In this document: in pieces, positions 1-64,000 of the stretch
Numbering within the stretch: the stretch's first letter is position 1
Layout: every line of letters starts with the position of its first letter
DNA from: Cetorhinus maximus
Taxonomy: Eukaryota
Length of the DNA: 64,000 nucleotides
Direction: 5' to 3'
Assembly (NCBI RefSeq): GCF_964194155.1
Contig: NC_135894.1
Span: forward strand, 78,306,001 to 78,370,000
Notes under the pieces: model-generated
Told to the model about the DNA's origin: nothing
Seen by the model: the letters and a program-made list of their open reading frames with translations, nothing else
Databases searched by the model: none
Program-made: the position numbers and the translations under genes

Positions 1-799
1 GACAACTCTGTTCATGATCATGTTCCTCAGCTATTCTAGCACTACTAAAATAAAATCTATTCTACAGTATTAAGCTAACTGGTGTTATGATTTGAAAAAA
101 AATAGCCTAAGGGAATCTGGACTGTATTAGTATGCTATTGGCATGCCTCCTGTTCTAAAATGATACTAGTAGATCATTTTGCTACCTCGGCTTGTTTAGC
201 CAAGAGTTTGAGCTAATGGCAGATACAGAAAGGCCAGGCATCCATCATTCTTTCTCCAGGAAGCTTCAAGCAATAAGTTGCCAACTGATAAAACTCTTCC
301 CATTTATTGCAGTCAGACCAGATTGTCAGCTTGAGCCCAAAACCATATCTGTCATTGTGTACAGTGGGTGTTGGGGAAGTTGGGCAATTTTGTTGCTGAT
401 GCTTATCATTTTTCTTTAAGATATGATGTTCATCATTTTGTGCTATCAACTGTAAACATAATTACTGAGGAAGCCCTGTGGCTCTTGCAGTGGGATGTTC
501 AACTCCCTACTTACAGGGTTGATAATCTGCCCACCCTTCGATTGATAGAACGAAGCACTACTTTACGTTTCCAATCAGATTACAACATTTTAAGTAGAAA
601 GTATTTGATTTCTTTTGCTGGGTCTGATCATTGAAGAGTAAAACGAGCTGAAAGCTGAGTAAGAGGATTTCTATTGTGTAGGTTAGGTGACATGGTTGCA
701 TCATTCTTCCAATTCTTAAACACTAAAAATTTCTGTTTCACACACACTGGATGCTGAACTTGACCTGTGTGATTTTCTCTGATTAGGCACTTTATTTGA

Positions 800-1880
800 G
801 GGTGTTCTATCTAGAGCTGTTTGATTTCTTTGAAGGTGGCAGGATAAGTCAATCAGGCTATTTACAAAAATATATAGGGTCCTTGGCATTATAAGTAGAG
901 GTGGAGAGTACAAAGGCATGGAAGTTATGTTGATCCTTTATATATCACTGGTTAGGCCTTACCTGAAGTGTTATATCCAGAAATTGGCACCACAATTTAG
1001 AAAGGATGCCAAGACATTTGCGAGATTGCAACAGAGATTTACCAGGATGATTCCGTGGATAAGGGACTTCAGTTATGTGAAGAGAACAGAGAAGCTGGGT
1101 CTCCTTGGAGTAGATAAGGTTACGGGGAGATTTAATAAAGATCATGAAATGATAAACCACTGAAGGAAGCCATTTGACCCTTCATGTATGTGCTGGCTCT
1201 TTAATAGGGTCAGCCAATTAACCAGGCCCCTACTCTTTCCCCATAATCTTGTAGTTGTTTTCCCTTCCGGTATTTATGCAACCTCTTTTGAATGTAACTA
1301 TGGAATCTGTTTCCACTACGCAATTCATTTCAGATCACAACCATTTGCTCTGTAGGAAAATATTTATTCATGTTGCCTTATATCTGTGTCCTCTGGTTAT
1401 GACCCTCTGCCAACATAAACAATTTCTCCTTATTTGCTCTTTCAAAACCATTCAAGGTTTTAAACAACTCTATCAAATCTCCTCTTAATCTTCTCTGCTC
1501 TAAGAAGAACAACTCCAAGTTTTCAAGTCCCTTTTCCTTGGTCCCATTCTAGTAAAATGCACAAATGTATTCAGGGCTTTGATAGATTATGTGAGGGGAA
1601 AATACCTGCATTGGTGGGATGATTGATAAGAGGACACAGATTCAAGATAATTGGGAAAAAAAACCAGAGAGATGAAGAGCTGTTATGATCACAAAGGATG
1701 GTAGGTGGTAGAAGTTTATTCAATAGTAGCTATCAAAAGGACATTGGATGTAATGTATGCTTGAAAAGAAAAAAGAATGCAGGGTTATGGGGAAAGAGCA
1801 GGGGAGTGGGGCTGGTATTTCAATGAGCCAGCAAGGTACACTGGGCCGAATATCCTCCTTTTGTGCTGTAAGATTCTTAC
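800..1880 (+). mobile_element. Decayed CR1-type LINE 3' portion, interrupted by an antisense CR1 3' fragment at about 1161-1555
   Basis: ORF 918..1163 (LYISLVRPYLKCYIQ..APQFRKD..RLQQRFTRMIP) resembles the CR1 ORF2 C-terminus. CR1 3' UTR-like text (gggccgaatatcctccttttgtgctgtaagattct) at about 1843-1877. The middle segment reads as a CR1 3' end on the minus strand. Confidence 0.75.
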
Positions 1881-2592
1881 TGCTGCTCCCAAGCACACCA
1901 GCCACTGGGCTGTTTTCTGCCTGAATGATACAATTCTCACTGCAATTTTGTGACGTTCTCTGATTTCACTTTCATTGTGACATGTCCCTCCTTTTAGACA
2001 AAGTTACTACAACTGTAGTGACTTGGGGCTTTGATATTTTTATTTACAATAGTTATAAATATTTTTAATGTATTAAAAATGGGGCCTTTATCCTGAATTC
2101 AACATTAGATACTGAAGATTGTACCTAACATAACAAACAAGGAAGAGAAAAAATGTCACCAGTAACCATCAATGACAGCCCTATTTATTTTATCTTTGAA
2201 TTGGCTTCTAACAGTGGACATCTTTTTTTTCAAAAAATCTTTTCGAATGTTTTAAACATTAGACTTCATTTGAAGTGTAGATAACTGGTCTTTCCTAAAA
2301 TTACCAAAAGCTACATCTTGGAACTGGCCTTCCCAATAGTTATTCTGTTCATGCAGTTTGCGCTGCCCTGCAGTAATCTATTTTTTAATTTAAAAACCAT
2401 GACCTGTAATTGCTGAAAAATTTGAACTTTTTTCTGTAAAATGGAATGAATAAGCATTCCAGTGATTTCCTTTAGTTCAAAAGAAATATCTAAAGTTCAT
2501 ATAACTAGCATGCCTTTTGACTGCCCTACTTTATATGTAAATTTCTGTGCACATATTTTTTTAAAGAATTAAAACTAGTAGTAGAAAGCAGT

Positions 2593-3670
2593 TATCATGC
2601 CAAGAAGACATGAAGAAAAAGAAAGCCCAAAATAAATTTGTTTCTCTTCCATGTTCTCTTGTTCAAATTCTTTTCTTTAAAGTGGACAATTGCTGGGCTG
2701 ATAAAAATGGCCACAGCTAGTCACATGCTGGTAGTTCAATAAAATTCTGAGCAGCTCCAATGGACAAAGGCAAACTCATCAACCCCCTGGATTGTGACTT
2801 GTATTGTATGAACATTCCAGCCAAGCCAACACAAAGGACAAGTAGATGAGACATCTGCCCCAGCCAGCACTGGACAAAGGTGGAGATATTTGTGACTCCT
2901 CATCTCCAATGTTTTGCTAATGGTTCCATAGTTACCTGCTCAAAATACATTGGGTTTTAATGAGCAGGCCTTAAAGTGCACCATTAACTGAATGGTTCGA
3001 CCTGAAACCAACCTGATTTGAGCTGCTTGATTTGCTTTAATTATACAGCTTTTGAATTCCTTCTTCAGTTGCTGTTTAACCTCAGAAGAGATAATAGGAC
3101 TCCAAGCTATAGCAGCTGCCTCTGACCTCCATTCCTCTCAAAGTCTGGTCTCCAGAAAGATTTCTGCATTTCACCTACAAGGTGAACTAATAAACAGAAT
3201 ACAAGAATACTTTGCTGCATCTTCTCCTGCCTCAGCCTTCAACCGAGCCCCTAGGAAAAAAGCCAGGACACTTGCCAGAGAAAGCCAACTGAAAAAACCT
3301 TCCTTGGACAATGACTTACTGGACCCTGGGTTCACGTGAAACACAATTCTTTTTTTTTCTCTCTGTGGTCTTTTCCCTGTGTCTCTTTCTTTCCCTTTTC
3401 CCTCTTTTATTGTGTGAATTTACTGAGGATAATGTAGTGACATCCACACCCTGCATTTTGATGTGTGTAAAATAAACTAACCCTCTGATTTTAACCTATC
3501 TTGAGTTTGCTGTGAGGTTATTAATAGAGGATTGGCTCACTCCAAAATGGAGGGTTTGGGAAAAATATGCCACCACTTATAAAGGAGAAATCAAAAATCA
3601 AAAACACCATTCTGTTTGCGAGAGGAGAAATCAGGGATGTTTTAAATTAAATACCCTCCTGTCTTTAACA
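2593..3670 (+). mobile_element. Solo LTR-like element
   Basis: Begins TATCATG (degenerate TGTCATG) and ends TTAACA. Flanked by cagt/cagc (4-bp TSD, one mismatch). AATAAA at about 3471 after a pyrimidine/TG-rich tract. No coding remnants. Confidence 0.45.
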
Positions 3671-6589
3671 CAGCGTACAGGCAAACATCCACTGCCTCAC
3701 AACATAAATGATGGGAGTTGGAATATCTGTTATCTTTGATTGACCCCAGCTATTGCACTTTTCAAAACTGGAAGAAAAAATGCAAGTATTTCATAAGACC
3801 CGCTGCCTAAAATTTGCAAGAAGCTTTTAATCTTCAGCTGTTCCTCAGCAAAAAAAAAACCAATTAAACTCTGAATAACTTTGCCCCAATTAGAGCTTGC
3901 AATCCTACAGGAGCACGGATTCAACTTAGCAGCAGTAAAGTGTATTGTGCATTCCATTAAATAAGGTGTCAGTCATTATTAAGCAATGCCTCATCTGTTA
4001 ATAGGAGTGTTGTTGTGGAAGACCTGCTAATATATTAAAATATCTTTTCATCAGTAACTAGAAGTGGAAAAACCCAGTTGGTCAATTTTAATCTGTACAT
4101 TAAATCATTAATCAGTGACAAAACTTGTGTTGTTCACTTTATGTTCAAGTTTAATTTATTATACAATACTTTACTTTCTTCCCATTCTTTATGAAGGTGT
4201 CATTTTATTCCTGAACTATAGTTCTACAAGAGCTAATCACCTTTGGCACTTTGCCAAAATGCTCATTATTCAAGTGTAGGCCTAGAGAGTAAGCATTGGT
4301 AGGCTACTTGACTGTGAATGCTTCAAGATAAGCATTATCCTGACTTCCTAATGCTAAGTACAAAAAATTCCAGAATTGTTGCTGGCTAATGCTTTATAGC
4401 CTTTTTCTTTCTCCCTAATGTGGGCACTGAGATCAACTATAGTGCCCATATCATAATTCCGGCTAAGGTCAACAAACTTAGCCAGATCAGGGATCAAAAC
4501 CGTTTGGGTCAGCTATTGATGCTGTAAACATGCTGTGTTAATTCAGGCACCAATCCTTTTACTTAATGCTAGATTTATTTACAGAATGCAATATTACATA
4601 TGTTCGCATCCTCCCTAGCCAACAGCCAGTGCCCCAGCAGTCTTTCCTTATATATGCTTAAGGTACTTAATCAATCACTGCCCTTCACCTGTGTATTCTT
4701 AATCTTGATAATATAATTAACATACCACTGACATGCTGGATTATGATAGGAACTCAATACCATGGGGTATTTACAGAAAGTTTTTTGGGAAGTGTAAGAG
4801 GCAGGTGATGGGGTGCGACAATGAAAAAAGATGAGGGGCAGTGGGGCACGAAAATCAGGTTGAACTTGGATTCAAACTTCTCTTGGGGCACCATTAGTTC
4901 GGCTGCCCAAAATGAGGCAAGATTTGTGATCTTCAAGTTGCATGTTTTTTATGGCCATGAGCAACATGTTCCATTTACATAGTTGAGCAAAGTACTTCAC
5001 TGTTAGGAAACAGAAACATAACTCTCTGCTGATGCACTTCCATCCTGCGTGAGTCATCCTATTTTACTGGCACCCTCCCCACCACTGCCAGCCCTACACC
5101 GTTTTTTAGCCTTCCAGTCGAGGACTGAAGAAACCCATTTGTGTTTTTCCTTTACAACTGTATCCCTGTCAGGTGATAGATTTATTGTGCCACACAATGA
5201 TTCTTTCAACATCGAACGAATAAGTTAAATTAATTGAGAATGACATGTGCATCAGGCAAAATTATGGAAAACAGTATCATGAGCAAGCTCTGCAAATGAA
5301 AGTATTGGGCACTGCTGGGGCATGACTTAGTCCCTGGCTGGGCACAGGTGTGGATAATATCTCTTCTATTTATTACTATCTCATCATTAAATGTTTACAG
5401 TTCTATCTCAGCTGTTGCCTTTTAAGAATCCAAATTCTACTATTTTTATTGTCTAAAGGAAACAGGCCTTAAAGATGTTTTGGTTCAATCAGCCATGTAA
5501 CTCATATAAGGCAGTTATGAAATCAACTTGCTCCATAAAAGAAGGTTCCATTACCCTTGAAACGATTGCTTGGCTGACAGAAATCACAGTTTAGCATATC
5601 AGTCTCTAGCCGGCATATTGCTTCTGAATTATTCTGCTGCCCTTCCTGAAATGGCATGTTCCGAACGCAAATCCAATTACCGCTGAAGTCATGTAATTTA
5701 GCTGCAGTTGGCCAAACTGTTTAATAAATGTAGTTGGTGGTGGGGGCAGGGGGGAGGGTGGTTGGTGGTGGGGAGGGAGTGGTGCAAAGCTTTTGATTTG
5801 TGTAGTAATTAGGGGGATTAGGTCAAGTGTAATAGAATTGGTTGGCTCAGAGTGGAGACTAATGTGACTTACCCTCTGTTACAGCGAGGGATGCTATCAA
5901 CAGATCTGCACTTTCATTACAATTAACATTGTTGTTGATAAGATAATATGTGGAAAAAAAGAGCTGCCACAATGTCTTTGATTGATTGAGTGATTAGAAC
6001 TTCCATCCCACTGAGCTGTATAAAGGAATTGTCATTTTACATTGGTTGCAAGAATACAAAACCAGCAATCAGCTAAGGAAAATGCTCATATGTTTACGTG
6101 CATTTGATACACTGCTTAAGTTGTGAGTTTGTAATAGAGATATAGATAGGATACGCACAATGTCTTGGGAATAGGAAGAACCAGTATCAATGAGCCCTGT
6201 GCTACAATATTTGAAAAGCTCAATTTTGAAAAGCTTTCTTTCCAAAGCTAAAAGTAGCTTAACTTTTCGAAAATAAATTGTAGTTTTCAACAATTAATCA
6301 TGCTGAGGTAACATAGTAATTAATATTTTTCTTAAAAATATTGCTAAACTGGTGTATTCGGACTATAATGTTAGAACAGTTGGTTGAATTACAATAATTA
6401 CAATAATTACGGGTAGCTGAACCATTTTCTTATCCCTCCACTGGGATTAGAATTATTATTTGCATTTATCTTGCCAGATTTCCGTTTATTTCAAAAGTGT
6501 AACATTTTCAGGAAGTGTATTAGGAAATAAAATCCGAATAGTTCAGAAATCTTAAATTAATATTTAATTGCTAAACTGACCTTAAATGA

Positions 6590-6910
6590 TATTAAGATCA
6601 TAAGATGATAAGAAATATGAGCAGCAGTAGGCCCACCAAGGCTGCTCCACCATTCAATAAGATCATGGCTTACTGACTGTGGCATTAACTGCACTTTCCT
6701 GCCAGCTCACACCCTCCCTCTGCCCAACCATAACCCTTGACTCCCTAGTAGATCAAAAATCTGTCTAAATCTATTTTCAATATATTGAATGACTAAGCAT
6801 GCAGTACTCTTATGGAGGAGAATTCTAAAGACGAATGGCCCTTTGAGAGAAGAAATTCCTCTTCATTTCCATCTTAAATGGGAGATCCCTTATTTTGAAA
6901 CTAGGACCCC
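6590..6910 (-). mobile_element. CR1 LINE 3' end fragment
   Basis: Starts with taagatcataagatgataagaaat..., the reverse complement of the CR1 tail, and resembles the CR1 3' ends at about 14330-14450 and 59415-59700. Confidence 0.7.
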
Positions 6911-7040
6911 AATGTTAACAAAAATAATTATTTTATTTGCAACATTGGGAAAACGGGCCTCATTGAATGATTTCCCATCTGGGCACTTATAACACGTTAC
7001 GTATGTAAAAACAATGGAAACTCTAAAGTCTAAAGTCTTA

Positions 7041-8091
7041 GGTGTGAATTTCCGCTACCAAGGCAGGTAGCTCAAATCAGGAGCTTTCCTGGCTTGCCAC
7101 ACCCGCCTTGCATAAAAGACCCCTGAATGTTGCAATCTTTGTTCTGGGAGGGCAGATGCGCAATGGAGTCAGCCTTGCCATTCCTGGTAGATGGCCACTA
7201 GGTGACCGAGTGCCAAGACGGGCTGGTTCAAAAGTCTGCCTTGGTTCTCTGGGACTTTGTCCCATTTGAGTTATAAGATTTTAGGCCCCCTCTTACATCC
7301 CCTCACCCCCTACCCACCCTCCCATGGCCCCTTATACCCCCATGCCAACTCATGCCAACTCATCCAGTCCACCCTGAGCAGACTTGAGGACCCATATGGA
7401 AAGGAAATTTAAAAAGTTCTAAAAATCTAATACAGGTTTCCCTTTACAGACTTGATAGTAAAAAGAAATCATGAAAGACCTTTCAAGGTGTTTTTTAAAC
7501 GCAAGTTTTAAATCTCTTATAAAAAGAAACAAACTACTATTCATGCCCTACGTCAGAGACAGCTAATCCTGTAATAAGCTTTTTAAGCTGTCAGTCAAAC
7601 TGTAAACTCAGAATACCCCTGCTGAGATAATTGTAGGTTTAGGAAATCAGCCAAACATTCATAAAGAGCCCTTAGGGAAATGTCAGCAAACAGCTATTGA
7701 AACTGCTAGAACAGAGTTTTTTTTTAAAAAAACTCTCACTGACACACTGCAGCCTTAATTTTTTTCTTTTTTAAAAGATTGGGGATTTAAATAGCTTCAT
7801 ATCATGACAATTATACAGACCTTGTTCATCCATCAAGAGCCTTTACATCTACCCCATAAATTCATGACTCCCGCACTGTGTTCCTTGTAGCAGCCAAATT
7901 GGGGTCTGTTTTAATTCAGCACTGAGTTCAGGTGCCCCTGTGGAGTATGGGTTTCCCTCCTGTGTGATTCACACCCCACCCCTTTTCCCAAAAATTGGAT
8001 GTCAGAAATAGGAGCAGAACTTCAAATCCACGTCTCACCCACATTTTTAGAAGCTCTGTGGAGTTTCCATGGCTCTGTGAAAATCCAGGCC
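7041..8091. mobile_element. Non-autonomous Harbinger-type element (MITE), about 1.05 kb
   Basis: Termini ggtgtgaatttcc ... aaaatccaggcc. TTA duplicated at 7038-7040 and 8092-8094. Internal similarity to 55268-56696 and about 46430-46900. Confidence 0.7.
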
Positions 8092-9384
8092 TTAGTAATT
8101 CTCTTCACTAACTTTCAACTGCATACCTGGGATGAGCAGTTTTACAGTGGAATGTGCTCTCATTGAGCATCATACTACAATATTTCTCACCATGGGGTCA
8201 GATAATACTGAAGAACGAACACTGACAGCCTGGTTATATTCTTCTTTTGTGCTTAAACTCATTTCTCATACAAAAGAAAAGATAAGAAAGTACCTTCACA
8301 ATTAATCAAAACTGAATAAAAATAGATTTCATATACACCTGCACCTTGACACCAACTTATTTGAAAATTATTTTCTTCCAAGTCTCAATTAATATCCAAT
8401 TAATGCTTTGACGTGATATAAATAGATAAACTAGGAGATAGCTGGCTGCCTTGTCATATGCTATAACAAGCCTACATTCTGCAGACAGCAAAACTCCAGT
8501 ATCATTCATTAGATAATAGGACAACAACACTTCCATCTGACATAGTTTGTTTGATGACATACGTTTCCTCAATATAATCACAGGCATCAGAGAATAACCA
8601 TTATCCATACAAAATTCATATTATTTTAATAATCATAGGTTTCCAGACAACATGCTAATCATTTCATCTATGCACAGATGCAAAGACAGTCAAACCATTC
8701 TTAAATTGTTACAATGCTGAAAAACTGTAAATCCCCAATAAATAAATCTATAACACAATTTCTCAAGGTCTGAAACAGGATGGGTGACTCATTTCCAACT
8801 GTCACTATGAGTTTGTAGAATAATTACTTTGCAACACAATATCAGGACATCCAAAAAATGGTATGTATCATTAAGTTTACGTGCTTTTTATCTCCTCAAT
8901 TGTGCTGTTAACAAGAATCTCCACATAAACCAACCCAGCTCAGCAAAAGGAAGAGAGAAATTCTAAATGTCTACAGAGCTTTTGGGAGGAATAGGGAGAT
9001 TTCAGTGATGCCTAATTGACTGAAGATCCAAGAGTCTGAATTTAAATTTATGTTACAGGTTTATTATGTTGGATAGGACGGTCTATTTGTACTGCCATTG
9101 CTACAGCACAATTCAGTGCAGCTTTCAATTTTTAATTTTTAGTGCTGGAGACTATCTGTAATGTGGTAACACCATTTCATCTCTACTCATGCTGAATTCT
9201 ATCCTTGGGGTATAGGCATGGTGACATTTCTTGCAAAATACGGCACCATGATCATACAGTTATTACAAATGAATGTGAGATTCAATTGTTAAATATTGAC
9301 AAATATTTTCCCTGCCATTCACTTTTTCTGCCAGATCTGTCTTCTTTCATTTTGAAAGTTTTATTTATCAACTCGTATGTTAGT

Positions 9385-9745
9385 GGCACAACTGATGGTA
9401 TTATTATACCTTTGAGTCAGAAAGTTGTGGCTCCAAGCCCCATTCCAAGATAAGCCAATAGCCTAGGCTGACATCCTAGTATGGTACTGAAGGGTATGTA
9501 TTACCAGAGGTGCTGCCCTTTGGATAATGTGTTAAACTAAGGCCTTCTCTGTGATTCAGGTGGATATTAAAGATGCAACAGCACTCTTTGAAGAGGACCA
9601 TTGGATTCTTCCAGTGTCCTATCCAAACGTCACCATCAAAAACAGATTATCTGAACAGCAGCCATATTCCACATTTAACAATAATTATTGCACTTCAGAG
9701 TAATTCATTGCATGTGAAAAGCTTTGAGATATTTCTTCAAGCCTT
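9385..9745 (+). mobile_element. Deu-domain SINE (SacSINE1/AmnSINE-like), decayed
   Basis: Contains gtgctgccctttggataatgtgttaaactaaggcc...caggtggatattaaagatgcaacagcactctttgaagagg, matching the Deu-domain consensus as I recall it, preceded by a tRNA-like head. Confidence 0.65.
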
Positions 9746-12700
9746 TCTTCATGTTTAGAATTGGTCTTAAAATTCCTCTTGGAACAAAAATAAATGGGCA
9801 CTGCTTATTTCTTTGTAGTGAATAATTATCTAACAAAAACCGTCATGAAACGTGCATCTTCAAAGTGTGCAGAGGGAATTCAGTTTTGTTACTATGTGAT
9901 TAATTATGAGGAAAAAGTCTTTTCTCCTTTTGTTAATGTAGGAATTGCATACCCCATGTATCATGATATACTAATGCATTAGATCCAAACTCTGATCTTC
10001 CATTTTCAGCCTTCTGATTTATTTTGATTCAATGTCTGTCAAAAGCACTAAAATTTATTCTCTGTTGTAGTCAAAATAGTCTCACAGCAGAAACATCAAT
10101 CTACCATTCAAAGTGTCCATGCAGGAAAAAAAAAAAATATGAAGCAATCTTCCTGTCAGAGGGTTTCATTTATATTGCTAACCCTGAAGAGATTGTATTC
10201 AGTTTAGAAGAGGATGACCTGAACTGAATGTGACTCACTAGGATTTATAACGAGGGTTATTCTGAGTCAGTTCATGCACTGTAAACTATCAAATGACACT
10301 GACTTGAATATTTAATGGTAAATTTCATAGGATTTCCAATACAGGAATATGTGATTCTCCTTTTTGGATAGCACCAATGGAAGTGGAGGCAGTTCTTTAT
10401 TCTTTTTAACTGAATGCTAAAACTTTTCTACAACTATAATTTACATGACAAGTATAACTGCTGGCTTACTCTCCATCTTAACATTTTGTCCTCTTTTCTT
10501 TGCTCATTTCATATATTATAATCCTTCAGAAATGGGAGCAAATCTGAAATGATCAGAGAGATGGTGAATGTGTGTCTTTATTTATTTGATAATAGCTTAT
10601 AATCCAACTGCAGCACCTTCTTCTGCCCACTGTAGCTTGAGAGTGTACTACCTGGGGGCATTCCCTGTCTCCACTGAGAATCCTGCCAGGCATGCCTCTG
10701 AAAAGAGGCTTGTTTTAGGCCTCAAGTGGGCCATGCAGTTGAAGATTTCTCGACTGGATAGCAAGTGGAATGAGAATGATTTCAGTAATATTTCTGGCCC
10801 AACCAACCTATAGCTCCAAAATGCTAGTGGTAGCAGTCAGTTGCTGCATATGGTATTGACTTCTTTCCCTAGGATTTGGGCCGAAGGAGCCATAATTTCT
10901 ACTCTCAATCCTTTCCATGGGTCTCAGGCCCAGTAGAGGCAGAACAGAAATATCATCATGTTCAATCTGCCAGGTGGCTGTTGAAAGCAGGCTTCCAACA
11001 GCCACAGGATGGTAAAGGAAATGAGCCATTGCTTGTAAACACATTCTTATTATGTTACAGTAATTACACATTGGGCCATGAGTTTTGATCTAGTGTTTAA
11101 AATGAAAATCTCTGTGAAACACTGAATAATATAAAAAGATGTCATGATGAAGTGAGGAAGCACATCTTACCTCATCTACCCAAAAGGAAACACATGTAAT
11201 CCCATCTATCACACTATCCAACTAGCCCTTGAATGGCTCACCAGATAACTGCTACTGTGGAGGGGCCCACAACCCACAGCTGTACAGTGTTGATGGATGT
11301 AAGTAAGATGTTGCTGTGAGCAGAGCTGCTGCCACATTTCCTTTACTTAACAGTAGTCACAGTACTTGATGAGTAATTCATTGTGTGATTGCCATTCACT
11401 AACCTCCCCTCCCCCCTACCCCCACCACTGAATGCTCGGTGCATCATGACGCACTTATGCTCTCTTACTGAATTCAATATTAGAAAGCACAATTATAGTT
11501 CCAGTAGGCCTCAGTGAAAGCATTTGCTTTTTCAGAATGCAGTAACAAAACTGAACTTATCGGGGTCAACTTTTATCTCAGCTATGTCTTATAAATATGC
11601 ATAACTGGGGAGAAACTAACGCAAAATATGGCAGAAATTTTCTATGTTGATCTTTGCCTGTAATATGCATGACACCAATACTCAGCATGAGTTTTAACTG
11701 GGACAGTAAGCTGTTGCCACAACTTAAGTATTCTAATAGGCTACTTGTGGCACTCATTTAATGGGCACAGTGTTTACAGTGTTTCCTGTTGAGAATATCA
11801 GAAGTACACTTCTTCATAATTGTAATGGTTTAGCTATTTGGAGAAGAGGGGGATGAACAGAAGCAAGTTTGGTCTGAAAGACCACTTACCATTGCCCCCC
11901 ACAAGTTCCTATTCAGCCAGAGATAGACTTATTCGGATATGACTGAAGAGGTGTCACTGCAAGCTAATATTCCCCAGGCTGGAGCATATGCCAGAGTTAT
12001 GCCACATACTACAGTCGAGGTTCAATACAGACCTGCCTTTGCTGTGGCTGTAATGATAATTGTAGCATAAAGTGTTATGCCTAATTTTAGACGACCACGG
12101 GGGTATCTGTAACATCAACCAATCTGCAATCTGCAAAAATATTGGCCAGGTGAGAGTTGCCTTGTTTGTTATAATGCCAGAATCTTCAATGCTTTCTCAA
12201 TTGGCAACCAACAACAGCAAGTTGAGGGCACGGCACTTTATTTCAAATGACAAAATTCAAAGCATAATGGTGTTCCTGCATTTGTGAACTGCAAGGGCTC
12301 ATTTTTTACCGTCAGTAAAGAATCATGCAAATGAATAATGCTTTCCAACTTGTAGTCGTGATGCCATCATTTCAACTTAGCCTCATTATTTTATCCGGAA
12401 GAAAGTGTAAGCTTGGCTCCTATGTGCTAGGCTTTTATGCCATCTCTATGACAGCCATGCACATCTCTTGAGCACTGGAACAATGAGGTGCATTAATCCA
12501 TCTCAGTCACCCTGAAATGCACCATTAGCATGTTGAAGCAGTGCTTCAGGTGCCCGGACAGATCATGGATGCTCCACAATTTCATCAACTAACGTTAATT
12601 GGAACATCATGGATGAACTCCAGTGTTACAATGTCGCCTATCAACACAGTTTAGAAATGGCTTTGGATTTTTGCACACTGGCTATCTTCAAAGACTTCAG

Positions 12701-13220
12701 TAATCCTTTGAATGCAAAGAGAATTAAAATGCAGCTGCAGTGAGGCCTTGATCCCTGACTTCACCTGAGGATGAATGTGAACTTCTCTTTTTATAGTTGT
12801 GCCTGCTCATCAGTACCAACTGCATGTGGTTCAATGGTAGCCCTCTTGCCACTGAGTTTTAAAGGAAGTAGTTGCAGAGATAGTGGAGGCATTGGTCGAA
12901 ATATTCCAGAACTCACTGGATTCTGGGAGGGTCCCATTGGATTGGAAAACTGCTAATGCGATGCCCATGTTCAAGAAGGAAGGGAGACAAAAAACAGGAA
13001 ACTATAGGCCAGTTGACCTAACATCTGTCATTGGGAAAATGCTAGAGTCCATTATTAAGGAAGAAATAGGACATTTAGAAAAGCTTAACACCATTAAACA
13101 GAGTCAACATGCTTTTGTGAAAGGGAAACCGCGTTTGACAAATTTGCTTGAGTTCTTTAAGGATATAACAAGCAGAGTTGATAAAGGGGAACCGGTAGGT
13201 GTAGTGTATTTGGATTTCCA

Positions 13221-13726
13221 GAAGGCATTCGATACGGTGCCACATAAAAAGTTATTGCACAAGGTAGGAGCTCACAGTATTGGGGGTAATGTATTATCAT
13301 GGACCGAGGATTGGTTAACACACAGAAGACAGAGAGTCGGGATTAGTAGATCATTTTCAGGGGAAGAATTATCCCCCTGTTGGGGGGAAGTGCAGGAGCG
13401 GGTGCGTGCCGGCACGCCTCCGATCAACGCCCCCAATCGGGGGCACGCCGCCATTTTACGTGGGCGGGCCTTAATTGGCCCGCCCACGTAAAATGGCGGC
13501 GTGCCCCTGATTGGGGGCGTTGATCGGAGGCGTGCCGGCACGCACCCGCTCCTGCACTTCCCCCCAACAGGGGGATAATTCTTCCCCTGAAAATGATCTA
13601 CTAATCCCGACTCTCTGTCTTCTGTGTGTTAACCAATCCTCGGTCCATGATAATACATTACCCCCAATACTGTGAGCTCCTACCTTGTGCAATAACTTTT
13701 TATGTGGCACCGTATCGAATGCCTTC
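13221..13726. repeat. Long inverted repeat: 250-bp arms, 6-bp spacer TTAATT, one mismatch
   Basis: 13221-13470 is the reverse complement of 13477-13726 except 13439/13508. ORFs 12883..13491(+) and 13471..13731(-) give near-identical peptides. Confidence 0.97.
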
Positions 13727-14196
13727 AGCATGACGTCTACCAGAAAGCGCTCCCTGTGCGGGCCGGGAGTGGGATTCCCTCAGCCGAGAGTGCGCTCTTC
13801 CGTGTGAAAGAGCGCACTCATCTCCCTGAGGCTAAGTGCTGCCTCAGGGAGATCGGCGCCAAATTTAAAAATGGTAACTGTACAAAAATGTCACATGAGT
13901 TGGGACATGTCCATCACTTTTAATCAAACTTTTATTCAATTTTTAAAAACCCTCATGAAACCTCATCCCGCCCACGGATGAGGTTTCATGCTTTTTCTAA
14001 AGCCCACCAGGTCTCCCGGCATACCCGCCAACCTTAAGGTTAGACAGGCAGGTCCATTAGTTATTTAGATTAGTTTTTAAATGGCCTCAATTGGCTGTTG
14101 ACAGGTCGGCGGGTGCACAGCTGATGTCATCCCGCATCATTTTATGTGTCGGCGAGCGGGCCCCGCACCCCGCTCACCTACCTGAATATCCTGGCC
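13361..14196 (+). mobile_element. Harbinger-type MITE (about 700-bp palindrome-rich family) carrying the inverted duplication
   Basis: Termini gggaagaatt ... atatcctggcc. CAG duplicated at 13358-13360 and 14197-14199. Diagnostic catgaaacctcatcc..ggatgaggtttcatg hairpin. Confidence 0.85.
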
Positions 14197-15311
14197 CAGG
14201 TCTTTCTCGGAGGGTCGTGAATGTCTGGAATTCTCTACCCCAGAGAATTGTGGAGGCTAGATCACTGAAAGTATTTGAAGAGCAGTTGGATAAATTTTTG
14301 AAATACTGGGGAGTTGAGGGCTATGAGGAGCTAGCACAAAAGAGGAATTGAGGCCTGGGGCAGATCAGCCATGATCTTATTGAATGGCGGGGCAGGCTTG
14401 AGGGCCCGAATGGCCTACTTCTGCTCCTATTCCTTATGATCTTATGTTCTTATGGGTCAGAAAGTTGTGGGTACAAATTTCAGTACCGAGTACAAAAATC
14501 TAAGCTAACGTTGCCATATGGTTGAGGGAGTGCTATTTTGGAGGTTTTGTCTTTGAGACAGTTAAACTGAGACCCAGTCTGCCCTCTTGGGTGGATGTGA
14601 AAGATCCCATGACATTATTTCAAAGATGAGCAGGGAAGTTTCCCTTGGTATCTTGGCCAATATTTAGGCCTTAACCAAAATTACTAAGACAAATTATCCT
14701 GTTATTATCACATTGCTGTTCTTGGAACCTTGTGCAAATTTATGAGATGTGGACTGATGCGCTCAGAATTTATTGCCCATCCTTCCAATGAGAAGATGGT
14801 GAGCTGCCTTCTTGAACAAACTCTTGTGGCTTGCTAGACAATTAGGCAGTTAAGGATCATTCACATTGCTGCGGGGTTGAAGTCACATGTAAGCCAAATA
14901 ATGAACCAGACAGATCTTCAGTAATCCAATAGGTTCATGGTTACTATTAAGGATTTTTATTTAATGAGTTTTATTTAAATTCCCCGGCTGTCATAGCGGG
15001 ATTTGAACTTCTCCAGACCATTAGTATAGGCCTTTGTAATACTAGTCCAGTAACATATGCTACCCTACCCCAGTGACAACAGCAATGATTGTATTTCATT
15101 GGCTTTAAAGTGCTTTGAGATGGCTCCAGTCTTGAAAGGTGCTATATAAATGAAAGTTTCTCTTTCTTTCTCTTCTGTCACCATCTGGCCTGCTTGAGTG
15201 TGGGTGTATCTGAGCTTGTCTTTAGCAATTTAGGATGAGCGATGCTGCATGCCAGTAGGTGATTATTAGGTAATGGAGATAGTTTAAGTAAGTTATATTG
15301 GTATTTGTTGG

Positions 15312-16589
15312 TGTTAGGAATAACGTATATCTTTAATCTTTAAATTTAATTTGCATTTCTGTATTTGTGTGTTAAGAAAAAAGGGGAAGTTTGAGTTTTA
15401 GTTTCACTTTAAAAGATGCCTGCATTTTAATGAATGTTTTATGACTCTTGAAGGGGAGTTAAAACACAAGGTTAAAGCAAAACGTGCTGTTGCTTAGCAA
15501 CAAGAGGCCTCACAGAACCAGAAAAGTAGTTTCATTTCAGTTGAAACCAGGATTCCAGAAAGGCTGGACAGCAAAAGGACAGACAGCAAGTCCAAAACTA
15601 AAGTTGAAACCAGCTGCCAGGAGAAGCTGGACAGGAGAGGAAACTACAGGAGTAGGTTCCAGAAAGTGAAGAAAAAAGTCCCCAAATCCAGGGGACTGGA
15701 ACAGGAAAGGTCCCAAGAGGACAGTTTAGTCAAAGGACAAGGACAGTAGTCTGAAAAAGTTCCTGGTCTGTGGAAGTGAAAGTAAGGATTAGACAGATAC
15801 GCTCCAAGCTTAAAGAGAAGAAAGCTGCAGAATGCAGATTTAAAGCAATAGGCGTGCGAGAAGCCAGAACTCCAAGGTGACAGCTGAAAGTCTGTAATTC
15901 TTTACTATGAGCATGTAAAGCAGTGGTGTTCTGTTGACATGGCTGAGTTAATGAGAGAGAGTGCATAGAAGAAAGCTTGAATACACATGGTGATCCAGGG
16001 GAGAGGAACATCAGAAGGAGAGTTCAAAACCATGGAGGTGGGCCCTTGCAGAAGGCATCTGAGAGAAAGCATTGTTTGGGAGAAGATTCCAGAGCAAATT
16101 CTTCGAGAGTGGAGATTGGAAACCCTTGTGTGAAAGACAGAGTTTAGTGAGACCAGTTGGCTCATGCTGTGACAAGCATCTGGGGGGAGTTGAGGAGAGA
16201 TCCATAGCATCTGTTTAAGTTGGCATCTATCACTTGGTTTCAAAGTGTGGTGTGCCTGACCACAGGTAGCCTATTGGTTTACATTGACTCTGTAGTTACT
16301 GTGAACATTAGAGTATAAAATAGCTTTTATAACTTGTGTTATCCTTACAAATCTGTATATATTTGTAAAGATATAGTTGTGGGTGAAGGAGTATTATAAT
16401 ATAGTTCATTTTTTGCTGTTTAATAAATGTTTTATTCTTTTGTTAAAAGTTCATCAGCTGACTTCTGTGACTCTGTTCAGTCACCACTCTCCACATAGCT
16501 AAACAAAAAATAAAATTTAGGATCTATCAAGTCAGGTTCCACCCTGGGACCAGGCTTGTCCAGTAGTAACATCATCTGGGATCATTACA
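15312..16589 (+). mobile_element. Solo LTR-like element
   Basis: Begins TGTTAG and ends ATTACA. Purine-rich body, AATAAA at about 16422 followed by a T-rich tract. No clean TSD found. Confidence 0.5.
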
Positions 16590-17161
16590 CTGAAGACTTA
16601 CTTGGTGTCATTGGCCCATAGTGAGTGTGATTGTCTGTACATGAAGAATGTAACTACATCAAATGGAAAGACTTTTTGAGGGGAAATATATCTGAAGATT
16701 CAAAGGAACACTTACAAAGAAAAGTTACAACTGTGAAGCAGATCAGTATGAAGGACTTAAGGGATATTATCCTACATAAATAGACCCACCACAGGCATTC
16801 TTATAATGAGGAAATGCAATGAATTCAAGAAATGCTTTCATCAGTAAAATAACCACTTACTACAATTAGCCAACTACTTTCTTTTGCAAGTGACTCCACT
16901 GTCCTTCATGGCCTTTGTTTGAGTCTGACTGCTGCATGTATATATTTTCTCATAGGTAGTGAAGGGGATGAATAATAAGTTTCTAGTCTAGCCTCCTGTC
17001 AGTTTTCAGCACATTGACTGAGCCACCTCCCTGTATGTCAGTGCAGGAAGTTCACAAGCTAGCTGCAATCTTCCAATTGCAGGGCTCTAGCAGAATCTTG
17101 CAAAGCAACATTAACTTCCACCAAGCTTCCTACATACTTTCCTTTTCCTTGGGGAAACTGA

Positions 17162-17725
17162 GGGCAGAATTTTCCCTTAGGCTTCAGCACACCAGCGTCA
17201 GGACCAAATGAGGATCCCGAGCCTGAACTTGTCGGGAGGGAAACTGGGCAAGCAATCTTCCCAAAAGCAGTCTCCTAGTTGGCCGCCCCCGCACTCGCTG
17301 TATTATTAGGGATGGTGGGCAGGCTCCTGATGCTGCCAGCCCAATCAGATGGCCTTCAGCTTTGGAGCCTTGGTAGCCCCACCGAGAGAGGTGGGCGCTG
17401 CTGAGGCAAGTTGGGGATGGGAGGATGCCTCAGATTGACCAAGCCAGTAGGCTCCTCAATGCTGGGAGACCCCTTAGGCAGTGGCATTAGGGCTGTGGGT
17501 GTGGCCTTTCCTCAGGCATGAAGCTTCCAGCCTCCAAGGGCAGGTGGCCTCTGTGCACTGCTGGCAATGCTGAAGAATCACCCCTAATTGCCTGCCCAGG
17601 CCTTCCCGGGAAACTTCCCTGGCAGCAGGAATGCATCATGGAGCCAACCCAAAGTAGTTGCCCCTATTTTCCTGGTTCCCCTCACCTCCAAACCTGCCAT
17701 TGCAGGGTGGGAAAAAAATCAGCCC
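17162..17725. mobile_element. Harbinger-type MITE
   Basis: Termini gggcagaattttcc ... gaaaaaaatcagccc. TGA duplicated at 17159-17161 and 17726-17728. Confidence 0.75.
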
Positions 17726-17789
17726 TGAGCGAAGGGATTAAGCCCCCAATCCAGGGCCATCCTGGCTGGAAAGATGACAAGAACAATGG

Positions 17790-18170
17790 GCAAAGACATC
17801 TTTAAGGAATAAAAGTATCCCACCCTACCTCCTAGAGGCACAAGGAAACCAGATGCTGAGCCAAAAATGAAGAGGTTAGGAGGACAAACAAAAGCTTAGC
17901 TGAAAGGAGAACCAAAAGATGGAGGTGCAGAGGTCTTGAGAGAGAATTCCAGAGAGTTGGACTTAGTTGGGTGAAGATACACCACCAATTGTAGGCTAAA
18001 AGGAGAGGGGTGTGCACAACATAATGGAGTCAGAGGAACAGCAACTGCCAGGAGAGGTAGGTTGAAGGGCCGGAGGAAGTGAGCGAAGAAGTGGGGAGAT
18101 TTTGGTGGGATTTAAATGCAGAGAGAGTTGTGTTTTTGAGCCTTGGAGGACGGAAAGTTAATGTAGGTCA
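17790..18170 (-). mobile_element. L2-type LINE 3' fragment, decayed
   Basis: The minus strand reads ...SPTLWNSLSRPL... and is similar to the + strand L2 fragment at about 32280-32430. Confidence 0.5.
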
Positions 18171-19074
18171 GTGTGGGTGTTAATGCTTAACATCCCTCCA
18201 CCGGTATCATGACGACCTTCTGGCCGTCAATGTCCACCTCCCAGCTGGGAGTTCCTGATCTTTGTAGCCTGGAGTGTAACTGGAAGTCTCCAGCTCTCCT
18301 CCCTGTCCCTTCCACTAGTGGTAGACTCTGCTTGGGTTAGACTTGCAGAGGAGCAGGCAGGATGAACTGGGAGGGTTTGGTGGGGAGGGGTGGAGGGTGC
18401 TAGCAAGATCCTGCCTATGATTTCTCCCTGTCAAATGACATTGTCTACATCAAGCTGACAGCTCTATTATGTTGGGAGGCATGGAAAAGCAGCTATGTAC
18501 ATACAAGCCAGCCTGCAGCACTGAACTCTGTTATTGGTTTCATTGTCATTCACAGCAAGACATGGCAAATTCAAATCCAAAGGAGAAAAATAGAAATACC
18601 AGTGCAGGAGTAGGCCATTCAGCCCCTCAAGCCTGTTCTGCCATTCAATGAGATCATGCAAGATCTGTATCTTAACTCCACCAATCTGCCTTGGCTTCAG
18701 CAAGCTGATCACAACAGCACTGGCAACAACAACAGTGAAAACAATGAGGGTTTTGGATATTGGTGTTGAAGAAGATGGCAAACTTAAACGTATTGATGTC
18801 CAATTTTGTACTTGTATAAGATCTATCCTCTGATTAAAATGTGAGCTGTTAATCTGTATGGGAAGTCTGTACATAGCAAAAATATTGACAAAACAGGATT
18901 GCTGTTGCTAATATGGCTTTTGCAGTTGACAATACAGACACCCATTTCATAGTCGTCTACCTCTGATTTCCAGCATTGAGTCATAGGCCAGGATTTTCTT
19001 CGCCTGATCAGAATGGACGTTATTGGTGGCGAGATTGGAAAATCTCACGGGAAGGACCTTTTCCTGGCGATGTA

Positions 19075-19446
19075 GGGGGAGGCAGTGACATAGTGGTTTT
19101 GTCATTGGGCTAGTATTCCAGAGACCCAGGGTAATGCTCTGGGGATCCGGGTTTGAATCCTACCACAGCAGATGGTGGAATTTGAATTCAGTAAAAATCT
19201 GGAATTAAAAAGCCTAATGATGACCATGAAACTGTTGTCGATTGTTGTAAAAATCCATCTGGTTCACTAATGCCCTTTAGGGAAAGAAATCTGTCGTCCC
19301 AACGTGGTCTGGTCTACATGTGACTCCAGTCGCACAGCAATGTGGTTGACCCTTAATGCCTCTGAACAAGGGCAATTAGGGATGGGAATTAAACACTGGC
19401 CTAGCCAGTGATGCCCCCATCCTATGAACGAATTTTTTTTAAAAAA
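19075..19446 (+). mobile_element. tRNA-derived SINE
   Basis: B-box-like gggtttgaatcc at about 19149-19160. Core ccatctggttcactaatgccctttagggaaagaaatctg. 3' tail shared with the LINE at 62370-62436. Other copies at about 14760-15071(-), 51145-52150 and 61143-61250. Confidence 0.85.
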
Positions 19447-19644
19447 TTAATCCGGGAACCGACTTTTCCCTCCTCTGTAAATGGCAGGCCACGCTTCCCA
19501 CCATTGGGCGTCGGGAACATAATTTGAATGTATTTGCATATCATAATTGTGGCCACATGCCGGAATCACCCTCCCATGGCAAATTTAAATCCCACGTCGG
19601 CGTGATTTACAATTGCCTTTAAAAGGCATGCACCTGGTGACATA

Positions 19645-20336
19645 GGGCAGAATTTTGCCCTTGATGGGCGGGTGGGCCCCACCGACTCGGCGGCAGGCGG
19701 GCAGCCGATCGCCGCCGCCGCCGAAACGGGCCCCGCCACCATTTTAAGTGGGCGGGCCAATTGCGGGCCGCCCAACGGGAAGCGCTATGCGCTTCCTGTG
19801 TGGGGGGGAGGGATTCCCCAACTGCCAGAGTGCGCATGCACGCGATAGAGCACACTTCTACCTGAGGCTAAGTGCTGTCTCAGGGAGAGCGCTGAAAGTT
19901 TTTGAAAGTTTAAAGATAGAAAAATAAAAAAATCATTAACATGTCCCCACTCATGTGACAATGTCACACGAGATGGGACATGTTAATAAATTTCACTGAA
20001 ACTTTAATAAACTTTTTTTAAACCCTACATGAAACCTCATCCCGCCGGTGAATGAGGTTTCATGTTTTTTTCAGAAGCCTGCTGGGGCTCCTGGCCTTTG
20101 TGCCAACCTTAAGGTTGGATGGGTAGGCCCTTTAATTCATTTAATTATCCTGTCAATGGCCTCAATTGGCCATTGACAGGTCGGCGGGTGGACAGCTGAT
20201 TTTGCTGTCCCGCCGCCTTCCTGAATATTTAAGTGACACGGGATGATGTCGGGGGTTCCTCCCAACATCATCCCGTGTCATTTTCCCGTCAGCGAGCGGG
20301 CCCCGCCCCCAACTCGCCGACAGAAAACTTCTGCCT
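19645..20336 (+). mobile_element. Harbinger-type MITE (about 700-bp family) nested in Harbinger A
   Basis: Termini gggcagaatttt ... aaaacttctgcct, flanks ata/cta. Same internal hairpins as the copies at 13361, 43231 and 52960. Confidence 0.85.
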
Positions 20337-21279
20337 CTAAACGTTGAGGGGAGGTTGGAGGTGAATGTACACAACTTTGCGCAGTGTTTGCAGGGATCCC
20401 AGTGCAAGGAAGCAGCTCCGCGAATTCGGTGGGGGGGGCGGTGGTGGTCACAGGCGAGTCTCTACAGCAGCTTCTCCGTGGCTGACTTATGGTGCCGGGC
20501 CTAGGGCAACAGTGCTGGAGAGAAAGGAACCATGGGGCAAGGGCAACAGGGGAGGGGCGGGGTGGGTTACGGAAGTACAGACTAAAGGTTATACATAAAT
20601 ATATGCTGGATGCTGGGGGTGGGTGTGGGGCAGGGGGAAGAAGACAGCCAGGCAAATGGAAAAACATGTTCAAAGTTGAGCATGCTTCCACAGCTGAGAC
20701 CGTCTAGCTTGAGCTCGACTGACATGCTTGGAGTCAGGCTAGTCAAGCAACTGTGCCCACTCAAGCAGCACTAATTCCCAACAGTGCCAATGATTGCTCC
20801 TCTACTTTTAACACCTCACATGCACACTTCAAAATCGAATGAGTGCTATGGTGGGGCAAGCTTAAGGATCCCTTTGGGATTGGTGGCCATGGAGCACTGA
20901 CAGAGGGGTGCACTCCTAGTCTCTTGCATTATGCTTAAGTTGACATTAAAGTCACCCTCATGGCCCAAGCAAACCGCGAAGCCTTGGAATGCAGGTTAGG
21001 AAAATGCCTGCACCTGAGATGAGAGTTCAGGATGCAGTCGAGTGGCCAAAGCTGCTGCCATTCGGTCATGTGGTGTGGGGCGGTGCTGGGTGTGGACATG
21101 TGAGGCAACATGTGCACTAAACACTGGGCATCCATGTGGTGGCCTGGACTCTCCGGCATGTGTTAAGGGGCCTGGAGAGGCAGCCACAGGTAATGATTGA
21201 CCAAGGGTGGTCCATTGGAGACAATTGCTGACCCTCATGTTTCTCCCTTTGATACTGCAGTGAGGAGACCATCAGGAAG

Positions 21280-24200
21280 ATGGAGCCTGGTGATCTCACT
21301 GTCTGCCTCATTGTTTAAAGGCAGGAGAAGAGAAGGAGAAGGATACCAGGAGGCACCTAGCTCGCCAAAGGGAGGAGCAGAATCCTCAAGACCAAAGGTC
21401 GGCAGGTCTTCCTCCGCACACAGAAGATGAACCCCAGAGATCCGTTATTCTTAAGCGCATCACTAGACCCAGGGTCTCTAGATGCGCAGGTGAACCTGCA
21501 GATGAGCAAGAACCAGTGTCACCGATGACTGTGCATGTCAAGGGAACTGGTCAGTCACTTATGCCACCTTCTGCAGGATTTGGTGCCCACAGGGACTTGG
21601 AGGGCATCCACTGCCAGTGGCAGTAAAGGTGACTGCCGCACTCAATTTCTACGGCAGTGGCTCCTTCCAGGTCTCCACTGGGGACTCATGCGGGATCTTG
21701 CAAGCCTCCACCCATAAATGTATCCAGAAGGCCACGGACACCATTTTTGCCAAGGCGCACAACTTTGTCAACTGCGACAGAGATCAGGTGAGCCAGGAAG
21801 CAAGTGCACTGGGATTTGCTGAGATTTCCAGATTACCACAGGTACAGGGTGCTATCAACTGCATTCGTGTGGCTTTTAAATCTCTATAGAACCATAGAAA
21901 AGTTGCAGCACAGAAGGAGGCCATTTGGCCCATCTTGTCCATGCCAACCCGAGGACACCCAGGTGCCCTTTCTAATCCCACCTTCCTGCACCCGGCCCAT
22001 AGCCCTGCAGCTTACAGCACTTAAGGTGCAGATCCAGGTACTTTTTAAAAGAGTTTAGAGTTTCTGCCTCTACCACCAACTTGGGCAGCGAATTCCAGAC
22101 ACCCACTACCCTCTGCATAAAAAAGTTCTTCCTCATGTCCCCCCTACACCTTCTGCCACTTATCTTGAATCTATGTCCCCTGGTTCTAGAATTCTCCACC
22201 AAGGGAAACAATTTTATCCTGTCCACTCATTCCCCTCATCTATTCCCCTCATAATTTTGTACACCTCAATCAAGTCACCTCTCAGCCTTCTTTGTTCTAA
22301 GGAAAATAACCCCAACCTATCCAATCTCTCCTCATAGCTACACTTTTCTAACCCTGGCAACGTTCTTGTAAACCTCCTCTGCACTCTCTCCAGAGCTATT
22401 ACGTCCTTCCTGTAATGCGGTGACCAGAACTGCACACTATACTCCAGTTGTGGCCTCACCAGTGTTTTATACAATTCCAAAATTATAGCCTTACTTTTAT
22501 ATTCTATACCTCTGCCAATGAAGGAGAGCATTCCATATGCCTTCTTTACAACCTTGTCTACTTGAACTGCTGCCTTCAGGGACCTGTGTACTCGTACTCC
22601 AAGATCTCTCACTTAATCTACCCTTCTTAGTATACTCCCATTTATTTTGTAATCCCTGTAACTGTTTGACCTCCCTAAATGTATGACCTCACACTTCTCT
22701 ATGTTAAAATCCATCTGCCACTTTACCGCCCACTCCACCAAACCATCTATATCGTTTTGGAGATTATGGCTATCCTCTACACTATCCACTACTCAGCCAA
22801 TCTGTGTGTCATCTGCAAATTTCCCAATCGTGCCCCCCACGTTCACGTCCAAATCGTTAATATATAATACAAACAGCAAGGGTCTCAACACCGAGCCCTG
22901 TGGAACACCACTTGAGACAACTTTCCATTCGCAAGGACATCCATCGACCATTACCCTTTGTTTCCTGTTACAAAGCCAACCTTTTATCCAGTTTGCCATA
23001 TTACCCTGAATCCCATGGGCTTTTACTTTCCTGACCAATCTGCCTTGTGGGACCTTGTCAAATGCCTTGCTAAAATCCATGTACACAACATCCACTGCAC
23101 TACCTTCATCAACCCTTCTTGTCACTTCCTCAAAGAATTCAATCAAATTTGTGAGGCAAGACCTTCCTTTAACAAATCCATGCTGACCATCCCTGACTAG
23201 TCCATGTCTTTCCACATGACAGTTAATCCTATCTCTTAGGATTGATTCTACTAATTTGCTCACCACCGATATAAGACTAACTGGCCTATAACTGTTTAGC
23301 TTTTCCTTTGATCCCTTTTTAAACAATGGAACTACATTTGCATTTCTCCAGTCCTCCGGTACCTCCCCTGTATCTAGTGAAGATTGGAAAATCATGCTCA
23401 GAGCATCTGCTATCTCCTCCCTGACTTCCTTCAGCAGCCTCGGAAACAATCCATCTGGCCCTGACAACTTATCAACTTTCAAGTATTTCAACCCTTCGAG
23501 TACTTCCTCTCTCTTTATGACTATCTGTCCAATATCTCGCAGTGTTCCTCCTGGACTACTATATCTACATCCTCCCTTTCCTTTGTAAACACGGAGACAA
23601 AATATTCATTCAAAACCCTTCCCATAGCCTCTGCATCTACACACAAGTTTCCATCTTCATCTCTGATAGGTCCCACTTTTTCCTTAACTAACTTTTTAGC
23701 ATTAGTGTATTGGTAAAACATCTTTGGGTTATCTTTAACTTTACTTGCTAATCTTTTTTCATGCCCTCTTTTTTATTTCCATATTTCCTTTTTTACTTCG
23801 TCACTGCACTTCCTACATTCGTCTAGGCTATCTGCAGTGCTTAGTTCTTTGTGCCTATCGTACGCTCTCGTTTTCTGTTTAATCTTCCCCTGTATTCATC
23901 TAGACAACCAGGGGGTCTAGATTTAGCAGTACCACTCTTATTTTTGTAGGGGACATGTCTACTTTGTACAATTAGGATCTTGCTTTTTAGTGCTTCCCAT
24001 TGGTTTTCCGCTGTTTTATCCTCCAGCAGTGCTGTCCAGTCCACCTCAGCCAAGTCCCTTATCTTTTCTGCAAAATTTGCCTTCCGCAGTTCAAGACTTT
24101 TACTCCTGCCTTATCTCTGTCCTTTTCCATGGTAATGCTAAATCTAACTGAATTGTGATCACTGTCTCCGATATGGTCACCAACTGTCACTTCACCCACT

Positions 24201-25108
24201 TGCCCTTCTTCGTTCCCCTAGACCAGGTCTAGAATTGCATCTCGTCTCGTTGGGTTTGTCACTAATTGATTGAAAACATTTTCCTGGACACACTGCATGA
24301 ATTTTTCTCCCTCAGTGCCCCTCATATTGTTTGAATCCCAGTTGATATTAGGATAGTTGAAATCTCCAGCTATTATTGCCCTCTTGTTCTTACAAGCAGA
24401 AATTTGCCTACATATTTGTCCTTCTATCTCCCTTTCACTATTTGGGGGTCTGTAGTATACTCCCAGTAGTGTGACTGCCCCTTTTTTATTTCTAAGCTCA
24501 ATCCCTGGTAACAAGCAGTGCAACATGTGAACTGCAAACTTTTCCACTCTCTCAATGTTCAGCTAGTCTGCGACCATAATAAACGGACCATACATGTTTG
24601 TGCACAATACCCCAGAAGTGTCCAGGGCTCGTACATCCTCAGCAGGTCTCAGATCCCTGACATCTTCCAGGGACAACACAGGCTGCAGGGTTGGCTCCTC
24701 AGGGACAAGGGCTCCCTCCAAAGGACGTGGCTGATGACGCTTGTGCGGTGACCTCAGATTGCTGCTGAGAGAAGGTACAACAAGGCTCATGCTGCTCAAC
24801 CTGGTGGAGCACGCCATAAGGATCCTGAAAATGAGGTTCTGATGTCTCGACGTATCTGGTGGAGCACTCCAGTACACTCCCCAGAGGGTGTCACGCATCA
24901 TTGTGGCTCGCTTTGCATTACACAACCTGGCGAGGCAAAGAAGGGAGGACCTGGATGATGAGGAGATGGAAGAGCTGCACATCTCCTCTGATGAGGAGGA
25001 AGTCAAAGGGGATGAGGGTGATGAGGTCCTGAAGGCGAGGATGCAGGCAATGGGGCCATTGCACCGGAGAGTGCCTGTGAGCCCCTCATTGCCACAGGAT
25101 TCCAGTGA
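21280..25108 (+). pseudogene. Harbinger DDE transposase (HARBI1-like), disrupted by frameshifts and a CR1 insertion
   Basis: VKVTAALNFYGSGSFQ, PQVQGAINCIRV (normally GAIDCTH), FHSLNVQLVCD, LLRDKGS, IIVARFALHNLA and an acidic tail. Split at 21884/24504. Confidence 0.92.
21885..24503 (-). mobile_element. 5'-truncated CR1 LINE (end of APE endonuclease, RT and 3' UTR), about 2.6 kb
   Basis: Minus-strand ORFs contain GVYYRPPNS, GDFNYPNINW, LDLV, PGPDG-like, YRPVSL, QHGF, DFSKAFD, GVPQGSVL, FADD and LVRPQLEY. Tail ttctatggttctata at the left end. Confidence 0.96.
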
Positions 25109-25722
25109 GGACACTCCTGAGATCTTCACATTGCCTCTGGGAATGTCAGACACCTGTCTGGCTGAGGGCAGCGCACATATGCTCTGTAAAATGGGTCATA
25201 TCATGGAGACGTTGCTGAGATACAGCGGGCACAAGAACTTTAACAGCACTTGATCCTTTGGCAGACTTCATCAGCTGTTCCCTTCAGCAACACACCTTTA
25301 CTCATCAGGAATGTTGATAAGATTGGGGGTGGATTGGGGGGGGCAGCCCCGCCTCTAAGATGCTGAGAGCGCACAGAACACATCATGGAACCCTGCAGCG
25401 CTTGGGTACAAGATTCTTGAGGCAAACATAAGCCACATCAATGTGCAGGCTTCACTGATCTGGAGAGTGACTTTGAAGCCAGACAATCAATGTGCTCGGA
25501 AGGCTACACACTGCCCAGGGGAGAGGCCCTGGACTGAGACACTTGCCTTCATTTTGTGCAGGAACCAAGGTTTCACATCTGAGTGACACGAACATCCTAA
25601 CATGGAGCCATGGACAAGGAGACATTCTTGGGAGTGTATTTACAATAGTCTACATTAAGTACAAGTGATTATCACCCATGCCCAGGCTGTGCATGTACAT
25701 CTTCTTAACCCTCTAAAAGAGT

Positions 25723-27403
25723 TTACATCTTCTTAACCTTCCTAACCCTGCTGCTATATCTTGGTGCTCCCCCGACATCCACAGCAGAGGTGGAGGCAGC
25801 CTGCTGACTGCTACACCCTATTGACTGTGAAGGCCTTGGCGGATGTCCTCTGGAGGGCTGAGGCCTGGACAGCCACGGCCTACTTTCGGGGTCCTGCTGT
25901 GTGGCAGTGCCACACTCCTCGGCCTGTGGAGCTGGAGCTGCTGGGGTCACAGGTAGAGATGATTCGGATGGGCCAGTCGCTCCCAGAATCATCTGAGTGG
26001 TTGGCCCTGGGTTGTGCACCTGCTGATCCTCCCTGCTGTGGGTGCCCAAGGGCCCTTGGCTGACTCCTTGAGAGGAAGGGGCAACTGGAGTGAGCTCGAG
26101 ATGCCCCACACCACCTCATGTTGTCACTGATGGATGCCAGCAAGTGCCTCAGCGATGGATTGCAGATCCTGCAGCTGTGCAGGACTAATGTCCTGGACCA
26201 AGGTCTCCACGGTGTCTCCCATCCTACCAGCGTTGACCATGTCGGTGCTATCACCACGGTCTGAAAGTGGATGGAATCCTCCATTGTACCTTGCAATCTG
26301 AGAAATGTAGCAGATATCCCTTCCTGATATTCCTGAGTTTGCCTTTGCAGCTCCAGCAACTGAGGTATTCCGAGTCCAATGGCCCCTCATCTAACTTGGA
26401 CTCAGCAAACCCCTGGCTTCCAGCAATCTGCCGAGTGCTGGCCCCTGGGAAGTCCCTGCCTCCGCCTGCTGTGGATCAGGCAGTGTGACGTGCTCACCAG
26501 ATTGTGACCCCGAGGCTAATCTAGAACTAGGTCCCACTGAAGTGTGTGTCCCTGCACTGGTGGAGGGTGTGAGTGAGCGCTGTGATGGGTCTTCATTGTT
26601 GGTGTCTGTGGATTCCTGTTCCATAGTGTCCTTGGGGCTGGAATCGATGACCTGTCTGGTGGACCCCTTGGCTGCTTCCCAGATGTGCTGGCAGAAGCAA
26701 GGAGAGAAATTAATGCATGGTAGGGGAACAGGGGAGCTCACTCACAGTATGGTTCCCTGATGGATGTTGCTCTGCTGAGCACCGCCAACCTCACCGTCAG
26801 CTCAGGGAACGGTCCAGATCCTCACCGGCCAGCTGGATTGCTCTATTTTCAAAGTCTGTCAGCACCTTGAGGTCAGGCATTCCTCCACCAGTCTGGGCTT
26901 CTCCCTTTTGTTCTGTGCCAACTTGTTCCTGAGTGAAGACAGATGGAGAGAGTGTAAGCAGGACAGCTGCCAGGCCAGATGATAAGGATGCCTGGCATGT
27001 GTGGGTGGTGAGTTGTGCCATGGATGAGATGAGCACACGATCCACAGGGCAGATGAAGGTGTGTGTGAGAGAGTGAGCGTGATGACCCTGAGCTGGCAGT
27101 GAGTGAGATCCCTGTGTATGTGTGATGGGTTTGTGAGTTGAGAAGAGAAGAGTGACTTACCCTGGCAGAACAGAGGAGATCATTCATCCTCTTTTGGCAC
27201 TGGGTGGCTGTCCTCTTTTGCAGGGCGTTGGTGCTGACCACCACTGCCACTGCCTCCCATGCTGGATTGGTACTTGCTGATCTTTGTCCAGAGCAGGAGT
27301 AGAGGACATCGCGGCAGGCCCCCAGTGCCTCTAGTAGGTGCTCGAGGGAGGTGTCGCTAAATTTGGGGGCAGCATGTTTCCTAGTCCGAGGCTGCTCTGC
27401 CAA
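25723..27403 (-). pseudogene. Harbinger Myb/SANT-like DNA-binding protein gene (NAIF1/MSANTD-like), three exons: 27403-27161, 26928-26746, 26687-25723
   Basis: PKFSDTSLEHLLEAL..WEAVAVVV..RTATQCQKRMNDL is a Myb-like trihelix motif. GTAAGT donor at 27160 with CAG acceptor at 26929. TGGG motif in exon 2. GTGAGT donor at 26745 with CAG acceptor at 26688. Basic C-terminus RVRKVKKM*. Frameshifts present. Confidence 0.85.
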
Positions 27404-29892
27404 TGCTCCAATGTAAAACTTGTGCCTCTGATTTTTTTAAACTATTTTCCACATGATATGGGGGTTAAATTCCGTCAGCAGGTCAAACGCAGATATCCCC
27501 GCTAATTTCAGGAAAAATCCCGGCCATCGAGTTAGATACGGCACAGAAGGAGGCTATTCAGCCTATTGAGTTCATGCTGGCCCCCTGAATCCAGCCTGTC
27601 CCACTCCCCTGCTCGACCCCCGTAGCCATTTTCCTTCAGCTGCCCGAACAGTTTCCTTTTGAATCATTGAATCCAGTGAACGTTTTATCTTGGATTATAC
27701 TGTGACTTAATATTCCATGGTTTAAGTCTATTAAATAATGTTCATTAGAAACTTACTGAAAGTAAGACAGAACACAAATAGATTTCTGTGAAAATGAGAA
27801 AGTACAATCTAACTGAAGTCATCAACCAGGTATGTCATCTACAATTGTGAAAATGTCAGGCTTTTGCCCCCTTCCCTCTTCCTTGCCTATTAAGCTCCAT
27901 TTTCTAGGCAGTTGGCCTACAGAAGGGTAAATCGAACCCATCTCTATCAATCTTCAGACAAAAGTAAAGTAAGAGATACAATTCTATCTTGGGGATGGCA
28001 CTGTTCATACTGTGAAGAATACCTTGGAAGATTTGTTAGATTCCAAAGTAGTGTGAATGTCTTTTCATCATTATTTTGAAGTTTGATAAAATGTATGTAT
28101 GCCAAGCAGAGCATTGTTGGTGTAAGTATGAATGGGAGAGGTGGAGATTTGGAACTGGGCTAAGGATGGGAGGTTATTAGTGCTTCGTGCATCAAGGTTT
28201 ACGTGAAAAGGAACCACTTATTTTCTTCAGACACCAGTCATGTTAAGGCTCACAAGTGAAAGACATGTGTAATACAGCCTGTCAAAAAATAAGCCTTAAT
28301 ATTCATGTGCAGATTGACACGATTCCTGGTCCTAGATAAGGATGATCTTTTGAGCCCAGGAGCAATTTCAAACCTGTAAGGGTCCTATGTGAAATGAGAT
28401 GGCCAGTCTTAACCAAATTCTTAGTGTGAATGAACCCCCAGTTTGCCACTAATTGACATCAAACTCGTAATCTCACTCAGAGCGGACTTAAAGATGATTC
28501 AAATAACTTGAGGGAGACATTTGTCATGGTCCAATAGAGGGTGCCGTGCTTGCATTTAATTATCAGGTACCTGACCTTGAACACTAGAAGCTGACACTTG
28601 GAGCCCAAAATGTTCCATTTCACCACACTATTAACCCTCAACTTAATGAATACAAAATTCATTGGAAAAACAGATTCAGGGCAGGCAAAGAGGAAATTGA
28701 ACCTGTTTCCTGAGGAGAGGTTAACTGAACATCATTCTCTTTCAGTGAAGGTTGGATGAGTGGTTAGATTAGAGCCCGAATGAAGCTCACACCTATGACT
28801 TAGAAAGCATTTCACATTTTCACTCTAGCATGTTTACTTAGGCAATATTTCATTAAAAAAAAACAGCTATTATTTGTGGAGATTATATTTACTGGTGGTG
28901 GTGAGTTAAGGTGCAGGGGGTTGATGGGTGCTGCCCATCGTTTAGTCTGTTGATCGTTTCTAATCGTTAACCAGTAATTGTCCAGTTCCTTTTACTGTTT
29001 GGTTGCTTTTGGTGATCACTCCATTTTTGGACCTCTTTAAGTAGCTGCTATTCTGTGAATCTGATCGAGATGTCCATGACCCTCTCACCATTCCTCTGAA
29101 CTTTGCAATGATACTTGTTTTTTCAGTTGCAATTCATTAGCTGCATTATGGCAGAATAGTTAAACTAATATTGGTGGCATAGGGTGTTGGTTTATAAATA
29201 CTCAGCAGGAAATGAAAAGGCCATGGAATTTTGACCAATAAATATTTTATTTAAACGACATTCAGTAGGAGATTTTTGTGACTTCTTTCCATCCTTGTGA
29301 TATTTTCATCAAGTGTTAATATGGCTAGAGTTTCAAAAGATAACACAAAACGAGCTTCATTATATTATTATTAACTGATAAATGTGGCAGTCAACCCCAC
29401 AGCAGCAAATACCTGATTAGTGACTATTAATGCTGGGGATGAGAGCATGCAATATTATTGTACAACTGCTTAAAACATTTGTATTAAATTCTTCTGTCAC
29501 ATTGACCAATGCATTTCAAAAGATAAAACTAAAAACTGATCTAACAGCCCCAAATGAGGTGCTGTGGACCATTAGCAGCAGAACTGTATACCAGCACAGT
29601 CTGTAATTACAACGCCCTCACGTTCCTCTATCCCCATCGAACCAGAAGATCAACTCTAGTTTAATGCAGAGTGTAGAAGGACATGCCAGGAATAGCACTT
29701 TAGGATGAAACAGCAACTTGTTGAAGCTACAACACATTAAACAGCAAAAGCAGCAGGCTATAGCCAGAGATATGCAACTCAGCAAAACTCTAAAACAAAA
29801 GCAAAATACTGAAGATGCTGGAAATCTGAAATAAAAATGGAAAATCTTGGAAAAACTCAGCAGGTCTGGCAGCACCTGTGGAGAGAGAAATA

Positions 29893-29930
29893 GAGTTAAC
29901 GTTTCGAGTCCGTATGACTCTTCTTCAGAA
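29893..29930 (-). ncRNA. Minimal type I hammerhead ribozyme motif (Penelope-associated)
   Basis: CTGAAGA-A-GAGTC-atacg-GACTC-GAAA-CGTTA: catalytic boxes intact, perfect 5-bp stem II, palindromic AACGTT stem III. Confidence 0.7.
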
Positions 29931-30369
29931 TGGAAACTGGCCCTTGCAGGGGAAACGGTGGGCGATTTGAGGAAAAGAGATTGGATTAAAAAAAGGGTCA
30001 AGATGGAGGAAACAGTTCATGGTCCGAAGTTGTTGAACTCAACGTTAAGTCCAGAAAGCTGCAAAGTGGCTAATCGGACGATGAAGTGCTGTTCCTCCAG
30101 TTTGCTTTGGGCTTCACTGGAACATTGCAGCAGACCTCCCCCTACAAGGACCAGTCTGTAGCCTGTTCTTATGTTTTGCTTTCACAGAGCGCTGACCCTT
30201 GTTCTGCTGTTAACACCTTCTGCTATCTTACCTTTATGCCTCCTTTAGTTTTTAACACCACCATTAACACTCCCTTTGTCTTGTGTCCATAGCATCCTTG
30301 TCAAATCTCTCCTGAGCTCCGACCTTTCCCTGACCTTTTATTTTGCTCCAAATCCATCACCTTTCTGTG

Positions 30370-30403
30370 CTGAAGAAGAGCCATAGGGACTCGAAACGTT
30401 AAC
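30370..30403 (+). ncRNA. Minimal hammerhead ribozyme motif, second copy
   Basis: CTGAAGA-A-GAGCCATAGGGACTC-GAAA-CGTTA. Stem II has one mismatch. Confidence 0.6.
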
Positions 30404-30879
30404 CGTTTCTTTCTCCACAGATGCTGCCAGACCTGCTGAGTTTTTCCGGCATTTTCTGTTTTGATTTCAGTACAAAACTCTGCTGCCTGAGCTCATCCTC
30501 TAGAGAATGTTGATGAATAATTAGATAATCACCTTCAACTAAAAGTGCTCTGACTCACTGGAGGCTGCCACGTTCATGCATCTAAATATCTGGCCAATTT
30601 CTTTCACTCCACGTGATATTAGGTAGCAGTTAAGTACACTGGACGCAGCAACGGCTGTGGCCCCAATAAAATCCCAGCTGTAGCGCTAAAGCCCTGCACG
30701 CCAGAACTTGCTACAATCCTGGTCATTTTATTCCAGTGCGGCTACCGATCTAAAAAAAAACCTAACAATCCTGAAACTGATATTGATCACAAGATGGCAG
30801 GTACTCTGAATGATTGCTTCCTCAAACTATTCACACGGACAAACTGCTGTCCCCAAATAAAGAGTGTCAATGCTTAATT

Positions 30880-31890
30880 CAAGATCCGAAATGAGATGGA
30901 AGCCCAAGGCGATCTGAAAGGGCTTAAAGAAACTAAATTATCAGTGCTGGATGCCAGTTAGCCTAGAGTCTTGCGAGAGACCGGCAAAGAGATTTGAAAG
31001 GCAATCTTGATGGAGCCTGGAAAAGGAGCAGTAGATTAGAAACATGCTAACATGCTGGCTATATTCAAGAAGGATGACAAAGCAAACTCATTAGTCTTCC
31101 TTCAATTCCATTAAAAAAAACTTGAATTAATTATCAGGAGAAAATGTGAGGGTTATAACGTATAATGACAACCTAATACACAACGGTTAACATGTCTTCA
31201 GAAAAGGCAAATCCTGTCTGGCTAAGTTCCTTGATTTCTTTCAGGAAGTGATGATCGAAGTTGACTGTGGTAATTCTATATGCTGTATAATTCAGCAACC
31301 AAAAGGCACTTCATAAAGTTCCACAAAGAATATTACTAATCAAGTTCAAAGCAATAGGGACTCAGGATGTAAAGAAAACTGGCTGAAGAGTAGAGTACTA
31401 GTCAAAGAGGTAACGTCAGGGTATAAAGGAGAAATACTGAGTGGTTGCACTAGGGCTCAATGTTGGGAGCATGACTGTTTCTCATTTGCAGATTGGCTTG
31501 GATTTGGAAACTCAATGCAAATTGATTAAATTTGTACATGATACCAAATTAAGAGGAGTAGTGAAATAAAAGGAAGCAGCCCAGGAACTGCAGAGCATGT
31601 GTGTGGGCTGAACAATGTGGATGAAATTCAGTGCAGGTAGCATAAAACATCGCACATAGAAAGGAAAAATGAGCAAAAATACATACTTCTTGAGTGGTGT
31701 TGAAATAGCAAAGGATAAAGTTGAAAGGATCTAGGGTCTTGACAGAATCAGTGCTCAACATGTCTAGCCAACACAGAGCAGCAATCATCATAGACAGTAG
31801 ATTGTAAATCACATAGCTAAAACAGTGGGATAGAAGTCAGATGAAATTGAGGTCAAACTGCACAGTGCTCTGGTCAGACCATACAATAAC
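30880..31890 (+). mobile_element. Old decayed CR1 LINE RT region, continuing at about 37125-37290 after the L2 and Harbinger B insertions
   Basis: Degenerate CR1 motifs: gaaaaggcaaatcctgtctgg, cataaagttccaca, gggctcaatgttggg, aaatttgtacatgataccaaatt, cacagtgctctggtcagacca. Confidence 0.6.
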
Positions 31891-31899
31891 AGTAGCAAC

Positions 31900-32435
31900 G
31901 TGCATTCCCTTCCTGGTTTCATGTTAGTCATATTGTGAACGGTTCTCATTCTTCAGGTACTGATCTCCTCTCCTTCAAATCTGCCATTGTCACCCCTCTC
32001 TTCAAACGCACAACCCTTTGCCCTATCATTCTTGCAAACTGCCATTCCATAGTCAACCTTCCGTTCCTCTCCAAAATCCTTGTATGTGTTGTCACTTCCT
32101 AAATCTGTGGCCATCTTTCCAAAAGTTCCACTTGTAAATCTCCCCAGTCAGGTTTCTGCCCCGGCCATAGTACCAAAACATCTCTTAACAAAGTCACCAC
32201 TGAAATCCAACGTGACTGTGACAAAAAGGCAAACTGTGAGGGATGACTCGAGAGGCTTTGTATTTCAGTCAGGGATGGGAATGTCTAAGAACTGCCCTTA
32301 ACTCCCTCCTGAGCCAAGCTTTTTGTCACCCCTTTCAATATCTCCTTCTTTGGTTCAGCATTGATTTTTGTCTGATTACATTTCTGTGAAGGGCCTTGGG
32401 ACTCTTTCTTATGTACCATATAAATGCAAATTATT
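31900..32435 (+). mobile_element. L2-type LINE fragment and 3' tail
   Basis: FKSAIVTPL-like, NLPFLSKIL-like and QSGF motifs. Its tail tataaatgcaaattatt|gttgttg is split by Harbinger B. Confidence 0.65.
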
Positions 32436-33319
32436 GGCCGGAATTTTACAGCCCTGTTGGGTGACATGGCGGGTGAGGGGTGGGTGGGGGTGGGGGTGGG
32501 GGTTGTACAATGTGGTGAGAAGGCCAAAAATCGGTTGTCTTCTCCCAGCTGGCTTTCCGTGTGTTGCCAAGGCAAGGACTCCAGTGTGGGTCAGACAGTG
32601 TGGGGGGAGGGGGGGGAGGTAGTGGGGGAGGGCTGCAGGTTGGGGGGCAAGGGAGCACAGACTGACTGAAGGAAAGATTCAAGCATATGCCGTGGGGTGA
32701 TGGGGGGAGGGAGGGGTGAGGGAAGAGGCCATGCACTTGGGAAAACTTGTCAAAAGTCAAAAGTGAGAATTCTTCTGCAGCGGAGACCATTCAGCAGCAG
32801 CTCCATTGATGTGCTTGGAATCAGAGCTCTGAATCTTTTCTGCCCACTCAAGCAACACAAAAGCATGAAAGGGCCACCAAATGCTCCAGAGCTCTTCACT
32901 CCTCGGGCACAGACTGCAAATTAATGTGCGTTTTGGGGGAGCAGCGGAACAATTGGCCAACTGGGCAAGCTGTAGAATCCCCTTGCGAAAGGTGGCCATG
33001 GCGCAGCCCCTTGCAATGTCTTTATTAAAGTGCAGACCAGTATCCATTATTGTTCAAGCTAACAGCACAGCCTTGCAATGCCTGCCCCTGAGCTGAGAGC
33101 ATGCAGTCCAACTGAAGCTGCTGCCAATCGGTCAAGTGGAGTGGGGTGGAGGAAGGTGGGGTTTCAGACAGCCAATGAGCGCACTACACACTGGCCATCC
33201 ATGAGGTGGCCAGCACTCTCCTGCATGCGTGAAGGGCCTTCAGACTTTACCAAGAGAGGTTCTTAGAACACATATGCTAACCCATGGGTGCCTCTCTTCG
33301 TTGCTGCAGGAGGAGAGCA

Positions 33320-34512
33320 GGCCTGGTGATTTAGTGGTATGCCTCATGGTTTACAGAGATCAGAGAAGTAGAAGAAGAGAGTGGCGGAGGCACTTGGCTC
33401 AGCAAAGGGACAGCACCACCCTCAAGATGAAGGGGCAGCAGGGCCTGCTACGCACGCAGCTGGAGATCCACAACAAGCGGTCACCCGTAGGTATCTCGCT
33501 AAACCCAGGGTCTATACACAGCGCCTGTCATTCCTGCAGATGACTGAGAACCAGTGTCACCAAAGATTGTGCATTTCTAGCGAATTGGTCAGTCACATAT
33601 GTCACCTGCTGCAGGATTTGGTGCCACGGGGACATGGAGGGCATCCACTGCCAGTGATCATGAAAATGGCCGCAGCGCTCAATTTTCAGACCAGTGGCTC
33701 CTTCCAGGGTTCCACAGGTGACATGTGTAGGATCTTGCAAGCCTCCACGTACAAGTGCATCCAGGAGGTCACAGACGCCATCTTTGTGAAGGCGCAGAAC
33801 TTTTGTGCATTTCACCTGGGATCTGAAAAGCCAGGAAGCAAGGGCACTGGGATTTACACAGATCTCACGTTTCCCACAGGTGCAGGGTGCCATCGACTGC
33901 ACTCATGTGGCATTTAGATCTCCGTGGCAACAAGCAGTCAACTACACCAACCACAAGGGCTTCCACTCTCTGAACGTTCAGCTGGTATGCGCCCACCACA
34001 AGCACCTCCTTAGCAGATCTCAGATCACTGACATCTTCCAGGGTCCAGAGAGGGTGCAGGGATGGTCCTTCAGAGACATGGGCTACCCGCAGACGACATG
34101 GCTGACGATGCCCATGCGGCAGCCTCACTGCAGCAGAGTGACGTTATAATGAGCTCATGCCACGACCCGGACTTTGGTGGAGCAAACTTTAGGCATTTTG
34201 AAAATGAGGTTCCGGTGCCTCGACAGGTCTGGTGGAGCACTGCAATACAGTCCACTGAGGATGTCACTCATCATCGTCGCTTGTTGTGCATTCCACAACC
34301 TGGCGCTGCAACAGGAGGAGGGCCTGGCTGAGGAAGAGATGAAGGAGCTGAATGTGCCCTCTGATGAGGAGGACGTCGAAGGGGATGACGGTGATCAGGT
34401 CCTCGAAGGCGAGGATGTCGGCAATGAGGCCATCGCACTGGCCAGTGGCAGATGTACTCGGGAGATCCTGGTAGCCGCAACATTCGTGGAGGATGATGAC
34501 GAGATGCAGTGA
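33320..34512 (+). pseudogene. Harbinger DDE transposase (HARBI1-like), frameshifted
   Basis: HPLPVIMKMAAALNFQTSGSFQ, FPQVQGAIDCTHV, NHKGFHSLNVQLVC, FRDMGYP, VEQTLGILKMRFRCL, IIVACCAFHNLA and an acidic C-terminus ending DDDEMQ*. Confidence 0.93.
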
Positions 34513-35205
34513 GGACAGTCCTGACATCCCCATCTTGCACCTGTGAAAATTTGAATCCTGTGTGGCTGATGGCAGCGCACATACCCTCAGTGCTCAGGTC
34601 CATGTCATGGAGACACAGCGGAGGCCCAAATAGTTGCTAGATGATGATGGCATGCAGTGAGGGCACTCCATAGGTCTTCACATAGCCTCTGTGAATGTCT
34701 GAATCCTGTCTGACTGAGGGAAACTTACTTGCACTCAGGGTCATATCACAGAGATGCAGCCATGAAACTTTAAATGCATCAAATTCTTTGTGAGCCATTA
34801 GCATCTGAGCCCTTCAGGAGCACAACGTCACCGATCAAGATGCTGAAGAGATGGGGACCAGCCCCGCCTCAAAGATGCTGAGAGCACACAGAGAGTGACA
34901 GTTCTATGTGACTCCTGACCACGACATTCTAGCAGCAATGACAAGCACCATTGAGATGCAGGCATCAGTAACGTGTTCAGTGAGCGTTAATCACTTTGGT
35001 CTGAAGGTTACACACTGCACAGGGAAGAGGTCCTGGACTGAGACATCTGCCTTTATCTTGTGCAGGAACCAAAGTTTCACATCTGAGTGACACGTACGCT
35101 GCTCATTATAACAAGTGGCAATAGGCAAGGAGACATTCTTGGGAGTTTATGTACCATAGTGAACATTATGTACAAGTGATTAACGCACGTGTCCAGGCTA
35201 TGCAA

Positions 35206-36909
35206 TTACATCTTCTTAACCTTCCTAACCCTGCCGGTATAGCTTGGTGCTCCACCGACATCCACAGTGGAGGTGGAGGCAGCCTGCTGACTGCTATGCC
35301 CTGCCTGGTGAGCTTTATGGGCATCCTCTGGAGGGCCAAGACCTGGAGGATCCCAGCTTGCTTTCAGGGTCCTGCTGTGTGGCAGTGGCACCCTCCTCAA
35401 CCTGTGGTGCAGGAGCTGCTAGGATCACAGGAAGAAGGGAATCGGATGGGCCAGACACTCCCAGAGTCACCTGGGTGGATGGCCCCGGGGTGTGCACTTT
35501 CTGATACTCCTCCCTGTGGGTGCCTGAGGGCCCCTGGCTGACTCTTTGAGGAGAAGGAGTAGCTGGAGTGAGATCGAGCTGCTCCACACCCCTCTTGTGT
35601 TGATACTGCTGGAGGCCAACTATGGTGTTAGTGATGGAGTTCCGCCTGTGGAGCAGTACAGGACCAATGTCCTGGACCAAGGTCTCCATGGCAGCCACCA
35701 TTCTACCAGTGTTGACCTCAGTGCGTTGGCATGCTGGTGCTATCACTTCAGACTTAAGGTGGACGGAATCTTCCATCATGCCTTGCAATCTGAGGAGTAC
35801 AGTGGACATCCCTTCCTGATGTTCCTGAGCTTCCCTTTGCAGCTCCAGCAATTGAGGTATGACTGAGTCCAGAGGCTCCTCATCTGACTTGGATTCAGTA
35901 GGTTTCTGGCCTCCAGTACTCCCCCGAGTGCTGGAAACATGGGAAGTCCCTGCCTCCGCCTGATGGGATCAGACAGTGTGATATACTCACCAGATTGTGA
36001 TCCCGAGGCTACTCTAGAGCTAGGTCCCACCGAGGTGTGTGCCTCTGTGCTGGTGGAGGGTGTGGGTGAGCGCTGTGATGGGTCTTCAATTAGGGTGTCA
36101 TTAGATTATTCTTCTGAGGTGCCTTCTGGGCTTGAGTTGAGGACCTGGGTCGTGGATGTTTTCGGCTGCTTCCCATATGTGCCTGTATGTGCAAGGAGAG
36201 ATAATTAATGCATGGCAGGGGACTGCAGAACAGGAGAACTGACTCAGCATGGTTGTCTGATGGTTGTTGCACAGCTGGATTCCCACTTGGTTGTTGACCT
36301 CACCATCAGCACAGGAACGATCCAGATCTTCTCTGGCCAGCTGTCTGACTCTATTTTCAAAGTCTGTGAGGACCTTGATGTCAGGCATTCCTCCACCGGT
36401 CTGCCATCTCCCCCTTACGTTGTGTGCCAGCTTGTCCTGCATGAGTACAGATGGAGAGAGTGTAAGCAGGATGCCTGCCAGGCCAGATGATAAGGATACC
36501 TGGCATGTGTGGTGCCACGGATGGGATGAGGGCATGATCCGCAGGCAGATGAAGATATGTGTTAGAGAGTGAATGGTGATGTCCCTTGAACCGGCAGTGA
36601 TTGAGATCCCTATGGATGTGTGATGGGTTTGTGAGTGTGTGAGTTTAGACTGATGAGAAGAGTGACTTACCCTGGTGGGACAGAGATCATTCACCCTCTT
36701 TCGGCACTGGGTGACTATCCTCTTTCGAAGGGCCTTGGCACTGACCAGCACTGCCACTGCCTCACATGCTGGATTGGTGGCCTTGCTTGCTCGCCTTCTC
36801 CCAGAGTGGGGATAGAGGACTTCACGGCGGGCCTCCATGGCATCCAGTAGGTGCTCGAGGGAGGCATCGCTAAATTTGAGAGCAGCATTTTCCTCCTTTT
36901 GGATGGCAC
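35206..36909 (-). pseudogene. Harbinger Myb/SANT-like protein gene, copy B (spliced, decayed)
   Basis: EARREVLYP..NPACEAVAVLV..RIVTQCRKRVNDL. GTAAGT donor at 36670 and CAG acceptor at 36437. Exon 2 reads DKLAHNVRGRWQTGGG. Ends RVRKVKKM* like copy A. Confidence 0.85.
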
Positions 36910-37717
36910 CGGGTTACTAAAGGTGATGGCGGAGCAGGCGAATCAGAAGCCGCTCTGCCAGCGATCCGCCATGTTTCCTGGGAAAGCGTTATTAGTGATC
37001 TGCGCCAGGAATGAGCTGATACGGAGTGAAAATCTGCCATTGCAGCCGACAGGTAAAACGTCCTTTTCCCCGCCCGCTACCGCACTTTATGCAAATCTGG
37101 AACGATTCCACCCATTGTTGTTGAGGTATTAATCTGAAATGCTATTTAAAACTAAAGAGTATAAATAAGACAAGGAGACACAGGTTTAAGCTAGTAAAAG
37201 GTAACTTTAGGACTGATATTAGGAGGTGGGTCTTTACACAGATTGATCACCATTTGGACTGGACTTCTGAGCTTAATAGTCTGTGACCATTAGGTAAGAG
37301 TACCTATCCTTGACAATAAGGCAACATTGGACCGAGTAGTGATCAGCTAGGTGTCATGATCAGAAGGTTGCCAATTTGACCATTATAAACAAATTCCACT
37401 GTATTCCCTTGATGGCAAAAATGTGCACTTTATAGAGAAGGAAAAGGTTAATGAAGCTAATAAAGAGAAAAAAAAGAAACTTACAGAAAGCTGAAACAAT
37501 AACAGCACCTGCTGGAAACCCTCAACTCAGATCAGAGAGAACAGGACCTACAGATGAACAGCATTTAAAAAGGAACAGAACAAAGGAAAGGGGAGGGAAA
37601 ACAGACTTGAGGAATAATTCTTAAAGTGCTTATAGTCAAAACAGGAGATGGTTAAATGGCAGGATTTTTTTTTACCAGGAGATTATAAGAGGCACAATGA
37701 GTCAAATGAAAGACATA

Positions 37718-38466
37718 GGACTGCATATTACGGGAGGCGGATGGCTTGCCCAGCCCAGAAGCAAAGTCGGTAAAAAGCCGACGTCCTCCACGCCCGATTG
37801 CCCTGCTTCCATAACGCGCTGTGGGTGGGCTAAATTGCCTCACTGGTGAGGAAGTCCCGCCTTTGGCAGCTGCCAGCCAATTGGATTGGCCAGCAGCTCC
37901 AGCAGTCCCAGCAGTGCCAAGAGAGCATTAGTGGGCACAGCTGGGACTGCAACCAGTCCCAAGTAGGAGGTCCAATGGATCCTGGAGTAAGGTAAATCTG
38001 GGGTATTGGGCAGGGAGGGCTGTGTCAATTTTGGAAGGGGTGGGGGGTGGGCCTGGTGGATTTTGGCGAGCAGGCGGGTAGGAGAAAAGGGGAGATACTA
38101 TCTTAGGGGGGGCTGTACCTGATGCACAAAGGGTACTGCCCCCACCCCCCTCCCCGAAGATAGTACCCCCTTAGCGGCCTGCCCACTCCTGCCTGACTGC
38201 CCACGTTAACTGTATTATGGCACGGGCAGCATATTATTGGTGTCAATTGGTTTATTAACAAGCCCAATTGACCCTTGATTATCTATTTAAATATGGTGGG
38301 CAGGCTGTCGATTTTGGTGCCCGCCCACCAAACGTGTTATGGGGGTGAGCTCGGGGGGGGTGGGCAGGAAGGTGGTGGGGTGGGCACCTGCCCTATTTGA
38401 CACCCCCCACCCACCCCCTCCCCCTCACCACAAACCCATCCAGCAGGGGCACGTAAAATGCAGCCC
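37718..38466. mobile_element. Harbinger-type MITE
   Basis: Termini ggactgcatattacg / cgtaaaatgcagccc. ATA duplicated on both sides. Confidence 0.75.
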
Positions 38467-38470
38467 ATAG

Positions 38471-38618
38471 AGGGTGAATTTTCACTCTTACTTTCAGAAA
38501 TCAGCTGCATGATTCAGACTCTGTCTAATTTTAAATTCTACTGACTTCCCTTCACTAGTCCTGCTCCCCACCCCCACCACCACCATTTTCCAACCAGTGA
38601 TAAGTGAGAATTCACCCC
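38471..38618. mobile_element. Tiny MITE-like element
   Basis: Inverted termini gggtgaattttcact / agtgagaattcaccc. TSD ambiguous. Confidence 0.5.
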
Positions 38619-40899
38619 AGGCAATGTGTGACCAGCTGAGGTGGCTGACAATGAGGCAGGTAAGAGTGGAAGCATAAAATAAACCTGGCAAATTTATTTA
38701 TCCTTTGAATACTTGACATGTGAACATTGAAAAGCCAAGAAACAATTAAAACACAGAAAAGTTCATTAGCCGGGATGAACATACAAGCTACCCTTCTCTG
38801 ACTCAATGAAGGACTGAAGGAAACATATTGTTAACATAACAAAAAGAAGATTTTATTAATTTATTAACTGTAGATGAAATCCTGGTTACAGCCTTATAAA
38901 AACATCTTGTCAAGGATCAGACTGAAAAATGCACCATATTTATTAACGTGTAGTCTCAGAGTATTTACACTAATGGACAAGGAGGTATATATTAATTAGT
39001 GATTAATGCACAACAGTATTAGTCTAGGCAGGAGGGAAAAAACCTGATTGCTGACATTAATCCTAATGTGCATTAAGGATGTTTGTTCCTAATCACTTCC
39101 CACCTAGGTACTCTTCCACATTTAAAAAAAATGCACGAGCTGCAAACAACCAATAATACACACTCAAAACATATAAACTTCTGTCAGTGTTGGTCGACAT
39201 TGATTTTATAAGTAATGAGAGCCAAAACTAACTGATTTACATTTATGAAATAATCCGACTGGATACACAGCCTGGTTTAAGTCAATTTATCTTTTAGCTA
39301 CTTTATGGAAACACAAAATAAAAATAGGTTAATGAGTCTATGTCATGCCCTGGTCTATTTTAGACCAGTTTTCCCAAGGACAGATATGAATAAAGAATTT
39401 CTTTGAAAGTTGGGCTTTTAAAAAGCAAATGGCTGTGTTTTTCTCCATAATCTAGACGCGCTCCTGAGGTGAAATAAGAGGAAAAACGAGGCAAGAACTG
39501 ACATCCTTGCCCTGACCCGGATTTCCTTTCCTCTGCTGCTGGCTGCCTTTACCCCTCCCGCCTCCTGCCAATGGTGGCAGTGGGGTACAGCCCAGGACCC
39601 TCGTGGATTTTCCTGAAGTCCTACCGCTGCCTGTCATGTGCAGAGTGGTGATAGACCACAGGAACCCCCCAGTAATAGCCCTGAGATGCTGCTGTAGGAA
39701 GAGGGCACCTCGGGGTTACCTACTATGGTGGTTATATTCTGGGAGGTTTTGTCATATGACCTCCTGCCCCCATCACCTGAAACACCCGTTTCAACAGGAA
39801 AACCAAACAACTGTTTGTTACCTGTTTGGATGATTCTTGACTGTCAACTAAACGGCCTATTTGCGACCTTCCTCTCCCAAATACTTTTATAACTAATAAA
39901 CTGAAGTGTTCAAGGAAATTGGAAGAAGACACACCATCTTTTTTAACAGCCCTATGATATTTTTTCTCCAATTTTGCTTTCAGCAGTGTCTGGGAGAATA
40001 ATCTTCCTTTCTGGGAGATTCCAGGATAATCTTGGCAGGCTGGCAAACCTAAGTATCAGCCTCCTCTCCCTCCAATATAGCTCCAATACCTTACTGTATA
40101 TGCCTTAGTCCTTCCATGGGCCAACTATGCTCTCATTCTCTGATTAAATGCTCTCCTGCCACCAAACGTGCCATGGTGAAGGGCATCAGATTCCACCAAC
40201 GATATCTGTTTCAGATCTTATTGTTGCAATGAGCTTTTTGAATTCTGTTCTCAGTTTTCATAAGTGTTCTTTCCCTTTAATGTCTTGGGTAAATGAGTTC
40301 TTTGACCAACCGAACTGTAACTGCATGCCTTCGTATGTTCTCATCAATTACTGCTTGCAATTACCAATGGAGAGAGACTGATGTAAGGATAAACAGTGAT
40401 GGTTTATTGAGACATAGGGCAGAGCATATGTGCTCACTCAGAAACCTCCAGAAGGAGACTTACAGTTCCCAGTTGCCTGCACTGTACAGTGATTCGTCAG
40501 TGCTGTCACATGATCAGTACACTTGCATTCTCTTAAAGGGACAGTTACTTTATCACACCCCTCATGTTTGCTGTATCATCGGATAGGCTCAGATCATTGT
40601 GCTTTCCCCCATTAACTAACCTGGTAATGTGTCCTTGAAGTCAACTTACTAACTAACTAAAATAGAAAGTACAGATTAATCAGAATTTGAAAGACATCAG
40701 GGCAGATAAGATTCAAATTCTCATCAACCTGCTGAACATTTCTAGTACTTAGAACTACTTAGAAAATAATACAAATGTTTTCATCCAACTGCGAAATGCA
40801 CAATATTTGTATCAAAAGGCTCACCAAAAATGTGCGCACACGATGCTGCACCTGCTCACCTTGAAGTGGCAGACTTGTCTTTCCTGCACAAGAGTCACA

Positions 40900-41016
40900 G
40901 AGCAGAATTTTACACCAGCGGGATTTTACGGTCCCGCTGAAGTGAATGGAGTTTAGAATGACTCACCGCATTTTACAGTCCCATTTCCACCATGGCGGGG
41001 CCACAAAATTCCAACC
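40900..41016. mobile_element. Tiny Harbinger-type MITE (about 117 bp)
   Basis: Termini gagcagaatttt / aaaattccaacc, flanks aca/ata. Confidence 0.5.
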
Positions 41017-41828
41017 ATAGAGTACTAAAAACCACTGTTACTTGTGCTATTTCAAAGCACTCTTTATATAAGGGGGCAGGTCTATGGTTGAGAATCCTCT
41101 ATTAATTCTCAGTTAGTTTTCCACAGTTTTCCCTGTCCTGTGTCTGACTGGTCCATCTTAACTGTATACTGACTGAACCTCAGTCTTTTCAGTTGCTCCT
41201 ACTATATTCTGCCTACCTTTTGTATTATCATTTGAAACAACACTGCTTGGCGTCTGTGATAGGGCCTAATGTAGAATGTAGAATCATAGAATAGGCGCAG
41301 CTCAGGATCGTTCATGCTGACTATGCAACTAGTTCGCTGTCATGTGGCCATCGCCTCTTAGAACAAGATGTAAAATCTGAAGTAAATAAGGTCAGGTGAT
41401 TCAATGAAATTATATTGGCATGAACTTTTAGGTTAGGTTAAAAAATATAAATCGAAATAGGAACATAACAGAAGTAGGTGCAGGAGGATGTCATTTTACC
41501 CTTCAAGCCTGCTTCACCATTCAATAAGATCATGGTCCATCTTCTACTTCAACACCACGCACTGTCTCCATATCCCTTAATTCCATTAGTTTCCAAAATG
41601 ATCAAACAAGGATATTCTAAATACCTTAAATATATGGAAGTGTATAAATTAAGCACTTATCAATGACAATAATTTGATTTGAGATAAATGTAAATATTCG
41701 TTTTCAATACAGAGGATGTGCCACAATCACTCTATCAATGGCATTGCATTGTAAGCTCAAAAGCAATACTCACTTGCATTCTAACTTAACGCAGCATTTA
41801 CACTCTCATATACTTATAATTTTATTTA

Positions 41829-42063
41829 TTATTCAATAAGAATTTGCCTTTGGAATTGCATCTCCATTTCTTCCTCAGGATAGTAAGAAGAGAAATAGGA
41901 TGGATGTTGTCTTAAACTAATACAGCCACCTTTCCAGGGGATGAAATCCTCAAAGCAGCCGTAAATATGGGCAAGTGGTCCATAGCCTTTGTAGTGATAC
42001 ACCACACCTTTATACTCACTTCTACTTCTTTTTGAGAAATTATTAAATAGAGGAAGATATGAC
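41829..42063 (-). CDS. Candidate host gene, terminal coding exon (SYLPLFNNFSKRSRSEYKGVVYHYKGYGPLAHIYGCFEDFIPWKGGCISLRQHPSYFSSYYPEEEMEMQFQRQILIE*)
   Basis: Non-repetitive 235-nt open frame after an ...aataacAG acceptor (42065-42064), phase 2. TAA stop immediately followed by AATAAA signals at 41830-41821. Confidence 0.55.
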
Positions 42064-42222
42064 CTGTTATTAATAATAATTTTTTGCCGACAAATCAAAC
42101 AATATATTTTGTAAAATTCTGCATTAATATAAAAACATGGCCACTTATTAATCACCGTGCCTCAATATTTTGAATTGTACTTTTGTTTGTGTCCCTGTAA
42201 CCTAACACTCATGGCAGGCATT

Positions 42223-42948
42223 GGGCAGAATCTTGTGCTCCCTCTGGTGGTGAGTTTGAAGGCGGGAAGGGCATTTACTTAGGCAGGGTGGCGGCATACT
42301 GGAATCCTGCCTTTTTTCCACTGCCACCAGAATTAAGTTCTGGGCAGGAAGGCCCATGGTTGATCTGCCTGCCCCGCCGCCAAGTGAGGTCCTTAAGTAG
42401 CAATTAATGACTGCTTAATGGTCTCATCCTGCCGCCACTCGTATTATCCCAGTGGCGGGGGGGCCTGTCATCATGCGGCATTCATGAAAGGTAAAGCCGT
42501 GTGGGCCGCTTGTCACTCAGGCAGTCCTTCGATCAAAGGCAATCTGCCTGACGTGGGTGGGGGGGGGGAGTGGGGAGCCAGATCCCTGCTCTTGCTTCTG
42601 ACCCCCTGACCCCTCTCCCGGCGACCCCCATCTGGCCACACCCCCACATTACTTACTTGTAGCCTGGATCCTACGTGATCCTGAGACTCTGGGGGGTGTC
42701 CTTCTGGCAGCAGCTGTGGCCTCCTCATAGGCCAAGTGCAAGAGCTGTTGACCTCTAATTGGTCAGCAGCCCTCGCTGGGTGGGACTTTCACACCTGGGG
42801 CCTTGATTCCAGGGGAAGGCCCAGTGGTGGCCTTGCCACTGCCTGATTGGCATGTGGTTCGGCGGCCTTCCAAAAAAAAGCACTGTGGGTCTCTTGCTGG
42901 CTCTCCAGGTGGCAGGCGAGACCCCCAACGCCATAACAAGATCTCACT
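42223..42948. mobile_element. Diverged Harbinger-type MITE
   Basis: Starts gggcagaatcttg. Body resembles 37718-38466, 48684-49373 and 56870-57530. Right end degenerate. Confidence 0.55.
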
Positions 42949-43230
42949 TGCAGGAGGTGTCTGGAAGATATAATAAGTCTCATAATGTTATTGGAATTTA
43001 TTGTAAAAGAGTGGTATCTGTGTCTGTATGTGTGTGTGTGTGTGTGTATGTGTGACTTAATTGGTTTAAAGGCAGCTGGTTTGAAGGCTTTGATGTAAAC
43101 ATGGTAAACATGGGAGAAGTTTATAATATAATGCATGAAATGACATTTGCATTTTTAAATAAACCAGAGTAGATTGTTTTCAAACGTGCGGTGAAATGTT
43201 TCACCAAGTGAGGTGAAGTTTAGAAACAGT

Positions 43231-43935
43231 GGGGAGAATTTTCTGCGTGTTAGGTGGGTCGGTTGTGAGCGGGGGCAGGCAGGTGTGGAGCCAATCGCTG
43301 TCCGCGATCCGCTGCTCGCCGCCCTTTTACGTGGGCAGGCCAATTAAGGCCCTCCCAGGGTGACGCACGGCCAGTAGCGCTCAGCGCTACCTGTGGTGGG
43401 CAGGGGGAGGAGGGAGAGTCAGGGCCTGCGCTCTTTCACGCATGCATACGAAAGAGTGCAGAAATCTCCCTGAGGCACGGAGCTGCCTCAAGGTGATTAA
43501 GTACGTAATAAAAGTTCAGAAATAATAAAGTTAAAACTTATTTAGACATACTCCCTCATGTGACAGTGTCACATGAGCTGGGACATGTTTATAAATTGTG
43601 CAAAAGTTATTTATTTATTTAATAAAACCTTCAGGAAAACTCATCCTGCCCTTGGATGAGGTTTCCTGAAAAACGCAAAGGCCTCTTGGGCTATTTGCCT
43701 GCCCGCCAACATTAAGGTTGGATGGGCAGCATTGAAAACTACTTTAATTAGGTATTTAATAGCCTTAAAAGGCCATTGACAGTTCTCAGCGGGTGCACAG
43801 CCGCCTCCGGCGCGCACCCGCCAAACATAATATCTAAATGATGTGCGCTGACACCGGGACGCACGCCCGACATCACCGCGCATCATTTTACATGTCCGTG
43901 TGCTGGGCCTGCATGCTGACGTCAAAATTCTGGCC
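43231..43935 (+). mobile_element. Harbinger-type MITE (about 700-bp family)
   Basis: Termini ggggagaatttt / aaaattctggcc. AGT duplicated at 43228-43230 and 43936-43938. Confidence 0.88.
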
Positions 43936-44267
43936 AGTGTGTTTATTTTTCCCAAAGATTACTGGTAAAATTTAGTGCTATGTGAGATTTTTATTATCAG
44001 GAAGATAAAGTCCAAAGACGTAGTGAAACAATGGGAATTTGCATTCAAAGGAGAAAATATGATTAAAGGAGTGAAGGCTGTGTGTAAGGGTAGGCATTTT
44101 TAAGATCTAATAAGTGTGAAAAGCCTTCAGCATCTATGCCTCAAGCTGCTGTTTTCAAAGAACTGAAGTTAAGAAAACTCACTTTGAATTCGACTGGTTC
44201 AGGGCATTGTGTGTCACCTTGCCTGGGTCTTTTGTGTCTTACTGTTGCCTTAATGAAAGTGTAACTG

Positions 44268-44857
44268 GAGGAAAAATGTTCCCCCTGTCAGGGAGGGTTG
44301 TGCGAGGCCAGGCGGGGGCTGGCGCAAACCCGATCGGTGGGTGTCCCGACGTCACCGCGCATCATTTAGATTTCCAGTTTGGCGGGTGCACAGCGCCCGC
44401 CAAACTGTCAAAGGCCTATTGAGGCCTGTTAAAAACTAATTTAAGCTATTAAATGAGCTGCCCGTCCAACCATAATGTTGGCGGGCAGGCGAAGAGCCCA
44501 GGCGGCCTTCACATTTTTCATGAAACCTCATCCACGGGCAGGATGAGGTTTCATGAAGAGTTTTAAAATTCAATAAAAAATTTAAAAACAATTCTTTGAC
44601 ATGTCCCAGCTCATGACAGTGTCACGCATTTTAAAAGTTTTCAATTACTTTATTTCGGTTTTTAAATGTCAAACTGATCTCCCTGAGGCCCACACAGGGA
44701 GCACTCAACACTTCCAGACGAGTATCACGCTGGGTGGGCCTTAATTGGCCCGCCCACGTAAAATGGCGGTGCGGCCCCGATTGGGGGCGCCGATCGGGTT
44801 CGCACCTGCCCCTGCCCGCCCCCGCACAACCCCCCGATGGGGGGAGAATCTTGCCCC
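44268..44857 (-). mobile_element. Harbinger-type MITE (about 700-bp family, reverse orientation)
   Basis: CTG duplicated at 44265-44267 and 44858-44860. About 70-bp imperfect terminal inverted repeats. Family hairpins present. Confidence 0.85.
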
Positions 44858-47800
44858 CTGAGTCGGGGCCATGCTGAAAGACATAAATAAATTATTAATG
44901 AGGGGGAAACGGCTGCTGTCGACGAGTTTTAGGAACAGGATTTGAGAGAATCCCACCTCCAGGAATCTTTAATAACTTACAGCTCATGGCAGCCCTGCAA
45001 TGAGATGGGTGCAGTAAGTCATTACTTTGCAAAGAGAAATTTTATTGACATAATAACACATTGTTTAAGGGCTAAAAATCAGGCTTTATTCACTGAAGCG
45101 TTGAGGCAAACCATATTAATCACATACTCTACATCCAAAATTGGCAAGCAATTCACTGGGTCTGAAACTATTTCCTAATGAGACAGTTTGTTTTTAAGTG
45201 TATAAATTATGTGCCATAAATTTTATAAATGTCTCGTTATTGCAAAGATCTGGAAATGAAAAATATATCACACTTGTTTAGTTGAAATTCAGTTCGCCAT
45301 TTAGCAGCCTTCTTTTAAATAAACTCCTTCAAACCTTTGATCTTCATGCAGTAATTTTCCTCCTCAGGTTAGATCACTAAAGAGTGAACAGCAGTGAGGC
45401 TCTATGTCTTCTGAGACTATACCAAAAATGTATTTAGTAGTAGAAATATGGTGAAGTTTGAATGCGGTTTTCAAGCTTAAGAGCAAATTGCTAGGAGCAA
45501 GCACAGATTCTCACCATGGCTCAGTATTTCAACATTACTTGTGTAAAGGGCATTTTAAAAAGACTCAAAGGATAAGCACACATTATTCATTATTCCTTAC
45601 CTTATAGTAACTGTAAGCAATTTTATTGTCCTTATGCCCATAATGAAATCCCACTTTAAACATATAATCATCACATATAACAATACATTTCCCCAAATTA
45701 TTTTTTATTGCCTAGCATGTCTAATAATGTTAGTCATCAGTCATCTCTTACACACTAACAACTTATTTTAAGTGATTTTAATTTGTTTAATGGGCTTTTA
45801 ACTAGATTTGTTTCCAGCCTGAATGATTGTTTGCCAAAGAACAAATTGGCTATTATTTTTTTTGAAACAACTGATTAAAATTTTGATGCAAAGATAACAT
45901 TTCTTGACAGATTAGTTGTGCATTGATCAGAAGTTACATTTAGTTCAGCATCATGTATCACAAAATTTATCACGCCTCAAGTTCGCCTCAATCACCTCTT
46001 GCCCTCTGCAGAATTAAATATGTTCAGGTGAGTTGGTTGGTCAATGATCCTAATCCAGTCTGAATTCAGGATGTCACAAGAAACATACCAGTGCTGTTCC
46101 ATACTCTTTTTTTTTAAATCAGAATTTGTTTTCTCTTTGTCCCATTTGGCAGAATGGGCAATGTTCTCCCAGGCCTTGTCTTGTGTTAGTTTATGATTGG
46201 ATATTAACTTTAAAAGAATTCCTTTCCTGTCTGCTGGAAATGCCTGTGTTCTGACAGCTGGAAGTCTTTCAAAAACTGCTCGCAGCTAAAAACGTATATT
46301 AAAAGGACATATAGAGATAATAAAAGATAGAAAAAGGAAACCAAAATACAGATATGCGCAATTCCAGACGAACGGTTAGGACATAATTGTCAAGGATGAA
46401 GTGAGGCCCATCAAAATGTTCCTCTAGTACCTCAACTCTACCCAACCCCAGACCCCTCATTCCTTCCATGCCAACCTATGCCCCCCCACCCACCCTCCAT
46501 GGCCCTTTATAGCCCCTATGCCAACTTAGTGCCAACCCAACACTCCTTTCCCTTAAATCTACCATGCCAACTCACCCAGTTTCCACCATGGGCAGACCTC
46601 AGGGCCCATGCTGAGATTAAAGCTCTTAAATGCCTCTTGATGAATTCACTATTTCAAAAAAACACACACTCATTGAAAAACACTCATTCACTACATTTAA
46701 CTTCCTTTAATCCCATATGAAAACAAGTATTGTATTCATAGTCGAATTTCAAACAGTGCATAACCACTTGGAGCTGTCAATCAAACTGAACTGACATGCA
46801 CCCTGCTGTGATAATGATAGGTTGTGAAATCAGTCATGCAACACTAATCATGTAAGAATCATCTTCAGGGTAATGTCAACAGAGTGAAACAGCAAGCACT
46901 AGTGAGGGTCAAATAAGATGCAGATCTAGAGAATTATCCAACCGAAGAAAAAATAGGACTCCAAGACAATTTAACGGGATGTGAAAATAAATTACATAAT
47001 TATAAGGAAAAAGCAAAACAAGCTTCAGTATCACAAGAAATGGTGCAATTAATCACTGCAATATCAATAGAGTTGGAAAATAAATTTGTGGTACCTTGTC
47101 TTGTCTTCCTTATTTTACAGGCTCTTCAGCAGAATCTCCATTTGTTAAATTTGTTTATGGTATCTGTATGGTTATTTGTATCTGGTGGATTAACAACTAC
47201 AAACCATGCAATAGAGCTTCAGCAGTTATCCCTCTGGGTCTCATTAAAAGTGGAAGAGATACAAATCTGTCAGTTAATATCTTTTGAAATAATTTTTCCA
47301 TTGTATTATGCATCGTTGTGCCTGTGTGAATTTTGTCTCCGTGTTTTGTTTTCTTGAGCATAAGAAACCAATAAAAAGAAGCAGATTAATTAATAATCGT
47401 TCAAATGTATCTTAGCGCATCAGAAGATTTCAAAGCACAAATGAATTACTTTTAGAGTACAATGACCATTATGCAGGCAATTAATTGCAACTGACTAGCA
47501 GGTTCAACCATTATAAAATATTTGTATTCTAAGGCTATAAAACACGCATCTTGACCAATATTCTATTTATATTAATAGGGATTGTCCAAACTGTTTATAT
47601 TAATCTTTGTCGATTATAGTTGGCAGCACAATTATTCTGGAGCTTTTTATATTTGATGGGTTGGGGAAACTGCAGTATAAATGGGGAATAAGATCAATAA
47701 TCTGACAATATATCTCATTCTGTAAACATTGTAAAACCAACTCCAGGAGGCAAACTTACACTATTTTGGACTAACATTGACAATTGTATAACTGCAGCTC

Positions 47801-48344
47801 TACAAGATAAAGTTTGAAAAGCTGTGTTGGACCACTGGGAAATATGTTCATGTTACCAATGAGGGGAATTGCTCTATCCTAACATGTTAAAAACCAACCT
47901 ACACGATTGGAACACAGGGTACATACTTTACTTTGCCTGGCCAGACAGGGATGTGAGGCTGGTGGTACAGTTCATTTCTACTAACTTTAAATCACAGAAT
48001 CATATAACAGAGACAGAGGCCATTCAGCCCATGGCTCACATACTCCCTCTCTGAAAGAGCTACAAATTATTCCCAGCCCACTGCTTTTTTCCCATGCCCT
48101 GGATTTTTTTCCTTTCCAAGTTTAAGAGTTTTGCACCTCTTTAAAGCAGTTACTGCTGCCATACTGCCTGCATCCTTAAGGCACTATCATAATCTGAGCA
48201 TTGGACTTCCACACAAATTTTAATCCTCTGCTTAAAAAGGGCAAAGTGTAGCTCAGATGTTCATTGTTGTTAGAGTGTGTACAGATCAGATTTTTCTTCA
48301 CATTTTTGTCAAAAAAAAAATCAAATGTAGAACAAACAGTTCAC

Positions 48345-48394
48345 CATTCTGTCCCAAAATAGGCCATCAATTTCTTCATGTTAAAGTTCCAATA
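48345..48394 (-). CDS. Candidate host gene, internal exon (YWNFNMKKLMAYFGTE+TG)
   Basis: tttgttttcAG acceptor and GTGAAC donor. 50 nt, only frame 0 is open. Phase 0 to 2 joins the terminal exon as TG|G = Trp. Confidence 0.5.
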
Positions 48395-48683
48395 CTGAAA
48401 ACAAATAGACGACTTGCAGGTCAGCATTATTCTTTTCTATAATGTGAACTTTTTTATGATGAATTGCACCTAAACTTCTCTAGGTTTGACTGTGACCAGG
48501 GAAGTTTCCAGGCACCATGCTGGGAGTAGGAGAACACTTGGCAGTGGTTTCAAATTAGCCCTGGGCCGGTGCTGTAATTTTTAAAGAGTGCAAATGGGGA
48601 TGCAACTGACTGGATTGTTCTACAGACAACCAGCCTGGACCTGATGGGCCAATTGGCCTCCTTTTGTGCCTTAATGACTCTAT

Positions 48684-50757
48684 GGCCAGGATTTTACCAG
48701 ATCTTTGGAGATGGGGTTGGAGGCAGGAGGGCTAGTAAAATGACAGCAGAAGGGGTCAGGAAGGAAGAATTGCACAGGCAATTTCAAAAGGCAGAAATGG
48801 CAGTAGCTTAGTCAACCACTAAGAGAGTGTCCGGCGGCAATCAGTTGCCAACAGGTTAGTCCTCCTGGTGGCCACTGCTGGGACTGCAAGTGAAAGAAGG
48901 CAGCGCAATGGAAAGACACCACCTCCCAACTAGGCAAGTGGGATCTGGGGGCATTGGAGCCAGTCAGGCAGGGCCCCGTCAGCGGGTGGGTGTCGGTGAG
49001 GGCAGGTGGTGATGTTGCCGCGGGGGCGCAGAGGAGACCCTCCATGTGCACAGAGTGCCTGAATAGGAAGTGTCCACTCTGCCCCAGGCTTGCAGGAAGG
49101 CTGCCAGAGTTCATCAGGTCATCTCCCCGCATGGCGGAAGGCTCAACCCTCCCTTCCCCCAACACTGCTATTAAAATGCCAGTAGCGACAGGAAGAAACC
49201 CTTAATTGGCCACTTAAGTAGCTTAATTGGCCTTTGTGTGGGAGGACCAAACTCCACCTTCCCGGCTGCTGGTAAAATGGCATGAGGGTGGGAAGAGGAT
49301 GGGCACTCCACCCCCATGCCTTCCCTCACCTCCCCACCTCTTACTCCGTCTCCAGAGGGCTGGTGAAATCTAGTCAGCCTGACGTCGGTAGTGGGGAAAA
49401 TTCTAGAGTCCATTATAAAAGATTTAATTGCTGAGCACTTGGAAAACAGTGGCAGAATCAGACAGAGTCAGCATGGATTTACGAAAGGGAAATCATGCTT
49501 GACAAATCTACTGGAAATTTTCGAGAAAGTAACTAATAGAGTTGATGAGGGGGAGCCAGTGGATGTGGTTTATTTGGACTTTCAGAAGGCTTTCGACAAA
49601 GTCCCACATAAGAGACTGGCGTGTAAAATTAAAGCGCATGGGATTGGGGGTAGTGTATTGAGATGGATAGAAAACTGGTTGACAGACAAGAAACAAAGAG
49701 TAGGAATAAACAGGTCTCTTTCCGAATGGCAGGCAGTGACTAGTGGGGTACCACAGGGGTCGGTTCTGGGACCCCAGCTAGTCATAATATATATTAATGA
49801 TTTAGATGAGGGAACTAAATGTAATATCTCCAAATTTGCAGACGACACAAAGCTGGGTGGGAGGGTGAGCTGTGAGGGGGATGCAGAGATGCTTCAGTGT
49901 GATTTGGACAAGCTGTGTGAGTGGGCAAATACATGGCAGATGCAGTGTAATGTGGATAAATGTGAGATTATCCACTTTGGTAGCAAAAACAAGAAGGCAG
50001 ATTATTATCTGAATGGCTATAAATTGAGAGAGGGGAATGTGCAACGAGACCTGGGTGCCCTCGTACACCAGTCGCTGAAGGTAAGCATGCAGGTGCAGCA
50101 GGCGGTAAAGAAGGCAAATGGCCTTCATAGCGAGAGGATTCGAGTACAGGAGCGGAGATGTCTTGCTGCAATTATACAGGGCCTTGGTGAAACCACACCT
50201 GGAATATTGTGTGCAGTTTTGGTCTCCTTATCTGAGGAAGGATGTTCTTGCTATAGAGGGAATGCAGAGAAGGTTTACCAGACTGATTCCTGGGATGGCG
50301 GCACTGACATATGAGGAGAGATTGAGTCGGTTAGGATTATATTCGCTGGAGTTCAGAAGAATGAGGGGGATCTCATAGAAACCTATAAAATTCTAACAGG
50401 ACTAGACAGGGTCGATGCAGGAAGGATGTTTCCGATGGTGGGGGAGTCCAGAACCAGGGCCACAGTCTGAGGATACGGGGTAAACCATTTAGGGCTGAGA
50501 TGAGGAGAAATTTCTTCACCCAGAGAGAGGTGAGCCTGTGGAGTTTGCTACCACAGAAAGTAGTTGAGGCCAAAACATTGTATGTTTTCAAGAAGGAGTT
50601 AGATATAGCTCTTGGGGCGAAAGGGATCAAAGGATATGGGGAGAAAGCGAGAGCAGGCTATTGAGTTGGATGATCAGCCATGATCATAATGAATGGCGGA
50701 GCAGGCTCGAAGGGCCAAATGGCCTACACCTGCTCCTATTTTCTATGTTTCTAGGCC
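48684..50757. mobile_element. Harbinger-type MITE whose right TIR is interrupted by a CR1
   Basis: Left end ggccaggattttacc. Right end ggtgaaatctag|CR1|gcc. TAT duplicated at 48681-48683 and 50758-50760. Confidence 0.75.
49374..50749 (+). mobile_element. Young 5'-truncated CR1 LINE (RT domain and 3' UTR)
   Basis: 307-aa ORF with QHGFTKGKSCLTNL, DFQKAFDKVPH, GVPQGSVLGP and FADDTK. One frameshift near 50118. Tail ttctatgtttct. TCTAG duplicated at 49369-49373 and 50750-50754. Confidence 0.96.
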
Positions 50758-51339
50758 TATGACTCATTGAAAGCCATCACTCCCACTTAAGAGCATTATT
50801 TTGTGGAAAGGAGGGAGTCTGTTGCCATCTTGCAAGAAAGATTTTTAAAATCACCCTGACACTTGTTGCAAATAAAATAAATTGTTATTTTTAATGAACC
50901 ACCATTTTACTTACACCTAAGCAGAAACTGCATGGTTTTCCTTCTGTAAATCAGAAATGCTGCAAGTGTGTGTATGCACTGTTATTGGTGATGTCCACAA
51001 ATTTGATTGATTCCAGCACAGGTACAACAGGTATGAAAATGTGTTGAACAACCAAAAATTCAATATCAGTTGTTGAAAGAGAGAACAGCACTAAACAATC
51101 ATAGCTGTTTATAATATTAGCCAGTAACATTAGTTACAGCACAGCAGGGTAACAGTTGTGCTATTAGATGAGTAATCCAGAGTCCTGGACTAATGATTGA
51201 GTAACCTGAGTTCAAATCCCACTGCAGCAGTTGGGGAATTTAAATTTGGTTAATTAATTTTAAAAATAAACCTGAAATTAAAGCTATTAGTCATCTGGTA
51301 GTACAGAACTTGAGTATTGCTGAAAAAAGAGACATATTT

Positions 51340-51373
51340 TGTCAAAGCTTTTTGTCTTGCACTCATCAGGACA
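51340..51373 (-). ncRNA. Degenerate minimal hammerhead ribozyme motif
   Basis: TGTC-CTGATGA-GTGCAAGAC-AAAA-AGCTTT-GACA: stem I TGTC/GACA intact, GAAA box mutated to AAAA. Confidence 0.5.
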
Positions 51374-51838
51374 ATTCGCAGGAATACCAATGTCAAGGCA
51401 AACAACTATTGCATTCTGCAATTGGACATTATTTGCTGAATAATCCTCAATGTGCTAAGAATTAAGCTGACAATAAATTTAAGATTGTCAGTGTGACATA
51501 TTTGCGTGTACTGGAAGCTACATATATTAATACACAGGGCCCTGTTCTTTGCAGACAGAAAGAACATGTACACACATTTTGCCTGCTTCAGCTAAACAAA
51601 ATAAGTGGCAGCCATTCACTGGTTCATTCCCCAGGCCAATGTCTTGACCAATCAGAGTCAAGCTGCCTGGTTTAAATTTCAATCAATTCTTGGTAGTTAA
51701 CTGTCAGTCACCATCAACTGCTGCATTTTCCATGGCCATGCCTTTACCAATCAGAATCCACTTGCCAACCAATCAGCATTATCTTTTCATACAGTACAAA
51801 TTTGTTGTTTCCCGTGTTATTGGCATTTACGTCAGAAT

Positions 51839-51872
51839 TGTTTTGATGAGCGCAAGACGAAAAGCTTTGACA
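51839..51872 (+). ncRNA. Degenerate minimal hammerhead ribozyme motif
   Basis: TGTT-TTGATGA-GCGCAAGAC-GAAA-AGCTTT-GACA: GAAA intact, first C of CTGATGA mutated. Confidence 0.5.
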
Positions 51873-52959
51873 AAAAAATCTCTTATTCCAGCAATAAAAA
51901 AGCTATTAACAATGATCCAACAATCAGTCTATCGAATTTTCATAAAAACCCATCTGGTTCACTATTGTCCGTTAGGGAATGTTATCTGCAGTCTTTACCT
52001 TGTCTGGCCTGTAAGTGACACCAGACCCACAGCAATGTGGTTGACTCTTAACTGCCCTTTGAAATGGCCTAGGAAGCCTCCCAGCTGCCCAATGGGCAAT
52101 AAATGCTGGGCTTGCCATTAATGACGACATCCGGTGAATGGATAAAAGAATGGTTACAGTACTAGCCACCATTCATCATAATACTAATTATCAACATTAT
52201 GTATAATGGTTCTTACAATATCCATTATAATATTAACCAGAAAAAACAGTACCAATACCAACTAAAAAGATTTATCATATTAATCTGCAACATTAGCTAC
52301 AGTAATAAGCGCCATTACGATCCCCGTAGAGACCAATAACTTTTAAAAAGAAATATGAGTTTCCGAATGACTGGCGGAAAGAAGCAGATGAGAAGATTTC
52401 ATGCTTTAAGAGTTTTACTATGACAAACAAACTAAAATCAACATAGACTAAACAGCACTTAACAGGCAACTAATATAGCAAACTGCAGAAAATTACTAAT
52501 TAATTCAACTGGAAAAACTTGATGACCTATTTGTATGTTATTCTGTGCTCTCAGAAGATATGTAAGCATTATAGATTAAGTCAAAACCCTGCTTGGCATT
52601 TCAGCAGGCTTCCTTCTCCCTTCCATTTCAGGGTGGACCTTTGTAAGTCCCTTAACTCAGTCTTCTGAGCGTCTGCAAATTGACTAACAAACACAAGGTC
52701 CACTCTGGTGACTCCTTGGTTCTTAAATCTCCAATAGTCCTGTTCATTCTGTCTTCTTCTTTATGAACAGAAAACTGACTATTACAAGCATTCAGCTCTC
52801 ACAGTTGTAGCTTTTCTGCTCCTACATCCAGCCTCTCTCTCTCTCTCTTTCTCACTCTCTTCCTCTCTTCCTCTCTCCAGGACTCTGAGAGTCTGTATCC
52901 AGAAAGACCAATGTCCCTCTTTTTGGTCAAGGTGTGAAAACTGGCATTTGCTTTTCTAT

Positions 52960-53659
52960 GGGCAGAATTTTCCTCCCGTTGGGGGGGAAGTTCAGGAGCG
53001 GGTATGTGGAGACGCGTCTCCGATCGGCGCCCCCAATCGGGGGCTCGCTGCCATTTTACATGGGCGGGCCAATTAAGGCTCGCCCAGCATGACATCCACA
53101 AGGGAGCGCTATGCACTCCCTGTGCGGGCAGGGGGTTATTACCTGAGCCGAGAATGCACTCCATCGCGCATGTGCGCGAAAGAGCACACTCATCTCCCTG
53201 AGGCTAAGTGCTGCCTCAGGGAGATCAGCGCCAAATTCAAAAATGTTTCAAACAGAAAAAAAAAATTCCCCTGACATGTCCCCTCATATGACACTGTCAC
53301 ATGAGTAGGGCCATGTCCATCAATTTTAGTTACACTTTTATTGGATTTTTACAAACCTACATGAAACCTCATCTCGCCCGTGGATGAGGTCTCATGCTTT
53401 TTCCAATGTCCACCAGGGCTCCCAGCCTGCCCGCCAACCTTCAAGGTTGGACGGGCAGGTCCGCTAATTACGTTAATTACTTTGTCAATGGCCTCAATTG
53501 GCCATTGACAGGTCAACGGGTGCACAGCTAATTCGAGAGAATTGAGAATTGAAATGAGGAGGGGTGACATTGGGAGTTCCGCCTGACATCATCCTGTATC
53601 ATTTTACAAGTCGGCGAGCGGGCCCCGCCCCCCCCCCCCCCCACCGGGAAATCCTGGCC
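52960..53659 (+). mobile_element. Harbinger-type MITE (about 700-bp family), first of a tandem pair
   Basis: Termini gggcagaatttt / aaatcctggcc. TAT at 52957-52959 and 53660-53662. Confidence 0.88.
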
Positions 53660-53662
53660 TAT

Positions 53663-54140
53663 TTGGAGAATTTTCTCCCCATCGGGGGAGTTGGGCAGGA
53701 ATGTGCGCAGGCGGGCATGCAGCCGATCACCGCCCACAATCCTGCCGAAGAAGAGCGCGGAAATCTCCCTGAGGCAGTTCCGTGCCTCAGGGAGATTAGT
53801 TTGATTTTTAAAAAATTTTAATAAAGAAAAATAAGATTTTTTAAGACATGTCCCCTCATGAGCTGGGACATGTTAATGAATTTTATTAAAAATTTTTATT
53901 AAACTTTACAAACCTTCATGAAACCTCAGCCCGCCCTTGGATGAGATTTCATGATAAATGCAAAGGCCACCTTAAGGTTGGACGGGCAGCTCAGTTAATT
54001 AGTTTAATTGGTATTTAATGGCCTTAATAGGCCTTTGACAGTTCGGCGGGTGCATGCCGAACTGAAGATCTTAATGACGTGTGGTGACGTCGGGACACAC
54101 GCCCGACATCACTGCGCGTCATTTTATGCAAAATCTGGCC
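53663..54140 (+). mobile_element. Harbinger-type MITE (internally deleted), second of a tandem pair
   Basis: Termini ttggagaatttt / aaaatctggcc, followed by TAT at 54141-54143. Confidence 0.85.
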
Positions 54141-54215
54141 TATAGGTTTTGGTCTGGGGCTCTTTGTCCATGACAACCAAATCACATGGGCCTGTCTCCT
54201 GGACAGAATTAATAT

Positions 54216-55010
54216 TGTTATGACAAAGCAGTTGGTAAAGGCTAAGTTATTTAAAACCCCAGCGGAAACTTTAAACGACTGTCATAATCTATTTTCAATT
54301 GGTGTGTTTGAGATGCAGCTCTGAATTCAGGAATGAAACCACCAAGCCTCCAGAGGTTTTTATATAAATTAAACTAAACTAAACATTTATTAATTTAACA
54401 ATGAATTAAACACACGCACATGTCTACAAATTACTACCTTAATAACTTTTAAATAAATCCACAAATTATTCACTCCTAGGTAAACCTTCACCAAGGCAAC
54501 AACAACCCATAGACTTTAAATAGACACCAGGCAAAGCACATTTCATCTTATGCATTCAAAATGAGGTTCCTTCACACAGTTGTAGGCTTACAGGCTGCTT
54601 AGTTATTACATGCCTATGACTTACACACACAAAACTCTTCTGTATATACCTAGCCTTCCCTGTGAATGTAAATTCTCATTGTATCACTCAGGCACTTTGA
54701 ACTCCACCTCTTCTAACAATAAAACCCCTTTCATAGTACCAATTTTATTAGTAACATAAAATATTGCTTGGTGTCTCCTAGCTAGGTGCAAGATTTCACC
54801 CCCAGTCTTTGCATGGTTTATTCAATAAAATGCAAATGTGTCCTCTATCTTACTGTTTAACATCTCAAAACTACTATACATCAAAGCACCCAGACTAGCT
54901 GGTTTTAATCCAATTAAGATACACACTGACACCCACAGACACTTGCCCTACTACAAGCCCAATTTAAAATAATTTCCGATAATATTCTATACATTAGAGT
55001 CTTTATGACA
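54216..55010 (-). mobile_element. Solo LTR-like element
   Basis: TGTTA...TGACA termini. Flanks atat/gtat (4-bp TSD, one mismatch). tttatt (minus-strand AATAAA) near the left end. Confidence 0.6.
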
Positions 55011-55267
55011 GTATGATCTCCATCCTCCCTCATTTCAAAACATTCTTTCACCTTAAGGTAAAGAAAACATTTTAATACATGACTGTCTTATAAAGACTCA
55101 CCTGTTTAACACATCCTTTATATCACTAAAAAGCAACATCAGTTATATAATGCTTATTGTGATATCCTGTACTATATGAGCCAGCGACATCTGATATGAT
55201 CTTTCTGGAAATCTCACTTATATGTAGTTTATCCCTTCACTGCTTACTGATAAGGAGCTGAGATATG

Positions 55268-56696
55268 GGGCCAGATTTTCTCCTCCTGCACCTGCCCAGA
55301 ATTGAGTCAGGAATTGTTAAAATGAGGCCCATGGGGCTGAAATTTCAAACTTACCCTGCCATTCCCAACTCATGCCATCTTCCCCTAGCCAGGAAATGTG
55401 TCAGGAGTGATCCTGCACTCAGGTCCTGTGATGGTGAGGTTGCCAAAATAACATCCTGGGGGAAATTTGACTGTATTTTTGTTATGATGGGAGGGATTCA
55501 GAGGCGTGTGGGAACCCCATCAGGTAAGTCAGTTCATGGACCTTGGGGGGAAGCCTGCTGTTGAGTCAGGAAGGTTTTTGACAGGTAAGTTTAAAAGATC
55601 TTGCCAGTGCCCCCTCATATCCCCCTTGCTCCCTCCATGTCCCCTCATATCCCCCATGCTCCCTCCATGCCCCCTCATACCCTCCATGCTCCCTCCATGC
55701 CCCCTCATACTCCCATACCCCTTCCATTCCCCATGCTGCTTCCACACCCTTTCCATTACCCCCATGCCCCAATCATCCTCCGTACCCATTTTCTCAGTAT
55801 CCTCTATGCACAGAACCAATGAGCCATTGGCAGATTTGGAAATGCTCCTGAAACTGATACAATGAGCAAAGAGGCTTAGAAAATCTTTGAAAAGGCATTT
55901 CATTTTGCAATTTCATAAAAGTGTTAATCAACCACAGCCATTCACAATATCAATGACAAAACTTTAATCCTCTTAACACCTCATAATCTTACTCAAATAA
56001 AAAACATGTATTGAAGCACCACAGCAAAGAAAGAAAACCTTATTACAACATGATAAATGTGTCAATCAAATAAACTGAGCAATCCCCTTGAAGCTGTGTA
56101 AATAGACCCCTGCTAAGCTGAGTTCATATTCATTCTTGGAACTCAGTGAAGCATTCATAATGTGGCCATCTGGAAAAATAGATGACTGGCCATCTGTTCA
56201 AACTGATTCTGTTCATACAGTTTCCAGATGGCTTTGTTATGAATGCTTGACTGAGCTCCAAGACTGCCTAATGGATTCTGCCCTGTAGGCAATGTTGACA
56301 CAACTAGAAGCAGAGTGCTAGCTTTGTTTGATTGACACTTTCATGATATTGTAATAAGTTTTTTCTGTCTTTGATACGGTTTTCAAATGCCTGTTTGTTT
56401 ATTTGGGGGGAGCATGGGGTTTGCAAGAGGCATGGAGTGGGCATGGATTTCTTAACAACCATATAGAGGATTACTAAATCAACGTCCCAGTGCACCCAGG
56501 CAGGCCCTCTAACCAGCCTGCCTTGCCAACTGACTCTGCCTCAGCCCTGCATAGAGAGGTGGTAGACCTGAACCTTGTCTGTCCATGTCTCATGGAAACA
56601 TTACAATTGGAGTGGGAGGACCTGACGGAGTTGGGATTGTGAAGTCAGGAAATGGAAGGACTCATGGTTCCTGAAACTGAGAGGAAGATCCAGCCC
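55268..56696. mobile_element. Harbinger-type foldback MITE, about 1.4 kb
   Basis: Termini gggccagattttc / gaagatccagccc. ATG duplicated. Internal long inverted repeats centred near 56195. Confidence 0.75.
55608..55745. repeat. 30-bp minisatellite (gccccctcatatcccccatgctccctccat), about 4 units
   Basis: Direct repeat visible in the sequence. It yields the repetitive PPCPLISPML and GMRGHGGSM peptides in the ORF track. Confidence 0.85.
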
Positions 56697-56864
56697 ATGA
56701 TTTTTTAAAATGTTACAAGCCAAGATTCCAAAAAGCCACTTCCTATCTTTACTCAGAAAACTTGAATTTGGTCATAATGGATGAGGTTTAGATGAAAATA
56801 TATTATGCAAATGTGGTTATTTGTGGTAATACATTGTATCTATTCTATTGCATCTCCCACATAG

Positions 56865-57530
56865 GGTTCGTTTAATGGGGCACTGCAGTCCACACCCATC
56901 CAACTAAAAGTCAGGGGAGACTGCTCACGATCCTGAGGGCTGGCGACCAATCAGATTGGCCGGCAGCTCTATAGTTCCACCAGCGCCAGTGGGAGTGAAT
57001 GTTGGGAATACAGGCAGTCCTCACTATGCCGAGGAGCCCAGGTAAGTCCAGGGCAGGGGTCTAGGCGATGAGATTGTGGAGGGGTTGGAGGGATAGGTGA
57101 GGGGAGAGGGGCGTGGTTAATGAGAGGCCAGGTTAAAGAGGCTGAGGAGAAGGGTTAATGGTGTGTATGACCGGGGGGTGCCCCCAAAGGAAGGTCCCCC
57201 ATGCTTGCCTGACACTTGCCATGCAGCTAAAGCCGCCAGGATTCCTGCATGGCATGCTCACCACCTCCCCCCACCCCCACCCCGCCACGGGTAAAATACC
57301 TGCGGTGGCGGAATGAGGCCCTTAAATGGCCATTATCTGGCTAATTAAGGGCTTCAATAGGCTCAAGAATGGGCAGGCTGAGGCAGGCTGCCCAACATCC
57401 TGCCCACACCCCCCTGTAAAATTTCATACAGGTCAGGGAAAGTGGGATGCAACAGGAAGGCCACCCACTGGATTTTAGATGCTCTTCTGCCTTCAAACCC
57501 ATTGGTAGGGGGAGTGTAAAATCCAGCCCT
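56865..57530. mobile_element. Diverged Harbinger-type MITE
   Basis: Right end gtaaaatccagccc. Body similar to the 37718 and 48684 elements. Left end unclear. Confidence 0.5.
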
Positions 57531-57895
57531 TTGTATCCAGACTACTTGAGCTCCTATAATATCAAACTTTAAGTATTGGAGAGAAGCTACTTCTATTCTT
57601 CCAATGGAAGCTTTTTTGGCTTCTCAATTGAAGTGAGGAAGCTCTAGCTCCTGAATTTCTTCTCAACTAATCTGTATCCTGCATTGTATCCAGATTAGCC
57701 CTGGTACCCGGATTAGCCCTGGTACTATCCTGGCACTCTAGTTCCTACATAACACCCAGACCAGACTGATCAAGCTCCAACCTTGCAGTCGACTAATTCA
57801 ACTGCTCCTTTAGGGCCTGAAAATCCTGTATGACAGATGAATTACTCCAGTTTCTGCTTGGTAGCTGGCTGATTACAGTCCCGTCACTACACCCA

Positions 57896-58341
57896 GGCCG
57901 GGAGTTTGCTTGGCCTGCTGGAGCGGAATAGGAGATGCAGGTGGGGGTGGAGTGAAAAATTGGGAGGGAGGATGGAGAGGTGATGAGCCCTTTGCCTCCC
58001 CACGGCCTTGGCATTTTATTAGTTGGGGGTGAGGGGGGAAAAGGTGGACGACAGCCTTCCCACCCAGAGGCCAATTGGATGAATCCTGGTGGCCTCCTGT
58101 GGGCTCAATTAGTGGGTGGGTCCTCCAGATCAAGCACTTCCTGGCCAACTGCAGGGCAATAGCTACCTGGGCAGCATTAGCTCATCCCTGCCCTCACCTC
58201 TTCCCCCTCCTCTCCAGGACCTGCCCAACTGTTCCAAACAACTCCCGACCCAACTGACCTTGTTCTGAGGGCGTCGTCATGTTGCTTTTCCCGAGTGGGT
58301 GCAGTCCCAGCAGTGACCACCACTCAAACAAAATCCCAGCC
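57896..58341. mobile_element. Harbinger-type MITE
   Basis: Termini ggccgggagttt / aaaatcccagcc. CCA duplicated. Confidence 0.6.
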
Positions 58342-58554
58342 CCAGGCTACCCTTGCTCCTAAAATGCAACTCTAATTACTCTAATGCCTTTGTGCCATTG
58401 TTAGAAAAAAACATGTTTTACGATAAAGCATTGCCTATTGAAATAAACTGTCATGCACAAAATATATTTTCTGGAATCTATTGATTTTTGAACTGACTGA
58501 TTACCCTAAAATTACCATGAACGATGTCGATATAATTTTAGGTTTACTTCTTAC

Positions 58555-58600
58555 CTCTGCTCTAACAGTTGTGTCCCAGAAATTCTTGAAGTTGCAGATT
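58555..58600 (-). CDS. Candidate host gene, internal exon (a+ICNFKNFWDTTVRAE)
   Basis: ttctgtttAG acceptor and GAG|GTAAGA donor. 46 nt, phase 2 to 0. Confidence 0.5.
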
Positions 58601-59138
58601 CTAAACAGAATCATTTAAATGATCAAACAGCACTAAAGGCCACTGACTTTTAAGCAAAACATTTTGTATTTACAGAGCTGTTTGATGTAACTTCACAGTG
58701 GTTTCAGTAATATTGCTCCAAGTTCCTAAATATTTCATGCTGAAAACACAAAGATCATGATCTAAGCAAACACATTTACAAGATAATGCCTCAAACCTTC
58801 CTATAATCTTGGTTTTAATGCCATTCTATCTCTTTTTTCAACAAAATTAATTACAAGCAATAAAATGTTCCTTTTTCATTAAAGACAACAATATCTAAAA
58901 TTAATTCTCAGGAAACAGACTCTGACCTATATGAAGAACTTCCTTCTGAGCTTAAATCTGCAATTTCCTGTTCATCATGTTGCTATGTTTGGTTAAATAA
59001 TTTGCACTAATAATGAATAAATTCTAAAGTTAAAGTTGAAAAGTTACCATGTGGAAAAAAAAACTTTGCCAATTATTATTTAGCCTTTAGGCTGAATATG
59101 TTGTAATTTTAAAAAAACAATTAAAAGAAAAATGGTAC

Positions 59139-59272
59139 CTTTGGCTGAGAGGTACATGTGGAGAGTGAAGGAAAGAAACACAAGATGTTATTTGAAATGG
59201 TTGTAGATTCCTCAATCTGCTGGAAAAGTGTTGGTGGGCAGGGGTGGAATGTCCTCCATTTCGTGCGGACAT
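59139..59272 (-). CDS. Candidate host gene, first coding exon (MSARNGGHSTPAHQHFSSRLRNLQPFQITSCVSFLHSPHVPLSQ+AG)
   Basis: ATG with G at -3 and an in-frame upstream TAA. AAG|GTACCA donor. Ends in phase 2, giving AG|A = Arg with the next exon. Confidence 0.4.
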
Positions 59273-59414
59273 CACGTATTAATGTTTCAGCAAAATTAGT
59301 TGCATTAAGCAATAATCTTTGTCAGGTTCTATGCTGCCAGCAAGTAAACATGGAACTAGAACCATCTCAGCTGCAAACTGCAGCTCTCAAAATACTCAAC
59401 CAAAATTGAAAGGA

Positions 59415-60845
59415 AGATAGGAACATAGGAGCAGGAGCAGCCCATTCGGCCTGTCGAGCCTGCTCCACCATTCAAGCAGATCATGGCTGATTATCTACCT
59501 CTATGTCATTCTGCCCCAGTATCCCCATATCCCTGGATGTCGTTAGAGTCCAGAAATCTATTGATTTCTGTCTTGTACATGGTCAAAGATTGAGCTTCCA
59601 CAGCCCTCTAGAGTAGAGAATTCCAATGATTCACCACCCTCGGAGTGAAAAAATTCATCCTCATCTCAATCTTAAATGGCCTGCCCCTTATTCTGAGACT
59701 GCGTCACCAGCCAGGGAAAACATCCCATCCACATCTGCCCTGTCACGTCCTGTAAGAATTTTGTAAGTTTCAATGAGATCACCTCTCATTCTTTGAAACT
59801 CTAGAGAATACCGGCCTAGTTTCCTCAAACTCTCCACATAAAATAATCTTGCCAGCCCAGGGATTAGTGTGGTGAACCTCCATTGCACTCCCTCTATGGC
59901 AAGTATATCCTTCTTTAGATAAGGAGCCAAAAGCTGTGTGCAATACTCCAGATGCGGTCTCACCAAAGGTCTCTACGATTGCAGCAAGACATTTTTACTC
60001 CTGTACTCAAATCCTCTAGCGAAGGCCAACATTCCATTTGCCTTCCTAATTGCTTGTTGGGCTTGCATGTTAGCTTTTAGTGACTCATGAACAAAGACAC
60101 CAAGCTCCCTTTGGGCGTCAACACTCCCCAACATCTCACCATTTAAAAAATACTCAACCTTTCTGTTTTTTCTATCAAAGTGGATAACTTCACACTTATT
60201 TACATTATATCCCATCTGCCATGTTTTTGCCCACTCATTTAACCTGTCCAAATCCCCTTGAAGCCTCCTTATGCATCCTCCTTACAACTTTCATTCCCAC
60301 CTAGTTCTGTGTCATCAGCAAATTTGGAAATATTATATTTGGTCCCCACATCCAAATCATTTATATAGATTGTGAACAACTGTGGCCACAGAACTGATCC
60401 TTCTGGTACCCCGCTAGTGAAAGCCTGCCATCCTGAGAATGACCCGCTTATTCCTACTCTTTGTTTTCTCTCTGTTATCCAATTCTCAATCAATACCAGT
60501 ATATCACCCCCCAATCCCATGTGCTCCCATTTTGTTTAATAACCTCCTGTGTGGGACCTCATCAAAAGTTTTCTGGAAACCCAAATACAAGACACCCACT
60601 GGTTCTCCTTTATCTATGCTACAGTTAACACCCGCAAAAAATTCCAACAGGTTTGTCGAACATGATTTCCCTTTCATAAATCTATATTGAATCTGCCCAA
60701 TCATATCATTATTTTCCACGTGTCCAGTTACCACATCCTTTATAACAGATTCTAACATTTTCCCTACCACTGATGTCAAACTAACAGGTCCATAGTTCTC
60801 AATTTTCTCCCCCCACTCCTTCTTAAGTAATAGGGTTACATTAAC
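59415..60845 (-). mobile_element. 5'-truncated CR1 LINE (RT and 3' UTR)
   Basis: Minus-strand ORFs contain NYGPVSLTSVVGKMLE, KGKSCSTNLLEFF, FDEVPH, GVPEGSVL, FADDT and VRPHLEYC. Confidence 0.93.
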
Positions 60846-61254
60846 ATGAAACAGTACACTTTTAAAATGCCAACAAGTATTTTCTTTATTAAAAAGAAAG
60901 CTAGTTACAGTGCAGTGTGCCACCAACATTGAAGAGAATAGGAGAGCAGGTGAGATAAATCGAATGGTGTTAAACACTTTTAACTTCTTAGCGTTCACCA
61001 CTAATGAGAAAGGAAAGTCTGGACCAATGTGACCCAGAGAAGAGGAAGGAAAAAATAATAAAGTAGATGATTGTCTCCAGGCATTGAACTTTATCACACA
61101 TCCTGTCAAGGAGCTCAGGACAGGTGGCCAATAACCAAACAACCATCTGGGTTCACTAATGTCCTTTAGGGAAGGAAATCTGCCATCCTTACCTGGTCTG
61201 GCCTACAGGTGACTCCAGGCCCACAGCAATGTGGTTGACTCTTAACTATGCTCC

Positions 61255-62440
61255 TGACCTCATTAAAGCTTTGGTTCAAACATGGAAAAAAATAGCTGAA
61301 CTCCAGAGGTGACATCAAGGCAGCATTTGGCATCAAGGAGCCCTAGCAAAACTGGGGTCAATGGGAATCAGGGGGAAAACTCTCCACTGGTTGGGGTCAT
61401 ACCTAGCACAAAGGAAAATGGTTTTGGTTGTTGGAGGTCAATCACCTCAGTTCCAGGACATCACTGCAGGAGTTCCTCAGGGTAGTGTCTTAGGCCCAAC
61501 CATCCTCAGCTGCTTTATCAATGACCTTCCTTCCACCATAAGGTCAGAAGTGGCGATGTTAACCTGCACAATGCTCAGCACCATTTACAACTCCTTAGAG
61601 ACTAAAGCAGTCCATGCCCAAATACAGAAAGACCTGGATAATATCCAAATTTGGACTGACAAGTGGCAAAAACACTTGTACCACACAAATGCCAGGCAAT
61701 GACCATTCCCAACAAGAGAGAATCTCACCATCGCCCCTTGACATTCAATGGCATTACCATTGCTGAACCCCTGAACCCCATCTTGGAGTTACCATTGACT
61801 AGAAACTGAACTGGACTAGCTATATAAATACTGTGGCTACAAGGGCAGGTCAGAGTCTAGGAACCTTATGGCAAGTAATTCACCTCCTGACTCCCCAAAG
61901 CCTGTCCTCCATCTACAAGGCACAAATCAAGAGTGTGGTGGGATACTTTCCACTTGCCTGGATGAGTGCAGTTCCAACAACACTTGAGAAGCTTGACACC
62001 ATCCAGGACAAAGCAGCCACTTGATTAGAACCCCTTCCACAAACATTTGCTCCCTCTACTACTGATGAACAGTGGCAGCAGTGTGTACCATCTACAAGGT
62101 GCAATGTAGGAACTCACCAAAGCTCCTTAGACAGCATCTTCCAAACCCAAGACCACTACCAATTAGAAGGGCAAGGGCAGCAAGCAGATGGGAACTCCGC
62201 CACCTGGAAATTCCCTCCACATCTCTCGCCATCCTGACTTGGAAATATGTCGCTGTTCCTTCACTGTAGCTGAGTCAAAATCCTGGAACTCCCTCCCTAA
62301 CAGCACTGTGGGTGTCCTACACCACATGGACTGCAGTGGTTCAAGAAGGCAGCTCACCACCATCTTCTCAAGGGCAATTAGGGATGGGCAATGAATATTA
62401 GCCTAGCCAGTGATGCCTACATCCCATTAACAAGTGAAAA
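61255..62440 (+). mobile_element. Non-LTR retrotransposon of a second CR1/L2-group lineage, RT 3' half and tail
   Basis: GIRGKTLHWLGSYLAQRKM..GVPQGSVLGPTILSCFINDLP, IYKAQIKSVVGY..LDTIQDKA. Tail shared with the tRNA-SINE. Confidence 0.88.
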
Positions 62441-63239
62441 CAAGATTTTGTGTTCAGGAACAAAGTGATGGCACTCACCATTGACCTTGAAGAAAGCTGC
62501 CTACAAAGGTATAGCAATCCCTGTGACATGAATTTCACTTTTCCTGACATTAATTTCATTCTGGTGTGTGCTATAGGGGATCATCAGCATTCAGCAACAG
62601 TGATGTCAAACTAGTAATGCAATGATCACAATTCACTTTTTAATTATTTACAGAGAGCAAGATAAAGATTGGGTCATACACAAAGCATAAAAGTAGAAGC
62701 TAAAATATCAAAAAAACACTTTATAAAAAAATTCTTACTATTTTAAGAACCTGGGGAATTTCTTTTATCATAATGGAGAAATTTGACAGTTAACAAATGT
62801 AAAATTAGTTATTCAGGTCCAAGGAGGTTGTTCAGCAGTAATTGTGGTTCAGCAAAAACTCACCTCATTCAACAAGACATAACTTTTTCAAGAACTTTTA
62901 CCGCAAAGTAAATAGCGCATAAGTGGAAGTCCACACCCAATCAAGGGATTTGTAAGATTTCCATCTGCAAAGCCTTCAACAGCATATCTTCTGGAGGAGT
63001 AGGGAATTAGTGATGGCAATTTCTGGATTTCTGTGTTTGTGCATGTACAGGTGTCTGAAGCTGTTGTCAGTTTCACAGTTGGAATTATGGCGATGCTGAT
63101 GGTTTTACCATCATGACATCCACATAATCTTTTCCAATGTATTTACCAAAGATTGCAAGAATGCCTATATTTCACACGTTGAGAACAACATTTTTGCATT
63201 ATTTTCATCTGTGTCTTTTGTCTCTTTTAATTACTTATG

Positions 63240-63882
63240 GGCCTGAATTTTTCAGTCGGTGTGTGGCGTGCGGGGGTGGTCCCAACACGCCGACTTGTAA
63301 AATGACACGCGATGATGTCAGGCATGCGTCCCAATGTCATTGCGCCACGGTGTCTCGCGATGTTTCATTCAGCAGGCACACGCCGGAGTCGGCTGCACGC
63401 CCGCCGATATTTAAACGGTCTATTAAGGCCATTAAGGAAGTAATTAAAGGCATTGTTGATGCTGCCCATCCGACCCTAAGGTTGGTGTGGAAGGTCAAAA
63501 GGCCAAGCGGCCTTCACGTTTTTTAGGAAATCTCATCCACGAGTGGGATGAGGTTTTCTAAAGCTTTTATTAATTAAATAAAAAGATTTTATGAAATTTA
63601 TGTCCCATCTCATGTGACACAGTCATGTGGGGGTACATGTTTAAATAAATTTTCGAACCAATTATTTATTTGAAAAGCCTTCAATCTCCCTGAGGCAGCT
63701 TTGTGCCTAAGGGAGCTTGAAGCGCTCTTTCACGCATGTGCAAAAGAGCGCTGACTCCGACTCTCTCTCCTCCCCCTGCCCACACAGGTAGTGCTGAGCG
63801 ACCACCCCCGCCCGCTCCCGCCCCCGCCCCCGCCCACTCCCACCCCCGCCCGCTCCCGCAGACCGACTGAAAAATTCAGGCC
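63240..63882 (-). mobile_element. Harbinger-type MITE (about 700-bp family) with perfect 21-bp TIRs
   Basis: ggcctgaatttttcagtcggt (63240-63260) is the exact reverse complement of 63862-63882. ATG duplicated at 63237-63239 and 63883-63885. Confidence 0.92.
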
Positions 63883-64000
63883 ATGATGTTTTTATCAAAT
63901 GGCATTTCATCTAACAGCTGCAGATGAGCCCTGCCCAAACAGCTCAACATGAAGTCCTATTGTTGAATAGCTTCAGGAGGCTTCAATCTCACATGTTTAA

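What the first reader, a model, noticed from the sequence alone, without database searches (positions are those of the whole stretch)
13221..13745. 250-bp palindrome built by template switching at a MITE-borne hairpin, with an inverted spacer
Seen: sibling MITE copies read tgggcgggcc-AATTAA-ggc(t)cgccca-gcatgac (e.g. 53061-53093). Here the spacer is flipped to TTAATT and followed by an inverted copy of the preceding 250 bp, which spans the MITE left end, its TSD and 140 bp of flanking CR1. The normal MITE sequence then resumes (agcatgacgtc, 13727). Spacer inversion plus arm extension is the known signature of inter-strand template switching at quasi-palindromes. The single arm mismatch is CG to CA, consistent with CpG decay after the event. 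Inference: this abundant MITE family seeds fold-back duplications, and this one has persisted although long palindromes are usually unstable.
Basis: partly seen in the sequence, partly recalled or inferred. Interest (0 to 1): 0.7.

Follow-up and report, generated by a model that had tools for sequence, protein, structure and literature searches.

The report
Transposon hairpin that seeds copying flips
A 250-letter mirror-image duplication sits on a small hairpin inside a very common jumping gene, most likely made when the copying machinery briefly jumped to the opposite strand; the same hairpin has its centre flipped in about 1 in 125 copies across the genome, but a long duplication like this one was found only once.

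Summary
Observation confirmed: arms 13221-13470 and 13477-13726 (250 bp, one CpG-to-TpG mismatch on the new arm), spacer TTAATT, element resuming at 13727. The host is a non-autonomous Harbinger element: 3-bp target duplications, and the same ends and hairpin bound 6 of 6 transposase loci examined. The layout is a '3-1-2-4' inter-strand template switch, a described class. Genome-wide tests support this: the spacer is flipped in 67 copies against 8,278 normal ones, scattered over the family tree (one clade rejected, p 2.6e-5), and the three clear arm extensions (31, 38, 250 bp) all carry the flipped spacer. Two claims fail or weaken: only one arm over 40 bp was found against 20,777 normal copies, so the family is not shown to seed long palindromes often; and the event looks young (about 2% of the element's divergence), so long persistence is not shown. 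Public contigs did not settle the return junction; an artefact is unlikely but open. Two look-ups in this scan's earlier notes found no report of this family or event.

The parts
12856..13357 (+). CR1-type LINE fragment, reverse transcriptase region, broken by stops
13221..13470 (+). Left (original) arm of the palindrome: 137 bp LINE, target duplication, 110 bp of element left end
   Evidence: continuous with upstream LINE
13358..13360 (+). Left target-site duplication CAG
   Evidence: sequence; pairs with 14197-14199
13361..13470 (+). Left end of non-autonomous Harbinger element, terminal inverted repeat at 13361-13372
   Evidence: matches left ends of 6 of 6 extended transposase loci and window siblings
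13461..13470 (+). Left 10-bp arm of the native hairpin; first switch point lies within it
   Evidence: hairpin is perfect in the subfamily consensus; position of the switch inside the arm is inferred and cannot be narrowed
13471..13476 (+). Flipped spacer TTAATT (family state AATTAA)
13477..13726 (-). Right (new) arm: inverted copy of 13221-13470; inverted element end 13477-13586, inverted target duplication 13587-13589, inverted LINE 13590-13726
13508..13508 (+). Only arm mismatch, CpG to TpG on the new arm (partner 13439)
   Evidence: siblings keep CG here; T allele seen in contigs of runs X16, X17
13727..14196 (+). Rest of the Harbinger element, from the return point to the right terminal repeat
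   Evidence: 75% to sibling 53086-53532; at most 1 nt shared at the return junction
13954..13990 (.). Second native hairpin (15-bp arms, 7-nt spacer), used as comparison
   Evidence: flipped in 4 against 3,504 normal copies
14197..14199 (+). Right target-site duplication CAG
14200..14450 (+). 3' part of the LINE; about 0.75-0.8 kb of LINE is missing between left and right flank
   Evidence: alignment of both flanks to paralogues L185, L186
52961..53660 (+). Sibling element with the normal AATTAA hairpin at 53061-53086

Best explanation
The palindrome is an inverted copy of 250 bp centred on the flipped spacer of a 10-bp hairpin in an old non-autonomous Harbinger transposon, and it likely formed recently in one inter-strand template switch during DNA replication. 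Steps: (1, shown) the element inserted into a LINE with a CAG duplication and decayed in place; (2, inferred) the new strand stopped in the hairpin's left arm and paired with the identical sequence that the right arm offers on the opposite strand; (3, shown as outcome) about 256-266 nt were copied backwards through spacer, left arm, element end, target duplication and LINE; (4, inferred) the strand returned to its own template at the 3' foot of the hairpin with at most 1 nt of homology, a net gain of 241 bp; (5, inferred) one CpG on the new arm has since decayed. The same hairpin undergoes the short form of this event repeatedly (flip only, about 0.8% of copies; flip plus 10-30 bp extension, a few copies); the 250-bp arm is the far tail of that series. 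No function is proposed: it is a mutational scar.
For: [quoted passage not shown] Flip needs six simultaneous transversions; the stepping stone of a two-step route (4-nt A/T spacer) was found once against 67 flips. Flipped copies are not a clade: at least 10 changes forced, AU p 2.6e-5, 19 flipped against 29 other rows, spacer left out of the alignment. All 3 clear extensions on this side (250, 38, 31 bp) and the 1 mirror case (L142, 20 bp perfect) have the flipped spacer; chance under independence about 5e-7 for 3 of 3. All three return within 3 nt of the hairpin's 3' foot. Both arms share the private changes of this LINE copy, which is 9-13% from its closest paralogues, and L075, L079 carry an already decayed CpG on both arms, so copying happened in place. 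A second hairpin of the element also flips (4 against 3,504).
Against: No read or contig was shown to bridge 13726/13727. In run X15 the contig across the LINE-element junction inside the arm has depth 68.7 and the single-copy right-end junction 78.6, not the twofold excess a doubled arm would give; that sample may lack the palindrome or be heterozygous, and these depths are crude. Three further matches (L076, L077, L078; arms 11-17 bp) have unflipped spacers; I set them aside as a sister subfamily with one change, but counted in they make it 3 of 6. The return junction has almost no homology, unlike L075 (4 nt) and L079 (2 nt). The copied length is about twice the great-ape maximum of 128 (PMC7954356), though under the 318 bp seen in humans (bioRxiv 10.1101/2021.11.26.470150). 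Sequence cannot separate a replication fork from break repair.
Confidence: 0.72

Rival explanations
1. Same inter-strand copying geometry, but during repair of a break at the hairpin (microhomology-mediated break-induced replication or templated end joining) rather than at a stalled fork.
For: Return junction has at most 1 nt of homology, as end joining would leave; the tract is far longer than the usual 12 nt of short-range switches.
Against: The product continues a series of short events at the same hairpin that return at its foot with no loss of sequence; no filler or deletion at either junction.
Confidence: 0.15
2. Assembly or library chimera: the inverted arm does not exist in the animal.
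For: No bridging contig among those listed (most pieces were not shown); arm depth not doubled in X15; no second copy of the locus among 40 scored matches in the assembly.
Against: The one mismatch is a CpG transition on the new arm and the T allele occurs in contigs of X16 and X17 at zero differences; the element resumes exactly at the hairpin foot; shorter events of the same design occur at other loci; the flipped 35-mer is in contigs of three runs under two organism labels (X16, X17, X19).
Confidence: 0.08
3. Two steps: the copy first had its spacer flipped, later the new strand folded back on itself and extended the arm (intra-strand).
For: Flipped copies without extension exist (67), some in the same subfamily (L041, L047, L049).
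Against: Only 0.8% of copies are flipped, yet 3 of 3 clear extensions are (3 of 6 with the doubtful rows).
Confidence: 0.03
4. Transposase-driven rearrangement or inverted retro-insertion (Penelope-like) made the palindrome.
For: The genome holds very many Harbinger transposase matches (76,310 first-look candidates, 150 scored); earlier notes describe Penelope palindromes in this genome (unchecked).
Against: Neither junction is at a terminal repeat; no new target duplication flanks the arm; the arm is local LINE plus element DNA with this copy's private changes.
Confidence: 0.02

Closest known systems
Short-range template switch, type 3-1-2-4 / 1-3-4-2 of the four-point model (Loytynoja and Goldman 2017, PMC5453318; passages read)
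   Same: [quoted passage not shown]
   Different: Copied tract about 256-266 nt against median 12, maximum 128 in great apes (PMC7954356, passages) and maximum 318 before, 97-180 after repeat masking in humans (bioRxiv 10.1101/2021.11.26.470150, passages). Here the ancestral state is read from thousands of sibling copies, not from a sister species.
Recurrent spacer inversion at perfect inverted repeats in yeast (Abraham and Hazkani-Covo 2021, PMC8604942; passages)
   Same: Flips on perfect arms longer than 9 bp, short spacers, recurring; rarely with arm extension (1 of 10).
   Different: Ten events in genes across strains there; here 67 flips at one hairpin across copies in one vertebrate genome. 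That paper reports a preference for long arms; here the 10-bp hairpin flips about 7 times more often than the 15-bp one (p 7e-7).
ODIRA, origin-dependent inverted repeat amplification (PMC11790251; passages)
   Same: Short inverted repeat lets the leading strand switch to the lagging-strand template.
   Different: ODIRA gives kilobase triplications with an inverted middle and needs an origin; this is a local 241-bp gain with a return switch.
PIF/Harbinger non-autonomous elements (Tourist-like MITEs); Harbinger3_DR target consensus as quoted in PMC3016246 (passages)
   Same: Short terminal repeats beginning GG, 3-bp target duplication, autonomous partner with DDE_Tnp_4 transposase; the focal right flank CAG GTCTTT equals the 3' half of the quoted target consensus.
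   Different: About 700 bp made of some eleven internal hairpins; target triplets vary (TAT, ATG, ATT, CAG and others). No Repbase or Dfam was available to name the family; one paper search for shark Harbinger MITEs gave 0 hits.

Membership tests
Template switch type 3-1-2-4 | New inverted repeat whose second arm is the reverse complement of sequence upstream of switch point 1 | tested here: met
   249 of 250 sites
Template switch type 3-1-2-4 | Spacer inverted relative to the ancestral state | tested here: met
   8,278 AATTAA against 67 TTAATT copies; flips not a clade
Template switch type 3-1-2-4 | Synthesis resumes on the original template downstream of points 1 and 2 | tested here: met
   Element resumes at 13727, last base of the hairpin's right arm
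Template switch type 3-1-2-4 | Pre-event allele seen at the same locus in another haplotype or species | tested here: inconclusive
   No relatives held; no second copy among 40 scored matches; laid contigs swamped by repeats
Template switch type 3-1-2-4 | Arises at a replication fork in a single step | not testable with these tools
   Inferred from geometry and from the flip-extension coupling
PIF/Harbinger non-autonomous element | 3-bp target-site duplication | tested here: met
   Exact triplet in 22 of 39 copies with both ends found (of 50 examined), control triplet shifted by 3 in 1 of 39; focal CAG/CAG
PIF/Harbinger non-autonomous element | Short terminal inverted repeats shared with a Harbinger transposase element | tested here: met
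   6 of 6 extended PF13359 loci are bounded, 4.3-4.9 kb apart, by these terminal repeats with the same hairpin 60-110 bp inside the left end; the six were picked from 30 because they showed partial matches
PIF/Harbinger non-autonomous element | Second, Myb/SANT-like ORF in the autonomous partner (recalled feature) | not tested
   No search run
PIF/Harbinger non-autonomous element | High copy number, no coding capacity | tested here: met
   20,777 matches to one 40-nt stretch at up to 3 mismatches; about 700 bp of hairpins
ODIRA | Triplication with inverted middle copy containing an origin | tested here: not met
   Only two copies of 250 bp, left and inverted right
Intra-strand fold-back (quasi-palindrome correction) | Spacer keeps its orientation | tested here: not met
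   Spacer flipped

The most novel reading that the evidence does not exclude
The subterminal AATTAA hairpin of this Harbinger family is a germline template-switch hotspot whose rate can be read from tens of thousands of copies (about 0.07 flips per hairpin for each substitution per site), set by hairpin sequence more than arm length; its rare run-on switches pull flanking host DNA inside the element's terminal repeats and create a perfect fold-back mini-element (13361-13586), a replication-based route to flank capture and to new fold-back transposons.
Probability: 0.25. Interest if true: 0.65.

Novelty: new member of a known kind. Interest (0 to 1): 0.42.

Why it matters
The single palindrome is a clean, unusually long example of a described mutation type. 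The wider value is the family: one of the human surveys read here removes repeats before analysis, whereas here thousands of copies of the same hairpins act as replicate mutation-accumulation lines. They give a per-hairpin flip frequency (0.8% against 0.11% for two hairpins in one element), a length spectrum from 6 to about 260 nt, and a direct test of inter- against intra-strand switching. If run-on switches can later be mobilised, they would also explain how short-ended DNA transposons gain long arms and host sequence; no mobilised copy was found.

Tried and rejected
Laying reads at 90% likeness was swamped by repeat copies; at 99% the listed pieces were 32-84 nt and none bridged the return junction, with 9,015 pieces not shown; depth in the junction bin was non-zero in all four runs, including another organism label, so it does not discriminate. 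A mirror-side pattern gave 84 matches; all 84 were read: arms 11-20 bp, nearly all a sister subfamily or related ends with a natively longer hairpin, so they are not events; L142 is one mirror event, L055 and L119 are plain flips, and the script's 'flipped' call for L082 is wrong on reading its flanks. L001/L077, L002/L076 and L078 first looked like unflipped extensions; they resemble a subfamily reading CCCAGCGTAAAAC with one change and were left out of the count of clear extensions. A search for the LINE deletion junction as a family-wide variant found 0 matches. A search for a second haplotype of the locus found none among 40 scored of 10,269 candidates. In the first tree (51 rows) long branches met; three rows (L004, L006, L035) were dropped for the clade test; label clustering was weak (36 of 500 shuffles as low). 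Only 20 of the 67 flipped and the first 30 of 8,278 normal copies (all on contig 1) went into trees. ORF list showed nothing needed for this finding; gene context was not resolved. Paper searches for this effect inside transposon families listed nothing on it; only listings were seen for those, the library lacks most subscription journals, and no supplements were read.

Full report
Observation. The palindrome is as described: arms 13221-13470 and 13477-13726, 250 nt, spacer TTAATT, with one mismatch, CG on the left arm and TG on the right. The left arm is continuous with the upstream LINE, so it is the original; the right arm is the copy. After it the element resumes at 13727 with the last base of the hairpin's right arm. 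The template would have continued TGG, the sequence continues AGC, and only one base is shared at this junction. Net gain is 241 bp. The duplex folds at -353 kcal/mol as single-stranded DNA.

Host element. The element runs 13361-14196 between CAG duplications. Among 50 genomic copies, 39 had both ends found and 22 of these had an exact 3-bp duplication, against 1 for a shifted control. The genome (4.0 Gb; earlier notes of this scan call it a basking shark, not checked here) has very many PF13359 transposase matches. Of 30 such loci, six with partial matches were extended; all six are bounded by the same terminal repeats 4.3-4.9 kb apart and carry the same AATTAA-type hairpin near the left end. 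The element is therefore a non-autonomous Harbinger derivative. Its subfamily consensus has some eleven internal hairpins. The flanking LINE lacks about 0.75-0.8 kb right at the insertion site; this junction is not a family variant (0 matches). The simplest reading is deletion first and insertion second, since the joined site CAG GTCTTT matches the 3' half of the Harbinger3_DR target consensus quoted in PMC3016246 (passages); this is inference.

Is the flip a subfamily trait? No. With matched 34-nt patterns there are 8,278 normal copies and 67 with the spacer flipped and nothing else changed, 0.8%. On a tree built without the spacer, 20 flipped copies scatter among 30 normal ones; after dropping three long-branch rows, at least 10 changes are forced by well-supported branches and one clade is rejected at p 2.6e-5. 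AATTAA and TTAATT differ at all six sites, and a 4-nt A/T spacer, the stepping stone for deletion plus insertion, occurs once. The flipped 35-mer is also present in contigs of public runs X16, X17 and X19. Gene conversion from a few flipped donors is not excluded, and flips may be slightly over-counted if the event also perfects the arms that the pattern demands.

Do extensions go with flips? An exact search found 3 copies with an extended arm, a looser one 6 against 20,777 normal copies at the same stringency. Three are clear: this one (250 bp), L079 (38 bp, 1 mismatch) and L075 (31 bp, none); all have the flipped spacer and return within 3 nt of the hairpin's 3' foot. Three (L076, L077, L078; 11-17 bp) are unflipped and look like a sister subfamily with one change; with them the count is 3 of 6, still far above 0.8%. 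All 84 mirror-side matches were read: none exceeds 20 bp, and one, L142, is a mirror event with a perfect 20-bp arm and a flipped spacer. A second hairpin (15-bp arms, 7-nt spacer) is flipped in 4 against 3,504 copies, seven times less often (p 7e-7). These searches need an intact hairpin, so old or damaged events are missed.

Mechanism. In the four-point model, type 3-1-2-4 makes an inverted repeat with an inverted spacer and cannot arise by intra-strand folding (PMC5453318, passages). That is this layout. The copied tract (about 256-266 nt, depending on where in the 10-bp arm the switch fell) exceeds the great-ape maximum of 128 (PMC7954356, passages) but not the 318 bp seen in human haplotypes (bioRxiv 10.1101/2021.11.26.470150, passages). 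Recurrent flips on perfect arms are known in yeast (PMC8604942, passages). Shown here: geometry, ancestral state, recurrence, coupling of flip and extension, copying in place after decay. Inferred: a single step, a stalled fork rather than break repair, and CpG decay after the event.

Age. One difference over two 250-bp arms is 0.2% per arm, against 11.6% between the host copy and its subfamily consensus: about 2% of the element's age (95% range 0.04-10%), unless arm-to-arm conversion has reset the clock. Long survival is not shown; one long arm in over 20,000 copies fits rare formation, quick loss, or both.

Reality check. Public contigs from sample S5 hold the LINE-element junction (84 nt, no differences) and the T allele of the right arm (81-83 nt, no differences). 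No listed piece bridges the return junction, and in X15 the arm's depth (68.7) is not twice that of a single-copy junction (78.6). These data neither confirm nor refute the arm. I put an artefact at about 8% because of the CpG mismatch, the exact return point and the shorter natural parallels.

Consequence worth noting. The event leaves a perfect 226-bp fold-back unit (13361-13586) and places 137 bp of flanking LINE inside the element's outer terminal repeats. No transposed copy of either was found (one search lists this locus alone with a long arm).

Verdict. Real and well explained; a long new member of a known mutation class. The family-wide recurrence is the more useful result. Five paper searches (listings only) showed no study of this inside a transposon family, which is weak evidence of novelty. 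Interest 0.42.

Noticed in passing
window 13360/14197 (LINE flanks): About 0.75-0.8 kb of the LINE is missing within 1-2 nt of the target duplication; the joined site resembles half of the Harbinger3_DR target. Two other copies of this subfamily (L005, L022) also have a CAG duplication followed by GTC.
   Followed up: partly
L075 (G000:C6:142398132) and L079 (G000:C23:17128092): Shorter flip-plus-extension events at the same hairpin, arms 31 and 38 bp, return junctions sharing 4 and 2 nt.
   Followed up: yes
L142 (G000:C30:10516359): Mirror-type event: left arm replaced by a perfect 20-bp inverted copy of the downstream side, spacer flipped.
   Followed up: yes
L178-L183: Full-length Harbinger elements of 4.3-4.9 kb with transposase; L178 has a hairpin of this type near both ends. 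76,310 first-look transposase candidates suggest a very large Harbinger load in this genome.
   Followed up: partly
window 43291-43909 and 44292-44861: Two copies of the family lie close together in opposite orientation, forming an imperfect long inverted repeat (81% over 159 nt).
   Followed up: no
window 19705-20321, 52960-54054, 63240-63882: Further family copies, including what appears to be a nested or tandem pair at 52960-54054 and one with 27-bp terminal repeats at 63240-63882.
   Followed up: no
window 29826-30470, 51337-51875, 56034-56363, 1222-1809: Other imperfect inverted repeats of 41-69 nt arms, likely ends of other small transposons or paired repeats.
   Followed up: no
L056: The hairpin's right arm and following bases appear tandemly duplicated (16-nt unit).
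   Followed up: no

What the first reader, a model, noticed from the sequence alone, without database searches (positions are those of the whole stretch)
41821..59272. Hidden four-exon, 154-aa minus-strand gene among the repeats
Seen: four non-repetitive segments (59272-59139, 58600-58555, 48394-48345, 42063-41829) joined by GT-AG introns whose phases chain exactly (2, 0, 2) into one 465-nt open frame: MSARNGGHSTPAHQHFSSRLRNLQPFQITSCVSFLHSPHVPLSQRICNFKNFWDTTVRAEYWNFNMKKLMAYFGTEWSYLPLFNNFSKRSRSEYKGVVYHYKGYGPLAHIYGCFEDFIPWKGGCISLRQHPSYFSSYYPEEEMEMQFQRQILIE*. The 50-nt exon is open in only that frame. Inference: a small, aromatic-rich uncharacterised protein. The W..TVRAE...W.YL pattern loosely recalls small ciliary/testis proteins of the C20orf85/C2orf50 type, but that is only an impression. 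Exon 1 and two of the donors are weak.
Basis: partly seen in the sequence, partly recalled or inferred. Interest (0 to 1): 0.72.

Follow-up and report, generated by a model that had tools for sequence, protein, structure and literature searches.

The report
Probably chance exon chain, shark desert
Four short single-copy stretches in a long gene-poor region of a shark genome can be spliced on paper into a 154-residue protein, but no related protein was found and such chains arise readily by chance, so it is likely not a gene, although exon-like base composition leaves roughly a one-in-five chance that it is.

Summary
Coordinates, GT-AG ends, phases 2/0/2 and the 465-nt open frame are correct, and all four segments are single-copy. 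Phase chaining itself carries no weight: 5,167 such chains exist in the same interval. No homologue of exon 1 or exon 4 was found in collections that do hold RefSeq models of 13 sharks, including an identical copy of a neighbouring gene. Exons 2 and 3 were too short for those searches. The C20orf85/C2orf50 idea fails: no SNYG motif, different spacing and intron positions. In favour: all four segments show the GC rise between AT-rich flanks of real exons nearby; under a filter passing 12 of 17 control exons only this locus and one real gene give such a chain among 144 tiles. Without thresholds the effect shrinks: 19 of 129 non-genic tiles score as high. The locus lies in a ~500-kb desert between C3orf38-like genes and an EphA receptor. 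No RNA evidence was obtained. Verdict: chance chain 0.6, real unannotated coding gene about 0.22, non-coding or differently spliced exons about 0.15.

The parts
59139..59272 (-). Candidate exon 1 (134 nt, ATG at 59272, donor AG|GTACCA); starts about 140 nt from the end of a repeat at ~59410; a second frame is open for 61-66 codons
   Evidence: donor top 0.5% of background and mid-range of 25 control donors under the shark-trained model, below all controls under the generic matrix; no homologue
58555..58600 (-). Candidate exon 2 (46 nt), strongest site of the model: donor AG|GTAAGA; weak acceptor; an alternative in-phase donor gives 58600-58516
   Evidence: (donor at 99.9th percentile)
48345..48394 (-). 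Candidate exon 3 (50 nt), least exon-like segment (almost no GC rise); replaceable in phase by 55425-55355, 46285-46089 or 46243-45996
41829..42063 (-). Candidate exon 4 (235 nt, 77 codons plus stop), A-rich acceptor with 41% pyrimidines
   Evidence: no homologue; single-sequence model mean pLDDT 40.5
41821..41830 (-). Two overlapping AATAAA hexamers at and just after the stop codon (possible poly(A) signal, or AT-rich chance)
   Evidence: sequence; 18 of 390 unique desert frames of >=77 codons have AATAAA within 40 nt of the stop
55355..55425 (-). Alternative third exon (71 nt, donor AG|GTAAGT) that gives the best-scoring chain of the tile with exons 1, 2 and 4

Best explanation
The four segments are single-copy DNA in a gene desert, and their joining into one reading frame is likely a chance chain rather than a gene. 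How it arises (inferred): old repeat-free islands of the desert are AT-rich with local GC patches; AG and GT are everywhere, so a reader free to choose start, ends and a short bridging exon can nearly always build an open chain. Under this reading nothing is spliced or translated in this way, and the islands are neutral or regulatory DNA upstream of the EphA receptor gene.
For: Chains are abundant: 5,167 in this interval; 52 of 56 desert tiles hold a chain with a better generic splice score. With a model trained on 25 shark exons plus GC rise, 19 of 129 non-genic 20-kb tile-strands equal or beat the claimed chain. No homologue: exon 4 in 42-135 aa and 136-2000 aa proteins, by phmmer over 1.84 billion representatives (1 hit, a bacterial-type tandem-repeat protein), exon 1 in 78-2000 aa proteins; Pfam 0 of 9 pieces at E<=10. 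Positive control: the neighbouring HTR1F gene is in that collection with 13 named shark members. The three acceptors score 1.2, 2.4, 2.4; only 1 of 25 control acceptors is lower. Exon 4's residue make-up is at the median of 232 non-coding frames, and only 6% of 35 coding windows score as low (weak model). Exon 3 is interchangeable. The piece of organism B over exon 4 differs at 25 of 613 letters, no fewer than AT-rich intron pieces (19 of 576, 16 of 491, 20 of 448).
Against: All four segments have flank GC in the lowest 0.5-6% and a GC rise in the top 2-23% of unique desert positions, as most control exons do. With flank GC<=0.34 and rise>=0 (12 of 17 controls pass) only 2 of 144 tile-strands hold a >=465-nt chain: a real zinc-finger gene and this locus; at <=0.36, 10 of 144. 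The tile's best chain reuses exons 1, 2 and 4 and is beaten by only 2 of 129 non-genic tiles. All six sites lie in the top 6.5% of background sites and inside the control range. Exons 2 and 3 could not be searched in the large protein collections, and a real 26-residue control exon also found nothing in PDB. A testis-only gene can be missed by annotation (own knowledge).
Confidence: 0.6

Rival explanations
1. A real, unannotated small protein-coding gene, restricted to or fast-evolving in sharks, transcribed on the minus strand away from the EphA receptor. It would make a 154-residue aromatic-rich protein with no confidently predicted fold, most plausibly in germ cells, where short fast-evolving genes are common and sampling is thin (inferred; tissue and function untested).
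For: Exon-like composition of all four segments; 2 of 144 tiles under a control-derived filter; strong exon 2 donor; a real EphA donor AG|GTACTA resembles the exon 1 donor; AATAAA at the stop, seen in 18 of 390 comparable frames; exon-bearing pieces of organism B differ at 59 of 1,790 letters against 119 of 2,665 elsewhere (P=0.051). Mammals keep a testis gene, CSNKA2IP/CKT2, in this interval (position recalled).
Against: No annotated relative of exon 1 or 4 in any of 13 sharks or elsewhere; low-end acceptors; the flank filter is not general, only 1 of 8 motif-found EphA exons passes <=0.34; threshold-free rank 19 of 129; the lower divergence in organism B vanishes against AT-matched pieces; no unmasked CpG-island window between -258 kb and 65 kb; no paralogue in G000.
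Confidence: 0.22
2. Some segments (most likely exon 2, perhaps 1 and 4) are real exons, but of a non-coding or differently spliced transcript, or of a decayed old gene; the 154-codon frame comes from picking a bridging exon 3.
For: Exons 1, 2 and 4 recur in the best chains while exon 3 is swapped; a non-coding RNA would explain the blank protein searches; exon 4 scores like non-coding frames.
Against: No RNA evidence; no Rfam match in the window; a decayed gene should have intact relatives in other sharks, and none was found for exons 1 and 4.
Confidence: 0.15
3. A divergent SNYG-module microtubule inner protein of the C20orf85/C2orf50 kind that binds tubulin inside ciliary doublets (a sub-case of the coding-gene rival).
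For: Only a loose tryptophan/glutamate/tryptophan pattern and one match to the short Mn syntax [TS]-[TS]-X4-[YF], which is too short to mean much.
Against: No [ST]-N-X-X-[ILVY]-G, even in relaxed form; Pfam LLC1, SPMIP1 and FAM183 match other contigs, not this locus; no significant local alignment to 7 matched stretches of those genes (shuffle P 0.08-0.93); spacing 16 versus 8 residues and two introns inside a stretch that is one exon in the LLC1-family gene.
Confidence: 0.03

Closest known systems
SNYG-module microtubule inner proteins: C20orf85 (CIMIP1, Pfam LLC1 PF14945), C2orf50, FAM183A/CFAP144 (PF14886), SPMIP1 (PF22589) (PMC10973386; passages and section 11 read)
   Same: Small size (recalled) and a loose pattern of a tryptophan, a glutamate and a later tryptophan with aromatic residues, seen in this genome's LLC1-family exon.
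   Different: No SNYG motif; spacing and intron positions differ; the genome's own members lie on C13, C6, C12 and C10.
CSNKA2IP / CKT2 (PMC2677865; search listing, abstract start and three passages seen)
   Same: Testis-specific gene on mouse chromosome 16; its place between C3orf38 and EPHA3 in mammals is recalled, not shown by a call.
   Different: At least 276 residues in mouse; no sequence link found, since exon 1 and exon 4 searches returned no such protein.
Spurious ab initio gene models in vertebrate gene deserts
   Same: Canonical but weak splice sites, short bridging exons, no homologue, interchangeable exons.
   Different: This locus ranks above most desert tiles for exon-like base composition.

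Membership tests
SNYG-module MIPs (C20orf85/C2orf50 type) | SNYG motif [ST]-N-X-X-[ILVY]-G (PMC10973386 section 11) | tested here: not met
   No match, also none for [ST]-X3-[ILVY]-G.
SNYG-module MIPs (C20orf85/C2orf50 type) | Match to Pfam LLC1, SPMIP1 or FAM183 profiles | tested here: inconclusive
   No match at this locus or for single-exon pieces; the spliced product was not scanned, and short exons are insensitive (weakest real LLC1 exon E=6.3).
SNYG-module MIPs (C20orf85/C2orf50 type) | Spacing and exon layout of the N-terminal tryptophan helix as in the LLC1-family gene | tested here: not met
   8 residues within one exon in L023 versus 16 residues across two introns here.
SNYG-module MIPs (C20orf85/C2orf50 type) | SNYG-associated helix and structural likeness | tested here: inconclusive
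   Exon 4 alone folds at pLDDT 40.5 with three strands and no helix of 4 or more residues; too poor for a fold search.
SNYG-module MIPs (C20orf85/C2orf50 type) | Location in motile cilia or sperm tail; co-expression with ciliary genes | not testable with these tools
   Needs RNA and protein data.
Other MIP modules (NWE, PYG, GFG, Mn repeat) | Signature motifs | tested here: not met
   NWE, PYG, GFG patterns absent; one Mn-like heptamer only (the PYG and GFG patterns were my own simplification).
Protein-coding gene | Canonical splice sites and open frame | tested here: met
   but common by chance.
Protein-coding gene | Homologues in related species | tested here: not met
   Exons 1 and 4: with control; exons 2 and 3 not searchable there.
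Protein-coding gene | Spliced transcript | not testable with these tools
   The four runs laid behave as genomic DNA: uniform cover of introns and repeats.
Protein-coding gene | Frame-preserving conservation, dN/dS below 1 | tested here: inconclusive
   Only per-piece difference counts for organism B; positions of changes were not obtained.

The most novel reading that the evidence does not exclude
A real four-exon gene in the C3orf38-EPHA3 desert, missed by all 13 shark annotations seen here, encoding a 154-residue protein with no detectable relative: a shark orphan or de novo gene, probably of the germ line, at the address where mammals keep the unrelated testis gene CSNKA2IP.
Probability: 0.2. 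Interest if true: 0.55.

Novelty: not a real feature. Interest (0 to 1): 0.2.

Why it matters
If it is chance, the lesson is methodological: exact phase chaining is no evidence for a gene in vertebrate DNA, whereas flank composition carries some signal. If it is real, it would be an orphan gene in a slowly evolving lineage where few are described, and a sign that shark annotations miss small spliced genes. One RT-PCR or RNA-seq look-up decides it.

Tried and rejected
A site-by-site view of organism B over the exons was not obtained, so indel phase and dN/dS stay open. ESM Atlas gave no result. JGI metagenomes: 174 pattern matches, 0 confirmed. PDB: exon 4 only a superoxide dismutase at E=0.97, rejected as chance; exons 1-3 nothing, but a real control exon also nothing. 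P0001 (E=5e-11) rejected: score summed over 8 units of a tandem repeat. Possible paralogue on C12 (E=4.7): an exon-2-like hit 1.4 kb upstream looked promising but has no splice sites and no exon-4 partner; rejected. L067 lies in a repeat-like stretch. Codon model: poor separation, synonymous term uninformative. (only this chain in 505 kb) used thresholds set from the claimed exons and is circular; replace it. One search's control sites were partly chosen by score; one search adds 8 exons found by motif. The 17 controls came from score-filtered lists, which favours AT-rich flanks. Fold search and complex prediction not run (model too poor, no binding claim). The bacterial promoter scan is irrelevant. 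Earlier findings: no look-alike in other genomes, none nearby. Papers: C3orf38 + EPHA3 + synteny gave 0; some searches gave listings only, none on this locus; supplements not read.
Full report
Observation. Each is single-copy in the 4-Gb genome G000. Two overlapping AATAAA lie at the stop.

Setting. The window lies in about 500 kb without another recognised gene. On one side are HTR1F, an Rlf/ZNF292-type zinc-finger gene (ZNF654 by recalled gene order), a DEP + DUF547 gene and two DUF4518/C3orf38 exons, the last 235 kb away. On the other side is an EphA receptor starting about 225 kb beyond the window (EPHA3 by recalled gene order). In the window, 133 unique frames of >=60 residues gave one Pfam match over cut-off, a retroelement endonuclease at 24221-24562; Rfam gave none. 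The flanking desert was screened by exon prediction, not exhaustively by Pfam.

Is the chain more than chance? By frame and splice sites alone, no. With sites at least as good as the weakest claimed, 5,167 four-exon chains of >=465 nt exist in this interval on this strand, and 50 of 56 desert tiles hold one or more; 52 of 56 hold one with a better generic score. A 50-nt segment open in exactly one frame is the commonest case (816 of 1,769).

Base composition gives some support. All four segments have AT-rich 80-nt flanks (lowest 0.5-6% of unique positions) and higher GC inside (top 2, 7, 23 and 3%). Real exons nearby show a GC rise too (25 of 25 above the mean of their flanks). Thresholds taken from the claimed exons left this chain alone in 505 kb, but that is circular. 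Over 1.46 Mb, with thresholds judged on 17 control exons, chains of >=465 nt occur in 66 of 144 tile-strands (flank <=0.39; 17 of 17 controls pass), 10 of 144 (<=0.36; 14 pass), 2 of 144 (<=0.34; 12 pass: the zinc-finger gene and this locus). Those controls came from score-filtered lists; of 8 EphA exons found by motif only 1 passes <=0.34. In a threshold-free model trained on all 25 controls, the claimed chain (27.1) is equalled or beaten in 19 of 129 non-genic and 8 of 14 genic tiles; the best chain of its own tile (34.2; exons 1, 2, 4 with another third exon) is beaten in 2 of 129. A window holds about six such tile-strands and the scan reads many windows, so a per-tile rate of 2-15% is modest evidence. 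Site by site, the donors sit at 52%, 96% and 12% of the control range; the acceptors are above only 1 of 25 controls, though within the top 3-7% of background.

Relatives. Exon 4 found nothing among proteins of 42-135 or 136-2000 residues and, by phmmer over 1.84 billion representatives, only a tandem-repeat artefact. Exon 1 found nothing. The control matters: the neighbouring HTR1F is in the collection, identical to a RefSeq protein of Cetorhinus maximus, in a cluster of 13 shark species. So no annotated shark protein in that collection shares exon 1 or exon 4 in these frames at the sensitivity of those searches. Exons 2 and 3 are under the minimum query length there; their Pfam and PDB searches were blank, as was a real control exon in PDB. 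A second organism, about 96% alike, covers exons 1, 2 and 4. Exon-bearing pieces differ at 59 of 1,790 letters and others at 119 of 2,665 (P=0.051), but AT-matched intron pieces differ as little, and the exon 4 piece (25 of 613) is not lower. A possible paralogue on C12 was followed and dropped.

The ciliary reading. PMC10973386 (passages and section 11 read) defines C20orf85 and C2orf50 by the SNYG module, [ST]-N-X-X-[ILVY]-G plus a helix. The motif is absent here. LLC1, SPMIP1 and FAM183 profiles match other contigs, and their matched stretches do not align to the candidate above shuffles. In this genome's LLC1-family gene the tryptophan-bearing stretch is one exon with 8 residues between the acidic residue and the second tryptophan; here there are 16 and two introns. 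Exon 4 folds without confidence (pLDDT 40.5).

Reading. Shown: the sequence facts, single-copy state, exon-like composition, blank homology for exons 1 and 4, absent SNYG motif. Inferred: that the chain is most likely an accident of free choice among single-copy islands (0.6); that it is a real shark-restricted coding gene (0.22, of which ciliary SNYG-type about 0.03 is counted apart); that some segments are exons of a non-coding or otherwise spliced RNA (0.15). These odds are my judgement from the calls above, not a computed result. No RNA data and no codon-level comparison were obtained; either would settle it.

Noticed in passing
L048:4510-4697 and L050:4385-4926 (+; 255 and 235 kb before the window): Two exons 20 kb apart both match DUF4518 from profile position 41; the second runs on into a long charged, coiled-coil-like stretch. 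Suggests a tandem duplicate or internal repeat of C3orf38 in this shark.
   Followed up: partly
L045:7352-7501 and L044:1744-1995 (-), further exons to about 312 kb before the window: A gene with DEP and DUF547 domains between the zinc-finger gene and C3orf38; recalled as like zebrafish zgc:152951 and absent from the human locus.
   Followed up: partly
window 24221-24562 (-); L002:975-2693 (+): Retroelement remains: an endonuclease fragment in the window and a 573-codon reverse-transcriptase frame with a CpG-rich profile just beyond it.
   Followed up: no
L101-L102, minus strand (about 391-398 kb from window start, inside EphA intron 3): Highest-scoring non-genic exon chains of the 1.46 Mb; translations look non-coding by eye.
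   Followed up: partly
G000 C6:34.87 Mb (L070) and C12:23.44 Mb (L071): Two loci match SPMIP1 (PF22589) over its cut-off; possibly two paralogues.
   Followed up: no
window 55608-55732: 30-nt tandem repeat, 4.2 copies, C-rich.
   Followed up: no
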